This document shows positions 1 through 64,000 of a stretch of 64,000 bases of DNA, one piece after another; within the stretch, counting starts at the first letter, position 1, and the number at the start of each line of letters is the position of its first letter. Source of the stretch: Candidatus Dormiibacterota bacterium (GTDB taxonomy: Bacteria > Chloroflexota > Dormibacteria > Aeolococcales > Aeolococcaceae); NCBI GenBank assembly GCA_963718525.1, contig OY970355.1:1536001-1600000 (forward strand), in the 5' to 3' direction. Both the position numbers and the translations under genes were made by a program. A model generated the notes under the pieces. The model was not told where the DNA came from and did not search any database. It was given only the letters and a program-made list of their open reading frames with translations.

Positions 1-18
1 GAAGCCGCGCGTCAAGCG

Positions 19-2348
<2,330 letters not shown>

Positions 2349-2352
<4 letters not shown>

Positions 2353-3323
2353 ACGACCGCCTGGTGACCCTGCTTGCCGCCAACGCAGCGTCGGGGCGTC
2401 CGTGCGCACTCGCAACCGTTGTGCGCACGGAATCACCCACGTCTGCGCATCCCGGTGACAAGGCCCTGATCACCGACGACGGCGTGCTTCACGGATGGAT
2501 CGGCGGCAGCTGTTCGGACGCGCTCATCCGCCGCGAGGCGCTCGTTGCGATGACTGACGGACTGCCGCGGCTCGTGCGCATCCGCCCGGACGTGGAAGCG
2601 CTCGAGACGCGCAACGGAGGTGAGCTCACCGTGGCGACCACCTGCCCGAGCGGCGGGACGCTCGACATCTTCATCGACCCGCATCTCCCCAAGCCGCTGC
2701 TGGTGGTCATCGGCGAGAGCCCTGCCGCGCGGACGCTCGTCGATCTCGGCCGGGTGGTGGGCTTCCGCACTGTCGGTGCGCATCCCGGCGCGTCGGCGGC
2801 GGACTTTCCCGGCGCCGACAGGATCCTGACCAGCCTCGACCTCAGCGCGCTCGCCACGGAACGGGATTGCTGGGTCGTGGTGGCGACGATGGGCCACTAC
2901 GACGATGACGCCATCGAGGCTGCCCTGACGCTGCGGAATGCCGATATTGCGCTGGTGGCGAGCGTCCGCCGTTCTGCGGCGGTCATGGACACGCTGCGCG
3001 AGCGCGGCGTGTCCGACGCGGAGCTCGCACGGGTCCGCGCCCCGGCCGGGGAGCGGCGTGCCGGCGCCCAGGAGGAGATCGCGCTCCACGCGCTCGCCGA
3101 GGTCGTGGCGCTCCGTCACGAGCGAATGATCGCGAACCCCGCTCGGGCGCCAGAAGCGCTGGCGGGCTTCGCCGTCGACCCGGTCTGCGGCATGACGGTC
3201 GACACCAAGGACGCCGCGCACACGGCCGTCCACGATGACCGGACGTATTTCTTCTGCTGCTCCGGGTGCCGGGAGCAGTTCGTCGCAGAAGCGACCCGGT
3301 TTCTCCGAGCCGCCGCGGGCTGA
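2349..3323 (+). CDS. XdhC/CoxF-family molybdoenzyme maturation factor with C-terminal YHS metal-binding domain
   Basis: ALATVVRTESPT, GWIGGSC, TCPSGGTLDIFIDP, VVATMGHYD; C-terminal DPVCGM...YFFCCSGC. Start is ATA 2349 (overlaps coxL stop) or GTG 2364. Confidence 0.85.
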
Positions 3324-3926
3324 GTGATCGCCGCAAGGTCGGCGGGGGTCATCCTCGCCGCCGGCGCTTCGCGCCGGATGGGGGAGCCGAAACAGCTGCT
3401 CCCGGTTCGCGGCAGGCCGCTGCTCGAGACGGCGCTTGCAGCCGCCTGCGACTCGCAGCTCGACGAGGTGCTCGTCGTCCTTGGCGCCCATGCAGATGAG
3501 ATCAGACGATCGGTTCGGCTCGGTCGCGCCCGAGTTGTCGTCAATCCTGATCACGCGCAGGGAATGAGCACATCGTTGAAGGCCGGGATCGCCGCCCTCG
3601 GAAACAACGTCGCCAGAGTCGTGGTCATCCTCGGTGATCAGCCGGACATCACCGCCGAGGTTGTCGACCGGCTCCTCGATACTCAGACCGCGTCCGGGCT
3701 GCCGGCCGCCGCGCTCAGCTTCGACGGTTTGCTCCACCCGCCGGTGGTGCTGGCACGCCAGCTCTGGGGTGACATCGAGGCGCTTGAAGGAGACGTCGGT
3801 TGCCGGGCGCTGGTACGCGCCCACCCGGAGATAGTGGCCGCGGTCGCAGCCGACCGGCCCGGGGGGCATCCCGTCGACATCGACACGCGCGAGGACTTCG
3901 AACGGCTCGAGGCTGACCCCGCCTGA
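3324..3926 (+). CDS. mocA: Molybdenum cofactor cytidylyltransferase (MocA-like nucleotidyltransferase)
   Basis: ILAAGASRRMGEPKQLL, GMSTSL, LGDQP, GDVG, DIDT motifs; cox context (CODH uses MCD). Confidence 0.85.
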   Translation: MIAARSAGVILAAGASRRMGEPKQLLPVRGRPLLETALAAACDSQLDEVLVVLGAHADEIRRSVRLGRARVVVNPDHAQGMSTSLKAGIAALGNNVARVVVILGDQPDITAEVVDRLLDTQTASGLPAAALSFDGLLHPPVVLARQLWGDIEALEGDVGCRALVRAHPEIVAAVAADRPGGHPVDIDTREDFERLEADPA

Positions 3927-3974
3927 CGCTCTGCTAGCCTCGCTCGGTCCAATCCCCGAACGGAGGTAGGTGCA

Positions 3975-5258
3975 GTGCCGGCACTCGTCATCGTCGCTGA
4001 GCGGCTCATCGACGGGACGGGTCGAGATCCCGTCGAGCGGGCCGCAGTGATCATCGAGAACGGGCGGATCACTGCATGCGGGCCGCGGTCGTCGTTCACG
4101 ATTCCCGAGGACGCTGAGGTCATCGAGGATGAGGATCTGACTCTGCTGCCGGGGTTCATGGACATGCATGTCCATCTCGCTTCCTCTGGAACCAATCTCG
4201 TGCGCATCCTCATGACGCCGGCGTCCCTCGCGCTCCTCAACTCCGTCCCGAACTGTGCTCGCACTCTGGCTGCGGGCGTCACGACGGTGCGTGATGCCGG
4301 GCACACACCCGTGGGTGTCCGTCTCGCGGCCGAGGCCGGCTATTTCCCGGCGCCACGCATGGAACTGGCGGTCAGCCTGCTGAGCCAGACGGGCGGCCAT
4401 GGCGACGACCTCATGCCGTGCGGCGCCCGAGTCGGGCTCACCATGGGCATCGACGTCCCGCACGGTGTCGTTGACGGCCCCGACGCCATGCGCCGCAAGG
4501 TCCGCGAAGTGCTCCAGGCGGGTGCGGACTGGATCAAGTTGTGCACCAGTGGCGGTGTGCTCAGTCCCGGCGATCTCCCCGACCATGCGCAGTTCTCGAT
4601 CGAGGAGATCCGTGTTGCTGTCGAGGAGGCGGCCGTGGTGGGCAAGCGTGTGATGGCGCATGCCATGTCGCCGGCTGGGATTCGCAATGCGCTCATCGCC
4701 GGGGTCACAACCATCGAGCACGGGTGCCTTCTCGATGAAGAGGGCATCGCGTTGATGAAGGATCGGGGGGCGTACCTCGTCCCCACTCTCGTCGCACCCG
4801 GCGACGTGATCGCCGGAGCGAAAGCGGGCGGCGGGCTGCCCCCCGAGATGATCGAGAAGGCTGAGCGGATCGGAGCGCTCCATCGCGCCTCGGTCGCTGC
4901 AGCAATCGCTGCCGGCGTCAAGGTCGCGATGGGCACCGACGCGGCGGTCGGCCCCCACGGAACCAACCTTCGTGAGCTCGGGGAGATGGTCCGGTGCGGG
5001 ATGTCCCCGATGCAGGCGATCGTGGCCTCGACCGGTGTGCCGGCGGAACTGCTTCGCCGCCCCGACCTCGGGACTCTCGGGCCGGGCAAGCGCGCCGACG
5101 TGGTCGTGGCATGCGGGGACCCCCTCGCGAACATCGACATCCTCGCCGATCCCGCGCACATCCGGCTCGTGATCAAGGACGGCCGGGTCGCATGCGACTT
5201 CAGGGCGCGCCCGGCGGCTCAATCCTCATCGGAATCGTCAGCGAGTGCTCCGTCGTAG
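3975..5258 (+). CDS. Metal-dependent amidohydrolase (Xaa-Pro dipeptidase-like)
   Basis: PGFMDMHVH, GVTTVRDAG, GADWIK, AHA, IEHG, GTDA, GKRADVV; SD GGAGG upstream. Confidence 0.88.
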   Translation: MPALVIVAERLIDGTGRDPVERAAVIIENGRITACGPRSSFTIPEDAEVIEDEDLTLLPGFMDMHVHLASSGTNLVRILMTPASLALLNSVPNCARTLAAGVTTVRDAGHTPVGVRLAAEAGYFPAPRMELAVSLLSQTGGHGDDLMPCGARVGLTMGIDVPHGVVDGPDAMRRKVREVLQAGADWIKLCTSGGVLSPGDLPDHAQFSIEEIRVAVEEAAVVGKRVMAHAMSPAGIRNALIAGVTTIEHGCLLDEEGIALMKDRGAYLVPTLVAPGDVIAGAKAGGGLPPEMIEKAERIGALHRASVAAAIAAGVKVAMGTDAAVGPHGTNLRELGEMVRCGMSPMQAIVASTGVPAELLRRPDLGTLGPGKRADVVVACGDPLANIDILADPAHIRLVIKDGRVACDFRARPAAQSSSESSASAPS

Positions 5259-6274
5259 GGTGGGATCCGCCACGCGGCCTCCTTGCCGAGCAGGCCGCCG
5301 TGGCCCAGGGACGCGAGAAACGCCGCATCGAGTGGCAGTCCGGCATGGAGACGCGCGATGAGCAGGTCGAGCGCGCTCCGGCGGGAGAACATGCCGCATG
5401 ACGCCACTCCGATGACCGGCCTGCCGCGCAGCTCGGCGATCCAGTAGCTGCTCCCGGGATGCATCGGGAGGCCGCGCCGGACCGTGGTCGCGCCCGCAGC
5501 CAGAACGCTCTGCCAGGTGACGTCCAGAGGATCGACCGACGCAACGCCCACGGCGAGAACGATGTCGGCAGAGGACGCCGCATCCACCAGCGCCTGCTGC
5601 ACGTGCTCGGGACTGTCGTCGACGTAGCGAACCGGCTCGACTGAGCCCCCGAACCAGGCGCTGCGCATGCCCAGCGACCGTTCGAAACGCATCCGCGCCT
5701 CGTCGGTGAGCCGCTGGCGCACGATCGCCGCCATACGGAGTGTCAGGAACGGCCGGACGCTGAGGATCCCTGCACCCTCGCGGGCGGAACGCGCTTCGCG
5801 CTCGGCCTGCCGGAGTGATCTTTCATCGATGGCGAGCGGCGTGACCTTGACACCGGCCAGCGTTCTCCCCGAATCCACGTGCAGACCGTCGGGGACCGTG
5901 AACACGGTCACGCCGTCCACCGCGTTCACGGCCGCGAGCGCTGTGACATCGACGTCGACCATGCCCCGCCATGCCGCCACCAGTCGTGCCTGGGATTCCA
6001 CCGGTGGCCGGGCGGACGTGCCGGGTCCGGCCACGGCAGTGGCGATGCGAATGGCAGCCGCGTCCTCGCCGACGTCGCCCTCCTCCAGCCAGAGCACATG
6101 CAGGACGTCGGGATGCGCCTCGCGCAGCGCCGGCTCTGCATCGGCTGCCAGCACCGATCCCTTGGTCAGCACGGGGCGCCCAGCTGCATCCAGCACGTCG
6201 CGGCAGAGGACCGCGCCGATCCAGCGCGCTGAGGGTCCGTCAAGCGCCGAACCCGGAAGGACCTCCAGTCTCAC
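5219..6274 (-). CDS. MoeA-like molybdopterin-binding domain protein
   Basis: EEGDVGEDAAA, LAGVKVTPL, SVDPLD, GLPMHPGS, GHGGLL resemble molybdopterin-binding accessory proteins of xdh/cox loci; coupled to upstream xdhC. Confidence 0.65.
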   Translation of the reverse strand: MRLEVLPGSALDGPSARWIGAVLCRDVLDAAGRPVLTKGSVLAADAEPALREAHPDVLHVLWLEEGDVGEDAAAIRIATAVAGPGTSARPPVESQARLVAAWRGMVDVDVTALAAVNAVDGVTVFTVPDGLHVDSGRTLAGVKVTPLAIDERSLRQAEREARSAREGAGILSVRPFLTLRMAAIVRQRLTDEARMRFERSLGMRSAWFGGSVEPVRYVDDSPEHVQQALVDAASSADIVLAVGVASVDPLDVTWQSVLAAGATTVRRGLPMHPGSSYWIAELRGRPVIGVASCGMFSRRSALDLLIARLHAGLPLDAAFLASLGHGGLLGKEAAWRIPPYDGALADDSDED

Positions 6275-7347
6275 CCGACGGGAGTTGCGGGCTGCGCGGA
6301 GAGTGAGCCTGCGTCCCGGCCGCGCCGTATAGCCACGATCTCAGCGAGGATGGCGATCGCGATCTCCTCCGGCGTGGCGGCGCCGAGGTTCAGTCCAACA
6401 GGGCTGTGGATGCGTGCGATCTGGGTGTCGGTGAAGCCGGCCTCGCGGAGCCGAGCGACGCGCTTGGCATGGGTCCCGCGGCTTCCGATCGCACCGATAT
6501 AGCCTGTCTCCGAGCGCAACAGGGACGTCAGAGCCGGGTCCTCGAACTTCGGATCGTGAGCGAGACACACCGCCGCGTCGCGTGGTCCGAGCTCGAAGCG
6601 CAGCAAAGCCTCGTCCGGCCACGCGACGACGAGACGGTCGGCGTCGGGGATGCGCTCGGCATTGTTGAAGGCGCTGCGTGGATCCACCACCGACACGCTG
6701 AATCCTGCTGCGCGAGCCATGGTGGTGAGCGCGACGGCGATGTGCACCGCCCCGATGACGACGAGCTGCGGGGAAGGAACGATGGGATCGACGAACACGC
6801 GCATGCCCGCGATCTCCTCGACGCCCGGGAGCCCGGAGCCGATTCGCGGGCGCGCCGCCGCAACGGTCTCCGCCACTGTGGGGGAGCCCCCGAGGCTGCC
6901 CACGAGGCCGCCGTCCGCCGTGGCCGCCGCCCGGCTTCCGGCGTGGTCGCCATCCAGCACCGTCAGCAGGGCGACCGGGCGCGACGTCTCGATCGCGCGC
7001 CGGACCTCCTCGATCACCGGGTCCGATCCGTCGCTCTCGAGCGTCTCGACGAAGATGTCGACCTCGCCGCCGCACGACAGACCGACCGCCCAGCCCATCT
7101 CGTCACTGATGCCGTAGTGGAGCAGGCGGGGCGGAGCGTCTCCCGCGATGGTCGCCTGCGCCTCGAGGACCACGGCCGACTCCAGGCAACCGCCGCTCAC
7201 CGAGCCGGCCATGCGCCCATCGCGACTCACGAGCAGGCGCGCCCCCATCGGCCGCGGGGTCGAGCCGGAGGTGCCCACAACTGTCGCGATCGCCACCAGC
7301 GGCTCACTTTCGCTCCATTCGTTCAGCGTGGGAAGGAGATCTCGCAT
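6271..7347 (-). CDS. XdhC/CoxI-family maturation protein
   Basis: ATVVGTSGSTPRP, GSVSGGCLE, GLSCGG, AHDPKFE, YIGAIGSR, SPVGLNLGA.TPEEIA. Confidence 0.9.
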   Translation of the reverse strand: MRDLLPTLNEWSESEPLVAIATVVGTSGSTPRPMGARLLVSRDGRMAGSVSGGCLESAVVLEAQATIAGDAPPRLLHYGISDEMGWAVGLSCGGEVDIFVETLESDGSDPVIEEVRRAIETSRPVALLTVLDGDHAGSRAAATADGGLVGSLGGSPTVAETVAAARPRIGSGLPGVEEIAGMRVFVDPIVPSPQLVVIGAVHIAVALTTMARAAGFSVSVVDPRSAFNNAERIPDADRLVVAWPDEALLRFELGPRDAAVCLAHDPKFEDPALTSLLRSETGYIGAIGSRGTHAKRVARLREAGFTDTQIARIHSPVGLNLGAATPEEIAIAILAEIVAIRRGRDAGSLSAQPATPVG

Positions 7348-7418
7348 GACATGAGTATCCACTTCCACGGCCAGACGTCACAAGCCGTCAGGCGGCCCCG
7401 CGGAGCACAATTCCGGGA

Positions 7419-8141
7419 ATGCAAATCGAGAACTCCTTCGCCGTCAAGGCACCACCCGATCGTGTGTACGAGTTCCTGCTCGACGTCAACAACGTCGTCA
7501 GCTGCGTTCCGGGGGCCGAACTGTCCGAGGTCGTCGATCCGGATACGTTCAAGGGCAAGGTCCGGATCAAGGTGGGACCGGTCACGGTCAGCTACAACGG
7601 CACTGCTCGGATCACCTCACGCGACCCCGAGACGCGGACCGCAACCCTCGAGGCCGAGGGACGCGAAACCACCGGATCCGGCAGCGCTCAGGCCACCACC
7701 GTGATGGCGGTCGCGGCGGCAGGCGAAACCTCAACGGTCACGCTGACCACGGACTTCACCGTGGTCGGGAGGGTTGCCCAGTTCGGCCGCGGGATCATGG
7801 AAGACGTTTCGCGCCACCTGGTGGCGCAGGCGGCCGAGTGCATCCAGTCGAAGCTCGAGGCACCGCCGGCGGCCACGGCTGCCACTGACGCGGGTCCCGC
7901 CTCGGCGACCGATCCGCCATCCAGCTCAACCGCTTCCTCGTCCGCGTCCGCGGCAACGGCAGCCTCCCAACCCGCGGCGCTCGATGCCTTTGCCCTCGGC
8001 CGTGCGGTGGCAAGGGACCGCATCAGCCGGGTCAAGGTGCGGCCGCAGATGATCGGGGCGGCGTTTGCCGGGCTTATCAGCCTGCTGCTGCTGCGCCGTC
8101 TCCGGCGCTCGCGGCGGCGGCGCCGCGAGACGAACGGCTGA
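7419..8141 (+). CDS. coxG: CoxG (SRPBCC domain) with Ala/Ser linker and C-terminal membrane anchor
   Basis: CVPGAEL, KVGPV, GRVAQFGRG; terminal hydrophobic helix followed by poly-Arg. Confidence 0.88.
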   Translation: MQIENSFAVKAPPDRVYEFLLDVNNVVSCVPGAELSEVVDPDTFKGKVRIKVGPVTVSYNGTARITSRDPETRTATLEAEGRETTGSGSAQATTVMAVAAAGETSTVTLTTDFTVVGRVAQFGRGIMEDVSRHLVAQAAECIQSKLEAPPAATAATDAGPASATDPPSSSTASSSASAATAASQPAALDAFALGRAVARDRISRVKVRPQMIGAAFAGLISLLLLRRLRRSRRRRRETNG

Positions 8142-9288
8142 CCCGCCGCGGGAGCTGAGCCAGCAGCTTGCCGAGGGCGTCGAGCGCATCGACGCTGTGG
8201 GCACTCAGGAAGTCATCGCAGTGCGGCAGCGCTGCGGCCATGCCACGAGTTTCGGGTTGATAGGCCGCACTGCCGAGCAGCGGGTTCAACCAGATCAGCC
8301 GATGGCAGCTGCGGCGCAGCCGGGCCATCTCACGGCCGAGCTGATCAGGGTCGCCCCGGTCCCAGCCGTCGCTGATGATCAGCACGACGGCGCCATGACC
8401 GAGCACCCGGCGCGCGTGGTCACGCTGGAACGTGTGCAGTGCCTCGGCGATGCGCGTCCCGCCGCCGATGTCGTGCACCTGGCTCGCCACGTGGTCGAGC
8501 GCCGAGTCGATATCGCTGTGGCGGAGCAGATGCGTGATTCTGGTCAGATGTGTCGAAAACGCAAAGGTCTCGACGCGTTCCTTCCTGCCGATCACCTGCG
8601 CGAACACGAGCAGATGGCGCGAGTATCGGTCCATGGAACCGCTGACATCACAGAGGATGACGATCGGCCGGCGCTTGGTTTGAGCGCTCGCGCGAGCCAG
8701 TCGCGGCGCGTCACCAGCCTGACGCGCCGCGGCGCGCATCGTGCGCCGCAATTCCACGGTGCCGCGGCGGTCGGCGCGCAGGCGCCGCGTCCGTCGCTCG
8801 GCCACCCGCCACGGAGACTGGCGAAGCAGGCGGCGGACCGAAGCGAGCTCGTCCCAGCTCATCTCACGGAAGTCGCGCTGGCGGAGCAGCTCGTCGGCAC
8901 TGTAGCCCGTGCTCGATGCCGGCGGCCCCTCGACCTCACGTGCGATGCCGGACGATGACAGTCCGAGCGCGTTCATCCATGCAAAGGCCTTTGTTGGATC
9001 GAGCGCGAGGGGACGGCTGCGTCCGGGGATGGAACCTGCCCTGCCTTCGCCACCCGGCCTCGAGAAGAAGAGATCGAATGCCGCGTCGAACACCGGACCC
9101 TCCTCTCGCCGGCTGACGAATACCGCACGGAGCGCGTAGCGCACCTCATCGGGTCGCTCCAGGTCGATCGCGAGCAGGGCCTGGCAGGCGTCGCGGACGC
9201 GTTCGGGGCCTGTGGTGAGACCCGCATCGCGAAGCAGCCGCGCGAACAGCGTCACGCTCTCGACGGGATCCGCAGCGCTGCCGATCAC
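8077..9288 (-). CDS. coxE: CoxE VWA-domain protein
   Basis: MIDAS DVSGSM, FSTHLTRIT, GGGTRI, ISDGWDRG, WLNPL; follows MoxR ATPase. Confidence 0.9.
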   Translation of the reverse strand: MIGSAADPVESVTLFARLLRDAGLTTGPERVRDACQALLAIDLERPDEVRYALRAVFVSRREEGPVFDAAFDLFFSRPGGEGRAGSIPGRSRPLALDPTKAFAWMNALGLSSSGIAREVEGPPASSTGYSADELLRQRDFREMSWDELASVRRLLRQSPWRVAERRTRRLRADRRGTVELRRTMRAAARQAGDAPRLARASAQTKRRPIVILCDVSGSMDRYSRHLLVFAQVIGRKERVETFAFSTHLTRITHLLRHSDIDSALDHVASQVHDIGGGTRIAEALHTFQRDHARRVLGHGAVVLIISDGWDRGDPDQLGREMARLRRSCHRLIWLNPLLGSAAYQPETRGMAAALPHCDDFLSAHSVDALDALGKLLAQLPRRVSRSSRGAAAASAGDGAAAAG

Positions 9289-10181
9289 CTTCCGGCGTGC
9301 TCTGCGATCGCCTCCTCGCTCCGCTCGAGGTCCTCCTGGTGCTTGATCGCCGCACCCATGGTCTCGCGGAGCGCCGCAGGCGTCGCGTCGGTGTGACCAA
9401 GCGCGGCGAGCGCGCGCGCCCAGTCCACTGTTTCCGCCACCCCTGGCACTTTGTAGAGGTCGAGTCCACGCAGCCGCTGGGTCACCTCTGCGACCTGGCG
9501 CCCGAGCCGCTCCGAAACCTCCGGGGCGCGCACGCGCACGATGGCCACCTCACGCTCGAGGTCCGGGTAGTCGATCCAGTGGTACAGGCACCGGCGCTTG
9601 AGCGCGTCGTGGACTTCGCGGGTCCGGTTTCCTGTGAGGATGACCAGCGGTGGATGCTCGGCGCGGATGGTTCCCAGCTCCGGAATGCTGATCGCATAGT
9701 CGGCAAGGATCTCGAGCAGGAACGCCTCGAACTCCTCATCCGATCTGTCGATCTCGTCGATGAGGAGCACCGGCGGTATCGCGTCGTGGTTGTCGATGGC
9801 GTCGAGGAGGGGGCGTCGCAGGAGGAACTCCGGTCCGAACACGTCCTGCTCGGTGCGCACGCGATCCTCGCGCTCACCGACCAGCCGGATGTGCAGCAGC
9901 TGACGGGCGTAGTTCCACTCGTACGCGGCATGGGCGAGGTCGATGCCCTCGTAGCACTGCAGCCGGATCAGCCGCGCGCCGAGCCCAGCGGCCAGCGCTC
10001 GTGCCGCCTCGGTCTTGCCGACACCAGCCTCGCCCTCCAGGAAGAGCGGCTTGTTGATGCGCATCGCGACGAGGATCGCCGTCGCGAGGCGGCGGTCACA
10101 CAGGTAGTCGTTCGCGGCGAGCAGATCGACAACCTCGTCGACCGAGGCGGGATGCGCGGCATCGACCGGGGCATTCGTCAC
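9285..10181 (-). CDS. coxD: CoxD MoxR-family AAA+ ATPase
   Basis: Walker A GEAGVGKT, RLQCYEG, Walker B LLIDEIDR, DALKRRC. Confidence 0.92.
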   Translation of the reverse strand: MTNAPVDAAHPASVDEVVDLLAANDYLCDRRLATAILVAMRINKPLFLEGEAGVGKTEAARALAAGLGARLIRLQCYEGIDLAHAAYEWNYARQLLHIRLVGEREDRVRTEQDVFGPEFLLRRPLLDAIDNHDAIPPVLLIDEIDRSDEEFEAFLLEILADYAISIPELGTIRAEHPPLVILTGNRTREVHDALKRRCLYHWIDYPDLEREVAIVRVRAPEVSERLGRQVAEVTQRLRGLDLYKVPGVAETVDWARALAALGHTDATPAALRETMGAAIKHQEDLERSEEAIAEHAGR

Positions 10182-10234
10182 ACGCCTCAGGGTGACGAGT
10201 CCGCGCCGGCGCGGTCAAGGCGCGGGACGCTCGC

Positions 10235-11287
10235 TCAGACTGGGTACACGTCGATCTCGGTCGCCTTGACCACCGCGAAGACCTCACCGCCGTCGGCAAG
10301 ACGGAGCTCCGAAGCGGCTGCCGGCGTGACCTCCGCCACAAGCGGAAATGCGCCGTCGAGGCGGATCCGCCAGCGGTCGCCCTCCGGATCGACGCCGGCC
10401 ACGGTGCACCGCAGCACGTTCCGGGGACTCCCGCCGGGGGCCTGACGGTAGAGGGCGATCGCCCGCGGTTGGATGGTCGCGAGCGCGGGACCTTCCACGT
10501 TGGTTGCCGCCGTCAGCCAGGACCCGTCCCCGAGCAGCATCGCCCCGCTCGAAACCCTCCCGCGGAGGAGGTTCAACCCCGCCATCCGCGCGATCCACGC
10601 GGACCGGGGCCGGGCGGATACGTCGCTGAAGGGTCCTTCCTGGGTGACCCGACCGTCCTCGAGGACCACGACTCGCTCGGCGAGTGATGCGGCTTCCAGC
10701 GGGTCGTGGGTCACGATCAGGCGCACGCCGCTGAACGTGGCGAGGTGCTCGCGCAGCGCCCGTCGTAACTCCAGGCGCCCCGAAGCATCAACGGCTGCAA
10801 GCGGCTCGTCGAGCAGGAGGACGCGCGGGTCGGTGACCAGCACTCGAGCGAGCGCCGCCCGCTGCGATTGACCGCCGCTGAGGGCGCTGGGCCGCGACGC
10901 AGCGTATCTCGCGAGGTCCACCCGATCGAGCCACTCAGCCGCTCGCTCGTGTGCGGACTTGGCGTCGACCCCGCGTGCGCGCAGTCCGAACGCGACGTTG
11001 TCGAGCACGCTGAGGTGCGGAAACAGTCCGTGGTCCTGGAACACGAATCCGACCCGTCGACCCTCGGGCGTCAACCAGGTGCCTGTCGCCGTCTCCTCGA
11101 ACACGACGCCGTCCACCTCCACCCGTCCATCATCGACAGGCTGCAGGCCCGCGATGACGCGCAGCAGCGTCGTCTTGCCGGCACCGTTCGGGCCGAGCAC
11201 CGCGACCGTGACACCGGACGCCACCGACAGATCGCACTCGAGACGGAGGCTCCCGAGCTGCGTGCGGACCCGGGCGTGGAGCGTCAC
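10235..11287 (-). CDS. modC: Molybdate ABC transporter ATP-binding subunit with TOBE domain
   Basis: GPNGAGKTT, LSGGQ, LLLDEP, C-terminal TOBE (VKATEI); GTG start overlaps modB stop. Confidence 0.9.
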   Translation of the reverse strand: MTLHARVRTQLGSLRLECDLSVASGVTVAVLGPNGAGKTTLLRVIAGLQPVDDGRVEVDGVVFEETATGTWLTPEGRRVGFVFQDHGLFPHLSVLDNVAFGLRARGVDAKSAHERAAEWLDRVDLARYAASRPSALSGGQSQRAALARVLVTDPRVLLLDEPLAAVDASGRLELRRALREHLATFSGVRLIVTHDPLEAASLAERVVVLEDGRVTQEGPFSDVSARPRSAWIARMAGLNLLRGRVSSGAMLLGDGSWLTAATNVEGPALATIQPRAIALYRQAPGGSPRNVLRCTVAGVDPEGDRWRIRLDGAFPLVAEVTPAAASELRLADGGEVFAVVKATEIDVYPV

Positions 11288-12084
11288 CGCAGCGCACCCA
11301 GCCAGCGGTCCCGCAGGACGACGAGCACGAGGACCGAGATCGCGAGCAGCAGCAGGGAAAGCGTGATCGCCATGCCGATCTGCCCCGAGCCCTCGAACGA
11401 GCTGTACGCGGCGATAGGAAGGGTCTCGGTGGTGCCAGGGAAGCTGCCCGCGAAAGTGATCGTGGCACCAAACTCGCCGAGCGCTCGCGCCCAGCAGAGC
11501 GCGGCGCCGGCGGCGATCGATGGCGCTGCGAGCGGCAATGTCACGTGCCAGAAGCGTCGCCACGGACGCGCACCGAGGGTCGCGGCGACCTCCTCGAAGC
11601 GGTCGTCGCGCTGCCGGAGTCCGGCTTCGACGGTGATCACGAGAAATGGGAAGCCTACGAACGCCTCGGCGATGGCGGCCCCCGCGGTGCTGAACGGCAG
11701 CACGATGCCGAAATGATCGAGCAGCATCCCGATCGGGGTGGTCCGGCCGAGGGCGGTCTGGAGCGCGATCCCGCCGACCACCGGCGGGAGCACCAGTGGC
11801 AGGGTCACCAGTCCGCGGACGACGCGGCGTCCCGGGAGCGACGTGCGCGCCAGCAGGTAGGCCAGCGGAACGCCGATCAGCAGCGCTATCACCACCGCGA
11901 TCACCGAGCATTCGAGGGACAGACGCAGTGCGGTGAGCACGTCTGTCGACACCAGCTGCGACGGGAGGTTGCGCCAGTCCACGTGGACGAGCAGACCGAT
12001 CAGCGGTAGCGCGATGAACAGGACCGCGACCGCGGCCGGGATGAGGAGACCGAGGAGTGGACGTCGGCTGACGCCCCGGTTCAC
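11284..12084 (-). CDS. modB: Molybdate ABC transporter permease
   Basis: LPLVLPPVVGG, EEVAATLGA, ARALGEFGATI. Confidence 0.92.
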   Translation of the reverse strand: MNRGVSRRPLLGLLIPAAVAVLFIALPLIGLLVHVDWRNLPSQLVSTDVLTALRLSLECSVIAVVIALLIGVPLAYLLARTSLPGRRVVRGLVTLPLVLPPVVGGIALQTALGRTTPIGMLLDHFGIVLPFSTAGAAIAEAFVGFPFLVITVEAGLRQRDDRFEEVAATLGARPWRRFWHVTLPLAAPSIAAGAALCWARALGEFGATITFAGSFPGTTETLPIAAYSSFEGSGQIGMAITLSLLLLAISVLVLVVLRDRWLGALR

Positions 12085-12863
12085 GACGCCTTCAGGAATC
12101 CGACGGACAGCAGCTCTGCCTGGACATCCCCGGAGACCGCCGAGGTGACGAACGCCTGGGCAGCGGTCATGTTGGTGCTCGACTTCAGCACGGCGATCTC
12201 ATAGGTGCCGATCACATTCTGGGCGTCCGGTATGGCGATCCCGGTCACCTTGCCACCCGCGCTGAAGACGTCGGTCACGAAGACCAGCGCCGCGTCCGCA
12301 TTCCCGGATTCGACCTGCTCGACCACCAGCGCGTCGTCGGACTCGAGCGAGTTCGGCGTGACCTTGACGTTCGCAGCCTTGAGCGCCTTGGCCGCATAGT
12401 CGCCGACGGGGACGCCTGCCATCGCGAGCACGACCGACAGGCCCGGTGTGGCGAGATCGGCGAGTGTTTTGATGTTCTTCGGGTTTCCTGGCGCGACGAT
12501 GATCTCGAGCTTGTTCTTGACTAGGGCCTGCGGGGTATCGACAAGTCCCTTGGCCACAAGTTGCTGCATCGTCGAGGTGTTCGCCGTTGCGATGACGTCA
12601 GCCGGCGCGCCGTTGATGATCTGTGTCACCAGTGCCTGCGAGCTCCCATATGAGTACTGAGCTGTGAAGCCGGGGTGATCAAGCTCGAGGCCTTTTTCGG
12701 CGTCGTTGAACGGGCTCGTCAGGGAGGATGCGGCGAACACGGTGATCGCCCCGGAGAAGGGATCGGCCGGCGCGGAGGATCCGGTGGCCGAGGTCGATCC
12801 GCATGCCGCGAGCACCATCGCGCCTGGTGCGAACAGCAGGAGGGGCCGGATGCATGGCTTCAT
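12081..12863 (-). CDS. modA: Molybdate ABC transporter substrate-binding lipoprotein
   Basis: Lipobox VLAAC, VFAASSL, GSSQAL, GAPADV, VPVGDYA. Confidence 0.92.
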   Translation of the reverse strand: MKPCIRPLLLFAPGAMVLAACGSTSATGSSAPADPFSGAITVFAASSLTSPFNDAEKGLELDHPGFTAQYSYGSSQALVTQIINGAPADVIATANTSTMQQLVAKGLVDTPQALVKNKLEIIVAPGNPKNIKTLADLATPGLSVVLAMAGVPVGDYAAKALKAANVKVTPNSLESDDALVVEQVESGNADAALVFVTDVFSAGGKVTGIAIPDAQNVIGTYEIAVLKSSTNMTAAQAFVTSAVSGDVQAELLSVGFLKAS

Positions 12864-13279
12864 GGTTTCCTCGGCTGCGAGTCCGCCGCCGGAGGCATCT
12901 CGATGACGACATTGGTGGCTTTCACGGACGCGACCGCGAGCATGCCAGGCTCGAGACCAAGCTCCCGAACCGCCTCGCTGCTGATCAATGAGCTGATCCG
13001 GAAGGGACCGGCCTGGAGCTTGACATGCGCCATCACGCCGTCCGTGGCGACGTCGGTCACCAGCCCGAGGAAGTGATTGCGCGCTGACTCGGTGGCGGGC
13101 ACGGTCGGGTGGTTGCTCGCGACCTCGACGGCGAACCTGGCCAGTGCGACACCGTCGACCAGCCGGTGGCCACCCTCGGTGCGGACCGTATCGATGCGTC
13201 CAGCGTCGGCCCAGCGCCGCACCGTGTCGACGCTGACGCCGAGGAGCTCCGCGGCCTGGCCCATCTTGTATGTCGGCAT
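12860..13279 (-). CDS. HTH (MerR/excisionase-like) plus TOBE molybdate-responsive regulator
   Basis: AAELLGVSVDTVRRW HTH and SARN...VKATNV TOBE; first gene of mod operon. Confidence 0.88.
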   Translation of the reverse strand: MPTYKMGQAAELLGVSVDTVRRWADAGRIDTVRTEGGHRLVDGVALARFAVEVASNHPTVPATESARNHFLGLVTDVATDGVMAHVKLQAGPFRISSLISSEAVRELGLEPGMLAVASVKATNVVIEMPPAADSQPRKP

Positions 13280-13287
13280 GGGCCGCG

Positions 13288-13317
13288 ACCTTAGCGCAAA
13301 AGCGGTCTTCTTCTCAA
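13288..13317 (-). promoter_or_regulatory. Sigma70-type promoter of mod operon (near-leaderless)
   Basis: TTGAGA-N18-TAAGGT on minus strand, 8 nt before ATG 13279. Confidence 0.55.
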
Positions 13318-13349
13318 CTGCGCCTTGCTGCTGCGGCTTGTCTCAGGGA

Positions 13350-14006
13350 CTATTCGTGCGCGACCACGGTGACCGCGTGCACCACATCGCTGACAAAGAG
13401 CGGAGCGGGGTAGATCACCCGGACGTACCCCTGTGGGTCGATGACAGCGAGAAAATTGGTGTGCGGAGCTTCGATCGGCTCACCCCACTTCAACCAGGTG
13501 ATCTTCAGTTCGGCGTCGGGTCCGAGGAGCCAGCGCCATCCGGGATCCCACTTGGTTGTGAGATTCGTGCGGATGAACTGCGCCACGTTCGCGGGGGTGC
13601 GGTCGGCGACGACGCTCACGATGAGCAGAACCGGATTGATCCCCTTGGGCAGTGCCTGCTCGACGGCGACGATGTCACGACCGAGGAGCGGGCAGAGGTT
13701 GACACACAGTGGGTCCATGAATGCGACGAGCACGACATGGCCCTTCTCGTCTGCGAGCGAGACTGACTGGCCATTCTGGTCGACGAGCCCGGTCAGCGGA
13801 GGTGTCGGCTGGCGTGTGAGTGGTGAGCCGATGATGTTCGCGGAGGGCGTGATCTCCAATGGGGCACTTGTCGTTCTGACGCTCGGGTGCACCGTCATGG
13901 ACATCAATGCCCCGATGCCAAGCCCACCCGCAAGTGCGACCGCAACGATCAGCGCCTGCCCACGCTTGGAACGAGTCAGGCCTCCGAGGCGCTCCGAGGG
14001 CTTCAT
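13350..14006 (-). CDS. SCO/SenC-family copper chaperone (thioredoxin fold, membrane anchored)
   Basis: N-terminal TM, LVDQNG, FMDPLCVNLCP (CxxxC), PHT His, VIDPQGYVR; SD GAGGA before ATG 14006. Confidence 0.82.
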   Translation of the reverse strand: MKPSERLGGLTRSKRGQALIVAVALAGGLGIGALMSMTVHPSVRTTSAPLEITPSANIIGSPLTRQPTPPLTGLVDQNGQSVSLADEKGHVVLVAFMDPLCVNLCPLLGRDIVAVEQALPKGINPVLLIVSVVADRTPANVAQFIRTNLTTKWDPGWRWLLGPDAELKITWLKWGEPIEAPHTNFLAVIDPQGYVRVIYPAPLFVSDVVHAVTVVAHE

Positions 14007-14150
14007 CCACAATCCTCGCACTCGGCAACGGCTGATAAGTGGTCGCCTCCGCACCTCCCGGCGGCGTCCCGCTTGCGAGCGAGGCGCCAATTATGGCTCG
14101 CTTGAACCCGCTCCGGTGACGCCCCCGATGCGCGAGCGTATGCTCCGCGC

Positions 14151-14858
14151 GTGATCCCCAAGCGGCAGGCGAGGATTGCTGCGCCAGGCGTCGTTCTCCT
14201 GGCGCTGGTTGGGCTGTTCATCGGCCACACCCTCGAGTACCTCCGCGTCTGGGGAGCCGAAGGGATCGTCGCGTCGATGACCAACCCCGTCCACGCGTAC
14301 ATGCTCCCGGTGGCGGGGGTCCTGTTGGGCCTCAGCGCCGTGTTCGCGTTCCGTTTGGCGCGCGCGTGGCAGAAGCTCAACGACCGGCTCGATCGAGCCG
14401 CGGCCGGTGTCCGGCGGATCTGGCGCGGGCGAGCCGACGAGGCGCCCAGTTCGCCAACTTCCCGATCGACCCCGGGGACCCGTCTGGTGGCCCTGTGGCT
14501 ACCGCTCGCCGCGGCTCAGATTGCCCTGTATCTCGTGCAGGAGAACCTCGAGGCGGCGGCGCGCTCGCAGCCCGCGCCCGGGTGGGGTGCGATCACCGGG
14601 GTGCATTGGGCGGCCCCGCTTATCCACCTCTACGTGGCCCTCCTGCTCGCCTGCATCGTCCGCATTTGCGAGATTTTGTTCCGCAGGCGGGAGGTCGCGG
14701 TCGAGCGGGTCGAGGCCATGCTCCGGGCTGCGATCAGCCGGAGGCGGCACACGGTCGCCGGCGTTGGGACGCCCGTCCACCCTCAGTGCGCATCACCACT
14801 TGATCAGCTTGGCAGGCACCTCTGGAGGAGGCCACCCCCGCAGCTCCTCGAAGTCTGA
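14151..14858 (+). CDS. His-rich polytopic membrane protein ending in RRPPP; candidate translation-arrest leader
   Basis: About 4 hydrophobic helices with GHTLEY, VHAYM, VHW, IHLY; -10 TATGCT 6 nt before GTG; C-terminus HLWRRPPPQLLEV. Confidence 0.7.
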   Translation: MIPKRQARIAAPGVVLLALVGLFIGHTLEYLRVWGAEGIVASMTNPVHAYMLPVAGVLLGLSAVFAFRLARAWQKLNDRLDRAAAGVRRIWRGRADEAPSSPTSRSTPGTRLVALWLPLAAAQIALYLVQENLEAAARSQPAPGWGAITGVHWAAPLIHLYVALLLACIVRICEILFRRREVAVERVEAMLRAAISRRRHTVAGVGTPVHPQCASPLDQLGRHLWRRPPPQLLEV

Positions 14859-14910
14859 CCGACCGTCCGTGAGCTTCGGCTCACCAACGATCCGTTCACA
14901 CCTTGAGGAG
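14823..14910 (+). promoter_or_regulatory. Anti-SD / UUCG hairpin / SD translational switch
   Basis: CTCCTCGAAG (14844-14853) complementary to CTTGAGGAG (14902-14910); GTGAGC-TTCG-GCTCAC hairpin at 14869-14884. Confidence 0.6.
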
Positions 14911-14918
14911 ACATCAAG

Positions 14919-15647
14919 TTGTCCAGAACTCGCCTGCGTTTGTCCGCGGTTGCCGCAGCGGCGCTGCTCGCCCTGACCACGTCATTCGCTGTTGCGTCGG
15001 CGCATTTTGTGTTCACCGCCGGCAAGTATCGGATCGCCATCGGCTGGCAGTTCGAGCCTGCGGGTGGCACCGATACGTATGTCGGCGCCCCCAATGCGAT
15101 CCAGGTGTTCATCGACGTTCCGTCGGCATCGAACCCGATCGGGACCCCCGTCAGCACGCTCAACCAGGACTGCACGCATCCGGATTTTCAGGTCACCGTG
15201 ACCGTCGGGAGCACGACAAGCAGTCCATTCTGCCCGGTGCCCCTGTACGACGCCGATACCGGTAACGGCAGGCGTGACGAATACGACTATGCGCTCATCC
15301 CCACAGTGGTCGGAACCTACACCTTTCGCCTCTTCGGCACCATCAACGGCGTTCCGGTCAACCAGACGGTCGCGTCGGGCCCGACGACTTTCGACTCCAT
15401 CGCGGATTCGAGCGCCGTTCAGTTCCCGGTGGTCATACCGGCAGCGGCTGCCGTGGCAACCAAGGTCGACACCGTGAGTCAACGCGCCGCAAGCGCGCTG
15501 TCGAGCGCACAGTCCGCATCAACAACAGCCAGTGACGCGAAGACGAGCGCCTCCGGTGCAACCACACTCGCGATCATCGCGATCGTTGTGGCGGTGCTGC
15601 TCAGCGCACTCAACCTGGTGATCGGGTTGCGCCGCCGGAGCACGTAG
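14919..15647 (+). CDS. Exported, C-terminally anchored protein with predicted N-terminal His (probable copper-binding)
   Basis: Signal peptide ending ASA-H, C-terminal TM plus RRRS; SD GAGGAG before TTG; upstream of copCD. Confidence 0.7.
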   Translation: MSRTRLRLSAVAAAALLALTTSFAVASAHFVFTAGKYRIAIGWQFEPAGGTDTYVGAPNAIQVFIDVPSASNPIGTPVSTLNQDCTHPDFQVTVTVGSTTSSPFCPVPLYDADTGNGRRDEYDYALIPTVVGTYTFRLFGTINGVPVNQTVASGPTTFDSIADSSAVQFPVVIPAAAAVATKVDTVSQRAASALSSAQSASTTASDAKTSASGATTLAIIAIVVAVLLSALNLVIGLRRRST

Positions 15648-15648
15648 C

Positions 15649-17631
15649 ATGCGGATGCGGCGGTCGCTGATCGTCGGTGCAACTCTTGCGGCGGGGGCAG
15701 CCATCTGGCTGCCCCTGACCGCGGCCGCCCATGCGCTGCCGCAGAGTGCCATACCTCCCGAGGGAGCGGAGGTGCAAATCGCACCGAAGCTTGTGGAGAT
15801 CACCTTTGGTGAGACGCCCGACCCGAAGCTGTCGACAATCACCGTGATCAACAGCGCTGGGTTGAGCGTCGACGCCGGACCGACCGTCGTCGTGCCGGGC
15901 CATCCACTCGAGCTCGAGGTGCCCCTGCAGCACATCGGCAACGGCGTGTACACGGTGACATGGAAGACCGTCTCCGAGGTCGATGGTCATCTCGCGACCG
16001 GCGCGTACGCCTTCGGGGTCGGGGAGTCAGCCGCGAGTGCCAACGCGCACGCGAGCAGGTCAGTGGTGTCACCGCCGCCGTCGGTCCTTGCGGTGGTGGG
16101 GCGCTGGCTGTTCTTCGTCGGCGTTATGGGCATGGTCGGAATCGTGTCGACGTGCCTGCTCGTGCTGGCGGCAGTTCCGGCCTCGAGCGGACGAATGCTG
16201 GCCGGAGCCTGGATCGCCGGCGCCGTCGGCGTTGCGGGCGTCGTCGAAGCACAGCGCGAAGCCGCGGGAGTTGCCTTCAGCTCGTTGCTTTCAACATCAC
16301 TCGGAACGACCGCCGTCGAGCGAATCGTGGCGATCGCGGCCACAGGACTGGCAGTGGTTGCCGCATCGGTAGGCCCCGCCGCCGGAAGGCGGATCGCGGT
16401 GGCGCTGGCCGGCGTCGGAGCGGTAGCGTCAATGTGGGTCGATGTCGCGGCGAGCCACGCCGGTGCTCAAGCGCCGGTCGCGCTCAATCTATTCGCGCAG
16501 TGGGCACACATCGTTGCGAGCGGCATCTGGATCGGCGGCTTGTTGGTTCTCATCGTGGCTGTCCGAGGGCAGCCGTCTGAGCTCAAAGGACGAGCCGTGC
16601 GCCGCTTCTCAACCATCGCGGGAATCGCCATCGTCCTGGTCGCGCTCACCGGGACGTTCCGAGCGGTGATCGAGATCGGATCGATCGGGCAGCTCTTCGC
16701 CACCGCCTTCGGGGTGCTCGTCATCGTCAAGGTGGCGCTGTTCCTGGTGCTCGCGGCTCTCGGCGCGATCAATCGCTACCGCAACGTGCCGCGCGCCGCC
16801 AGGGTGCTGCGAGGCCTGCGACGCGTCGGGTCCACCGAGGTCGTGATCGGCGCCGCCGTTGTGCTCGTCGCCGCAGCGCTCGTGAATGTTGCGCCGCCGG
16901 TTGCCTCCACGGCTGCGGCGCCAACGGCACGGTCGAGCCAGCTCGTCGTCACCGGCAGCGACTTTGCCACCACCGTGAAAGTCCGTCTCACCGTGTCACC
17001 GGGGACCGCCGGCTTCAACAACTTCGTCCTTCGCGTCACCGACTACGACACCGGCGCGACGGTAAACGCCGCTTCGGCGCAGCTCGAGTTCACGCAGCCG
17101 CTGCGACCGCAGCTCGGCCAGTCAACGCTGACGCTCAAGCGTCAGCCTGATGGAAGCTTTGCAGCGCGCGGCGGCAACCTCGCGATCGCCGGGATCTGGG
17201 AGGTCGCAGCGATCATCGAGAACGCAGCGAACTCCACCGAAGTCCATCTCCAGGTGACGACGATCACACCCGCACCGATCGTCACGGCGACCCGCTTCAG
17301 CGGATTGCCCACCCTGTATTCGATCCAGCTGCCGAACGGCGGGATTGCCCAGGTCTACATCGATCCCGACAAGGCGGGTGCCGACGAGTTTCATGTCACC
17401 TTCTTCACAAACTCCAACGAGACCAGCGAGATCCACATCGCATCGATCACTGTCGGCATCACCCCACCTGGAGGTACGCCCACCGTCCTGGTCACCCGCC
17501 GCCTGGATCCGATTGGCCATTTCGTCGCCGATGCCACAGTCCCAGCGGGCGCCACGCGCTACGACGTCATCGCCACGACGCAGACCGGCGTCCCCATCGC
17601 GACCTACGTGACGATCACGCCCGGGCCCTGA
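15649..17631 (+). CDS. CopC/CopD fusion copper uptake protein with C-terminal Ig-like domains
   Basis: Signal AAA-HA, YTVTWKTVSEVDGH (CopC), ASHA, WAHIVASGIWIGGL, RRFS (CopD). Confidence 0.88.
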   Translation: MRMRRSLIVGATLAAGAAIWLPLTAAAHALPQSAIPPEGAEVQIAPKLVEITFGETPDPKLSTITVINSAGLSVDAGPTVVVPGHPLELEVPLQHIGNGVYTVTWKTVSEVDGHLATGAYAFGVGESAASANAHASRSVVSPPPSVLAVVGRWLFFVGVMGMVGIVSTCLLVLAAVPASSGRMLAGAWIAGAVGVAGVVEAQREAAGVAFSSLLSTSLGTTAVERIVAIAATGLAVVAASVGPAAGRRIAVALAGVGAVASMWVDVAASHAGAQAPVALNLFAQWAHIVASGIWIGGLLVLIVAVRGQPSELKGRAVRRFSTIAGIAIVLVALTGTFRAVIEIGSIGQLFATAFGVLVIVKVALFLVLAALGAINRYRNVPRAARVLRGLRRVGSTEVVIGAAVVLVAAALVNVAPPVASTAAAPTARSSQLVVTGSDFATTVKVRLTVSPGTAGFNNFVLRVTDYDTGATVNAASAQLEFTQPLRPQLGQSTLTLKRQPDGSFAARGGNLAIAGIWEVAAIIENAANSTEVHLQVTTITPAPIVTATRFSGLPTLYSIQLPNGGIAQVYIDPDKAGADEFHVTFFTNSNETSEIHIASITVGITPPGGTPTVLVTRRLDPIGHFVADATVPAGATRYDVIATTQTGVPIATYVTITPGP

Positions 17632-17637
17632 GCCGCA

Positions 17638-18450
17638 TCACCGAATTGCGGCGTTGATCAACTCCGCGACCACCTTCGGCTGTTCGAGATACGGCAGGTG
17701 CGCCATCCCCTCGAACAGGTGAAACCGCGATTTGGGCAGCCAGTCGGCCAGTTCCTTCGACTGCGCGATCATGAATGGCAGGTCGAGGTCGCCGCATGCC
17801 ACGGTCACCGGGACCGAGATCTCCTCCAGCCTCGACCATGCGGTGATCCCACTCTTCCCGGATTCCTCGGGGATCTCGTTCTTCAACGCGATGGCGTTCA
17901 TCTCGAGCGCGAGAGCTCGAGCCGGTCCCGACACACGTCCCTCGGGGCCGCGCGGCCCATCGAGCCAGAGCCAGATCTCGATCCGGTTGATCTCGTCCAT
18001 CTCGCCGGACGTCTGGGCCGCCTCCCACATGCGCACGAGCCGGTCGGTGTTGGCGTCGAAGGTGCCCGGTTCGGGGGCGCCACTCACCGCCGGGGCGAGG
18101 AGCACCAGGCCGGCCACTCGTTCCGGGCTCGTGAGCGCGGCGTCGATGGCGATCTCGCCACCCATGGAACTGCCCACCAGCCACACGGGGCCGGTTGCCT
18201 CCTGATCGAGGACCGCGTACAGGTCCTCGAGGTGCGAGAAACCGTAGGTGACCCCGGACGTCTCGCCGTAGCCACGCAGGTCGTATGCCACGACACCCGT
18301 GGTCGGTTGGAGCGCCTCAGCGACCGCATACCAGGAGCGACGGTCGGTCACGCCGGAGTGGAGCAGGACGACCGGCTGCCCGACGCCCGGCCAGCGCTCG
18401 CCGGCGAGGGTGGCCGTGCCGCGCTGCACCGCGAACTTCTCGGAAGGCAC
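17638..18450 (-). CDS. Alpha/beta fold hydrolase
   Basis: VVLLHSG, YDLRGYG, GSSMGG nucleophile elbow, GDLD, AHLPYLE. Confidence 0.9.
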   Translation of the reverse strand: MPSEKFAVQRGTATLAGERWPGVGQPVVLLHSGVTDRRSWYAVAEALQPTTGVVAYDLRGYGETSGVTYGFSHLEDLYAVLDQEATGPVWLVGSSMGGEIAIDAALTSPERVAGLVLLAPAVSGAPEPGTFDANTDRLVRMWEAAQTSGEMDEINRIEIWLWLDGPRGPEGRVSGPARALALEMNAIALKNEIPEESGKSGITAWSRLEEISVPVTVACGDLDLPFMIAQSKELADWLPKSRFHLFEGMAHLPYLEQPKVVAELINAAIR

Positions 18451-18618
18451 CCGCCCATTCTGACCGGAGAAGCGCGGGGCGACGTGCTGAGCGCCGGCGG
18501 TGAGCCGACGCGGCGCGGATCGCCGGTCAGCGCGTAACTCGTCACGGGGTTGTAGAGAAGCGAGCGCAGGTCACTGACAGTGCCGGCCGGCGCGCGTCCT
18601 GTTGACATGATTCCGGTG

Positions 18619-19002
18619 ATGGCAGTCGACGAGGAGGAGGTCAACCAGTCGCTCAGACCGGTGCACGGACAGCTGTCATACCTGCAGATCCCGGCGATTG
18701 ACGTGAGGCGATCAGCGGAGTTTTATTCGCGCGTCTTCGGGTGGCATGTCGAGCACCCGCACCCCGGGTTCGACGCTCCCGGGCTCATCGGTCAGTGGGT
18801 GACCGACCAGCCGCCGACGCGCAGTGCGGGGCTGCTCCCCTGGTTGAATGTCGACAGCATCGATGATGCGATGAAGCTCGTTCGAGCACATGGCGGCGAG
18901 GTGCTCGAGCATCCGACGCCGGACGGTCCCGACCGACTTCTCGCGACCGTGCGCGACCCTGCCGGGAATCTCGTCGGCCTGGTGCAGCTCGTCGCTCGCT
19001 GA
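18619..19002 (+). CDS. VOC/glyoxalase family protein
   Basis: LQIPAIDVRRSAEFYSRVFGW, VDSID, RDPAGNLVGL; start uncertain (18580-18619). Confidence 0.82.
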   Translation: MAVDEEEVNQSLRPVHGQLSYLQIPAIDVRRSAEFYSRVFGWHVEHPHPGFDAPGLIGQWVTDQPPTRSAGLLPWLNVDSIDDAMKLVRAHGGEVLEHPTPDGPDRLLATVRDPAGNLVGLVQLVAR

Positions 19003-19015
19003 GCGCGGACGGGCG

Positions 19016-19213
19016 TCAGCTCGCGAGCAGGAGGCGTGGCTCCACGAGGTGCCGGTGCCCGCACGCGACGCACTTCAACTCAGCGCGGACGGGGCGGACG
19101 CGCCGTCGCATCTCCTTGTACTCCGGCTGCGGGACGTGGACCGTCAGAGGGAGCAGCCTGGTCTCGCCGCAACGGACACAGCGGATCTGTCGCTGCTGAT
19201 TCGACCGTTTCAC
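19016..19213 (-). CDS. Small zinc-ribbon protein (CxxC...CxxC)
   Basis: IRCVRCG and LKCVACGH; -10 CAGAAT 7 nt before GTG 19213. Confidence 0.6.
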   Translation of the reverse strand: MKRSNQQRQIRCVRCGETRLLPLTVHVPQPEYKEMRRRVRPVRAELKCVACGHRHLVEPRLLLAS

Positions 19214-19260
19214 GCGCGATATTCTGCTACGGGATCCCCCCGGCGCGCCATCCATCTGAC

Positions 19261-20445
19261 TCATACGGCGACGCCTGAAAGGGCCACGAGGGCACCAACC
19301 AGCCCGGCGAGGACGAGGCCGCTGACGACGCCTCGACGGATCACGAAGAACCAGAGCAGCGCGCCGGCAAGCACCGGAATCTGCCAGATCACCTGGAATT
19401 CAAGTCCGAGTGGGATCGTCGAACCCGCGATCGCCCCGATCACCGCGGGACCCGCCCCGGTAAGGAATGCCTGGATCGAGGCATTCGTCCGGATCTGATC
19501 GAATCGCGGGCCGCCTGCCAGCACGAACACGAAGGATGGAGCGAACGCAACCACCACGGCGAGCAGACCCCCGGCGAGACTCGCGGCGGCGTAGCCGACG
19601 ACAGCGACGGTCAGCACGACCGGCCCCGGTGTGATCTGACCGAGCGCAACGGCGTCGAGGAATTGGGCGCCGGTCATCCAGTGGTAGGTGTCGACCGCGT
19701 CGTGCTGCATGAGCGGGACGATCACAAAACCGCCGCCATACGACAGCGCGCCGACCTTGAACGCCACCCACGCGAGAGCGCCGAGGCCGGCGAGCGTGAC
19801 CGTATGCACCCCAGCCGCAACGACCAATCCGGATGCGGAACGGGATCCGGGTGATCGCGCGTTCCGATGCTGGACCGCCACCTCGGCGAGCCCGCACAGC
19901 AGCAGCACGAGCACCAGGAACGGCCCGATCAGTGCGGCAGACAACGCCCCGGCGACGGCGAATACCAGCCATCGAGCTCGCCGCGCCCGTCCGGTGCCGG
20001 CGCGCCTCCAGCTCGACGGCGCCAGCCCCCAGGCGGCGTACAACGCCACTGCGGGCACGGCTGCGCCGGCCCCCACGGCTGCGCCGAGAATCCAGATCGG
20101 CGGGTGTGTCGCCAGGAAGATCGCCGACAGAACGAGGATGAGGGCGAGGCCTGGTGCGATGAAACAGATGCCGCCGAGGAGGGCGCCTGGTACACCCCGC
20201 AGTCGCCATGCGCAGAAGATCGCCAGCTGCGTCGATGCAGGACCGGGCAGCAGGCTCGTGGCCGAGATGCCGTCCTCGAACTCCTCCGCGTCGAGCCAAT
20301 GGCGTTGCTGCACGCAGAGCCGGCGCAGCAACGCGATGTGCGCCGGTGGGCCGCCAAAACCGATGCACCCGAGGCGCAACCATTCGCGAGCGATGGTTGC
20401 GAGCGACACCCTCTCGCGGATGTCCGCGCGGTTGCGCTCGAGCAC
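19261..20445 (-). CDS. chrA: Chromate/oxyanion efflux transporter (CHR family)
   Basis: GFGGPPAH, LPGPASTQ, SYGGG, GQITPGP in two homologous halves. Confidence 0.9.
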   Translation of the reverse strand: MLERNRADIRERVSLATIAREWLRLGCIGFGGPPAHIALLRRLCVQQRHWLDAEEFEDGISATSLLPGPASTQLAIFCAWRLRGVPGALLGGICFIAPGLALILVLSAIFLATHPPIWILGAAVGAGAAVPAVALYAAWGLAPSSWRRAGTGRARRARWLVFAVAGALSAALIGPFLVLVLLLCGLAEVAVQHRNARSPGSRSASGLVVAAGVHTVTLAGLGALAWVAFKVGALSYGGGFVIVPLMQHDAVDTYHWMTGAQFLDAVALGQITPGPVVLTVAVVGYAAASLAGGLLAVVVAFAPSFVFVLAGGPRFDQIRTNASIQAFLTGAGPAVIGAIAGSTIPLGLEFQVIWQIPVLAGALLWFFVIRRGVVSGLVLAGLVGALVALSGVAV

Positions 20446-20458
20446 GCGTGCGGAAACC

Positions 20459-21190
20459 TCAGGACTGCGTGTCGGGTCCAGGGTCGCGCATCGCCGACCA
20501 CGACCGGTGACGATCCTGCGCGTCGATCGCCCACTGCAGGGTCTCGAGGACGTGGCTGAGGTGCGCCGCCATAGCCGCATCACATGCATCGGGGTCGTGC
20601 GCTGCAATCGCGGCGACGATCGCCTCGTGCTCGCGAAGGGATTGCTCAGGCCGGCCCGGGCGGAGGATCGTGCCGTACTGGAACCGAATGCTCTGCGACT
20701 TGAGGGTGACGAGAACCTTCGTCGCCACCTGATTGCCGGAGATCCTCCAGATTCGTCGGTGCAACTGCGTGTTGAGCTGGCTGTAGCCGAACGTATCGGA
20801 TTCGCGGAGGCGCTCGGTCATGGCGTCGAGGATGGCTCGAAGGTCAGCGAGGTCCGCGCTGGTCGCCAGCCCCGCGGCGCTGCGGGTGAGGAGGCGTTCG
20901 AGTGCGTTGCGTACTTGCTCGATCTCGAGCGCTTCACGTGCTGAGATCAGCCGGACTCGGGCGCCGCGGTTAGGCTCGCGGACGATCAGGCCCTCCTGAT
21001 CCAGCACGGCGAGGGCGGCGCGAATCGCCGTTCGTCCCGCGCCAAACCGAACGGATAGATCCGCCTCGACGAGGCGCTCATTGGGTTGAAACTCGCCTCC
21101 GACAATCGCCTGACGGAGCCGGTCGCAAGGATCCGCAAGGGCGCGGATGCGCTGTTTCCTCGGTGTCAGCGGGGGGGCTAGATTGTTCAC
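20459..21190 (-). CDS. GntR family (FCD) transcriptional regulator
   Basis: ERLVEADL, RTAIRAAL, PNRGA, SLREHEAIV. Confidence 0.9.
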   Translation of the reverse strand: MNNLAPPLTPRKQRIRALADPCDRLRQAIVGGEFQPNERLVEADLSVRFGAGRTAIRAALAVLDQEGLIVREPNRGARVRLISAREALEIEQVRNALERLLTRSAAGLATSADLADLRAILDAMTERLRESDTFGYSQLNTQLHRRIWRISGNQVATKVLVTLKSQSIRFQYGTILRPGRPEQSLREHEAIVAAIAAHDPDACDAAMAAHLSHVLETLQWAIDAQDRHRSWSAMRDPGPDTQS

Positions 21191-21217
21191 AACAGTGTCG
21201 CTAGTATTGTCGACAAT
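21182..21217. promoter_or_regulatory. Putative GntR operator pair
   Basis: Perfect palindrome ATTGTCGACAAT at 21206-21217 and degenerate ATTGTTCACAAC at 21182-21193 between divergent gntR and ABC operon. Confidence 0.65.
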
Positions 21218-21254
21218 CTTCGCCAGCCGCGCTCCGGGCGCTAGGAGGGATCTG

Positions 21255-22574
21255 ATGCTCGCAAGCCATCATCGGGTCGGCAAAGAGGTGGGGGTGCTCT
21301 TCGCGATGCTCACCGTCGCGCTCGCTGCGTGCGGGAGTTCGACGCCCGGAGCGACGGCGAGCTCGTCGCCGCTGCTCATCGGGGTCATCGCGCCATTCAC
21401 CGGCGCTGACGCCGCGCTTGGACCCGCGTATTTCGCGGCATGTCTCCCCGCCGCCCGAGCGATCAACAACGCAGGCGGTGTCATGGGGCACATGGTGAGC
21501 TGCCAGGAGTTTGACACTCGCGGTGAACCGGCGGACGCCGTCCCGGCCGCGCAGCAGATGATCGCGAGCCACTCGAACCTGATGGCGGTTGTGGGTTGCA
21601 CCTCGGACGAGGCCGCGAGCGTGGCACCGATCCTCAACCAGGCGCATATCCCGATGTTCTGCATGACCGGCCAATCGGAATTCAACAAGACGAGCTTCAC
21701 CTACTTCCATCGCCTTGTCCCTCCCGATGAGTTCGACGCCTTCGCAATGGTAGGAAGCGCGCTCGACCACTTCAACTACAAGAAGGTCGCCCTTGTCTTC
21801 GGAAACGACATCGGTTCCCAGGCGTTCGTGGGACCAGCGATGACCGCTCTCAAGAACCTCGGCGCCACCGTGACGATCAACCAGGCGATCGCGCTCGGTC
21901 AATCGTCGTACCGGACCGAGGTCACTGCGATGCTGGCGACCCATCCGGACGTGATCTTCACCGAGGCACTCGGACCGACCGATGCCACGTACTTGTCCGA
22001 GGTCAAGCAGTTGAACAACGGCGTCATGCTGCCGTTCATGGGAACGTCGGCAACGATTGACCCGGTGTGGTTCGGGGCGGTGACGGGGGCGGTCGGCGTC
22101 CAGACAGTGGTCGACAAGTTCACCGCGGTGGACCTCGGCGTGTCGTTCAGCGGACCGGGGTACGACGAGTTCAAGACGAATCTAGACGCCGTGGCATCGC
22201 AGTTCCCTGATGCGCCGAAGTATTCGCAGCGCGGGGCGACGCTTCACCTCTACGACGGCATCATGCAGGCCGCGCTGGCCATGGATGAGACCAAGAGCAC
22301 CGACCCGACCGTGTACAACTCCGTGATCAAGGACGTCGGCAACGGAGTCGCCGGCGCGACCACCGTGAACACCTATGCGGCCGGCGTGGCCGCAATCAAG
22401 AACGGCCAGAAGGTTCGCTGGGTTGGCGCCGGTGGGCTCACCAACTACAACCAGTACAACAACTCCCAGCAGGGCTACATCCTGGTTCGCTATGACGCGT
22501 CGGGCAATGAGATCACCATCGGAACGCTCACCCAGGCGCAGACCGCGGCCATCATCACGGCGGGTGGTGGCTGA
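21255..22574 (+). CDS. Liv-type (HAAT) ABC substrate-binding lipoprotein
   Basis: SD AGGAGG, lipobox LAAC, IGVIAPFTG, INNAGGVMG. Confidence 0.85.
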   Translation: MLASHHRVGKEVGVLFAMLTVALAACGSSTPGATASSSPLLIGVIAPFTGADAALGPAYFAACLPAARAINNAGGVMGHMVSCQEFDTRGEPADAVPAAQQMIASHSNLMAVVGCTSDEAASVAPILNQAHIPMFCMTGQSEFNKTSFTYFHRLVPPDEFDAFAMVGSALDHFNYKKVALVFGNDIGSQAFVGPAMTALKNLGATVTINQAIALGQSSYRTEVTAMLATHPDVIFTEALGPTDATYLSEVKQLNNGVMLPFMGTSATIDPVWFGAVTGAVGVQTVVDKFTAVDLGVSFSGPGYDEFKTNLDAVASQFPDAPKYSQRGATLHLYDGIMQAALAMDETKSTDPTVYNSVIKDVGNGVAGATTVNTYAAGVAAIKNGQKVRWVGAGGLTNYNQYNNSQQGYILVRYDASGNEITIGTLTQAQTAAIITAGGG

Positions 22575-22601
22575 GTCACCGATCGGTCGGGGGCGGCGGC
22601 G

Positions 22602-23486
22602 ATGAGTTTCATCGTCGCCGCATTCGGCTTCGGCCTCGTATCCATGTCGATCATCGCCATCTCGGCGGTTGGATTCACGATGCAATTCGGCATCACGAAC
22701 ATGATCAACCTGGCCTATGGGCAGGTGATGATCGCCTCCGCATATGCCGCGTACGCGGTGAACAGCGCAGGAGTGAGCATCTGGCTGGCCCTACCGGTGG
22801 CGGCCGGGTTCGGGGCGGTCTTCTCGTTCCTGCTCAACCGCCTGGTATATGCGCCGTTCCAGCGCAAGGGAACGAACCTCATTGGCATGGTGATCATCTC
22901 CCTCGCCGTGTCACTGGTCATCGCGAACGTGATGCTGCCGATCGCCGGCTACTACAGCGTGTCCTACCAGCAGAACCCCGGCCCGACGTACCACCTTGGG
23001 TCGATCGCTCTGACGGGAGAGCAGCTTGCCATCATCGCGGTCGCGGTGGTGGTGATGCTCGCCATCCACGCGTTGCTCCGATTCACTCGCCTGGGCAAGG
23101 CGATGCGAGCCACCGCCGCCAATCCAACCCTCGCCCGCAACTGCGGCATTCCAACTTCCCGGGTGATCGATCTCGCCTGGCTCATCACCGGCGCCCTCTG
23201 CGGCATTGCGGGCGCCGTCGCCGGCATGAACTCGGACTCGTTCTCCGTCGCCAGCGGATCCGAGTTCTTGATTCCGATCATTGCGGCGTCGATCCTCGGC
23301 GGGGCCGGGAGTCCCTACGGGGCGATGATCGGCGCGGTGATCATTGGGGAGATGACCGAGATCAGTGCCGCAATCATCTCGCCCGAGTACAAGCAGGTTG
23401 TCGCTTTCGCAGTGCTGGTACTGGTCATGGTGCTGCGGCCTCAGGGCCTGCTCGCCAAGCGAGGCGCACTCGCGGCTGCCGGGTGA
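22602..23486 (+). CDS. Liv-type ABC permease (LivH-like)
   Basis: GFTMQFG, INLAYG, TRLGKAMRA, ILGGAGS, LRPQGL. Confidence 0.88.
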   Translation: MSFIVAAFGFGLVSMSIIAISAVGFTMQFGITNMINLAYGQVMIASAYAAYAVNSAGVSIWLALPVAAGFGAVFSFLLNRLVYAPFQRKGTNLIGMVIISLAVSLVIANVMLPIAGYYSVSYQQNPGPTYHLGSIALTGEQLAIIAVAVVVMLAIHALLRFTRLGKAMRATAANPTLARNCGIPTSRVIDLAWLITGALCGIAGAVAGMNSDSFSVASGSEFLIPIIAASILGGAGSPYGAMIGAVIIGEMTEISAAIISPEYKQVVAFAVLVLVMVLRPQGLLAKRGALAAAG

Positions 23487-24472
23487 CCTACTACCTCACG
23501 ACGATTCTCGTCTATGCAGCCGTCGACATCCTGGCGTGTCTCGCGATCAGTCTGCAATTCGGCGTTTCCGGGATCGTCAACTTCAGCTTCATCATCTTCC
23601 AGGCGGCCGGCGCGTACACCGCCGGGGTGCTCTCGCTGCCGGCGGACACCGAAAACGGCGGCTTCCAGACCTACATCCTGGGCCTCCATCTGAGCTTTCC
23701 GCTCCCCTGGATCGGCGCCACGTTGGTCGGCGCGCTGCTCGCCATCCCGATCGAACTCGTTGCGCTGCGGCGGCTGCGAAGCGACTATCAGGCGATTGCG
23801 ATGCTTGTGCTCTCGGTCATCGCCAGCCTGGTGGTCACCAACACGCCAGCCTTCCTCGACGGCGCCGCCGGCCTCTCGCTCGTTCCCCAGCCACTGTCAG
23901 ACAGGTTCAACCCGTACTCGGAAGGCTACCTGTGGGCCTATACGGTAGGTGCGTTGGTTCTGGCCGTGATCGTCTTCTTCATCGCGCAGCGGGTGATCAA
24001 CTCGCCATATGGCCGCTCACTTCGAGCCATGCGCGAGAACGAGATGGCTGCGAACGCGCTCGGCAAGAATGCGGTTGCGTTGAAGATGACGGTATTCATC
24101 CTGGGTGGCGCGATCGCCGGGTTGAGCGGCGCCATCCTGGTCGGCTTCATCACGACGTGGGCGCCATCGACGTGGCTCTACCCGGAAACGCTGATCCTGT
24201 TCGCGGCCGTGATCGTTGGCGGTCGTGGAAACAACTTCGGCGCAGTGCTTGGGGCGCTGCTCGTTCCCGTGGGATTCGAGGAAGCCACGCGTTATCTGCC
24301 GCCGTTCGGGCCGCCGGGACTCATCCCCGCCCTCGAGTGGGTGTGCATCGGCGGTCTGATCCTCGGCTTCCTCTGGTTCCGGCCCCGCGGCGTGCTCCCC
24401 GAGCGGCGTCGAGTGTTCCCAGCGCGACTGAAGACCGTTGAGGTCGGGGAGCTTCATGCCGGTCGGGACTGA
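23483..24472 (+). CDS. Liv-type ABC permease (LivM-like)
   Basis: RLRSDY, SPYGRSLRAMRENE, IVGGRGN, RPRGVL. Confidence 0.88.
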   Translation: MTYYLTTILVYAAVDILACLAISLQFGVSGIVNFSFIIFQAAGAYTAGVLSLPADTENGGFQTYILGLHLSFPLPWIGATLVGALLAIPIELVALRRLRSDYQAIAMLVLSVIASLVVTNTPAFLDGAAGLSLVPQPLSDRFNPYSEGYLWAYTVGALVLAVIVFFIAQRVINSPYGRSLRAMRENEMAANALGKNAVALKMTVFILGGAIAGLSGAILVGFITTWAPSTWLYPETLILFAAVIVGGRGNNFGAVLGALLVPVGFEEATRYLPPFGPPGLIPALEWVCIGGLILGFLWFRPRGVLPERRRVFPARLKTVEVGELHAGRD

Positions 24473-25274
24473 CGCCATCGCGCCCACCCCAGCCTCGGGC
24501 TTACAGCCACCCGCCGAGCGACCGCTCCTGGTCGCTCGTCACGTCAGCAGACATTTCGAGGGGGTCCGCGCAGTCGAGGACGTTTCGATCGAGGTGCTCC
24601 CGGGTCGCATCACCGGTCTCATCGGTCCCAACGGCGCCGGAAAGTCGACGTTCCTCGCCGTGCTCGCAGGCACGCTGCCGGCTAGCTCCGGCGCGATCAC
24701 CTTCGACGGCGAGGATGTCACCGCCCTGCCGGCGTTCCGTCGTGCACGGCGCGGGCTGGTGCGCACATTCCAGCTTCCGTCGGAATTCGCGCAGCTCACG
24801 GTCCTCGAGAACCTGCTCGCGGCGGCGCCGGACAATCGTGGCGACTCGCTCCTGGGGGCGATCCTGGGCAAGCGCTACTGGAAGGCGGATGAGGATCGCC
24901 TTGTGGAACAGGCGCGCGTCCTGCTCGACCGCTTCCGGATGAGCGCCAAGGAGTCGGACTACGCGAGCTCGCTCAGCGGCGGTCAGAAACGCCTCGTCGA
25001 GATCATGCGCGCGCTCATGCTGCGGCCGCGATTGCTGCTGCTCGACGAGCCGATGTCAGGCGTGCATCCCTCGATCGTCGGGGAGATCGCCGACTATTGC
25101 GAGGCGCTCCGCGACGATGGTCTGACGATTCTGATGGTCGAACATGAGCTCCACATGATCGAACGCATGTGCAACCCGGTCATCGTCATGGCTCAGGGGG
25201 GTGTCATCGGCCAGGGGACGATGGGTGCCCTTCGGCAGCAACGCGAAATTGTCGACGCGTACCTTGTCGGATAA
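24456..25274 (+). CDS. Liv-type ABC ATP-binding protein (LivG-like)
   Basis: [26 protein letters not shown]. Confidence 0.9.
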   Translation: MPVGTDAIAPTPASGLQPPAERPLLVARHVSRHFEGVRAVEDVSIEVLPGRITGLIGPNGAGKSTFLAVLAGTLPASSGAITFDGEDVTALPAFRRARRGLVRTFQLPSEFAQLTVLENLLAAAPDNRGDSLLGAILGKRYWKADEDRLVEQARVLLDRFRMSAKESDYASSLSGGQKRLVEIMRALMLRPRLLLLDEPMSGVHPSIVGEIADYCEALRDDGLTILMVEHELHMIERMCNPVIVMAQGGVIGQGTMGALRQQREIVDAYLVG

Positions 25275-26058
25275 CACGGCGGGGGCCGTCGCGGAAAGGC
25301 CGGCCCCGCTGCTGCGAGCGGAGCACATCACCGCGGGGTACGGTGGCGTTCCGGTCATCCAGGACATCAGCTTGAGCGTCGGCCCAGGCGAGATCGTCGC
25401 GATCATCGGACCCAATGGTGCCGGCAAGAGCACGCTGCTGAAAGCACTCGTCGGCATTCTTCGTGTCACCAATGGCCGGATCATGCTCGGCGACCACGAG
25501 GTCACCAATCACCGCCCCGAGGAGCTCGCGCGCCGGGGAGTTGGCTACGTGCCCCAGGTGCAGGACATCTTCGAGCCCCTCACGGTGCTCGAGAACCTCG
25601 AGATGGGCGGATACCTCCTTCCCACCGCAGCGATTCGCACACGTGTCGAGGATGTGCTGAAGGTGTTCCCGGCACTCGCACCGATGCTCAGGCGGCGCGC
25701 GGACAAGCTCAGCGGTGGCGAACGCAAGATGCTGGCGATCGCGCGAGTCCTGATGCTTGATCCGAAGGTGCTGATCCTCGATGAGCCAACCGCAAACCTG
25801 GCCCCGCAGCTGGCCGACAAACTGCTCCGCGAGCAGGTGAAGGGCCTTGGGGCGCTGGGCAAAGCGGTGCTGCTGGTCGAGCAGCGCGCACGTGCGGCGC
25901 TGGAGATCGCCGCCTACACGTCCGTTCTTGTCTCTGGATCCATTCGCATGGAAGGCCGGCCCGGCGAACTCCTCGATCGCCAGGATTTCGAGGAACTGTT
26001 TTTGGGAGCCGCAACGAGTCTCAGCTCGGCGTCCGGCTCGGAGGCGAACAAGGTATGA
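25264..26058 (+). CDS. Liv-type ABC ATP-binding protein (LivF-like)
   Basis: [26 protein letters not shown]; start approximate. Confidence 0.9.
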   Translation: MSDNTAGAVAERPAPLLRAEHITAGYGGVPVIQDISLSVGPGEIVAIIGPNGAGKSTLLKALVGILRVTNGRIMLGDHEVTNHRPEELARRGVGYVPQVQDIFEPLTVLENLEMGGYLLPTAAIRTRVEDVLKVFPALAPMLRRRADKLSGGERKMLAIARVLMLDPKVLILDEPTANLAPQLADKLLREQVKGLGALGKAVLLVEQRARAALEIAAYTSVLVSGSIRMEGRPGELLDRQDFEELFLGAATSLSSASGSEANKV

Positions 26059-26960
26059 AGCTGCTCATGTTTCGCGACGGTGATGCGGCGCGTCTCGGCG
26101 TCGGCCGCGATGGCGTGCCGGAGGAGATCGTCGACGTCGCCGCTGTAGCCAACGGAACGACTGGCACACTGCCAACGACGATTCTGGGTGTGATCGATGC
26201 CGGCGAGGGCGGGCTCGACAGCCTGCGCACCCTCGCGTCCGCTGCACCATCGAGCGCCATCCGCCGGATCGCTGACCTGACGTTGCTGCCTCCCTTCGAT
26301 CCACCGCGCGGGAACGTCCTCGCGATCGGGCGAAACTATCAGAAGCACGCCGAGGAAACCGCACGCGCCTCGAACGTCGCGGTCGGCCCGCCGACGATCT
26401 TCACCAAAGCGATCACCACCGTCGCCGCCCCCTACGCGGACATCCGCATCGACCCGTCCGTGAGCACCAAGATCGACTGGGAGGTCGAGCTCGGCGTGGT
26501 CATCGGACGCCGCGGCGCCAACATCAAGCGAGAGGATGCGCTCAGCCATGTCTTCGGCTATACCGTCCTCAACGATGTGACGGCGCGCGACATTCAGAAC
26601 GGTTGGGGCGGTCAATGGTTCAAGGGCAAGAGCCTCGACGGGTCATGCCCGGTGGGACCCTGGGTGTTGACGCGCGATGAAGTCTCCGACGTGCAGTCGT
26701 TACACCTGCAGCTTCGGATCAACGGCGACATCAAGCAGGACGCCAACAGCCGCGACATGATCTATCCCGTGGACGCGATCATCGAATGGCTGTCCGTCGG
26801 CATGACCTTGCTTCCCGGGATGTTGATAGCGACCGGCACGCCGGAGGGAGTCGGATTCGCGCGTACTCCACCGGAGTACCTGCAGCCCGGGGACGTCATG
26901 GAGTCGGAGATCGAGGGAATCGGCAAGCTCCGCAACGCCGTGGTCGCATCGCCGGCCTGA
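26055..26960 (+). CDS. Fumarylacetoacetate hydrolase family protein
   Basis: IGRNY, DWEVEL, NDVTARD, KGKS, TGTPEGVG. Confidence 0.92.
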   Translation: MKLLMFRDGDAARLGVGRDGVPEEIVDVAAVANGTTGTLPTTILGVIDAGEGGLDSLRTLASAAPSSAIRRIADLTLLPPFDPPRGNVLAIGRNYQKHAEETARASNVAVGPPTIFTKAITTVAAPYADIRIDPSVSTKIDWEVELGVVIGRRGANIKREDALSHVFGYTVLNDVTARDIQNGWGGQWFKGKSLDGSCPVGPWVLTRDEVSDVQSLHLQLRINGDIKQDANSRDMIYPVDAIIEWLSVGMTLLPGMLIATGTPEGVGFARTPPEYLQPGDVMESEIEGIGKLRNAVVASPA

Positions 26961-28399
26961 TGTCCGGCGTCGAGCGGCTGACGGTAGGCGACCCGTCGTC
27001 GGCCGTGCCAACGCTGGCTGCGCACGGCGTCGCCGCGGCACATGAGGCGTACGGACAAGCGGGCCTCCTCGACCCGCATATCCGTCCGATCCAGCAGGGC
27101 GCGCGCCTGGCCGGTCCAGCTGTCACCGTGCTCTGCCCGGCCGGCGACAACCTGATGATCCATATGGCCGTCGAGCAGTGCCGCCCCGGCGACGTGCTGG
27201 TGGTCGCGACCGTGCCGCCCGGCGACGCCTCTGGCGTGATCGGCGAGCTGCTCGCGACCGCACTGCGCGCACACGGGGTCGTTGCCGCGATCGTCGATGC
27301 GGGGGTCCGCGATATCGCCGAGCTGCGGGCCATGGCCTTCCCCGTCTGGTCGCGATGGATCACCGCGCAGGGAACGACGAAGCGCGGCGCCGGCAACGTG
27401 AATCGCCCGGTGGTGTGTGGGGGACAGGCGGTCACTCCCGGTGACATCATCGTCGCCGACGACGATGGAGTTGCGTGTGTCGCTGCAGCGTCGGCCATTG
27501 AGGTGGCCCGAGGTGTTGTTGAGCGAGTTGCCCACGAGAGCTCGATGCGTGCGCGCCTGGCAGCTGGGGAGTTGAGCGCCGACATCCTCGAGCTGCGAGA
27601 TGGGGGCATCCGCGTAGGGACCGAGTTCTGGCGAGCAGTGATTCACCTGGACGCGGCGCGGCTGCTTCTGGTCGCTGTCGCGGCGCTCGTCGCGGGCGCG
27701 GTGAATGCGGTTGCCGGAGGCGGAACCCTGTTGTCGTTTCCGGCACTGCTGCTGCTCGGATTCCCGGCGCTGACGGCGAACGTCACCAGTACGCTCGGTT
27801 TGCTCCCGGGGTACGCGGGAGGCAGCATCGCGTATCGCGAGGAGCTCGGTGTGCAGCGCGACCGGGTGCGCTTTCTCGCGCCCATCAGCGTGGCCGGCGC
27901 GATCGTCGGCGCGATCGTCCTGACGCGAACGTCGAACCACGTCTTTGCCGCGATCGTCCCGTGGCTGATCCTTGCTGCTTGCGCGTTGCTCCTGCTCCAG
28001 CCGGTGGTCACGTCGCGGGTCCGTGCACGCCGACCGGTTCGCGAGCAGCACCGTTCGCCCCTTCTCGCGGTGGCCCAGTTCGTCGGCGGAATCTACGGTG
28101 CGTTCTTCGGCGCGGGCCTGGGCGTGATGATGCTTGCTGTACTCGGTCTGTTCATCCGAGATGACCTCCAGCGGCTCAACGCGCTCAAAGGCATGATGTC
28201 GCTGGTCATCAACGTGGTCGCGGCGATCTATTTCGCTTTCTTCGGACCGGTGTCGTGGATCGCCGTCCTGGTCATGGTGCCGATGAGCGCGGCGGGCGGG
28301 TTCATCGGCGTCGCGCTGGCTCGCCGCCTCCACCCCGTGGTGCTGCGCACCGTGGTGGTTGCTCTCGGTGTTGCCTTCGCGCTCCACCTGCTCCTGTAG
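26960..28399 (+). CDS. RraA/HMG aldolase (LigK-like) continuous in frame with a TauE/SafE (TSUP) exporter
   Basis: N-half AGPAVT, GDNL, GELLA, GVRD, PGDIIVADDDG; C-half NAVAGGG, YGAFFGAGLG, NALK; no stop between; alternative internal GTG at 27638. Confidence 0.8.
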   Translation: MSGVERLTVGDPSSAVPTLAAHGVAAAHEAYGQAGLLDPHIRPIQQGARLAGPAVTVLCPAGDNLMIHMAVEQCRPGDVLVVATVPPGDASGVIGELLATALRAHGVVAAIVDAGVRDIAELRAMAFPVWSRWITAQGTTKRGAGNVNRPVVCGGQAVTPGDIIVADDDGVACVAAASAIEVARGVVERVAHESSMRARLAAGELSADILELRDGGIRVGTEFWRAVIHLDAARLLLVAVAALVAGAVNAVAGGGTLLSFPALLLLGFPALTANVTSTLGLLPGYAGGSIAYREELGVQRDRVRFLAPISVAGAIVGAIVLTRTSNHVFAAIVPWLILAACALLLLQPVVTSRVRARRPVREQHRSPLLAVAQFVGGIYGAFFGAGLGVMMLAVLGLFIRDDLQRLNALKGMMSLVINVVAAIYFAFFGPVSWIAVLVMVPMSAAGGFIGVALARRLHPVVLRTVVVALGVAFALHLLL

Positions 28400-28406
28400 A
28401 CGGCAC

Positions 28407-29081
28407 TCAGGACAGCCGCCGGTCCGTCGCCCAGCGAGTCAGTTGATGGCGCGTCGAAAGCTGGAGCTTGCGCAACACCGAGGACACGTGGCTCTCGACC
28501 GTCTTCGCGGAGATGAAGAGCTCGCGCGCGATCTCCTTGTAGGTGAAGCCGCGCGCGATCAGGCGCAGCACCTCCCGTTCGCGCGGTGTCAACTGGTCGA
28601 GCTCGGGGTCGAACGCAGGACGCTCCTGGTCCGCGGCGGGAAGCGCGGCGAAGGCGTCGAGAACGAATCCGGCCAGGCGCGGCGAGAAGACAGCCTCGCC
28701 GGCGGCGACACGGTGCACCGCGTCCACGAGGTCCACACCTGAGATGGTCTTGGTCACGTAGCCGCGGGCGCCGGCGCGGATGATCGCGATGACATCCTCG
28801 GGCGCGTCGGATGCGGACAGCGCGAGGAATCGCACGTGCGGGTGGCTGGATTTCAGCGCGGTCACTACCGCACGTCCGCCCCCGCCCGGGAGATGGACAT
28901 CAAGGAGCACCACGTCGGGCTCCGAGCTCGCGATCCCGGCGATCGCAGGTGCGACGTCGTCCGCTTCGCCGATCACCTCGACCTGGGTACCGAGCTCTGA
29001 CCGTACCCCGGAGCGGAAGAGGCTGTGATCGTCGACGATGAAAACTCGGGGCCGTTGACGGTCTCCGATCGGTGCTGTCAT
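28407..29081 (-). CDS. NarL/LuxR family response regulator
   Basis: IVDDH, VLLDVHLP, LTPREREVL, KTVESH. Confidence 0.93.
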   Translation of the reverse strand: MTAPIGDRQRPRVFIVDDHSLFRSGVRSELGTQVEVIGEADDVAPAIAGIASSEPDVVLLDVHLPGGGGRAVVTALKSSHPHVRFLALSASDAPEDVIAIIRAGARGYVTKTISGVDLVDAVHRVAAGEAVFSPRLAGFVLDAFAALPAADQERPAFDPELDQLTPREREVLRLIARGFTYKEIARELFISAKTVESHVSSVLRKLQLSTRHQLTRWATDRRLS

Positions 29082-30376
29082 CCGGGGGGTGGGGGAGGTG
29101 GCGGCTCCGGGGCTGGTGGTGGCGGCGGCGATGCGCCAACCCCCACAGCACGGGTCATGGTCAGGCGGACCTCCGTGCCCTCTCCAGGAACGCTCTGGAC
29201 TGTGGCGGTGGCGCCGTGGCGGGTCATCCTTGCTCGGATGGACTCCGACACCCCCCGGCGATCGGCCGGCACAACCATGGGATCGAAGCCGCGTCCGCGG
29301 TCGCGTACGAAGAGGGACACCTCGGCCGCCTCCACCTCGGCGTAGATCGAGATCACCTGGACTCCCGACCACTTTGCTGCGTTGACCGTCGCCTCTCGGG
29401 CGGCGGCCAGCATCGCCTGGAGATCCTCGTCAAGTGCGCAGTCGCCAACGGTGACCACTTCCACGGTGACGCCGTGCTGGGCCTCGACGTCACTCTGGAT
29501 GAGCCGAACGCCGCCGGCGAAGGTGGTGTCCGCGCCGAGCGACCCGGGCGCGCGACCATCGAACAGCCAGGATCGCAACTCACGCTCCTGGGCGCGGGCA
29601 AGCTGGATCACCTGCTGTGGCTCTGCGGCTCGATGCTGGATGAGCGCGAGCGTCTGGAGCACCGAGTCGTGCACCCTCGACGCCATGTCGGCGCGCTCCT
29701 CGGCGCGGACCCGAGCCTGTCGCTCGTCAACCAGGTCACGGCCGACCCGAAGCCACCACGGTCCGAGCACCACCACCATCGCTGCGATGACCAGGGCGAC
29801 CCCCGCCAGGGGGCGGAACACCGCAGCGCTGGTGTGTCCGAGGAGCAGCGTCGTGACCCCGGCGATCAGGAGCAGGCTCGCGACCAGCGCGCGTAGAGCC
29901 ACGCGCGATCGGCGGGTGTCGCCAGTGAAGCCGATGAACGGATCCGCAAGACGCCGCAGGGTCACCTGCTCATCCACAGGAGCGTTTCTCGAGATCAGGA
30001 CGATCGCGACGACGCTGATCACCACCGACCAGGCAAACGAGCCGATCCAGCCCACGCCGACCAGCGACATCAGCACGAGCACGGCGATGAGCAGGGACGC
30101 GAGTCCGGTGGCCAGGGTGATCCCGGTCCGGTCGGTCATCGCTGCGCTGCCGATGTTGGTCCGCTCACCGACGGCCGGAATCAGGAGCCACGCCACCAGA
30201 TAGCATGCGATCCCGGACCCGCCCGCGAGGGCGAAGAGGACGAAGACGGTTCGCACCACCGTGACATCGACACCGGTCCTGGCAGCGACTCCGGCAGCCA
30301 CGCCGCCCAGACGGCGCTGCTCCGGGACGCGGCGCCACGAACCCCGACGCCTCTTGGTCCGCGCTTGCTCCGCCAT
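29078..30376 (-). CDS. PspC-domain sensor histidine kinase
   Basis: N-terminal PspC (LGGVAAGVA), HDSVLQTL H-box, EATVNAAK, DRGRGF, GEGT. Confidence 0.9.
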   Translation of the reverse strand: MAEQARTKRRRGSWRRVPEQRRLGGVAAGVAARTGVDVTVVRTVFVLFALAGGSGIACYLVAWLLIPAVGERTNIGSAAMTDRTGITLATGLASLLIAVLVLMSLVGVGWIGSFAWSVVISVVAIVLISRNAPVDEQVTLRRLADPFIGFTGDTRRSRVALRALVASLLLIAGVTTLLLGHTSAAVFRPLAGVALVIAAMVVVLGPWWLRVGRDLVDERQARVRAEERADMASRVHDSVLQTLALIQHRAAEPQQVIQLARAQERELRSWLFDGRAPGSLGADTTFAGGVRLIQSDVEAQHGVTVEVVTVGDCALDEDLQAMLAAAREATVNAAKWSGVQVISIYAEVEAAEVSLFVRDRGRGFDPMVVPADRRGVSESIRARMTRHGATATVQSVPGEGTEVRLTMTRAVGVGASPPPPPAPEPPPPPPPG

Positions 30377-30412
30377 GCAGCCATCATGGGCCTCGCAAGC
30401 GGCCCCGGCTAT

Positions 30413-30470
30413 TGGGGAACACCCTGAGCCGATCGCGGACATCTCGGGGTCGAACCCGGGTACTTCCCGA
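30413..30470. promoter_or_regulatory. Repeated GGG-N4/5-CCC operator-like palindromes between divergent pspC genes
   Basis: TGGGGAACACCCTGA (30413-30427), TCGGGG..., CCGGGTACTTCCCGA. Confidence 0.5.
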
Positions 30471-30505
30471 TTGTTCGACAGTGGCAGAGGCCCTACGGTA
30501 GGGGC

Positions 30506-30784
30506 ATGAACACACCCCCGCCGCCCCCACCGGTCGACAGCACCCGCCGCCCCCTCCACCGTCCGACGAAAGATCGGATGATCGCGGGCGTCGCAGCCGG
30601 CCTCGCTCAGTACCTTGACGTTGATGTCACGATCGTCCGGATCATCATCGCCGTGCTCGTCGTCTGCGGCGGAGCAGGCGTCGCCCTCTACATCGCCGGC
30701 TGGCTGCTGATGCCCAACGAAGGCTCGGAGCGATCGATCGCGAGCAAGCTCACCGGGACGCATCGCGCCAGCCCGGAGTCATGA
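30506..30784 (+). CDS. pspC: PspC domain protein
   Basis: LHRPTKDRMIAGVAAGLAQYLDVD..IVR, YIAGWLLMP. Confidence 0.88.
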   Translation: MNTPPPPPPVDSTRRPLHRPTKDRMIAGVAAGLAQYLDVDVTIVRIIIAVLVVCGGAGVALYIAGWLLMPNEGSERSIASKLTGTHRASPES

Positions 30785-30788
30785 ACCG

Positions 30789-32294
30789 GTGCGGGAATCG
30801 GAGGAAGCGGACCGTGGACTCCCGGCGGTGACCACGCAATGGGCTCCGCCCGCGGTGGCGCCCCAGCCGCAGTCGCGGGCCGGCGCAGTAGTGCTGATCG
30901 TTGTCGGCAGCGTCCTGGCACTGATGTCCGTGGGGTTGCTGGGCGCCGGCGGCTTTCTCATGTGGGCCGACCATACCCAGCGTGACGCATCCGGATATCT
31001 GACCTCGGGGACAGGGCCGATCTCCGCACCGACCTATGCAATCGCGAGTCCCAATGTCGACCTGAATTTCTCGAGCCGTGCGTGGCCGGACACCCAGGCC
31101 GCTCTCGGCAAGGTGCGCATCACGGCATCCAGCGCATCGCCGGCGGGCGTCTTCATCGGGATCGCGCCACGTGCCGACGCACTTCGCTACCTCAACGGCG
31201 TTGCGTACGACGGACTCTCGGATCTCCGTTTCCTACCGTACCGGGTCACGCTCACGCCACATGGCGGCGGCGCGCCCGCGGCTCCCACGTCGCAAGCCTT
31301 CTGGCGGGCGGAAGCATCGGGGACCGGGACACAGACTCTCACCTGGCCGGTCGCATCGGGGCAGTGGATCGTCATCTTGATGAACGCTGACGGTTCACGA
31401 GGGATCGCGGCCGATGTATCTGTCGGGGCCACCGCCCCGTTCCTGTACGGGATTGCGCTCGCCCTGCTCATCGGAGGAGGCATCGCGCTGGTGGTGGCAC
31501 TGGTGCTGCTCATCCTCGGGATTGGGATGCTCAACCGGCGACAGCGCAACGCACAGTCGCCCGCCGGTCTCCCGCTGCCACCACCGGTGCCGGCGCCATC
31601 GGCTCCGCTCAGCTATCCGCTCCTCTTGGAGGGCCACCTCGACGAGCCCATGAGTCGCTGGCTGTGGCTCGTGAAGTGGGTGCTGCTCGTGCCGCACTAC
31701 ATCGTCCTGTGGTTCCTGTTCATCGCGATGTTCGTGCTCACGGTGATCGCCTTCTTCGCCATTCTCTTCACCGGGCGGTATCCGCGTGCGATCTTCGATT
31801 TCAACGTCGGGGTGCTGCGCTGGGCTTGGCGCGTCGGCTTCTACGGCTACAGCGCACTCGGCACCGACCGCTATCCACCGTTCAGCTTCGCGGCGGACGC
31901 CAACTATCCGGCAACGCTCGACGTGCCGTATCCCGAGCACCTGTCGCGGGGCTTGGTGCTCATCAAGTGGTGGTTGCTCGCGATTCCTCAGTACGTCGTC
32001 ATCGCGGTGCTGACCGGCGGGATTGGACTCGCAGTACACGTGTGGGGGCTCATCGCCATCCTCACCCTGTTCGCCGCAATCGCGCTGCTCTTCACGGCTC
32101 GGTACCCTCGCGGCATCTTCGACTTCGTCATGGGTCTCAACCGCTGGGTGCTTCGCGTGCTTGTCTACGTGCTCTTGATGCGTGACGAATATCCGCCGTT
32201 CCGATTGGATCCGGGCGGCAGCGAAACCCCTCCGCACCCGAGTGCGCCTCCGGCGCCGGTGTCAGGATTGATACCCGTTCCGCCGCCCCTGTGA
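30789..32294 (+). CDS. DUF4389-type membrane protein with N-terminal extracytoplasmic domain
   Basis: Two repeats SRWL.LVKW.L..PHY / FTGRYPR.IFDF / YPPF; RDASGY and MNADGS in N-domain. Confidence 0.8.
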   Translation: MRESEEADRGLPAVTTQWAPPAVAPQPQSRAGAVVLIVVGSVLALMSVGLLGAGGFLMWADHTQRDASGYLTSGTGPISAPTYAIASPNVDLNFSSRAWPDTQAALGKVRITASSASPAGVFIGIAPRADALRYLNGVAYDGLSDLRFLPYRVTLTPHGGGAPAAPTSQAFWRAEASGTGTQTLTWPVASGQWIVILMNADGSRGIAADVSVGATAPFLYGIALALLIGGGIALVVALVLLILGIGMLNRRQRNAQSPAGLPLPPPVPAPSAPLSYPLLLEGHLDEPMSRWLWLVKWVLLVPHYIVLWFLFIAMFVLTVIAFFAILFTGRYPRAIFDFNVGVLRWAWRVGFYGYSALGTDRYPPFSFAADANYPATLDVPYPEHLSRGLVLIKWWLLAIPQYVVIAVLTGGIGLAVHVWGLIAILTLFAAIALLFTARYPRGIFDFVMGLNRWVLRVLVYVLLMRDEYPPFRLDPGGSETPPHPSAPPAPVSGLIPVPPPL

Positions 32295-32303
32295 GTCGAT
32301 CCG

Positions 32304-32786
32304 TCACCCACCGGCAATTGGAGTGCTCAGCCCCAGGCCGAGATCTCGCTGGACGAGGTTGATCGCGGCCTGGAGGTTGAACTCATCGCCGACGAACTGC
32401 GTTGTTGACACGGCGCCACTCGCGACGCCGGCGAGGTCGATACGAACCGTAGCTGCCGCATTGACGAGCGTGTGCACGTCACTCCCGGCTGCGGAGGGGA
32501 ATTGGATGCCGAGCAGTGTGTTGCTGAAGGCCTGCAGCGCCTGCGCGTACGCCGCGTCAATCGGGGCCTCGTTGGCCACGGTGTTCGTGCCCGCGGCGAC
32601 AAGCGACTGGCCGAGAGTGTCCCAGGTTGTCGTGGCGGCGTCGAGGGCTGCGCCCGCATTTGCGTATTGCTGGATGTAGCTCGCGTTGGTCGATGGCGTG
32701 CTGTTTCCCGACACCGTGCCTCCACAGCCGGCGAGAACGATGACGACGAACGGGCCCACGACGGAACGCACCAACGGTCTTGTCAC
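32304..32786 (-). CDS. Hypothetical lipoprotein
   Basis: Lipobox VLAGC, SD GGAGG, helical mature region. Confidence 0.7.
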   Translation of the reverse strand: MTRPLVRSVVGPFVVIVLAGCGGTVSGNSTPSTNASYIQQYANAGAALDAATTTWDTLGQSLVAAGTNTVANEAPIDAAYAQALQAFSNTLLGIQFPSAAGSDVHTLVNAAATVRIDLAGVASGAVSTTQFVGDEFNLQAAINLVQRDLGLGLSTPIAGG

Positions 32787-32844
32787 GACCTACCTCCAAG
32801 GGCACTGTACGGCAGGGGTGACTGAGCGAGCCGGTACCGGCCCG

Positions 32845-33039
32845 TCAAGCGGGAGGCTGGGGTCCCCTGGCGGTCGGCAAGCTGATCGGGCCGATGCGCG
32901 AGAGCACGTAGAAGGCGATCGCGAAAAGTGCCAATGCCACGGCGGTCCGGGACAGCACGGCATTCGTGGTTAACTCGACCACTCCTGCCACCAGGAACAG
33001 GGTGAAGCTGACAACGATGCAGAAGTCCTTGAAGGTCAT
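32845..33039 (-). CDS. Small two-TM membrane protein
   Basis: 64 aa, two hydrophobic helices, strong SD GAGGAGG. Confidence 0.65.
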   Translation of the reverse strand: MTFKDFCIVVSFTLFLVAGVVELTTNAVLSRTAVALALFAIAFYVLSRIGPISLPTARGPQPPA

Positions 33040-33054
33040 GGTTCGTCCTCCTCT

Positions 33055-33099
33055 TCAGAGCAGAATGAACCAGGCTCGCTGCCAGACAGGTCGGTTCAT
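33055..33099 (-). other. Putative 14-aa leader ORF MNRPVWQRAWFILL
   Basis: ATG 7 nt after TTGACA-N18-CAGCGT promoter-like site; stop abuts SD of next gene; lies in AATGAACC/GGTTCATT hairpin. Confidence 0.35.
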
Positions 33100-33106
33100 T
33101 GCCGCA

Positions 33107-33122
33107 ACGCTGGCACTTGGGC
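33107..33122 (-). repeat. Left copy of degenerate inverted repeat
   Basis: GCCCAAGTGCCAGCGT on minus strand, 15/16 match to 37091-37106. Confidence 0.55.
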
Positions 33123-33189
33123 GCAGCACGTGTCAAGCCGGCACTGAGTCATTGCCGGATGAGCTCGGCTGAAAAGGTGCGCGGCCGGC

Positions 33190-34280
33190 TCAGGAGTCCG
33201 AGAGGGAGGTGTCGGCGACGGCCACTCGGGCGCGGCCGGAGGCCTTGGCAGCCTTTGCCGCCTTTCGAGCCGCGGCCTGAGCTGCCTCCTGATGGGCGAC
33301 GCCCGCGCCCGCCGCGAGCCCGGCCGAGAACGTCACCTCGACATCGCCGAAGCGCAACTCGCATCGCGCACGTTGGATCAGATCCTCGAGTTCTTCGACC
33401 ACCGCGGCGACGTCGGCGCCAGGCACGATGACCAGAAACTCGTCGCCACCCCAGCGCGCGGCGATCGAGTTCGGCGGGAGTGATTGCAGGAGTTGAGCCA
33501 CGCCGGCAAGCGCCTCATCGCCTGCTTCCCAGTTTTGATCGTCGAGCCCGTTCAGCTCGCGCAAATTGTCGATGTCGACAAAAGCGACCACGCGCGGGCC
33601 GGAGAGGCTCGGGAGGATCTCCTTGAACCCGCGGCGGTTTCGAAGGCCGGTGAGATCGTCGTACAAGCCGATCGTGGCTCGATGTTCCGCCGACGCGAGC
33701 CGATCGCGAAGATCCTCTGCCTGGCCGGCGAGCTGGCCGTCGCGCCGCTCCAGCGCCTCCAGGCGCTGGTGAAGCTCACGGTTTGCCTCGATGCGGTCCG
33801 CCACTGGACCTCCCACAGCAGATCGCTCGCCACGGGTTTCCGACTGGGGCCCTGTCTGAACGTTGTGCGGAGCCGGAGCCGGATGCTGGTGTCGCGGATG
33901 AGCAGTGGACGCCCGGCGACGTCAAGCCTGATCCTCCGCGCCAGCTGGGACAGACTCTCCTGCGCATCGATGCGATTCACCAACACGGCGAACTCGTCGC
34001 CGCCGACACGTGCGAGACAACTCGGTGGTCGCTCCGTGAACGAGGCTCGGAGTCGATCAGCAACCTGTACCAGAACCTCGTCGCCAAAGTCGAAACCGTA
34101 TTGTGCGTTGATCGCTCGCAGACCCTCGATGTCGATCAGCACGATCCCGTACGCAGCCCCATCGCCGTCAGCGCGGCAACGAGCGTCGACCTCCGCATCA
34201 ATGCTCATGAACATGTGGATCGTCGCCCGTCCCGTCTGGCGATCTGAGCCGAACCCATGGTTGTCTCCCATCTGCATCAT
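33190..34280 (-). pseudogene. Tandem-GGDEF diguanylate cyclase split by a one-base frameshift near 33802
   Basis: ORF 33552-34280 has ARVGGDEF; ORF 33190-33816 has DDLTGLRNRR and ARWGGDEF; adding one G at TGGCGGAC joins them. Confidence 0.75.
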
Positions 34281-34519
34281 AGGGTCACCTGTGGTGGCGA
34301 ATCACGGGTCGCGTTAGCGCGACCGGGTCGCAACGGAGTGATGCGCGTGCGCCTGTGACAAGTCGGTTGTGACCCTCGTCGCCGCGTGCGACGCGTGCAT
34401 GCTGATGGAGCGCGTCGGCCGACCCGAACCGCTCGGTTCCGCCAACGTGTAGCTCGGGGAACGAGCTGCCATCTTGGCATGCCACTCGCCGAACACTCGG
34501 CGAGCAAACGGAGACGAGC

Positions 34520-35677
34520 ATGCCGAAGAAGCACCTACTCAGCCGCCTACCGTCGCTGGGACGCGGCCACGCAACATCCGTTGGTCAACCGGACGTCGCC
34601 CCGCACGTCGAGGCGCAGGAGAGCGAACTCGGGGGTCGGATCTTCGAGCTCAAGCCCGGTCTCGTCCCGGGGTCGGTCGTCGAAATGGTTGTCGTTGACG
34701 GACGCGCCCAGGGCTACGTGATGCGTCGCTCACCGAACTTCGTGGTCTGGTCGGAGCTGGCGGATCGCGTCCACGTGCAAGGGGCGGGACTGCCATGGGT
34801 ATGCATCGCGCGAATGTGGGAAGGCCCGCGCGGTGCTGCGATCAGCGATGACGAACAGTGGTGCGTTGTCGTGGGGCTCGGATTCATCGCCTTCCCGCTG
34901 CGCCCCGGGCGGGAGGTGCGGTCGCACTGGCGCCATCCGTTCCACGAGCGGTGGCAACTTCATCTCCCCATGACCGGCGATCTCGCAGAGGCAATCATGT
35001 TCACGCGCGTACGAGCCCTGACGGGACACTGTTTCGGACTGTCGACACAATGGGGCCTCGGAAATACATGGACCACCCGTGAATGGATCTATGACGCTGA
35101 CACCGACACGATCGGAGAACCCACTGACACCATCGACGAGGCGAAGCGACGCATGGCCATACGCCCTGGGGTGTCGCCAACCTACGCCGAGGAACGTCAA
35201 CTCGCGGCAGCACTCCGTGGTGATGGCGCCGAGTCGACGGCTGAGGCCGGAACCACCTTCGAGCCGAATCCCCAAGGCGGAGAAACGGTCCTCGCCAAGG
35301 GAAATCCTGTCGGCGCGGTGCTGTGCAGATCGCCGAACTTTGTCGTGTGGCAGGAATTGGGCACCATGGTCTGCGTGGAGGGCGATGAGCTCCCGTGGTT
35401 GCTCCTCGATGACATGTGCGGAGGCGTGAGAGCCGCCGCGATCAGCGCTGACCAGGAATGGTGCGTCGTCGCCGGCTGCGGCTTTCGTGTCCGTCGCCTG
35501 CGCATCGCGGGCGAGTTCCGAACGCATGGCGCGGATCCCGGGAGCATCCTCTGGATCGACGACGTGACGGCACTTGATGGCCACACGTTCCGGCTTCACG
35601 GCGGTGGCGCAGGTCCCGCCGCTCGGGACTATGTCTACGACGCCGACAGCGATGAACTCCGCCTCATCACTCGATAA
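34520..35677 (+). CDS. Hypothetical protein with internally duplicated beta-rich domain
   Basis: RSPNFVVW.EL, LPW, AAIS.D..WCVV.G.GF, YDAD each occur twice; SD GGAG. Confidence 0.7.
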   Translation: MPKKHLLSRLPSLGRGHATSVGQPDVAPHVEAQESELGGRIFELKPGLVPGSVVEMVVVDGRAQGYVMRRSPNFVVWSELADRVHVQGAGLPWVCIARMWEGPRGAAISDDEQWCVVVGLGFIAFPLRPGREVRSHWRHPFHERWQLHLPMTGDLAEAIMFTRVRALTGHCFGLSTQWGLGNTWTTREWIYDADTDTIGEPTDTIDEAKRRMAIRPGVSPTYAEERQLAAALRGDGAESTAEAGTTFEPNPQGGETVLAKGNPVGAVLCRSPNFVVWQELGTMVCVEGDELPWLLLDDMCGGVRAAAISADQEWCVVAGCGFRVRRLRIAGEFRTHGADPGSILWIDDVTALDGHTFRLHGGGAGPAARDYVYDADSDELRLITR

Positions 35678-35761
35678 CAGCCGACAAGCACAGTTCGGCG
35701 AGCATCCCGCTTCGGGGGCGACGGCGTGGGGATCGTGGCGCGAGCCGCCTCCATGCCCAGC

Positions 35762-37036
35762 TCATCTCACGACGATGTCGATAGCCCACGGGGCGCCGGG
35801 ATTGATGGGAAGGATCAGCCTCGTGCCAGGACGGGCTGCCTGAATGGTGCGCGCCTGTCGCGGCCAGTCGAAGTTGACAAACGGGGTGTACGCCCAGGTC
35901 CCAAACCCGGAGGCGAACGCCACCCCTCCGGCGATCCAGGCCGTGCGTCTCATCCAACTCCGAGGCAGTTGAGCCACGGCCCATATCAGCGTGGCAACCC
36001 AAGCCACCCGAGCCATGAAGAAGTATCGTCCGCCTGCTTCGCTGGTCGCCAGGATGAACCACTGGTTGCCGCCTGAGGACACAAGCGGAGACAGCAGCGA
36101 GGCAGTGACGATGCCGAGGGCGGTGAGCCCGAAGAGTTTCAACTCCCACGGCGCCTTCTTGACCGCGTACAGCACGACCGGGAGGGTGAGCAGACAGATG
36201 AGACCCGCCAACAGCGCGCCGTGCGCTTTGCCAGCAAGGTAGACATGCGTATGTCCTGGCTCGGCAAAGATGCCGGCGAGGATGATGCGATCGCTGAGAA
36301 TGAGCACGAGATTGCCAAAACTCGCCCCGATGTCTGTCTCCATGCGAGGGGAGAGCCTGCTGGCGTAGAGCTGTGCCGCGAGCGCGAGTCCGAAGATGGC
36401 AAGAAGCACAAGAGTGAACCGCCTTCGGCGAACCAGGTACCAAAGTGCGGTTATCGGGAAGAGGATGAAGACAAACGGCCCCGACAGTCCGCAGAGCAAC
36501 GCGGTCGCCGCGTCGAAGAGCCGCCAATACCATCGGGTTGGTTCCGGCGCGATGACCACGAGCGTTGCGAGGATGGCGAGGTGCACCGGCGCCGTTGTGA
36601 TCGACACGTTGAGTTCGTCGGCAGGCATCAGCAGGTAGATGCAACTGAGTACTACGCGAACCCAGAACATCGGCACCACTGGATCGAAGCGCGAGCTGAG
36701 GAAGTAGAAGACAGGGGCCAGTTGCAGGAGGAGTCCGCAGATGTTGTAGACGAGGGGCTGATTGGCGATCCCGAACGGGGCGCCGATGACCGGGCCGAGA
36801 CGCGACACCAACTGAAAGGAGCCTGACGACGACAGGCCGAGCGCGTGCAGGGGGCCGAGGTTATAGGCGTCGGAGAACCATCGGAGTCCATCCTCTGCGT
36901 AGAACTGCGGGTTGGTGAATGCGTCGATCCGGTGTGCAACCACGATCGCAGTTGCCGTGAGCATGAGCAGTGCGAAAGTCCAAGGTCGTGCGGCGAGACG
37001 GAGTGACCGCGATTGCTGGCTCATGCTGATGCGCAC
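35762..37036 (-). CDS. Polytopic membrane protein, probable GT-C glycosyltransferase
   Basis: About 11 TMs, first-loop acidic motif PQFYAEDG, late GRYFF motif. Confidence 0.65.
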   Translation of the reverse strand: MRISMSQQSRSLRLAARPWTFALLMLTATAIVVAHRIDAFTNPQFYAEDGLRWFSDAYNLGPLHALGLSSSGSFQLVSRLGPVIGAPFGIANQPLVYNICGLLLQLAPVFYFLSSRFDPVVPMFWVRVVLSCIYLLMPADELNVSITTAPVHLAILATLVVIAPEPTRWYWRLFDAATALLCGLSGPFVFILFPITALWYLVRRRRFTLVLLAIFGLALAAQLYASRLSPRMETDIGASFGNLVLILSDRIILAGIFAEPGHTHVYLAGKAHGALLAGLICLLTLPVVLYAVKKAPWELKLFGLTALGIVTASLLSPLVSSGGNQWFILATSEAGGRYFFMARVAWVATLIWAVAQLPRSWMRRTAWIAGGVAFASGFGTWAYTPFVNFDWPRQARTIQAARPGTRLILPINPGAPWAIDIVVR

Positions 37037-37090
37037 TCAGCGATCTCCACGGCGGGAGTGTAAAGAGTGCCGGTATCCGGCACCGGACGT

Positions 37091-37106
37091 GCCCAGGTGC
37101 CAGCGT
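37091..37106 (+). repeat. Right copy of degenerate inverted repeat
   Basis: GCCCAGGTGCCAGCGT followed by N7-ATGAAGCGAC, as in the left copy. Confidence 0.55.
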
Positions 37107-37179
37107 CGTAGGCATGAAGCGACGTGGGCTCGCAGCGGCCATTCGACCCCGCGAGGACCGATCTGGCTCGAAATTGGCA

Positions 37180-37251
37180 AGCCGACGGGGAGATTCGAAC
37201 TCCCGGCCAATGGTTTACGAAACCATTGCTCTACCACTGAGCTACGTCGGC
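37180..37251 (-). tRNA. tRNA-Thr(CGT)
   Basis: GCCGACG acceptor stem, TAGCTCAGTGGTAGAGC D-arm, ATGGT-TTCGTAA-ACCAT anticodon arm, GTTCGAAT T-loop; CCA not encoded. Confidence 0.95.
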
Positions 37252-38378
37252 GCGGAGTCGAAGCCTACCAAGGGCCCACGGGACCACCGCGCCGGCCGTT
37301 CCAGGAAGCCGCCGATCGAGGCCACCTCTCGGCCGATCGCCGGGTCGGCGCGGCGGCCGATCCGATCGAACGGCATGACCGTGATCTCGATCTGACCAGA
37401 CCGCTGTTCGAGGCGCCAGCCCCCGGCGATCCACCCGTCCACGCAGATCACGGGGCGGATCCAGCCACCGCCGCCGTCGTGGATCCATGTCTCAGCGGCC
37501 AGGTCGCCGACGTGCTCACGCCTCCGATAACCGAGGAGAAAGGTGTCGAAGTGGCCGAGCAGACGCACCGCCGGCCGGACCGTTTCGGGATCAGAGGCCA
37601 CAGGCCCCAATGTCCAGAGGCCGTGGACCGGCCCGGGATACTCCATCAGCTCCGAGCTCAGCGCGGTCATCGCAGCGCGTATCGCCGGCCGCGGCAGGCG
37701 TGACCACGCGGCGAAGTCCGCCTCGCTCGCGGGTCCGTACGCGGCGAAGTACCGGTGGGCAAGCTCGGCGAGTGCGGCCTGGCCGCGCGGTCCCTTGGAC
37801 CGCGGTACCCAGTCATCCAGCAGCACGAAGCTGTCGTCCCGGCCCATGCGAGGCCCGGAGCACACGATTCCCAGCGCGGCTGCGTGATAGAGGAGATGCA
37901 GTAGCGCCTGACCCACAGGTTCCTCGAGGACACCCGCGCTCACCAGACGCTCGCGGATCTGGCGGCGAGCCATCGGGCCGCCGGCGAGTGCCTCGCGAAT
38001 CACCGCGACACCGCGCTCACACTTCGCATCATCGAGGCCGAGATTTCTGCGTTGACTCGCGGCGAAGCGGTCGACCGCAGGACCGAAGACATCGATCAAC
38101 CAGCGCAGGTCGTCTGCTGCACAGAGATGCAGTGTTCCGCGCATCAACCATGTTCGCACCACCGAGCGGTCCTGCTCAAACGCGTAGTCCACCGCCGCGG
38201 CGGTGAGCCCCGCGCTTCGAACGCGCACCTGGTGGCGCGCGGCATCGAAGGCCTGCGCCTGGAGCGCGCACATCGCGCGTGCCACCGCCGCCACATCCGC
38301 GCGCAACCGCGTGTCGTCGGTGAGGTGTTGTGAGCGCAGACGTGCGAAGCGCAGTGGGAGCAGGGCGGCGTCAGGCAT
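37242..38378 (-). CDS. AlkZ/YcaQ-like (HTH_42) DNA crosslink glycosylase
   Basis: QAQ catalytic motif, WLMRGTLHL, YFAAYGPAS.ADFAAWS, FDTFLLGY. Confidence 0.85.
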   Translation of the reverse strand: MPDAALLPLRFARLRSQHLTDDTRLRADVAAVARAMCALQAQAFDAARHQVRVRSAGLTAAAVDYAFEQDRSVVRTWLMRGTLHLCAADDLRWLIDVFGPAVDRFAASQRRNLGLDDAKCERGVAVIREALAGGPMARRQIRERLVSAGVLEEPVGQALLHLLYHAAALGIVCSGPRMGRDDSFVLLDDWVPRSKGPRGQAALAELAHRYFAAYGPASEADFAAWSRLPRPAIRAAMTALSSELMEYPGPVHGLWTLGPVASDPETVRPAVRLLGHFDTFLLGYRRREHVGDLAAETWIHDGGGGWIRPVICVDGWIAGGWRLEQRSGQIEITVMPFDRIGRRADPAIGREVASIGGFLERPARWSRGPLVGFDSAPT

Positions 38379-38386
38379 GCTGGGAC

Positions 38387-39586
38387 TCAGAAGAAGTCAG
38401 GCATCCAGGGAAGGCCGCCGGCGATGAGCGCGTCCATCGCGGTCACCAGGGACGGGTCACCCTCGAGCAGCCCGAGCCGGACCGCATCCTGGGCTCGCAG
38501 GGCGCTCGAATACCAGGCGGACAGCGCGCCGATGCCGCAGCGAATTGCGCCGGCTCCTCCGGGCGTCACCCGGCCGCATCCGTTTTCGACCTCGAGGACC
38601 ACGCGCTCGACGCCGGTCACCGGGTCGTTGACCTCAAGATCCACCCGACCGGCGGCGCGTGCCGGCCAGCCTCGTGCGCTCATCGCCTTGTCGATGTCGA
38701 CGATGCGCTGCAGCCAGCAGATGAAGCCCTGGATCTCCATATTGCGGTGCGGCTCGGGGAGGATCCACAACAGGGGCGACGCGTCCGTCACCGCCGAGTG
38801 GACGAACACCACCTCGCTGCTCATCGAGTCCTGCCCACCGAGGAAGCCGAGCAGGCCCAGCATCGCGTCGCGCGTCGTGAAGACGAGCTCCTGGACGCGA
38901 AGACGAATCCAGGAACCTGGCTGGCGCTCGGACTCATAGCGGACAAACCCGGTGAGCTCGTTCCCCTCATACCAGCCGTATTCGGAGCGCGGCGGCTCTG
39001 GATCGCCCGGGTCCCACTCCACCGACAGGAACCAATCCGGACGATCGAGGGGACCGTCCCATTTCGCGAGGTGGGCGCGACGCATCGCCTCCACGGCGGC
39101 GCGGTCCGGCTTGGCGCGAATCCTGCCGGATCCGGAAAGCCCGGTCAGCGCCGAGGTCCGTACGACCTGCCGGAGGGTCTGCGAGCAGACCTCCCAACCC
39201 CAGCGGCGATACAGGCGGACAGTCGTCGCGTGGAGGGGTGCGAGTGCAGACCCCTGCTCGCGCGCCAGCGAGACGCAGTCGCGCATGAGCGCCCCCGCGA
39301 CGCCCTGGCGGCGCCAGGCGGGATGCACGGCGACGGCGGTGACCGCCTGCGCCGGCACCGGTTTCCCACCGAAGAACTGTCCGACAGGGAGGAGCATGTA
39401 GCCGCCGATGATCTCGCCGTCTGCATGCGCGAGCCGGAGCGGGGCGTGTGGCGCCGCAGCGGTGAGCCAGCGCATGTTGGTGGCCGCCTGGCCGGCGAAC
39501 AACTCCGCGTCGACCTCGGCAAAGCGCTGGAGGTCCTGCTCACCATGCGCGTCTCGAATCTCGACTGCGGATCGGTCTCGTTCCAT
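38387..39586 (-). CDS. Eis-family GNAT acetyltransferase
   Basis: VTAVAVHPAWRRQGVA, LYRRWGW, SCP2-like C-domain ending PWMPDFF. Confidence 0.85.
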   Translation of the reverse strand: MERDRSAVEIRDAHGEQDLQRFAEVDAELFAGQAATNMRWLTAAAPHAPLRLAHADGEIIGGYMLLPVGQFFGGKPVPAQAVTAVAVHPAWRRQGVAGALMRDCVSLAREQGSALAPLHATTVRLYRRWGWEVCSQTLRQVVRTSALTGLSGSGRIRAKPDRAAVEAMRRAHLAKWDGPLDRPDWFLSVEWDPGDPEPPRSEYGWYEGNELTGFVRYESERQPGSWIRLRVQELVFTTRDAMLGLLGFLGGQDSMSSEVVFVHSAVTDASPLLWILPEPHRNMEIQGFICWLQRIVDIDKAMSARGWPARAAGRVDLEVNDPVTGVERVVLEVENGCGRVTPGGAGAIRCGIGALSAWYSSALRAQDAVRLGLLEGDPSLVTAMDALIAGGLPWMPDFF

Positions 39587-39685
39587 GAGCGCCCGAGTGT
39601 ACTCGCGGCCGCCGGGACGCCTCGATCGTTGCATCGGCACGGCGCTCGTTTGGGCTGGGCGAGGACTCGGGATACCCTTTATGTC

Positions 39686-42127
39686 ATGGATACCGTCATC
39701 GCCCCGGTTGGGCCCGATCCGGCCCGCCTCGACGTCTACGACCACGCGACGGTCGAGGCGCGCTGGCGGCGCATCTGGGAGGAGCGTGGCGATTACCACA
39801 CCCCGCTCGACGACCCCGATCGTCCCTTCTACAACCTGATCATGTTCCCGTATCCCTCCGCCGAGGGGCTGCATGTCGGCCACATCATTCCGTTCGCGGG
39901 CGGGGACATCTACGGTCGCTGGCGGCGGCTGATGGGCGACACCGTCTTCGAGCCGATGGGCTTCGATGCCTTCGGCATCCACTCCGAGAACTACGCCATG
40001 AAGATCGGCGAGCATCCCGCAGTCGTGATGCGCCGCGCGGTCGCCAACTTCCGCGAGAACCAGCTCAAACGGATCGGCTCCATGTTCGACTGGAGTCACC
40101 AGGTCAACACGGCTGATCCTTCCTATTACAGGTGGACCCAGTGGATCTTCGTCCGGCTCTTCAACGCCGGCCTCATCGAGTGGCGTGAGGGAGCTGTCAA
40201 CTGGTGTCCGTCCTGCCTCACCGTGCTCGCGGACGAGCAGGTGGAGCAGGGGCGCTGCGAACGCTGCCACACGCCTGTGCAGACGCGTTATCTCCGCCAG
40301 TGGTGGATCAAGATCACCCGGTACGCCCAGCAGTTGCTCGACGCACTCGACACGCTGGACTGGTCGGAGTCGACAAAGACCATGCAGCGCAACTGGATCG
40401 GGCGCAGCGAGGGCGCGACCATCCTCTTCGACCTCGAAGGCTGCCGGCGCAAGGACGTCACTGTCTACACCACGCGCCCCGATACCCTGTTCGGCGCGAC
40501 CTTCCTGGTGATCGGGGCCGACCATCCGGAGCTGGAGGATTTCGTTCCACCGGAGCGGATGGGCGAGGTCAACGCGTGGCGCAACAAGTTCCCGCCGTCC
40601 GCCACCGAAGCCGACTTCTCGGTCGGTATGGAGCTCGGATCGCACGCGATCCATCCCCTCACAGGCGAGCGTCTCTCGGTGTGGGCGGCCCCCTACGTGC
40701 TCGGTGGCTACGGCACCGGCGCGATCATGGCGGTACCCGCGCACGATGCGCGGGACTGGGCGTTCGCGCGTGCGCACTCACTGCCGATCGTGGAGGTCAT
40801 CAGCGGCGGCAACGTCGAGGAGGCCGCGTACACCGGTGATGGGACGTTGGTGAACAGCGGCGAGTTCACCGCACTCTCCTCTGAGGAGGGCAAGCGGCGC
40901 ATCGTCGAGCGGCTGAAAGAGGTGCGTCGTGGACAGCCCAGCGTGCAGTACAAGCTGCGCGACTGGCTCATCTCGCGGCAGCGCTACTGGGGGCCACCGA
41001 TCCCGATCATCCACTGCCCCAAGGACGGCCCCGTGGCGGTGCCGGAAGAGGATCTCCCGGTCCTGCTTCCCGACATCGAGGATTTCCGGCCGCGGGGCAC
41101 GGGCCTCTCACCCCTGGCGACGGTGGAGGAGTGGGTGAACGTCCCCTGTCCGAAATGCGGCGAACCCGCTCGGCGGGAGACCGACGTGAGCGACACGTTC
41201 CTCGACTCGGCGTGGTACCACCTGCGCTACCCCTCCACGGACTTCGACGACGTGCCCTTCGACAAGGAGCGGACCGAGACGTGGCTCCCGGTCGACATGT
41301 ACATCGGCGGCAACGAGCACGCCGTGCGACACCTGCTCTACGCCCGGTTCGTCATGCGCGCGCTGTATGACATGGCGCTGGTGCCTGCTCCCGAGCCATA
41401 CACCCGCTTTCGCGCGCACGGGATGATCATCATGGACGGCGCCAAGATGTCCAAGAGCCGCGGCAACGTGCTCAATCCCGACGAGTACATCGAGCGGTAC
41501 GGAGCCGACACCGTGCGCCTCTTCATGATGTACCTCGGGCCCTACACGCTCGGCGGTGACTTCCGCGACAAGGGCATTGCGGGGATGACGCGCTTCATCA
41601 ACCGGACATGGCGTGCCGTCCAGCTCGCCACCGGCGATGACACCCGCGACGAGACACGAGAGCGGCGACGTCACCGGCTCATCAAGCAGGTCGAGGAGGA
41701 CATCGCCGAGCTTCGGTACAACACCGCGATCGCCTTTCTCATGGAGTTCGCCCGCGATCTCGACCACGAGGCGACTGCGGGCACGGCCCGGCGCATCGAT
41801 GCCGAAACCCTGTTGAAGTTGCTCGCTCCCTTCGCGCCGTTCGTCACCGAGGAGCTCTGGGACCGCACCGGACACGAGAGTTCCGTCCATGAGCGCGGCA
41901 CCTGGCCCGCCTACGACGCCGAGCTTGCTGCTCCGCAACGGGCGAGCGTTGCAATCACTGTGAATGGCAAGCTGCGTGGTCAGCTTGAGGTCGCGGCAGG
42001 CACCTCCACATCCGACCTGACCGCGATGGCGCTTTCCCATCCCCGTGTCGTCGGGCTTCTCGACGGACGGACGCCGAAGGACGTGTTCGCGGTCGTCGAC
42101 CGCATCGTCAACATCGTCACCGGCTGA
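39686..42127 (+). CDS. leuS: Leucine--tRNA ligase
   Basis: MFPYPS.EGLHVGH, WIGRSEG, TTRPDTLFG, ISRQRYWG, KMSKS. Confidence 0.97.
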   Translation: MDTVIAPVGPDPARLDVYDHATVEARWRRIWEERGDYHTPLDDPDRPFYNLIMFPYPSAEGLHVGHIIPFAGGDIYGRWRRLMGDTVFEPMGFDAFGIHSENYAMKIGEHPAVVMRRAVANFRENQLKRIGSMFDWSHQVNTADPSYYRWTQWIFVRLFNAGLIEWREGAVNWCPSCLTVLADEQVEQGRCERCHTPVQTRYLRQWWIKITRYAQQLLDALDTLDWSESTKTMQRNWIGRSEGATILFDLEGCRRKDVTVYTTRPDTLFGATFLVIGADHPELEDFVPPERMGEVNAWRNKFPPSATEADFSVGMELGSHAIHPLTGERLSVWAAPYVLGGYGTGAIMAVPAHDARDWAFARAHSLPIVEVISGGNVEEAAYTGDGTLVNSGEFTALSSEEGKRRIVERLKEVRRGQPSVQYKLRDWLISRQRYWGPPIPIIHCPKDGPVAVPEEDLPVLLPDIEDFRPRGTGLSPLATVEEWVNVPCPKCGEPARRETDVSDTFLDSAWYHLRYPSTDFDDVPFDKERTETWLPVDMYIGGNEHAVRHLLYARFVMRALYDMALVPAPEPYTRFRAHGMIIMDGAKMSKSRGNVLNPDEYIERYGADTVRLFMMYLGPYTLGGDFRDKGIAGMTRFINRTWRAVQLATGDDTRDETRERRRHRLIKQVEEDIAELRYNTAIAFLMEFARDLDHEATAGTARRIDAETLLKLLAPFAPFVTEELWDRTGHESSVHERGTWPAYDAELAAPQRASVAITVNGKLRGQLEVAAGTSTSDLTAMALSHPRVVGLLDGRTPKDVFAVVDRIVNIVTG

Positions 42128-42557
42128 TCTCGAGGCGCATCGGCGCGTGCTCGATGCCGTCCTCGGTCCAGCGTTCACCGCACACCTCGAATCCGAAGCG
42201 CCCGTACCATTCGACGAGATATGCCTGCGCGCTCAGCACGATCGCTCGCCCTGACAGCTCGATCGCGCGGGTGAGCAGCGCGCTCGAATACCCATTTCCG
42301 CGCGCTGACGCAAGCGTCGCCACGCGCCCGATGCGATCTTCAGTCGCTCCCTCGCGCAGGAGGCGGAGCGTGCTCACCACGCGACCGCGGCCATCCTCGA
42401 TCCAGAGGTGCACCGTCTCCGGTTCACCGTCGCGGGCATCGATGTCCTGGTACACGCAGTTCTGCTCGACGACGAACACGTCCTGGCGGACGGCGAGGAT
42501 CCCGAGGAGCGTGCGGGGGGCCAGATCTTCGAGGCGAGCGGCGTGGACCTCGGGCAC
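42117..42557 (-). CDS. ElaA-like GNAT acetyltransferase
   Basis: RQDVFVVEQNCVYQDID, IGRV, LSAQAYL, EDGIEH. Confidence 0.88.
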   Translation of the reverse strand: MPEVHAARLEDLAPRTLLGILAVRQDVFVVEQNCVYQDIDARDGEPETVHLWIEDGRGRVVSTLRLLREGATEDRIGRVATLASARGNGYSSALLTRAIELSGRAIVLSAQAYLVEWYGRFGFEVCGERWTEDGIEHAPMRLEISR

Positions 42558-42573
42558 CGCTCGGTCGGCCCGG

Positions 42574-42684
42574 CTACGCCGCTTGAGGTTCGACAGCTGC
42601 CGCGCACGCCGAGCAGCGGCGGGCCGCCTGGGGGATGTTGGTCACGACGTTGCCCTGGTTGAGAAAGTCACGAAAGCCTTTCAT
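42574..42684 (-). pseudogene. mscL: Internally deleted mscL remnant (36 aa)
   Basis: MKGFRDFLNQGNVV (MscL S1 helix) joined to IPQAARRCSAC (MscL C-terminal zinc-ribbon half); SD AAGGAGG. Confidence 0.7.
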
Positions 42685-42712
42685 TCGTCCTCCTTGTCAC
42701 ACGGCGCGGCCA

Positions 42713-44158
42713 TCACCCGCCGGCCGCCGAAGGGTTGAGCATCGTGACACAGACACCTGTCCAGCAGCGTGTGCCCGAAACGGTGTATCCCCTCCCAGCT
42801 GGAGGCAAGGGATCGCCTGGCTCATACACGTACCAGGCATCGCTTGGACCGGGTGACGATTGCGGCAGCGCATGCAGCACGGCGCCCGGCGGGTACACGG
42901 CGGTGCCCCAGAACCACGGCACGTTGACGCCAAGCACGCGCGTGCGCGCGCCAAGGCCGTGGTTCGCGTAGTACAGGACGAGCAGGTACTCGCTGGGATA
43001 TGCGGTCACGATCTCGCCAGGCGCCGCCACCCGGCTGACGTCGGCAACGGCGAGCGGCGTCTCGGGATTGGTGATCGAGAGGACGGTCGTTGCCGCCACC
43101 GCCGCGGTGGCGGCTGCGGCACCGACCGCCGCCGTGCGCCACCGGAGCGTCGCGAGTCCCGCCCCAACCAGTGGATACATCGGCGCCCACGCTGCGCTCA
43201 GATACTTCCCGTCCTCGAGCGGATGATAGAAGCTCGCCAGGATCATCACTCCGACGCCGATCGCGACCGCGAGGCCCAGAAATGCCGCCGTCTCCACGCC
43301 GACCGCGGTGAGACGCTTTCGATTGACCACGAGCGCGACGAGCACGAGGCAGCCGATCAGGTCACCGGCGACTTCGAGCGCGCGCAGGGCCGCGAACCCG
43401 GTGACCCAGGTGTTGAGCGGTGGCCCGGTGAAGAACTGCTCAAGGCCGCCGAACAGACTGGTGACGCTCAGCGCCGGCACCCAGAATGCACCTGCGCTGT
43501 GGCTGAGCTGCGCACGTGCGACCACGATCCACGGGACCAGGCTCAGCACGATTGCGACGCCGAGAGTTGCGACGAGCAGGACAGCGCGCAGCCGGTGTCG
43601 ATAGAGCACCCCGACCGTGATCACCTGCGCGAACACCGCGAACAGCGCGAAGTAGACGGTGTACACCGCAAGTACAGCAGCCGCGAGGTAGAACGCCCAG
43701 CGCAGGAATGTCGGCCGCTCGAGCGCGCGCAGCAGGCCGAGTGTCGAGGCCAGCACCAACGTTGTCGCGAGCACGTACATTCGCGCATCGAGCGAGCTGA
43801 CGAGCAGTGCGGGAGCGATCGTCCCGATCCCGGCCGCCCAGAGACCACCGGTGTCACCCGCGACGCGCCGTCCCAGCGCTGCGATGAGCGGGATCGCTGC
43901 AGTCCCGGCGAGGACCGGAAAGAGGCGGAGCATCGAGGGACTGGGCGATACCACCGCGAAGAGCCGCTCGACCAGGTAGAAGAGCGGCGGCGCGCTGTCG
44001 TTGCGAACCACGTCGAGCATCGGGCCGAGCGGCCGCTGCACCGCCAGGGCGGTGAACGCCTCGTCTCGCCAGAGTGGTTGGTATCCCAGCAACGCGAGGC
44101 GGACAGCGAGCCCAACCCCGGTGATCAGCCAGACCTTCCCCGCATATCCGCGCAGCAT
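42713..44158 (-). CDS. GT-C glycosyltransferase (ArnT/PMT-like)
   Basis: LWRDEAF, APPLFY, LRL, DARMY; multiple TMs. Confidence 0.82.
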   Translation of the reverse strand: MLRGYAGKVWLITGVGLAVRLALLGYQPLWRDEAFTALAVQRPLGPMLDVVRNDSAPPLFYLVERLFAVVSPSPSMLRLFPVLAGTAAIPLIAALGRRVAGDTGGLWAAGIGTIAPALLVSSLDARMYVLATTLVLASTLGLLRALERPTFLRWAFYLAAAVLAVYTVYFALFAVFAQVITVGVLYRHRLRAVLLVATLGVAIVLSLVPWIVVARAQLSHSAGAFWVPALSVTSLFGGLEQFFTGPPLNTWVTGFAALRALEVAGDLIGCLVLVALVVNRKRLTAVGVETAAFLGLAVAIGVGVMILASFYHPLEDGKYLSAAWAPMYPLVGAGLATLRWRTAAVGAAAATAAVAATTVLSITNPETPLAVADVSRVAAPGEIVTAYPSEYLLVLYYANHGLGARTRVLGVNVPWFWGTAVYPPGAVLHALPQSSPGPSDAWYVYEPGDPLPPAGRGYTVSGTRCWTGVCVTMLNPSAAGG

Positions 44159-44205
44159 CGGCCTCACCTTAGTTCCGCGCCCGCGAGGGGCGCGCGAGGA
44201 CCGCG

Positions 44206-45768
44206 TCAGGGGAGCGGTTGCGCTCCGGGCTGAGGAACCACCGCGAAGACGACGGGATTCCCCTCCGGGTCGGTCGCCACCACCCGCGCCGCCGCGGCGA
44301 TGCCTGGACCCGCGGCTGCCGCGATGTCGGCTCGCGACGGGGCGACGATCAGCGAGTAGACCGCCGGGTTCGCGATCGGGGTCATCGGGGCGACGATGGT
44401 GGGCAGGCGGCCCGCATCGAGGAACTGGACGTCCATGGCGTCGTAGCTGTCGAGGACGACGAGTGTCGACGGGCCGCCGTCGGTCGGATTGTTCACGGCG
44501 GCTGCCGCCAGCGCCACATCGGCAAAGGTGAAGGCGGCGTACCGATCAGCGACCGGGCGATTGAGGTAGGTCACCGCCGACGCGACGCCCAACACGGTGA
44601 GCGTGATTGCGCAGACCATCCACCCCGTCTCCGTCACCGACTTCTCCGACCCCGCTATGCGGGATTCGAGCCGCCGGACGATCGAGATGCCCTCGAGGCA
44701 GCCGAGTCCGATGCACGCGGCAACGTAGGGTTCGAGCCCCAGCGACCTGAGGAAGTGCGGTGCCCCCCCTTCGTTGGCGATCAGCGGAGGTATCAGGAAG
44801 ACGGGGAGGCCGAGCAGGACCAGCGCGTGACCATGATCGCCCCGCCGGCGCCAGCAGCGCCAGATGCCCAGCAGAAAGGGCACGGCGAGCACCGGGCCGA
44901 GGAGTGGCAGTGCCGAGACGTCATGGCGGGGATTGGGGTCGCCGGTGACGAAGAACATCCCAAGGGTCTTGAGGATGTGCACCGGGTAGCTGTCCGCCGA
45001 CATCGAGCTGCCGTTGAAGACGGAGACGAAAGCTGCACGCCCGAAGTAGCCGGAGAAATCGGTGACCGCCGTGTAGACCATCGGCGAGATCACCACGACA
45101 AACGCGGCGCCGGCCCATATCCACGTCGCACGGACCGAGCGAAAGCGCTCACGCTCATGCGTGTACATCCACGCCAACCAGAGGATCGCGAGCAGTGGCA
45201 GCAGCTTCAGGGGCTGGTACGTCCAGAATCCCAGCGCCACGAGGATTCCGGCGACAACACCACTCGTCCGGGACGGCCGGTCACCCCAGCGGAGGAGCGC
45301 CGCCAGCGCGGCAGCCCCGACGATCACAGTCAGGATGTTCCTGAACCCATCTCGGGAAACGGCGATCATCCACAGCGACCCGGCCGTCCACGCCATTGCC
45401 ACGAGCGCCGGTCCTCGGCCGAAACGTCGAACCGCGACGTAGGTCGCGATGACACCGGCGACGCCGACCGCCGCAGCTGTGCCGCGCAGGGTCACCACCG
45501 ACGACCCGAACACCTTGAAGACGGCGGCGACGATGTACGCATACAACGCCTCACGGCCGCCGTCACTGTTGAAGAACACCGGGTGGTAGCCGGGAATCGC
45601 CAGGAGGCTCTGCGCACTGAGCCCCTCCGCCGCTTCGTCCGGGTACAGGCCGCCGGGCTGGCTCTGCAGCGCCCAGAAGCGCACCACGATCGCCGCGATC
45701 ACGATCAGGGCGGCGGCCGCAGCTTCAACTGCAGTCGCCGTCCTGAGGCGCCCAAAGACGCCGGTTAT
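44206..45768 (-). CDS. GT-C glycosyltransferase (ArnT/PMT-like)
   Basis: PGGLYPDEA, GREALY, SRDGFR; start uncertain (ATA 45768 or up to 45837). Confidence 0.82.
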   Translation of the reverse strand: MTGVFGRLRTATAVEAAAAALIVIAAIVVRFWALQSQPGGLYPDEAAEGLSAQSLLAIPGYHPVFFNSDGGREALYAYIVAAVFKVFGSSVVTLRGTAAAVGVAGVIATYVAVRRFGRGPALVAMAWTAGSLWMIAVSRDGFRNILTVIVGAAALAALLRWGDRPSRTSGVVAGILVALGFWTYQPLKLLPLLAILWLAWMYTHERERFRSVRATWIWAGAAFVVVISPMVYTAVTDFSGYFGRAAFVSVFNGSSMSADSYPVHILKTLGMFFVTGDPNPRHDVSALPLLGPVLAVPFLLGIWRCWRRRGDHGHALVLLGLPVFLIPPLIANEGGAPHFLRSLGLEPYVAACIGLGCLEGISIVRRLESRIAGSEKSVTETGWMVCAITLTVLGVASAVTYLNRPVADRYAAFTFADVALAAAAVNNPTDGGPSTLVVLDSYDAMDVQFLDAGRLPTIVAPMTPIANPAVYSLIVAPSRADIAAAAGPGIAAAARVVATDPEGNPVVFAVVPQPGAQPLP

Positions 45769-46004
45769 GCGGGTGATCCGGCCCCCGTCAATTCGAGGCT
45801 GGAGTGGAGCAACGTCCTGGTGGCGGCGATCCGGCACGCCAGCATCTCCAGAACGTCATCGAGCTGGTCCCGTAGCACGGTTTCCAGCTCGATAGGGTGG
45901 TTGTCAATCTCCCGCAGCAGCGCCGACAGCCGGAGCGCCTTCTGGTCGATCTTCGCAACGACCTCCTGCGGGCCAGTCGTCGCGATCAAGTGATTCGGCT
46001 CCAT
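45765..46004 (-). CDS. Small hypothetical helical protein
   Basis: 79 aa, SD GGAGG before ATG 46004, Leu heptad pattern. Confidence 0.55.
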   Translation of the reverse strand: MEPNHLIATTGPQEVVAKIDQKALRLSALLREIDNHPIELETVLRDQLDDVLEMLACRIAATRTLLHSSLELTGAGSPA

Positions 46005-46150
46005 CCAGATCCTCCGTGTGCGGTAGGTGGATGTCATCAGAGTAGGCACCTGAGAGAGGGTTGTCCAGCGATCGTCCTGTCGCAAATCGGCACCATGCTG
46101 GAGGCCTCGACGCAAGCACTAAACTGGGACCGGCCGGTTCGACCGACCGG

Positions 46151-46232
46151 GCGCGGATGGCGGAATCGGTAGACGCGCGGGACTTAGGATCCCGTGGGGC
46201 GACCCGTCCGAGTTCGAGTCTCGGTCCGCGCA
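46151..46232 (+). tRNA. tRNA-Leu(TAG)
   Basis: GCGCGGA/TCCGCGC acceptor, GGCGGAATCGGTAGACGC D-arm, CGGGA-CTTAGGA-TCCCG, long variable arm, GTTCGAGT. Confidence 0.95.
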
Positions 46233-46249
46233 CGGCGCAACCCAGAAAT

Positions 46250-47632
46250 ATGAGTACCCAGATGACCGACACCCCCAGCGAGAGTCCGGCCGAGAGTCCG
46301 GCCAAGAGTCCGGCAGTGAGTCCGGCAGTCAGCCCAGCGATGACCGTCACACTCGAAAAGAAAGCGGCCTCGCAGGTGGCCCTCCAGGTCGAGGCCACCG
46401 CCGACGAGGTCGAGGCGGCCGTCCAGGCGTCGTTGCGCAGGCTGGCGGGACGAGTTCGAATTCCAGGGTTCCGCCCCGGCAAGGCGCCGTCTGCGATGGT
46501 CGAGCGGGCGGTCGGCTGGGAGACGATCCGCCACGAGACCGTCGATCACCTGGTGCCGGAGCTTTACCGGCGTGCCGTCGATGAGACAGGCGTCGAGCCG
46601 GTCGGCGATCCTGAGCTCGATCTCGGCGAACTGGAGCGCGATCAGCCGCTGAAGTTCACCGCCACTGTCACCGTGAAGCCGGAGGTGGACCTGCGCGATT
46701 ACCTGTCGCTCCGCGTGCCGATGGAGACCACCGAGGTCACCGAGGAGACCGTCGACCAGGCGATCCAGGAAGCACGCCGGCGCCATTCCGAGATTGTCGA
46801 CGTCGATCGCGCCGCCCAGGCCGGAGACGTCATCCGCAGCACGCTGGTGATGCGCCGCGGCGAGGAGATCCTCACCGGCGGCGATGGCGAGGAGCGCGAC
46901 CTGGAATTGGATCGCGAGCTGGTGATCCCGGCAATCGTCGACGGGGTCATCGGATTGAGCGCCGGCCAGTCGCGGAGCTTCGAGACAACGCTCCCCCCGG
47001 ACTACCGTCAGGAGGAGCTCCGCGGCGCCACGGTCTCGATCGACGTCACGGTGCACGCGGTCCGCGAGCGCACCCTGCCCCCGGAGGACGACGCGCTCGC
47101 CGTTCTCGACAGCCACGGGCCGACCCTCGAGGATCTGCGCGACCATTACCGCAGCGCGCTGGCGGTCGAGGCTGCCGAACGGGATCGCGAGAACCACGAG
47201 GGAGCGGCCCTGGAGGCACTCCGTGACCACGTCCGGGTCGACGTCCCCGAGGCGATGATCGAACGCGAGATCGACCGGCAGATCGCGGATCTCGAGTACC
47301 GGCTTGCGTCGCTTGGACTGCCGCTCGACAGGTATATCGAGATGAGCGGCCAGTCGATGGCGTCGATTCGCTCCGAACGCCGCGAGGCGGCTGCGAGCAG
47401 AGTGAGGCTCGAACTCGCGCTCGACGCTCTCGCCATGGCCGAGGGGATCGAGGTCGACGAGAGCCAGGTGGAGCGCGAGGCGCGGGCCGTTGCGGAAGGC
47501 CGCCGCATCGATGCGACCCAGCGCCGGCGCCTGGAGGATCTTGCTCGCCGGGACCTGCGCCGCCGCGCTGCGGGTCAGCGGCTGCTCGAGATCGTCACCC
47601 CGGACACGGATTCCGACTTCGTCGCGACCTGA
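46250..47632 (+). CDS. tig: Trigger factor
   Basis: IPGFRPGKAP ribosome-binding motif, FKBP-like and C-domains; follows tRNA-Leu, upstream of clpPX. Confidence 0.93.
   Translation: MSTQMTDTPSESPAESPAKSPAVSPAVSPAMTVTLEKKAASQVALQVEATADEVEAAVQASLRRLAGRVRIPGFRPGKAPSAMVERAVGWETIRHETVDHLVPELYRRAVDETGVEPVGDPELDLGELERDQPLKFTATVTVKPEVDLRDYLSLRVPMETTEVTEETVDQAIQEARRRHSEIVDVDRAAQAGDVIRSTLVMRRGEEILTGGDGEERDLELDRELVIPAIVDGVIGLSAGQSRSFETTLPPDYRQEELRGATVSIDVTVHAVRERTLPPEDDALAVLDSHGPTLEDLRDHYRSALAVEAAERDRENHEGAALEALRDHVRVDVPEAMIEREIDRQIADLEYRLASLGLPLDRYIEMSGQSMASIRSERREAAASRVRLELALDALAMAEGIEVDESQVEREARAVAEGRRIDATQRRRLEDLARRDLRRRAAGQRLLEIVTPDTDSDFVAT
46280..46339 (+). repeat. Five 12-bp tandem repeats (xSPA) in tig 5' region
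   Basis: GAGAGTCCGGCC x2, AAGAGTCCGGCA, GTGAGTCCGGCA, GTCAGCCCAGCG. Confidence 0.85.
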
Positions 47633-47671
47633 GGCGTGGTCTCCGGCAACCGTGGGTAAGCTGTGCCGGGC

Positions 47672-48658
47672 ATGGGCCAGCCGGTAATCAGCGTTCGCGA
47701 CCTCGTCAAGACCTACGGGAAGGTAGAGGCGGTGCGGGGGATCGACCTCGAGGTCGGCGCCGGAGAGATCTTCGGATTTCTCGGCCCGAACGGCGCCGGG
47801 AAGTCGACGACGATCAGCATCCTCTGCACGCTCGTCCGGCCGACCTCGGGTGTCGCTCAGGTCGCGGGCATCGACGTCCTCAAGGACCCCAGCGCGGTCC
47901 GTGCGCGCATCGGCCTGGTGTTCCAGGACCCGTCGCTCGACGGTCAGCTCACGGGGCGCGAGAACCTCGACTTCCATGCATACCTCTACGGGCTGCCGGC
48001 AGCCACGCGCAAACAGCGCATCGACGACGCCCTGTCGATCGTCGAGCTCACCGACCGCGCCGATTCAACGGTGCTCACGTATTCGGGCGGGATGCGGCGC
48101 CGGTTGGAGATCGCGCGCGGCATCCTCCATTACCCGCAGGTGCTGTTCCTCGACGAGCCGACGCTCGGTCTCGATCCGCAGACTCGCAACAAGATCTGGG
48201 ACTACCTCCACGCCGTGCGGACTCGTGAGCACATCACCATCTTCATGACCACGCACTACATGGACGAGGCCGAGTTCTGCGATCGCATCGCGATCATCGA
48301 CCAGGGCAGGATCGTTGCCCTGGGGACGCCCTCCGAGCTCAAGACCAGGGTCGGCGGCGATGTGATCACCATCACCACGCCGGATACCAATGTGGCCGCC
48401 GAACAGATCCGCACCCTGATGCATCTCGAACCACTCCAGGTCGACGGCATCCTGCAGGTCGAGGTCGCGGATTCTGCGTCGTTCATGCCCCGGCTCTTCT
48501 CCGAGTTGAGCGTTCCGATCACTGCAGTGAGCGCGCGCCGTCCAAGCCTCGACGACGTGTTCCTCAAGCTCACCGGTCGAGCCATTCGCGAGCACGGAAC
48601 AACGGCGCTGGATACGATGCGAAACATGGGCAGGATATGGGGAGGTGGACGCCGATGA
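47672..48658 (+). CDS. DrrA-like ABC exporter ATP-binding protein
   Basis: [38 protein letters not shown]. Confidence 0.92.
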
Positions 48659-49542
48659 CCGAGCAGATACTCACAGCCCCCACGCTGCCACAGGCACGGG
48701 CGGTGAATATTCGCGGCGCGACCCTGCGCGCGGTCTACATCATCTGGAAGCGCGACCTCATCCGCTACTGGCGCGACCGGATGCGTGTTGTCGCATCGCT
48801 CGCACAGCCGGTGCTCTTTCTGTTCGTCTTCGGCAGTGGTCTCAGCTCCTCGTTGCGGGGGAGCACCGGCGGCTTCGGCGGCCCGGGGTCGTCGCTGCAA
48901 TACGTGCAGTTCATCTTCCCCGGCATCATCGGGATGTCGGTGCTCTTCACGTCGATCTTCGGCGCGATGTCGATCGTCTGGGATCGCGAGTTCGGTTTCC
49001 TGAAGGAGGTGCTCGTCGCTCCGATCCATCGCTCTGCCGTGGCTGTCGGCAAGACGCTCGGCGGCGCGACCCAGGCGATGTTTCAGGGGATTGTCATCCT
49101 GATTCTCGCGCCGCTTGTCGGCGTGAAGCTGTCGTTCGTCGGCGTGGTCGAACTGATTCCGATGATCTTTCTGTTCGCGTTCGCCCTCAGCGCACTCGGC
49201 GTTGCCGTGGCGGCACGCATGCGCACCATGCAGGGGTTCCAGATGGTGATGAACTTCCTGATGATGCCCATGTTCTTTCTCGCGGGTGCGCTATTCCCCC
49301 TCGGTGGCAACCTCCCCGCATGGCTCTCTGTGCTCACACGCTTCGATCCCGCCAGCTACGGCATCGATGCGCTTCGGCGCACGGTGCTCACCGCGTCGGG
49401 GGTTCCCTCACGCATCCTGGACAGCCTCGGCCTCAGCATCTTTGGTCACCCGCTCTCGGTATGGCCGGAGGTGGCCGTGCTCCTCGCCTTCGGGGTGCTC
49501 ATGTTGAGCCTGGCGGTCTATGGATTTCGACAGCGCGACTAA
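48655..49542 (+). CDS. DrrB-like ABC-2 permease
   Basis: [32 protein letters not shown]. Confidence 0.9.
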
Positions 49543-49568
49543 AAAAGGCCACCTATAATGGAAAAGGT

Positions 49569-50270
49569 ATGAATCCGACCAATCTGATCCCGTACGTCAT
49601 CGAGACCACGAATCGGGGCGAACGCGGGATGGACATCTACTCGCGGCTGCTCAAAGACCGAATCATCTTCATCGGGACGCCGATCGACGACCAGGTCGCC
49701 AATGTTGTGATGGCACAGTTGCTCTTCCTCGCCGGGGAGGATCCCGAGAAGGACATCTGGCTCTACATCAACTCGCCTGGCGGCTCCGTGTACGCGGGCC
49801 TCGCCATCTACGACACGATGCAGTACGTCGAGCCGCGCGTCGGCACGATCTGCATGGGCATTGCCGCGTCCATGGCAGCCATCCTGCTCGCCGGTGGCGC
49901 GGCGGGGATGCGTCTCAGCCTGCCGAACACGCGCGTACTCATCCATCAGCCGTCGGGCGGATTCAGCGGCCAGGCCACTGACATCCAGATCCATGCGCAG
50001 GAGATCCTCCGTGTCCGCCGGCGCCTTGATGAAATCCTCGCGCACCACAGCGGCAAGCCCATCGAGGTCGTCAACCACGACTCCGATCGTGACTTCTTCA
50101 TGAGTGCCGAGGAAGCCAAGGACTACGGCCTCATCGACGAGATCATCCAGGGCCGCATCAAGAGTGGCGGACCACCGAACGGTGAGAGCAGCAACGGTGG
50201 GCGGCCGCCCGGAGCGCCGCCTGAAGCAGAGACACCCCAGGCGGGTGGCGGCGCAACTGCTCACGCGTAA
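49569..50270 (+). CDS. clpP: ATP-dependent Clp protease proteolytic subunit
   Basis: [31 protein letters not shown]; TATAAT at 49554-49559. Confidence 0.96.
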
Positions 50271-50322
50271 CGGGAGACCGTACGGTCGTTCGTAGGAATG
50301 CAGACAATCCAAGGGGTATGCG

Positions 50323-51612
<1,290 letters not shown>

Positions 51613-51614
51613 GC

Positions 51615-52202
51615 GTGAGTCGCCGAGCCGTGGCCCTGGCTGCCGGGGTCGTGGTGGTCTTCTTCGCGGTGACGCTGATCACGCTGACGCACGTCGTCAC
51701 CAATAGCGCTTCAGGCTGCTCGATCAGCGAGCCTGCACCGAGCCTGCCCGCCGCGCTGCGCTCGCTCGGTGGTTTCGACCAGTCATTCGACGCGAGCAAT
51801 CCGACTGAGCTCGCCCAGGTGGGACAGGCCGCGGCGGCCGCGGTGATCCCGAACCTCGACGGCGCGATCGCCGAGCGACCGGTGAACGTGACCGCGGCGG
51901 TGGTGGGACAACCGGCGGCGGTGGTTGTGCCGCTCACCGCCCAGGCGGCGTCGCCGGGAGGCATGCGCCTGGTCGGACTCGTGTCGTTCTACGTGGGCTG
52001 CGGCGGGCGGGCCTACTTCGGATCGGTCACCAGTGTTGCGTCGCCGGGGCCGTCGAACGCGCTGGCGTTCCCCACGGTGGGGGAGAGCGCAGCCGCGCAG
52101 CAGCTCGCCACATCGACCCCGCAACTCGTCTATACGACGTCGCCATTCATGCCCGAATGGCGCAATGCGCAATCCGGCGCGACCATCCCGGCCGGCGAGT
52201 GA
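51615..52202 (+). CDS. Hypothetical membrane-anchored exported protein
   Basis: N-terminal TM, two Cys, fills clpX-valS gap. Confidence 0.6.
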   Translation: MSRRAVALAAGVVVVFFAVTLITLTHVVTNSASGCSISEPAPSLPAALRSLGGFDQSFDASNPTELAQVGQAAAAAVIPNLDGAIAERPVNVTAAVVGQPAAVVVPLTAQAASPGGMRLVGLVSFYVGCGGRAYFGSVTSVASPGPSNALAFPTVGESAAAQQLATSTPQLVYTTSPFMPEWRNAQSGATIPAGE

Positions 52203-52233
52203 CACCCGGTCGGCCCATATACTCAATCGCCCA

Positions 52234-54882
52234 ATGAACACGAATTTCGACTGGTCCAGCGTCGAACCGAAATGGCGCGAGCGCTGGAGCGAGCTCCGAG
52301 TCGGACATGCCGATGTCACGAGCACCAAGCCCGCATTCGTCATCGCGCTCCCGCCCCCGAACATCACGGGTGTTCTGCATATGGGGCACGCATCCACGTT
52401 CTCCATCCAAGACACCGTGTGTCGCGAGCGACGGATGCGCGGCTACGAGGTCGAATGGGCTCCGGGGACGGATCACGCTGCGATCGCCACCCAGAACGTC
52501 ATCGAACGCCAGCTCGCTGAGGAGGGTCTGACCAAGGAGGCACTGGGCAGGGCCGCGTTTCAGACGCGCGTCGACGCCTGGTACGAGGAATACGGCGGAC
52601 GGATCATCGAGCAGATGCGACGGATGGGATACACGTGCGACTGGGATCGCCTGCGCTTCACGCTCGATGACCAGTACGTCCGCGCCATCCGGCTGGTGTT
52701 CAAGACGCTCTTCGACGAGGGGCTCGTCTATCGCGGTCCGCGAATTGTCAACTGGTGTCCCTACTGCCACTCGGCGATCAGCGACGAGGAGATCGACTGG
52801 CGAGAGCAGACCGATACGCTCTACTACCTCAAGTATCCGGTCGAGGGTGGCCAGAGCATCACGGTCGCGACGGTGCGTCCGGAGACGATGCTCGGTGACA
52901 CGGGGGTCGCGGTCGCGCCGGGCGACTCACGCTACGCGTCGCTCCTCGGCAAGCACGTGACGCTGCCGCTCACCTGGCGGGTGGTGCCGATCTTTGCCGA
53001 CGAAGCGGTGCGACCCGAATTCGGCACCGGTGCGCTCAAGGTGACGCCGGGACATGATCCGACCGACTACGACATCGGGGCACGCCATTCGCTGCCCATC
53101 ATCAATGTCATCGCCCTCGATGGCACCATGGACGTGCCTGCACTTCCTCAATTCCATGGCATGCCGGTCGACGAGGCGCGGACGGCCGTGGCCGAGGCGC
53201 TTCGCGGACTGGGTGTGCTTGTCAAGGAAGAGCCGTATACGCACGAGGTTGGTCACTGCGACCGCAGCGGCACCGTGCTCGAGCCACTGGTCAGCGAGCA
53301 GTGGTGGGTTCGCATGGCGTCGCTTGCCGCTCCGGGCATCGGCGCCGTCGAAATCGGCGAGATCACCTTCCACCCCGCCCGGTACACCGACGTGTACCTG
53401 CACTGGATGCGCAATATCAAAGACTGGTGCATCAGCAGGCAGATCTGGCTGGGACACGCGATTCCGGTGTCGACATGCGGCAATGGGCATCGCTTCGCGT
53501 GGATCGACCCCCCAACCACGTGCCCGGAGTGCGGCGACACGGCCTTGACGGACGACCCCGATGTGCTCGACACCTGGTTCAGCAGTGGTCTCTGGCCGTT
53601 TGCAATCTTCGGCTGGCCCGAACCGACACCGGAGCTCGAGAGGTTCTACCCGACCGACCTTCTGGTCACGGGCCGCGACATCATCTTTCTCTGGGTCTCC
53701 CGGATGATCATGACCGGCATCAAATTCACCGGCCGGATCCCGTTCAGTGACGTGCTGATCACGAGCACGATCCAGGCGGCCGACGGCTCCCGCATGAGCA
53801 AGTCGAAGGGCAACACGGTTGATCCCCTTGACCTCGCGGACAAATACGGCGCCGACGCGGTGCGCGCATGGGCTGCCGCGGTGTCAACCAGCGTCCAGGA
53901 CATGCGCTTCGACGAGGACAGGATCGCCTCGTACCAGCGGTTTGCCAACAAGCTGTGGCAGGTGACCAGCGGATTCCTCGTCGCCAAGGTCGGCAGCGGG
54001 TCGATCGCCGATCTCGACGTGCATCCACCCAAGCCGGAAACGTTGCGTCCCGAGGACCGGTGGATGCTCGCCGAGCTTGCCGCGGCGGTGCGTGCGTGCG
54101 ACGCAGGCTTCACCGCGTACCGATTCCACGAAGCCGTCGACGCGCTGTACGACACCACCTGGCATTCGTTCTGCGACTGGTACGTCGAGATCATCAAGCT
54201 GCGCCTCGCGGATGCCGGCGAGCATGAGTCACGCCGCGCCGCCATATGGACCGCGGTCACAACGCTCGACGTGCTCCTGCGCCTGCTCCACCCGTTCATG
54301 CCGTTTGTGACCGAGGAATGCGCGCAGCAGCTCCCCAACGCCGCGCCCACACTGCAGCAGCGTTCGTGGCCCGCGGAGGATCCGCTGTGGAACGACGCCG
54401 AAACCACCGCCGCCCACGAGGAGATCGCCGAGGCGGTCGAGCTCGTGAAGCGGATCCGCGCGCTCGGCCACGGTCACAAGGTCCCGCGCGGCGCTCGCGA
54501 TCGGATTCGGATCGTGGTGCGCACCGCCGACCGCGGCGGCACGAGCAAGCACATCACGCGACTCATCGCGGGTCTCGTGCCGGCGACGGTGGTTGACAGC
54601 CACGAGCGCGGCGTCGATCCGGTGGTGGTTGTTTCAGGTAGGCTCCACGCCGAGGTGGTGATCGCCGACACCGCCGCCGACGCCAGTTCGACAGCACGTC
54701 AGATCGGCCTGCTCGAGGCAAACGTGTCGCGGCTCCAGGCTCAGCTCGCCAACCCGGCGTTCGTGAACGGGGCGCCGGCCCAGGTCGTGGACGAAGCGCG
54801 CCGGCGGCTCGCCGAGGCGACTGCGCAGCTGGAGCTGTTGCGCACCGGCCCCTCAGGAGGACGAATCGATGCTGCTGGTTGA
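52234..54882 (+). CDS. valS: Valine--tRNA ligase
   Basis: PPPNITGVLHMGH, GTDHA, GTGALKVTPGHD, WCISRQ, RMSKS, C-terminal coiled coil. Confidence 0.96.
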   Translation: MNTNFDWSSVEPKWRERWSELRVGHADVTSTKPAFVIALPPPNITGVLHMGHASTFSIQDTVCRERRMRGYEVEWAPGTDHAAIATQNVIERQLAEEGLTKEALGRAAFQTRVDAWYEEYGGRIIEQMRRMGYTCDWDRLRFTLDDQYVRAIRLVFKTLFDEGLVYRGPRIVNWCPYCHSAISDEEIDWREQTDTLYYLKYPVEGGQSITVATVRPETMLGDTGVAVAPGDSRYASLLGKHVTLPLTWRVVPIFADEAVRPEFGTGALKVTPGHDPTDYDIGARHSLPIINVIALDGTMDVPALPQFHGMPVDEARTAVAEALRGLGVLVKEEPYTHEVGHCDRSGTVLEPLVSEQWWVRMASLAAPGIGAVEIGEITFHPARYTDVYLHWMRNIKDWCISRQIWLGHAIPVSTCGNGHRFAWIDPPTTCPECGDTALTDDPDVLDTWFSSGLWPFAIFGWPEPTPELERFYPTDLLVTGRDIIFLWVSRMIMTGIKFTGRIPFSDVLITSTIQAADGSRMSKSKGNTVDPLDLADKYGADAVRAWAAAVSTSVQDMRFDEDRIASYQRFANKLWQVTSGFLVAKVGSGSIADLDVHPPKPETLRPEDRWMLAELAAAVRACDAGFTAYRFHEAVDALYDTTWHSFCDWYVEIIKLRLADAGEHESRRAAIWTAVTTLDVLLRLLHPFMPFVTEECAQQLPNAAPTLQQRSWPAEDPLWNDAETTAAHEEIAEAVELVKRIRALGHGHKVPRGARDRIRIVVRTADRGGTSKHITRLIAGLVPATVVDSHERGVDPVVVVSGRLHAEVVIADTAADASSTARQIGLLEANVSRLQAQLANPAFVNGAPAQVVDEARRRLAEATAQLELLRTGPSGGRIDAAG

Positions 54883-55336
54883 CCTGGGAACGCTGCTCAC
54901 GGGGATCGTGGTCGTCGTCGTCGCCTACCTGGTCGTCCTGTGGCTCGCCCTCGCCTTCTATGTGGTTCGCGACGCACGTCGGCGCACGACGTCACCGGGC
55001 TTCACGCTCTTCGCGATGCTGCTCGGCTTCGTGCCGCCATTCCTCGGTGCGCTCATCTATTTCATGGTGCGGCCGCCGCTCACCATGGAGCAGGTACGAT
55101 CGCTCGCCATCGAGGAGCAGGTGCTGCTCGAGCCCCCGGTCGAGGGGGTGCCCACCCGGCCGTGCCCGACCTGCGGACGGGAGATCGAGCAGGAGTTCAT
55201 CCTCTGCCCGTACTGCCGGACCCAGTTCGCCCGGCGCTGCACCGGGTGCGACCGCAGCCTCCGCCTCGGATGGGGGGTATGTCCGTACTGCGCCACAGAG
55301 GTCGGAGCGCCGGCGCTGGCCCGCACCGGGAGGTAG
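54869..55336 (+). CDS. Membrane protein with double zinc ribbon
   Basis: N-terminal TMs (RDA..R, P.LG..IY..RP) then CPTC, CPYC, CTGC, CPYC; SD AGGAGG. Confidence 0.85.
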   Translation: MLLVDLGTLLTGIVVVVVAYLVVLWLALAFYVVRDARRRTTSPGFTLFAMLLGFVPPFLGALIYFMVRPPLTMEQVRSLAIEEQVLLEPPVEGVPTRPCPTCGREIEQEFILCPYCRTQFARRCTGCDRSLRLGWGVCPYCATEVGAPALARTGR

Positions 55337-55342
55337 CGTCCC

Positions 55343-57013
55343 ATGCTGGGCGGTGGGCTCCAGCTGGCGCTGATTCCCGCGCCGCTGATCGCTGCGGCGA
55401 TCGTTGTGTTCGCGCTCCGGCCCGATCAAGCGCGCGCCGCGCGGGCGGCCGCAGGGGCCGGCATCGCTGCAACCATCGCGCTCCTCGCTGTCGAGGTGGC
55501 GTTTCTCAACGGAAGCGGCCGCATCGAGGCATCGCTGGGGACGCCGGTGAGCGGTGTCGCGTACCTGCTCAGGCTGGATCTGCCCGGAGCGACGCTAGGC
55601 CTGGCCGCGGCTGCGGCCGGGCTGCTGCTCCTGCTCGAGAACGATCGCCGAACCCGCGAGGTGAGCGCGCTCCTGGTCTGCCTCACGGGCACGGTCGTCG
55701 CCGCGCTCGCCGGCAACGTGGTGATGCTCGCGGGCGGTGTTGAGATCGCCGGCGTCGGCACCCTGCTCATGACCAGCGCCGTCAGGGGTCGACCCGGGCG
55801 GGGCGGGCTCGTGGCGATCGCCATCGAACACCTCGCATCGCTCGGCCTGGTGGTTGCGGCCGTCCAGCTCCTCAGCGTCACCGGGACGACCAACCTCTCG
55901 GTGATCCCGGCCGGTGCCGTCGGAGCCTCGGTCGTCGGGCCGTGGGCGGCGGCGGGCGTTGTTCGCCTCCTCTCGCCATCGTTTGTTCCGATTCGCGCCA
56001 GCAGGATCCCTACTGCGGCGTGGGCCACGACCGGAGCGATCCCTTGCGGGGCGATCATCCTGCTCCGGCTTCGCGAGACTGCGGGCGGTCCGCTCTCCGA
56101 ACCGATGACGATCGGGCTGGCGGCCGTGGGCGGTGCCGCCGCGATCGCGGCGGTGATCGTGGCCCTCCGCCGTTCCGGCACGCCCGTGGTCGCGGGCCGC
56201 GCGCTCTGCGTGGTCGCCGCCGCCCCCGTGGTCGCACTCACCGGCGTCGCGGGGCCAGCCGCGAGCGCAGCGATCGCCGCCGGCATCTGCTCGGTGATGC
56301 TGGTCACGGCACTGACCCCGGCATGGGAGCACGTCGGTCGAGGGACAGGTGGGCGCGCCCTGGCATCATTCGCCCTCGGTGCCGCGGGGTCGCTGCCGAT
56401 CGGATTCGGCATCACCGCGCTCATCCTCGAGCTCTCGGCGGCGGTGTCGATCGGCCGGCCGGGAACAGCGCTCGTCGCCGCCCTGGGCACCGCCGGCATC
56501 CTCGGCGCCGCCGCTGCCGTCCAGGCCGCCGCGCGAATCCTCGTGTCGGACGGCGATGCCGGGAGCGACCGGTTCCCACCGGTCCTCGGGGCGGTCGCCG
56601 CCGCAGTCTCCCTCATCGCGGCCGTGGTGCCGGGAACGCTTGCGACCTCGGTGCTCGTGGCGCTTAACTCGGGCGGGCTCACGGAACCAATCGGGGCTGC
56701 CGCGATCCGAACCCAAGCCGGCGACTGGGCGGGCGGGTATGTCGTCGTCGCGTTCGTGATCGTCGCAGCCGGCGCGTGGGCGCTCGCAACCCTCGCCGGC
56801 TGGTCACCGGTGCCGTCACCAGCGGGCGAGCAGCTTCCGCCGACGGCGACGCGAGCCGTCCGGCTCGGCGTCGCACGCCGGCTCCACCCCGTCGCGGCTC
56901 GTGGCAACGCGTGGCTGCGTCAGACCGATGACTGGCTCGTGGTGCAACCCCAGCTCATCGTGGTCCTCGGAGGATCGATCCTGGCCATCGTGCTGCTCCA
57001 GCTGATCCACTGA
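55343..57013 (+). CDS. Divergent NuoL/MrpA-D/HyfB-like antiporter-fold membrane subunit
   Basis: LRLD, AGNVVMLAGGVEIAG (cf. ADNLL..F..WE), GSLPIGFG (cf. GLPP.SGF); many TMs. Confidence 0.6.
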   Translation: MLGGGLQLALIPAPLIAAAIVVFALRPDQARAARAAAGAGIAATIALLAVEVAFLNGSGRIEASLGTPVSGVAYLLRLDLPGATLGLAAAAAGLLLLLENDRRTREVSALLVCLTGTVVAALAGNVVMLAGGVEIAGVGTLLMTSAVRGRPGRGGLVAIAIEHLASLGLVVAAVQLLSVTGTTNLSVIPAGAVGASVVGPWAAAGVVRLLSPSFVPIRASRIPTAAWATTGAIPCGAIILLRLRETAGGPLSEPMTIGLAAVGGAAAIAAVIVALRRSGTPVVAGRALCVVAAAPVVALTGVAGPAASAAIAAGICSVMLVTALTPAWEHVGRGTGGRALASFALGAAGSLPIGFGITALILELSAAVSIGRPGTALVAALGTAGILGAAAAVQAAARILVSDGDAGSDRFPPVLGAVAAAVSLIAAVVPGTLATSVLVALNSGGLTEPIGAAAIRTQAGDWAGGYVVVAFVIVAAGAWALATLAGWSPVPSPAGEQLPPTATRAVRLGVARRLHPVAARGNAWLRQTDDWLVVQPQLIVVLGGSILAIVLLQLIH

Positions 57014-57660
57014 TGGGCGTTTCGGCGCCGCTGCTCTCGGCCGCGGGCGTGCTTGGTGCGGTGGTCGCGATGATGGTGGACGGACGGCGAGCTGTCGCGC
57101 TCGCCGTGGTATTCGTGGCGGCAGGCCTGACGCCGACCGCCGCCACATTTGGCGGCGGCCCCGGGGTGGCGGTGCTCGGCGTGTCTGCCATCGCCGCGGT
57201 GGCGCTCGGCTGGGCGGGAGGGATGGGCGGGCGAGCGCTCCCCTGGCTGTCCCGGCTCGATCCGACCATCCCGGCCTTCGCGCCGGCGGACCGGCTCTTC
57301 GGTCCGCGCAGCAGCCGCGCCTTCGGAGCGGCCGCCGCGATCCCGGTTGCCTCGTGGGTGAGCTTCAATGTTCCGATCGGCCAGGTCACGGCGATCGAGG
57401 GACTGCTCTTTCCCATCGCGTACGCCTGGAGCTGCGGGGTCATCCGACTGCTGGTTGCCCGGACCCTCGAGGACCTCGCGGTGGGGGTGGCGATGGTGAG
57501 CATCGCCACGGGAACGGCGTGGCTACTGCGCAGCGGTACTGATTCATTTCCCGGGGCGGCGCTTGCCTGTGTCCTCGCACCGCTCTCCGCGTTGCTCGCC
57601 GGATGGCTGAACGGGCGCAGCTCGCGTCGCGCCCGCGAGCTCGCGGAGCGCGAGGCGTGA
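57013..57660 (+). CDS. Hypothetical polytopic membrane protein
   Basis: About 6 TMs; translationally coupled on both sides. Confidence 0.65.
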   Translation: MGVSAPLLSAAGVLGAVVAMMVDGRRAVALAVVFVAAGLTPTAATFGGGPGVAVLGVSAIAAVALGWAGGMGGRALPWLSRLDPTIPAFAPADRLFGPRSSRAFGAAAAIPVASWVSFNVPIGQVTAIEGLLFPIAYAWSCGVIRLLVARTLEDLAVGVAMVSIATGTAWLLRSGTDSFPGAALACVLAPLSALLAGWLNGRSSRRARELAEREA

Positions 57661-58898
57661 ATCCCCTCGTCATTGCCGCGGCATGGTTGGTCCTCGGGCT
57701 TGCGGCGCCGGTCCTGCTCCGCCGGCGAACGGCACGCCTGGTGGCGGTCGTGCCCCTGGTCGGCGCGGGATTGACGCTGGTGGCCGCGCGCTCCACGACG
57801 CCGGCGGTACCGCTCGGCGGCCTCAGCGGGATCAGTGGGCTCGACAGGGCCGGCCAGGGGGTGCTGATCCTCACGGGTCTCTCGATGGCACTGGTGATCC
57901 TGCTCCAGCCCTCGATCGACGTTTCGCTGGGACGAACGATCGGGGTGGTGGGGGCGGCCGCCACTGTCGTCATGGCGAGCAGTGACCCGCTGGTGACCGC
58001 CGTAGCCCTGACCGCGGCGATCGCGACCCTGGTCCTGCACTGGATCGGTCTCTCGCCCGGAAGAACCACGATGGCAGCCGGGCGCGTGGCCGGGACGGGG
58101 ACCGCCGCGCTGCTCGCAGCCTCTCCGTTTCTGCCCCTGACAGGCTTCACGACGGGAGATCGCCCAGTCGTGGTCGGCGCGTTGCTGGCCACCGGCACCG
58201 CCGCGCTGCTCGCCGTCTACCCACTCGGAGGCTGGGCGGCGGGGATCATCGGATCGCTCAAACCCCTGGACGTCGCCCCGTGGATGATCCTGCTCGTGCC
58301 GGTCGTGCTCCTCCTCGCCGAGCGAATTCCGGGTGGTGTGCTCGGCGATGGGAGCCCGGTCTTCGAGCACGTGCTGCTCGTGGTCGGGCTGGGCAGCGCC
58401 GTCTGGGGCGGCTTCTGGGCCGTGCGCGGCCCGGGCGCAACGCGCTACGGACGCGTGTTCATGGCCGATATCGCGCTCTGCGTCGCCGCGGTGGAAGGAG
58501 CGTCGGTGTCCCCTGCGCTGACCGGCGCCCTGATCATCCTGGTCACTCATCTGATCGTCGCGCCGATCCTGCTTCGATCCGATGAGGCGGGACTCCTGTG
58601 GGCGAGGAGGGTGGCGTGGGCATTGGTCAGTGGCGTCCCGCCGTCTCCGACCTTCTGGGGCCGCCTGCTGCTGCTCGAAGCCCTCGCCGCGGGGAATGTC
58701 GGATCGACGATTGCCGCGGTGGTCGCCATGGCGGCCATCTTCATCGCGGCGGTGCTGGCGAGCTCGACGAGGGTGCAGGGCAGGCGAGCGACCGGCTGGG
58801 GGCGCTCCGGTGACCTCGTCGCATGGTTGCTCGTCGCGGTCGGCATCGCCGCCGGCCTGGCGCCGCAGTCATTCACCGGGTTCGTGTTCGGACACTGA
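57657..58898 (+). CDS. Divergent NuoN/MrpD-like antiporter-fold membrane subunit
   Basis: AVYPLGGW (cf. PFH.W), SGVPPSPTFWGRLLLL (cf. GIPP..GF.GK), GLAP terminal motif. Confidence 0.6.
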   Translation: MNPLVIAAAWLVLGLAAPVLLRRRTARLVAVVPLVGAGLTLVAARSTTPAVPLGGLSGISGLDRAGQGVLILTGLSMALVILLQPSIDVSLGRTIGVVGAAATVVMASSDPLVTAVALTAAIATLVLHWIGLSPGRTTMAAGRVAGTGTAALLAASPFLPLTGFTTGDRPVVVGALLATGTAALLAVYPLGGWAAGIIGSLKPLDVAPWMILLVPVVLLLAERIPGGVLGDGSPVFEHVLLVVGLGSAVWGGFWAVRGPGATRYGRVFMADIALCVAAVEGASVSPALTGALIILVTHLIVAPILLRSDEAGLLWARRVAWALVSGVPPSPTFWGRLLLLEALAAGNVGSTIAAVVAMAAIFIAAVLASSTRVQGRRATGWGRSGDLVAWLLVAVGIAAGLAPQSFTGFVFGH

Positions 58899-58902
58899 GT
58901 CG

Positions 58903-59640
58903 ATGGACCCTCTCGGCCTGCTCCTCGAAGTCGTGGCCCTTGCGGCATATCCCGGCGGCCTCTTCCTGGGGGTCATGGCGTGGATCACGTATCGAGGAGC
59001 GGGGCTGGGGCGAGGCGCCGGGCTCGACCTGCGCGGCCTCCTCGCGATTGCCGCCGCGGTCGTTGCCGCAGCCATGGCGCCGTTGCCCGGGACACCGGCC
59101 GCGTCGCTCCCGCCGCCTGGTGGGGCAACGCCCAACCTGATCGCGGCGGTCATCCTCATCGTGGCCGCGTGCTCGCTGGTTGCTCCGCAGCCCTGGTCGT
59201 CGCGCCGCCGTGTGCTCGTGGCGTTTGGGGGCGTCGCGCTCGTTCTGCTGGGTCTCGTGGCCAGCTCGTTTTCCACCACAGCGATCTCTTCAACGACCGG
59301 CGCCGCGAGCGCCGCCGCCCGCATCGTCGCGGTGGTTGCCGTCCTCCTCGCGCTACCACTGGTGATCAAGCCGCATGCGGTCGCCGCATCCGGGGCAGCC
59401 AGAGCGACGGTCATCGCCGCAACGCTCGAGGTGGTGCTCGCCATCGTGATCCCGCCCGCACAGCAGTGGCCGGTGGCACCGCTCTGGGTCGTGGGCCTGG
59501 TCGCCGCGGTGGCGGTCTACGGGCTGCTGCTGCGACTTTGGCGAGCTGCCGTCCAGAGGGAGCACGCGTCCCTGGTCGCGGCCGCCTGGTTGTGCTCGGT
59601 CGCGGCATCGGTGACCACGGTGATCACCTCGCGCCCGTAA
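58903..59640 (+). CDS. Divergent NuoH/HyfC-like membrane protein (tentative)
   Basis: ALAAYPGGLF N-terminus, APLPG, about 8 TMs; operon context. Confidence 0.45.
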   Translation: MDPLGLLLEVVALAAYPGGLFLGVMAWITYRGAGLGRGAGLDLRGLLAIAAAVVAAAMAPLPGTPAASLPPPGGATPNLIAAVILIVAACSLVAPQPWSSRRRVLVAFGGVALVLLGLVASSFSTTAISSTTGAASAAARIVAVVAVLLALPLVIKPHAVAASGAARATVIAATLEVVLAIVIPPAQQWPVAPLWVVGLVAAVAVYGLLLRLWRAAVQREHASLVAAAWLCSVAASVTTVITSRP

Positions 59641-59749
59641 GGCGTTGTGCGCGAACGCCGACTGCATCAACTCGCGGCTGCATCGCGGTGCTAGCATGGA
59701 ACGTGAGTTGGCGCGAGATTTTGATGCGGCCGTTGCGCGCGTGACCGCC
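59641..59749. other. Long imperfect inverted-repeat element
   Basis: GCGCGAACG/CGTTGCGCGC, CTGCATCAA/TTGATGCGG, CTCGCG/CGCGAG nested pairings. Confidence 0.5.
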
Positions 59750-59751
59750 AC

Positions 59752-60411
59752 GTGATTGGAATCGTTCTCGCGTCCAGGTCGCCTCGCCGTCGCGAGCTGC
59801 TGACCCGGGCGGGGATCCGTTTCCGGGTCATGGAGCCCCCCGAGGACGTTGCGCTGCCCGCAGGGGTCAGCGCGGAGCTGGCCGTGCAGCTGGTCGCTCG
59901 CCAGAAGGCCGTCGCCGTATGCAAGCTCGTGCCCGCCGGGACCTACGTCCTCAGCGCTGACACGATCGTTGTCGGGCCTCGCGGACCCCTCGGAAAACCG
60001 CAGACGCCGGAGATCGCCAGGCAAATGCTCAACGACCTGCGCGGCAAGCGCCACACAGTGCTCACCGGTGTCTGCGCGATGTGCACCGCGAGTGATCACG
60101 AGGCGCTCGGCGTCAGCCGGTCCGCGGTCAAGTTCTGCGACTTCTCTGACGACGCGCTCGACATGTACGTGGCTTCGGGCGAGCCCCTCGACCGTGCCGG
60201 CGCCTACGCGATCCAGGGCGGCGGCTCTGATTTCGTCGAGGCGGTGGCCGGACGGATCGACACGGTGATCGGTCTCGATGTCGGCCTGGCGCTGCGCCTT
60301 CTCGGTGAGATCGGTTACCCCGATCCGCTGCCGAGAACCACCGACATCATGCTGACGGCGCAGCGGCAGCGGCGTCCGCTTGCGCCGCTTCGCACCGCCA
60401 CCAGGGTCTGA
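59752..60411 (+). CDS. maf: Maf nucleotide pyrophosphatase
   Basis: LASRSPRRRELL, ADTIV, LGKP, AGAYAIQG, VIGL. Confidence 0.93.
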   Translation: MIGIVLASRSPRRRELLTRAGIRFRVMEPPEDVALPAGVSAELAVQLVARQKAVAVCKLVPAGTYVLSADTIVVGPRGPLGKPQTPEIARQMLNDLRGKRHTVLTGVCAMCTASDHEALGVSRSAVKFCDFSDDALDMYVASGEPLDRAGAYAIQGGGSDFVEAVAGRIDTVIGLDVGLALRLLGEIGYPDPLPRTTDIMLTAQRQRRPLAPLRTATRV

Positions 60412-60431
60412 CCGTTTCGCGGAGTGGAAAG

Positions 60432-61361
60432 GTGCGGGCATTGGCGTCGCACCTGACCGGCATCCTCGCGCTCTCGATACTGGCGCCCGTGGCGCTCTTC
60501 GTGACCGCGTGCAGCGGCGAGCCCGCGCAGCTTTCTGTGACGCTCGGCTCGACCTTCGGGGCTTCATACACGCCCGGGACGACCGATGCCGACTTCGTGG
60601 TGACCGTGCAGAACCTGGGTCCCGGCAACGCATCCGGCGTCGTCATCCATGCCTTGATGCCGGCGTCGTTTCAATATGCGGTCACGAACACGATCACCAC
60701 GTCCGGTGCGGCGCGGACCACACCGGAGGATGCGCAGGTCGGCGTCTCCAATCCACAGTGGGGTGTGTGGGCGCTCTCGTCGCCGACATCGCCGAACGGG
60801 CAGATCGTGTACGCATCGATAACGATCAACTTCACCGTCAACATCACCGCGCATCCCAACACGTACTCACTTGCGGCCGAGGTGGTGGATGACAGCCTCA
60901 CCGACACGGTGCAAAGCCATCCGATTCAGGTGGCAGTCAACGAAGCGCCGCAGCTCGCCGTGAGCGCATCGGTCGGCCCCACGACGGTCCATCCCAACGG
61001 TCAGGTCACCTATCGGGTCAACGTGACCAACAAAGGCACCGGGATCGCTCCCACCGTCGACGTGCTCGTGACCCTGCCTCCGGTGCTGCAGTACCAGTCG
61101 ACCATCCTGCCGTTCGGGGGGAACTCCTCACAGGAGTCGCTGATCTCCCCGGTGAAGGGTGCGTACCTGGTCTTCTACGGCGGCTTCGAGTTACCTCCGC
61201 AGACATCGCTGGGGCCGGGCACCCTCACGATCGAATTCATCGCGCAGTGCATCCCCAACCCCGGCAAGGGCGTGTTCCCGATTCAGGTTGCCGTGACCGA
61301 CGCGGCCCGCGACCAGGTGAGCGTCGCCAATGCGGCCCCGCTCAACGTCTTCAGCACCTAG
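60432..61361 (+). CDS. Lipoprotein with two DUF11-like Ig domains
   Basis: Lipobox VTAC, VTVQNLGP..A and YRVNVTNKG...A repeats. Confidence 0.7.
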   Translation: MRALASHLTGILALSILAPVALFVTACSGEPAQLSVTLGSTFGASYTPGTTDADFVVTVQNLGPGNASGVVIHALMPASFQYAVTNTITTSGAARTTPEDAQVGVSNPQWGVWALSSPTSPNGQIVYASITINFTVNITAHPNTYSLAAEVVDDSLTDTVQSHPIQVAVNEAPQLAVSASVGPTTVHPNGQVTYRVNVTNKGTGIAPTVDVLVTLPPVLQYQSTILPFGGNSSQESLISPVKGAYLVFYGGFELPPQTSLGPGTLTIEFIAQCIPNPGKGVFPIQVAVTDAARDQVSVANAAPLNVFST

Positions 61362-61399
61362 ATTGGGCGGGTCGCTGGAGGCCTGTCATTGCGCGCACG

Positions 61400-61474
61400 T
61401 GGTAACCTCGCGTATCGCGCCCGGTATCAGCCGGCGTTCCTCAGCGGAGTGAACCCGCTCCTGGCGAGAGAGGC
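61400..61474 (+). promoter_or_regulatory. Extended -10 promoter and structured rplU leader
   Basis: TG-G-TAACCT at 61400-61408; hairpins CCGG-N6-CCGG and AGCGG-N7-CCGCT closed by TCGC/GCGA next to SD GAGG. Confidence 0.45.
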
Positions 61475-61476
61475 AG

Positions 61477-62070
61477 ATGTACGCAATCCTTCAACACGGC
61501 GGTCACCAGTATCGTGTCGCTTCCGGCGACCGGATCCTTGTCGACCGCATTCCAGTCGAGGTCGGATCGACGGTGACGCTCGAATCCGTCCTCCTGATCG
61601 GCGATGGCGCCGAGTCCGACGTCGCCAAGGGATCGCCGCTCCAGGCGTCCGTAACGGCGACGGTGATCGCGCACCGGCGTGGACGCAAGATCCGCGTGTT
61701 CACCTACAAGCCGAAGAAACGCCACCGGCGAACCCTCGGCTACCGCAGCCAGCTCACCGAGCTCCTCATCGACGAGGTCGGACGCGGCAAGGCAGAGACC
61801 AAGCCGAAGGCAGCTGCGCCGAAGCGTGCGGCAGCACCGAAGGCGGCTGCCGAAGCTGCACCGATCGAGGCGAAGGCCGACGCCACCGCCGCTGAAGCCG
61901 ACGCGGTGGCGATCGAAGCCGAGGCGGTCGAGGCCGAGCTCGCCGTCGCGGAGGAAGCCGTGGAGGAGGCGGTCGCCGCTGAGACCGAAGCGGCTGCGCC
62001 TGCGAAACCGGCCGCACCGAAACGAGCACGGACACCCAAGCCAAAGAAGGACCCGGACAATGGCGCATAA
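61477..62070 (+). CDS. rplU: 50S ribosomal protein L21 with long low-complexity C-terminal tail
   Basis: [27 protein letters not shown]. Confidence 0.95.
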
Positions 62071-62377
62071 GAAAGGCGGCGGGAGCTCCCGCAACGGACG
62101 CGACTCCAAGGCGAAGCGTCTGGGCGTCAAGCGCCACACCGGCGAGGTCGTGCTGGCGGGCACCATCCTGGTCCGTCAGCGCGGTACCAAGATCCTCGCG
62201 GGTGAGCACGTGGGGGTCGGGCGTGACCACACGCTCTTCGCTCTGCGCACCGGCACCGTCGCCTATGATCACACCGGCCATGACCGGACTCGCGCCAACG
62301 TTCGCGCGATGCCGATCTTCTCGATCGGGGAGATGATCGAGGAGCCAGACGAGGAGCCGGTCGCAGCGACCGGCTGA
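62060..62377 (+). CDS. rpmA: 50S ribosomal protein L27
   Basis: [34 protein letters not shown]. Confidence 0.96.

Positions 62378-64000
<1,623 letters not shown>

What the first reader, a model, noticed from the sequence alone, without database searches (positions are those of the whole stretch)
14139..17631. Candidate copper-sensing membrane leader with RxPP arrest motif and anti-SD switch controlling a Cu-uptake operon
Seen: a leaderless-type 235-aa membrane ORF with His/Met/Glu in or beside its helices (GHTLEY, VHAYM, QENLE, VHW, IHLY) ends W-R-R-P-P-P-Q-L-L-E-V-stop, using AGG-AGG for the arginines. The codons just after the prolines (CTCCTCGAAG, 14844-14853) are complementary to the next gene's SD (CTTGAGGAG, 14902-14910). 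A UUCG hairpin (14869-14884) lies between them, and a competing GAGGAG (14825-14830) lies inside the Arg codons. Downstream are a His1-type exported protein and a CopC/CopD fusion. Established: SecM (RAGP) and ApdA/ApdP (RAPP) stall ribosomes to expose a downstream SD; DUF2946-type leaders CruR and CutF use CxxC plus a Pro-rich C-terminal motif to make copper genes Cu-responsive. Inference: this is a larger, CxxC-free, His-based intramembrane version. A ribosome stalled on RPPP would cover the anti-SD and switch on Cu import, and Cu binding would relieve the stall.
Basis: partly seen in the sequence, partly recalled or inferred. Interest (0 to 1): 0.88.

Follow-up and report, generated by a model that had tools for sequence, protein, structure and literature searches.

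The report
Copper-linked membrane ribosome-arrest leader
A conserved four-helix membrane protein ends in an Arg-Pro-Pro-Pro ribosome-stalling motif placed so that a stalled ribosome would unmask the start site of the copper-handling genes behind it; this kind of switch was published in 2025, so this is a new family of a known kind.

Summary
ORF 14151-14858 (235 aa, four TM helices, N-in/C-in) ends W-R-R-P-P-P-Q-L-L-E-V. Codons 14844-14851 pair with the SD (14903-14910) of the next gene, around a UUCG hairpin.

- **Arrest motif:** 111 of 112 C-terminally complete cluster representatives end in R-[P/A/G]-P-P, 2-20 residues before the stop (110 of 111 at 2-11). So do 87 of 92 more distant relatives (RSPP, RPPP, RAPP). 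In 80 sequences of 26-70% identity the only invariant columns are H26, R227, P229 and P230.
- **Copper link:** downstream genes are mostly copper-related: a His1 exported protein plus CopC-CopD, CopC plus CtaG, or a cupredoxin.
- **SD masking:** it is kept across the genus and uses CTC/CTT, never CTG, for the two pairing Leu codons. It recurs with other sequences in several genera, but not in all.

This is most likely a copper-sensing RxPP translation-arrest leader (confidence 0.68).

It is not unprecedented. EMBO J 2025 (PMC12992588) reported RAPP/RGPP arrest peptides upstream of YcnI and copper genes, including a four-TM His/Met one with demonstrated arrest.

Copper binding, actual stalling and the direction of control are untested. 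EF-P is present and could weaken an RPPP stall.

The parts
14139..14144 (+). TATGCT, a -10-like hexamer ending 6 nt before the GTG start. It suggests a leaderless or near-leaderless transcript.
   Evidence: Present at the same spacing in 26 of 26 genus loci where the start could be anchored; 4 of the 30 loci could not be anchored by my regex. The flanking bases vary. No canonical -35/-10 pair was found by the consensus scan.
14151..14858 (+). ORF235: four-TM membrane protein (N-in, C-in) with a C-terminal arrest motif. Proposed copper sensor and leader.
   Evidence: 316 homologues; 175 clusters at 50% identity; four hydrophobic segments; K+R 3/1/9/1/11 in N-tail/loop1/loop2/loop3/C-tail; AF2 pLDDT 85.7, helices 4-44, 51-90, 108-137, 155-203. 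No Pfam or NCBIfam family.
14226..14303 (+). H26-T-L-E29-Y30 (end of TM1) through H48-A-Y50-M51 (start of TM2): outer-face conserved residues of loop 1.
   Evidence: H26 is invariant and H48 and Y50 are at 90% or more in 80 sequences of 26-70% identity. Both His are invariant in the 17 most divergent sequences.
14538..14606 (+). Q130-E-N-L-E134 (end of TM3) through H152 (start of TM4): outer-face conserved residues of loop 3.
   Evidence: Q130, E131, N132 and E134 are at 90% or more in A3 and invariant in A5. The spacing from Q of QENxE to R of RxPP is 92-98 in 106 of 111, with mode 96 in 44.
14796..14828 (+). P216-L-D-Q-L-G-R-H-L-W-R226: conserved segment that would lie in the exit tunnel at the stall.
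   Evidence: Consensus (T/S)-P-L-(E/D)-R-(L/W/F)-G-x-x-L-W-x before the motif: G in 95, W in 84 and P in 83 of 111. It is not conserved in the RAPP/RSPP branch.
14829..14840 (+). R227-P228-P229-P230 (AGG CCA CCC CCG): RxPP/RPPP arrest motif. The expected stall has P229 in the P site and P230 in the A site.
   Evidence: R, P and P are invariant. Position x is P 103, A 7, G 1 and S/P/A in more distant relatives. The stall position is inferred from the CruR toeprint and RAPP structures (PMC12992588 section 14). R227 is AGG or AGA in 28 of 30 genus loci, against 11% genome-wide.
14844..14851 (+). Anti-SD CUCCUCGA (codons L232, L233, E234), 9-16 nt 3' of the P-site codon and so inside the footprint of a stalled ribosome.
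   Evidence: Leu codons at +2/+3 are CTC or CTT in 57 of 57 cases and never CTG; the +1 Leu is CTG in 19 of 22 cases; genome-wide CTG is 37%.
14856..14858 (+). TGA stop of ORF235. It pairs with UCA 14896-14898 in the consensus fold.
   Evidence: TGA in 30 of 30 genus loci. Pairs 51-53:93-95 are kept in 29-30 of 30.
14869..14884 (+). GUGAGC-UUCG-GCUCAC hairpin at the tip of the long intergenic stem.
   Evidence: The six pairs are kept in 28-30 of 30 loci, with loop variants in L028, L046 and L048. No U-tract follows, so it is not terminator-like. No Rfam match.
14903..14910 (+). Shine-Dalgarno region UUGAGGAG of the next gene, sequestered in the free mRNA.
   Evidence: Unpaired probability 0.002. 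In genus loci the mean is 0.06 free and 0.34 with the stall footprint masked.
14919..15647 (+). Exported 242-aa protein: signal peptide, cleavage A-S-A|H giving an N-terminal His, a beta-sandwich, and a C-terminal TM anchor. Its architecture resembles YcnI.
   Evidence: A28, H29, E46 and P47 are invariant in 21 sequences. AF2 pLDDT is 66, with strands 29-152 and a long C-terminal helix. Weak fold matches to the copper proteins CrdA (E 2.7e-3) and FtrA-P19; YcnI is not in the top 50. No Pfam or NCBIfam match.
15649..17631 (+). CopC-CopD fusion with a weak C-terminal YtkA-like domain (YcnJ-like architecture).
   Evidence: Pfam CopC 1.3e-15, CopD 2.4e-19, YtkA 5.7e-4 (below the cut-off). NCBIfam CopD and CopC score below the equivalog cut-offs.
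13350..14090 (-). Divergent gene for a membrane-anchored thioredoxin-fold protein, weakly SCO1/SenC-like.
   Evidence: Pfam SCO1-SenC E 8.6e-4, 19.7 bits, below the 22.8 cut-off. Syntenic in 23 of 30 genus loci.

Best explanation
ORF235 is a member of the RxPP (RAPP-like) class of translation-arrest regulators. Here it is built as a four-helix membrane sensor, with a His/Glu/Met site on the extracytoplasmic face.

Proposed sequence of events:
1. The mRNA probably starts at or next to the GTG.
2. The ribosome translates the sensor, which inserts into the membrane.
3. The ribosome then meets P-L-D-x-L-G-x-x-L-W-R-R-P-P-P. It stalls with R-P-P-tRNA in the P site and the last Pro codon in the A site.
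4. The stalled ribosome holds codons +2 to +4 (CUCCUCG) in its mRNA channel. These otherwise pair with the Shine-Dalgarno sequence of the next gene at the base of a long stem capped by a UUCG hairpin.
5. While the ribosome sits there the SD is free. The His1 exported protein and the CopC-CopD fusion behind it are then translated.
6. When the stall is released, the ribosome terminates five codons later and the stem re-forms.

The release signal is most likely copper binding at the outer-face site. It would be passed on as a pull or a conformational change through TM4 and the tail, whose length is conserved.

What is shown: the anatomy, the conservation of the motif, of the sensor residues and of the helix, and the synteny with copper genes.

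What is inferred: the stalling itself, copper as the ligand, and the direction. By analogy with CruR and with an acquisition-type operon next to a Sco-like gene, I favour stall = ON and copper = release.
For: **Motif**
- R-[P/A/G]-P-P lies within the last 32 residues in 111 of 112 C-terminally complete representatives of 50%-identity clusters: RPPP 103, RAPP 7, RGPP 1. It sits 2-11 residues before the end in 110 of them and 20 in one.
- 87 of 92 further homologues found with a profile of divergent members also have it: RSPP 52, RPPP 18, RAPP 17.
- In 80 sequences of 26-70% identity the only invariant columns are H26, R227, P229 and P230.
- The residues seen at x (P, A, G, S) are the set reported as arrest-competent (PMC12992588 section 7 passage).
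- RPPP is the strongest XPPP stall context (PMC4176338 passages).

**mRNA**
- RNAalifold on 30 genus loci gives anti-SD:SD pairs kept in 28-30 of 30. The only changes are one-sided and keep pairing: 5 C-to-U and 8 G:C-to-G:U.
- The Leu codons in the helix are never CTG (0 of 57), while the preceding Leu codon is CTG in 19 of 22.
- L002 has CUCCUCU:AGAGGAG, a two-sided change relative to the genus.
- SD unpaired probability is at or below 0.05 in 23 of 29 genus loci. The mean is 0.06 free and 0.34 with the stall footprint masked. The locus value of 0.002 is in the lowest 4.25% of 400 controls.
- In divergent copies the SD's MFE partner lies -6 to +12 nt from the end of the motif codons in 18 of 28.
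- CCT makes up 20 of 92 motif Pro codons against 24 of 397 elsewhere in the same ORFs. This creates CCUCC.

**Sensor**
- Four TM helices with positive-inside topology. The conserved H26, H48, Y50, QENxE and H152 all lie at outer helix ends.
- The QENxE-to-R spacing is 92-98 in 106 of 111.

**Context**
- The orf242 family follows in 30 of 30 genus loci, and CopCD in 28 of 30; the other two loci end early.
- Distant relatives precede CopC+Caa3_CtaG, CopC or a cupredoxin.
- 13 of 23 further copies precede the His1 protein.

**Precedent**
- TM-containing RAPP/RGPP arrest peptides occur upstream of YcnI-family and copper genes. SLIV_18480 has four TM helices, a predicted 3-His+1-Met site and demonstrated arrest (PMC12992588 sections 13, 14).
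Against: - No experiment of any kind exists, and no RNA run holds the locus.
- The fold energy of this sequence alone is unremarkable (z = -1.82).
- Masking a terminating ribosome opens the SD about as much as masking a stalled one (0.31 against 0.34). Plain translational coupling would therefore also work without arrest.
- In a composition-controlled duplex scan, the footprint window is the best SD partner in only 9 of 29 loci (3.3 expected). It ranks 6th of 126 in this window's own locus.
- Three genus loci have a weakened anti-SD (L021, L034, L038).
- Two of 23 further copies (L054 and one in L056) face a convergent DUF5134 gene and have no co-directional downstream gene. Four more precede 160-199-aa proteins with no copper link.
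- The whole protein is well conserved (66% mean column identity in the genus). RPPP could therefore be a motif of a working mature protein.
- Polyproline stalls are normally rescued by EF-P, which this genome encodes. Pro at position x only partly retained arrest in ApdA/ApdP.
- Two family members have Q in place of R (P0181, P0326).
Confidence: 0.68

Rival explanations
1. ORF235 is simply a working membrane component of the copper-trafficking system, for example a partner of the His1 protein and CopCD. Its C-terminal WxRPPP would be a structural or protein-interaction motif. The SD-masking helix would give ordinary translational coupling, in which any ribosome finishing ORF235 opens the SD, with no programmed arrest.
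For: - The whole protein is conserved, not only its tail.
- A terminating-ribosome mask opens the SD as well as a stall mask does (0.31 against 0.34).
- Two paralogue copies have no co-directional downstream gene yet keep RPPP.
- EF-P is present.
Against: - Outside the sensor residues, only R-x-P-P stays invariant down to about 25% identity, while the rest of the tail diverges.
- The residues allowed at x match the experimentally arrest-competent set.
- The motif always sits 2-20 residues from the stop, and in all but one case 2-11.
- RAPP-like motifs are reported as strongly excluded from proteomes unless used for arrest (PMC12992588 abstract and discussion passages).
- Seven of seven S. lividans proteins with this layout arrested.
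Confidence: 0.17
2. It is an arrest peptide, but it monitors membrane insertion (Sec/YidC capacity) or some other envelope state, not copper. The pull that releases the arrest would come from insertion of the TM3-TM4 hairpin.
For: All classical RAPP-type arrest peptides are monitoring substrates released by translocation or insertion force (PMC10987492 passages; PMC12992588 discussion). The spacing between TM3/loop 3 and the motif is conserved.
Against: - Downstream genes are copper proteins, never sec or yidC, in the loci examined.
- The conserved residues are His, Glu and Met at one membrane face, not generic hydrophobic features.
Confidence: 0.08
3. Arrest controls transcription, not translation, as in CruR. 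A stalled ribosome would block Rho loading, and release would let Rho terminate before the next gene.
For: This is the demonstrated mechanism for the RAPP protein CruR (PMC9426467 abstract and passages).
Against: - No Rho RNA-binding domain was found in this genome. The genome is a single 3.34-Mb contig, 88.9% complete, so absence is not proven.
- The intergenic region is only 60 nt and highly structured, not C-rich and unstructured.
- The conserved helix involves the SD itself.
Confidence: 0.04

Closest known systems
SLIV_18480 of Streptomyces lividans, and the 'uORFs of the YcnI family' class of RAPP/RGPP arrest peptides (PMC12992588, EMBO J Dec 2025; sections 13 and 14 and passages read)
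   Same: A small (<300 aa) protein with four TM segments and conserved His/Met predicted to form a copper site. An R-x-P-P motif sits a few residues from the C-terminus, and a metal-related gene (YcnI-like or copper-resistance) follows in the same direction. For SLIV_18480, arrest was shown in B. subtilis and S. lividans PURE systems and in vivo, and it was abolished by R-to-A.
   Different: This family is mostly RPPP or RSPP, not RAPP or RGPP. The word RPPP does not occur in that paper, and its search used RAPP and RGPP only. This family lies in Dormibacteria/Chloroflexota. Sequence homology could not be tested, because I had no SLIV_18480 sequence from a tool. The ESM Atlas lists Actinomycetota look-alike clusters at 0.96-0.97, which is a lead only. 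That paper's supplementary appendix figures (S5-S7) could not be seen.
CutF of Rhodobacter capsulatus (DUF2946; bioRxiv 10.1101/2025.02.05.636593, abstract and outline read)
   Same: [quoted passage not shown] There is interplay with EF-P.
   Different: CutF is a signal-peptide exported DUF2946 protein with a Cys motif, whereas ORF235 is a four-TM protein with no DUF2946 match. In CutF copper induces stalling to switch on a detoxifying oxidase. Here the downstream genes look like acquisition or trafficking genes, and the direction is unknown.
CruR of Bordetella pertussis (DUF2946; PMC9426467, abstract and passages read)
   Same: A nascent-chain copper sensor with a C-terminal RxPP three residues from the end, and a conserved spacing between the sensor motif and the arrest motif. 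It heads a copper-acquisition operon. Stall means ON and copper releases it.
   Different: CruR uses CxxC, RAPP and Rho-dependent termination across a 162-bp unstructured intergenic region. Here there is no CxxC, a 60-nt structured intergenic region that masks the SD, and no Rho domain was found.
SecM, ApdA, ApdP and MifM monitoring substrates
   Same: An R-A-G-P or R-A-P-P arrest with the last Pro in the A site. The stalled ribosome disrupts a helix that hides the downstream SD.
   Different: Those monitor Sec or YidC activity and regulate sec or yidC genes. Here the target genes are copper proteins.

Membership tests
RAPP-like (RxPP) translation-arrest peptides | R-x-P-P (x = A or G; S, P and D partly permissive) close to the C-terminus | tested here: met
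   R227-P-P-P lies 5 residues before the stop. It is conserved in 111 of 112 and 87 of 92 relatives. The permissive set comes from the PMC12992588 section 7 passage.
RAPP-like (RxPP) translation-arrest peptides | A small protein (<300 aa) with an N-terminal signal or TM segments and a co-directional downstream gene | tested here: met
   235 aa, four TM helices. The next gene starts 60 nt downstream on the same strand. Exception: 2 of 23 paralogue copies elsewhere face a convergent gene.
RAPP-like (RxPP) translation-arrest peptides | Translation actually arrests at the motif (peptidyl-tRNA, toeprint) and this depends on the Arg | not testable with these tools
   Needs in vitro translation or a reporter assay. 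No RNA or ribosome-profiling run holds the locus.
DUF2946 (CruR/CutF) | Match to Pfam DUF2946; an exported protein with a signal peptide and a CxxC motif | tested here: not met
   No Pfam hit for the window protein or for any of the 80 members. There is no CxxC in the sequence. C168 and C173 are C-x4-C inside TM4 and are conserved only within the genus.
SLIV_18480-type four-TM copper arrest peptide | Four TM helices, conserved His x3 + Met, a C-terminal RxPP and a metal gene downstream | tested here: met
   Four TM helices. H26 is invariant and H48 is at 90% or more. H152 and M51 are the family consensus but below 90%. RxPP and copper genes are as above.
SLIV_18480-type four-TM copper arrest peptide | Sequence homology to SLIV_18480 | not testable with these tools
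   No tool gave that sequence. The Atlas lead to Actinomycetota clusters is not an alignment.
YcnI (DUF1775), for the 242-aa downstream protein | Match to the Pfam or NCBIfam model | tested here: not met
   No hit at E up to 0.01 for the window protein, nor at E up to 1 for four relatives (proteins 1, 7, 8 and 10).
YcnI (DUF1775), for the 242-aa downstream protein | Signal peptide cleaved to leave an N-terminal His, a conserved acidic ligand, a beta-sandwich and a C-terminal TM anchor | tested here: inconclusive
   A-S-A|H29 and E46 are invariant. A beta-sandwich plus a C-terminal helix is predicted at pLDDT 66. The best PDB fold matches are the copper proteins CrdA and FtrA-P19 at E about 3e-3 to 1e-2. 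YcnI is not among the top 50. The features of the YcnI copper site are recalled, not taken from a call.
CopC/CopD (YcnJ-like fusion), for 15649-17631 | CopC and CopD Pfam domains in one polypeptide | tested here: met
   PF04234 at 58.6 bits and PF05425 at 70.1 bits, both over their cut-offs.

The most novel reading that the evidence does not exclude
The H...H...QENxE...RxPP proteins would be a phylum-wide, paralogue-expanded class of one-protein transmembrane signal transducers. An outer-face copper site would be mechanically coupled to the peptidyl-transferase centre through a tail of fixed length (about 96 residues). The motif's own or adjacent codons (CCUCC or CUCCUC) would double as the anti-SD.

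With up to six copies per genome in front of different copper genes, they would stand in for the two-component and one-component copper regulators in Dormibacteria. No such regulator was seen next to these genes, although I did not search the genome for them.

Because the motif is RPPP and not RAPP, the switch would also be tunable by EF-P. That would merge the CutF-type and CruR-type logics.
Probability: 0.3. Interest if true: 0.7.

Novelty: new member of a known kind. Interest (0 to 1): 0.5.

Why it matters
The published survey searched for RAPP and RGPP. A whole family of hundreds of clusters that uses mainly RPPP and RSPP was outside that search. Metal-sensing arrest leaders are therefore probably more common and more varied than now counted, and they reach into the uncultured Dormibacteria.

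The family gives an unusually clean natural data set for three questions:
- which residues at x support arrest;
- how the codons of the arrest motif are recruited as the anti-SD;
- how a metal site on the far side of the membrane could talk to the ribosome.

For annotation, these 'hypothetical proteins' can be labelled as candidate copper-responsive arrest leaders. The unassigned His1 exported protein behind them can be labelled as a candidate copper-binding protein.

Tried and rejected
**Family and fold assignment**
- Pfam, NCBIfam and Rfam give nothing for ORF235 or the intergenic region.
- The PDB fold search with the ORF235 model has no match below E = 1.
- The reading of the 242-aa protein as YcnI could not be confirmed by sequence or by fold.

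**Transcription signals**
- An intrinsic terminator or a sigma-70 promoter in 13950-15000: none by the consensus scan.

**Reaching Actinomycetota relatives such as SLIV_18480**
- tblastn against plasmids found nothing.
- A profile search of divergent members returned only unnamed or Chloroflexota-named proteins.
- The Atlas gave look-alike clusters only as a lead.

**Expression**
- No RNA holder is listed among the public runs.

**Competing GAGGAG**
It is not conserved as such: R226-R227 reads CGA-AGG in 13, CGG-AGG in 10 and AGG-AGG in 4 of 30. RNAalifold does not pair it with the anti-SD. I therefore leave the AGR preference unexplained.

**Automatic gene picking**
- The automatic picks of downstream starts were partly wrong (L051, L063 and others). 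I re-derived the ORFs and set five starts by hand.

**Rows dropped**
- L044 was dropped: it is a frameshifted copy and no PPP was found in the frame followed.
- L013 was left out as a near-duplicate of L007.
- L054 and one L056 copy were left out because they have no downstream gene.
- L004 and L016 (unpublished genome G173) were left out.
- L009, L011, L012, L014, L015, L018 and L020 gave no local tblastn hit and were never analysed. L017 ends inside the gene.

Full report
**What is there.**
- The window is a 67% G+C stretch of a single-contig 3.34-Mb genome. Homologues are named Candidatus Dormibacteria or Dormibacterota by their sources.
- ORF 14151-14858 (+, GTG start, 235 aa) has GC3 of 0.84, like its neighbours.
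  - the ORF ends W-R-R-P-P-P-Q-L-L-E-V-TGA, with AGG AGG for the two Arg;
  - CTCCTCGAAG is at 14844-14853 and CTTGAGGAG at 14902-14910;
  - the UUCG hairpin is at 14869-14884 and the TTG start of the next gene at 14919.
- Downstream lie a 242-aa exported protein and a CopC+CopD fusion.
- Upstream and divergent lies a weakly SCO1/SenC-like gene.

**The protein is real and belongs to a family with no name.**
- A search of 5.8 billion proteins gave 316 homologues, all 'hypothetical'.
- An exhaustive phmmer search of 1.84 billion cluster representatives gave 175 clusters.
- In GTDB genomes the gene is in 41 of 41 other genomes of the same genus and in 74 of 117 of the family. One genus has up to six copies per genome. 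It is in 15 of 201 genomes sampled across the phylum. These tallies include four genomes marked unpublished.
- No Pfam or NCBIfam model matches the window protein or any of 80 members.
- Hydropathy gives four TM segments. K+R counts of 3/1/9/1/11 for the N-tail, loop 1, loop 2, loop 3 and the C-tail place both ends in the cytoplasm.
- AlphaFold2 with 80 sequences gives a four-helix bundle at pLDDT 85.7. It has no PDB look-alike below E = 1.

**The C-terminal motif is the most conserved thing in the family.**
- Of 150 representatives, 112 align through to the C-terminus. Of these, 111 have R-[P/A/G]-P-P in the last 32 residues: RPPP 103, RAPP 7, RGPP 1. The motif lies 2-11 residues before the end in 110 of them (mode 5) and 20 residues in one. 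The exception has QPPP.
- A profile of the 17 most divergent members found 92 further proteins. Of these, 87 end in RSPP (52), RPPP (18) or RAPP (17).
- In an alignment of 80 sequences sharing 26-70% identity with the window protein, the only invariant columns are H26, R227, P229 and P230.
- In the 17 divergent sequences the invariant columns are two His, Q-E-N-x-E, two Gly, and R, P, P.
- In the RPPP branch the 12 residues before the motif are also conserved: (T/S)-P-L-(E/D)-R-(L/W/F)-G-x-x-L-W-x. This is what one expects of a segment that contacts the exit tunnel.
- P, A, G and S at position x are exactly the residues reported to support RxPP arrest (PMC12992588 section 7 passage).
- RPPP was the strongest of the XPPP stalling contexts in E. 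coli (PMC4176338 passages).

**The sensor half.**
- All the conserved polar residues sit at the outer ends of the four helices: H26, E29 and Y30 at the end of TM1; H48, Y50 and M51 at the start of TM2; Q130-E-N-x-E134 at the end of TM3; and H152 at the start of TM4.
- They would therefore face the extracytoplasmic side, not lie deep in the membrane.
- The distance from QENxE to the Arg of the motif is 92-98 residues in 106 of 111 proteins, with mode 96, although the sequence in between is poorly conserved. This recalls the fixed CxxC-to-RAPP spacing of CruR.
- I could not inspect model coordinates, so the clustering of these residues is inferred from topology only.

**The mRNA half: the genus.**
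- RNAalifold on 30 loci of the genus predicts one long stem:
  - CUCCUCG (codons +2 to +4 after PPP) pairs with (C/U)GAGGAG, the SD of the next gene;
  - the UGA stop pairs with UCA;
  - the GUGAGC-UUCG-GCUCAC hairpin forms the tip.
- The seven anti-SD:SD pairs are kept in 28-30 of 30 loci. The only changes are one-sided and keep pairing: 5 C-to-U giving G:U, and 8 G:C-to-G:U. Three loci (L021, L034, L038) have a weakened helix.
- Codon choice argues for selection at the RNA level:
  - the two Leu codons in the helix are CTC or CTT in 57 of 57 cases and never CTG;
  - the Leu codon just before the helix is CTG in 19 of 22 cases;
  - genome-wide, CTG is 37% of Leu codons.
- The SD is predicted unpaired with probability at or below 0.05 in 23 of 29 loci (mean 0.06). 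The mean rises to 0.34 when the footprint of a ribosome with P229 in the P site is forced single-stranded.
- A terminating ribosome does about the same (0.31). The helix alone therefore cannot tell arrest from plain coupling.
- Against 400 other SD-bearing putative starts in this genome (median 0.38), the value here (0.002) falls in the lowest 4.25%.

**The mRNA half: beyond the genus.**
- L002 has CUCCUCU:AGAGGAG, a two-sided change relative to the genus.
- L059 uses UCUCUCC:GGAGAGA.
- L007, L013 and L010 use the CCUCC of the Pro codons themselves.
- In 18 of 28 divergent copies the SD's MFE partner lies between -6 and +12 nt of the end of the motif codons.
- CCT is 20 of 92 motif Pro codons against 24 of 397 elsewhere in the same ORFs.
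- A stricter duplex scan, which controls for composition, puts the footprint window first in only 9 of 29 loci (3.3 expected). It ranks 6th of 126 in the window's own locus.
- The masking is therefore well supported for this genus and several others, but it is not a universal family trait.

**Context.**
- In the genus, the 242-aa protein follows in 30 of 30 loci and CopCD in 28 of 30; the other two loci end early. The Sco-like gene precedes in 23 of 30.
- The 242-aa family has an invariant A-x-A|H cleavage site that leaves an N-terminal His. It also has an invariant Glu and a C-terminal anchor.
- Its model (pLDDT 66) is a beta-sandwich. The best PDB matches are weak, to the copper proteins CrdA and FtrA-P19. 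YcnI is not among the top 50 and no YcnI model matches. 'YcnI-like' therefore describes its architecture and is not a membership claim.
- Relatives of about 30% identity from other families of the phylum precede CopC plus Caa3_CtaG (with a MerR-family gene upstream in one), two CopC proteins, or a cupredoxin lipoprotein.
- The 23 further copies fetched from the same family sort as follows:
  - 13 precede the His1 protein, usually with CopCD and a lipoprotein;
  - 2 precede another exported protein;
  - 2 precede a 464-484-aa membrane protein that no Pfam model matches;
  - 4 precede 160-199-aa proteins with no copper link;
  - 2 face a convergent DUF5134 gene, with a copper-type P-type ATPase (HMA domain) further on.

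**How it most likely works.**
- The anatomy fits the arrest-leader scheme known from SecM, MifM and CutF. A ribosome stalled with R-P-P-tRNA in the P site holds the anti-SD, 9-16 nt downstream, in its channel. The SD of the His1 protein gene stays open until the stall is released.
- EF-P is encoded, so an RPPP stall may be weaker or tunable. In CutF, a PPP stall under copper is reported to override EF-P (preprint abstract).
- No Rho RNA-binding domain was found (the genome is 88.9% complete). The intergenic region is short and structured. The Rho route of CruR is therefore unlikely here.
- Which way copper acts cannot be read from sequence. The operon looks like acquisition or trafficking (His1 protein, CopCD, Sco-like neighbour), so I favour the CruR logic: stalled by default, and released by copper. 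This step is inference.

**Comparison with what is known.**
The protein is not a member of that family.
- The closer precedent is PMC12992588 (EMBO J, December 2025; I read sections 13 and 14 and passages, but not the closed supplements):
  - RAPP/RGPP small proteins are enriched upstream of YcnI-family, PCuAC and TonB-receptor genes;
  - most of those upstream of YcnI have TM segments;
  - S. lividans SLIV_18480 has four TM segments and a predicted 3-His+1-Met copper site, and it arrests in vitro and in vivo in an Arg-dependent way.
- The present family has the same architecture but uses RPPP or RSPP, which that survey did not query. The word RPPP is absent from its text. [quoted passage not shown]
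- Searches of the held literature for RPPP with 'arrest' and 'ribosome', and for YcnI with stalling terms, found no description of this family.
- Whether it is homologous to SLIV_18480 could not be tested. The ESM Atlas points to Actinomycetota look-alike clusters as a lead only.

**Verdict.** The kind of system is already known, and this is a new and large family of it.

Noticed in passing
window 14139-14153: TATGCT lies exactly 6 nt before the GTG start in 26 of 26 genus loci that could be anchored, while the flanking bases vary. This suggests a leaderless transcript. A 4-codon ATG mini-frame (14140-14154) overlaps the GTG in the window.
   Followed up: partly
window 14829-14837: Rare codons are kept at the arrest motif across the genus. 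R227 is AGG in 23 and AGA in 5 of 30 loci, against 8.4% and 2.8% genome-wide. P228 is CCA in 16 of 30 and P229 in 11 of 30, against 9.9% genome-wide. The AGR preference is not seen in other genera. The reason is unknown: slow decoding, a particular tRNA in the P or E site, or RNA structure.
   Followed up: partly
L068:2267-3658 (+), L069:1977-3428 (-), L008:668-1999 (+): Some family members sit in front of a 444-484-aa polytopic membrane protein that begins ...A-H-A-F-G-K-R-Y-D-L-P-V-P-L-W-L-F. Pfam (the only library tried) gave no match for the two scanned (L008, L068). A His again sits near a likely signal cleavage site, so it may be another copper protein.
   Followed up: no
L052 (G228:C7:1351963-1360534), L054 and L056 (G227:C200:1779-13966): In one genus, three copies of the family lie within about 7-8 kb. 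They sit together with a DUF5134 membrane protein ending in HHHH, a P-type ATPase with an HMA domain, and His1-type exported proteins. This looks like a copper island. Two of the copies are divergently arranged back to back.
   Followed up: partly
window 14074-14092: A conserved CGCCAATTATGGCTCG element lies about 60 nt upstream of ORF235 in most genus loci. It overlaps the listed TTG start of the divergent Sco-like gene, and CATAAT reads on the minus strand. It may be that gene's promoter, in which case its true start is further in.
   Followed up: no
L044 (G305), and split matches in G293, G294, G295, G303 and G304: In several assemblies with few contigs the ORF235 homologue is split by a frameshift. 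In L044 the RPPP tail is read in another frame. These may be assembly errors or real pseudogenes; this was not resolved.
   Followed up: no
window 11284-13279 (-): Upstream lies a molybdate-type cluster: a gene with MerR-HTH and TOBE domains (ModE-like, 12860-13279; Pfam), an exported lipoprotein-like ORF (12081-12863) that I read by eye as ModA-like, and a permease-like ORF (11284-12084). It appears unrelated to the finding.
   Followed up: no
whole genome G000: No Rho RNA-binding domain (PF07497) was found in the single-contig genome, which is 88.9% complete by markers. EF-P is present at C1:2499982-2500140 (-).
   Followed up: partly
L065:167-601 (-), L059:4401-4853 (+), L062:4943-5398 (+) and others: In other genera a 141-165-aa lipoprotein follows CopCD. 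One of them (L065) was scanned and gave only a faint DUF4399 match. The window lacks it; there CopCD carries a weak C-terminal YtkA-like domain.
   Followed up: no
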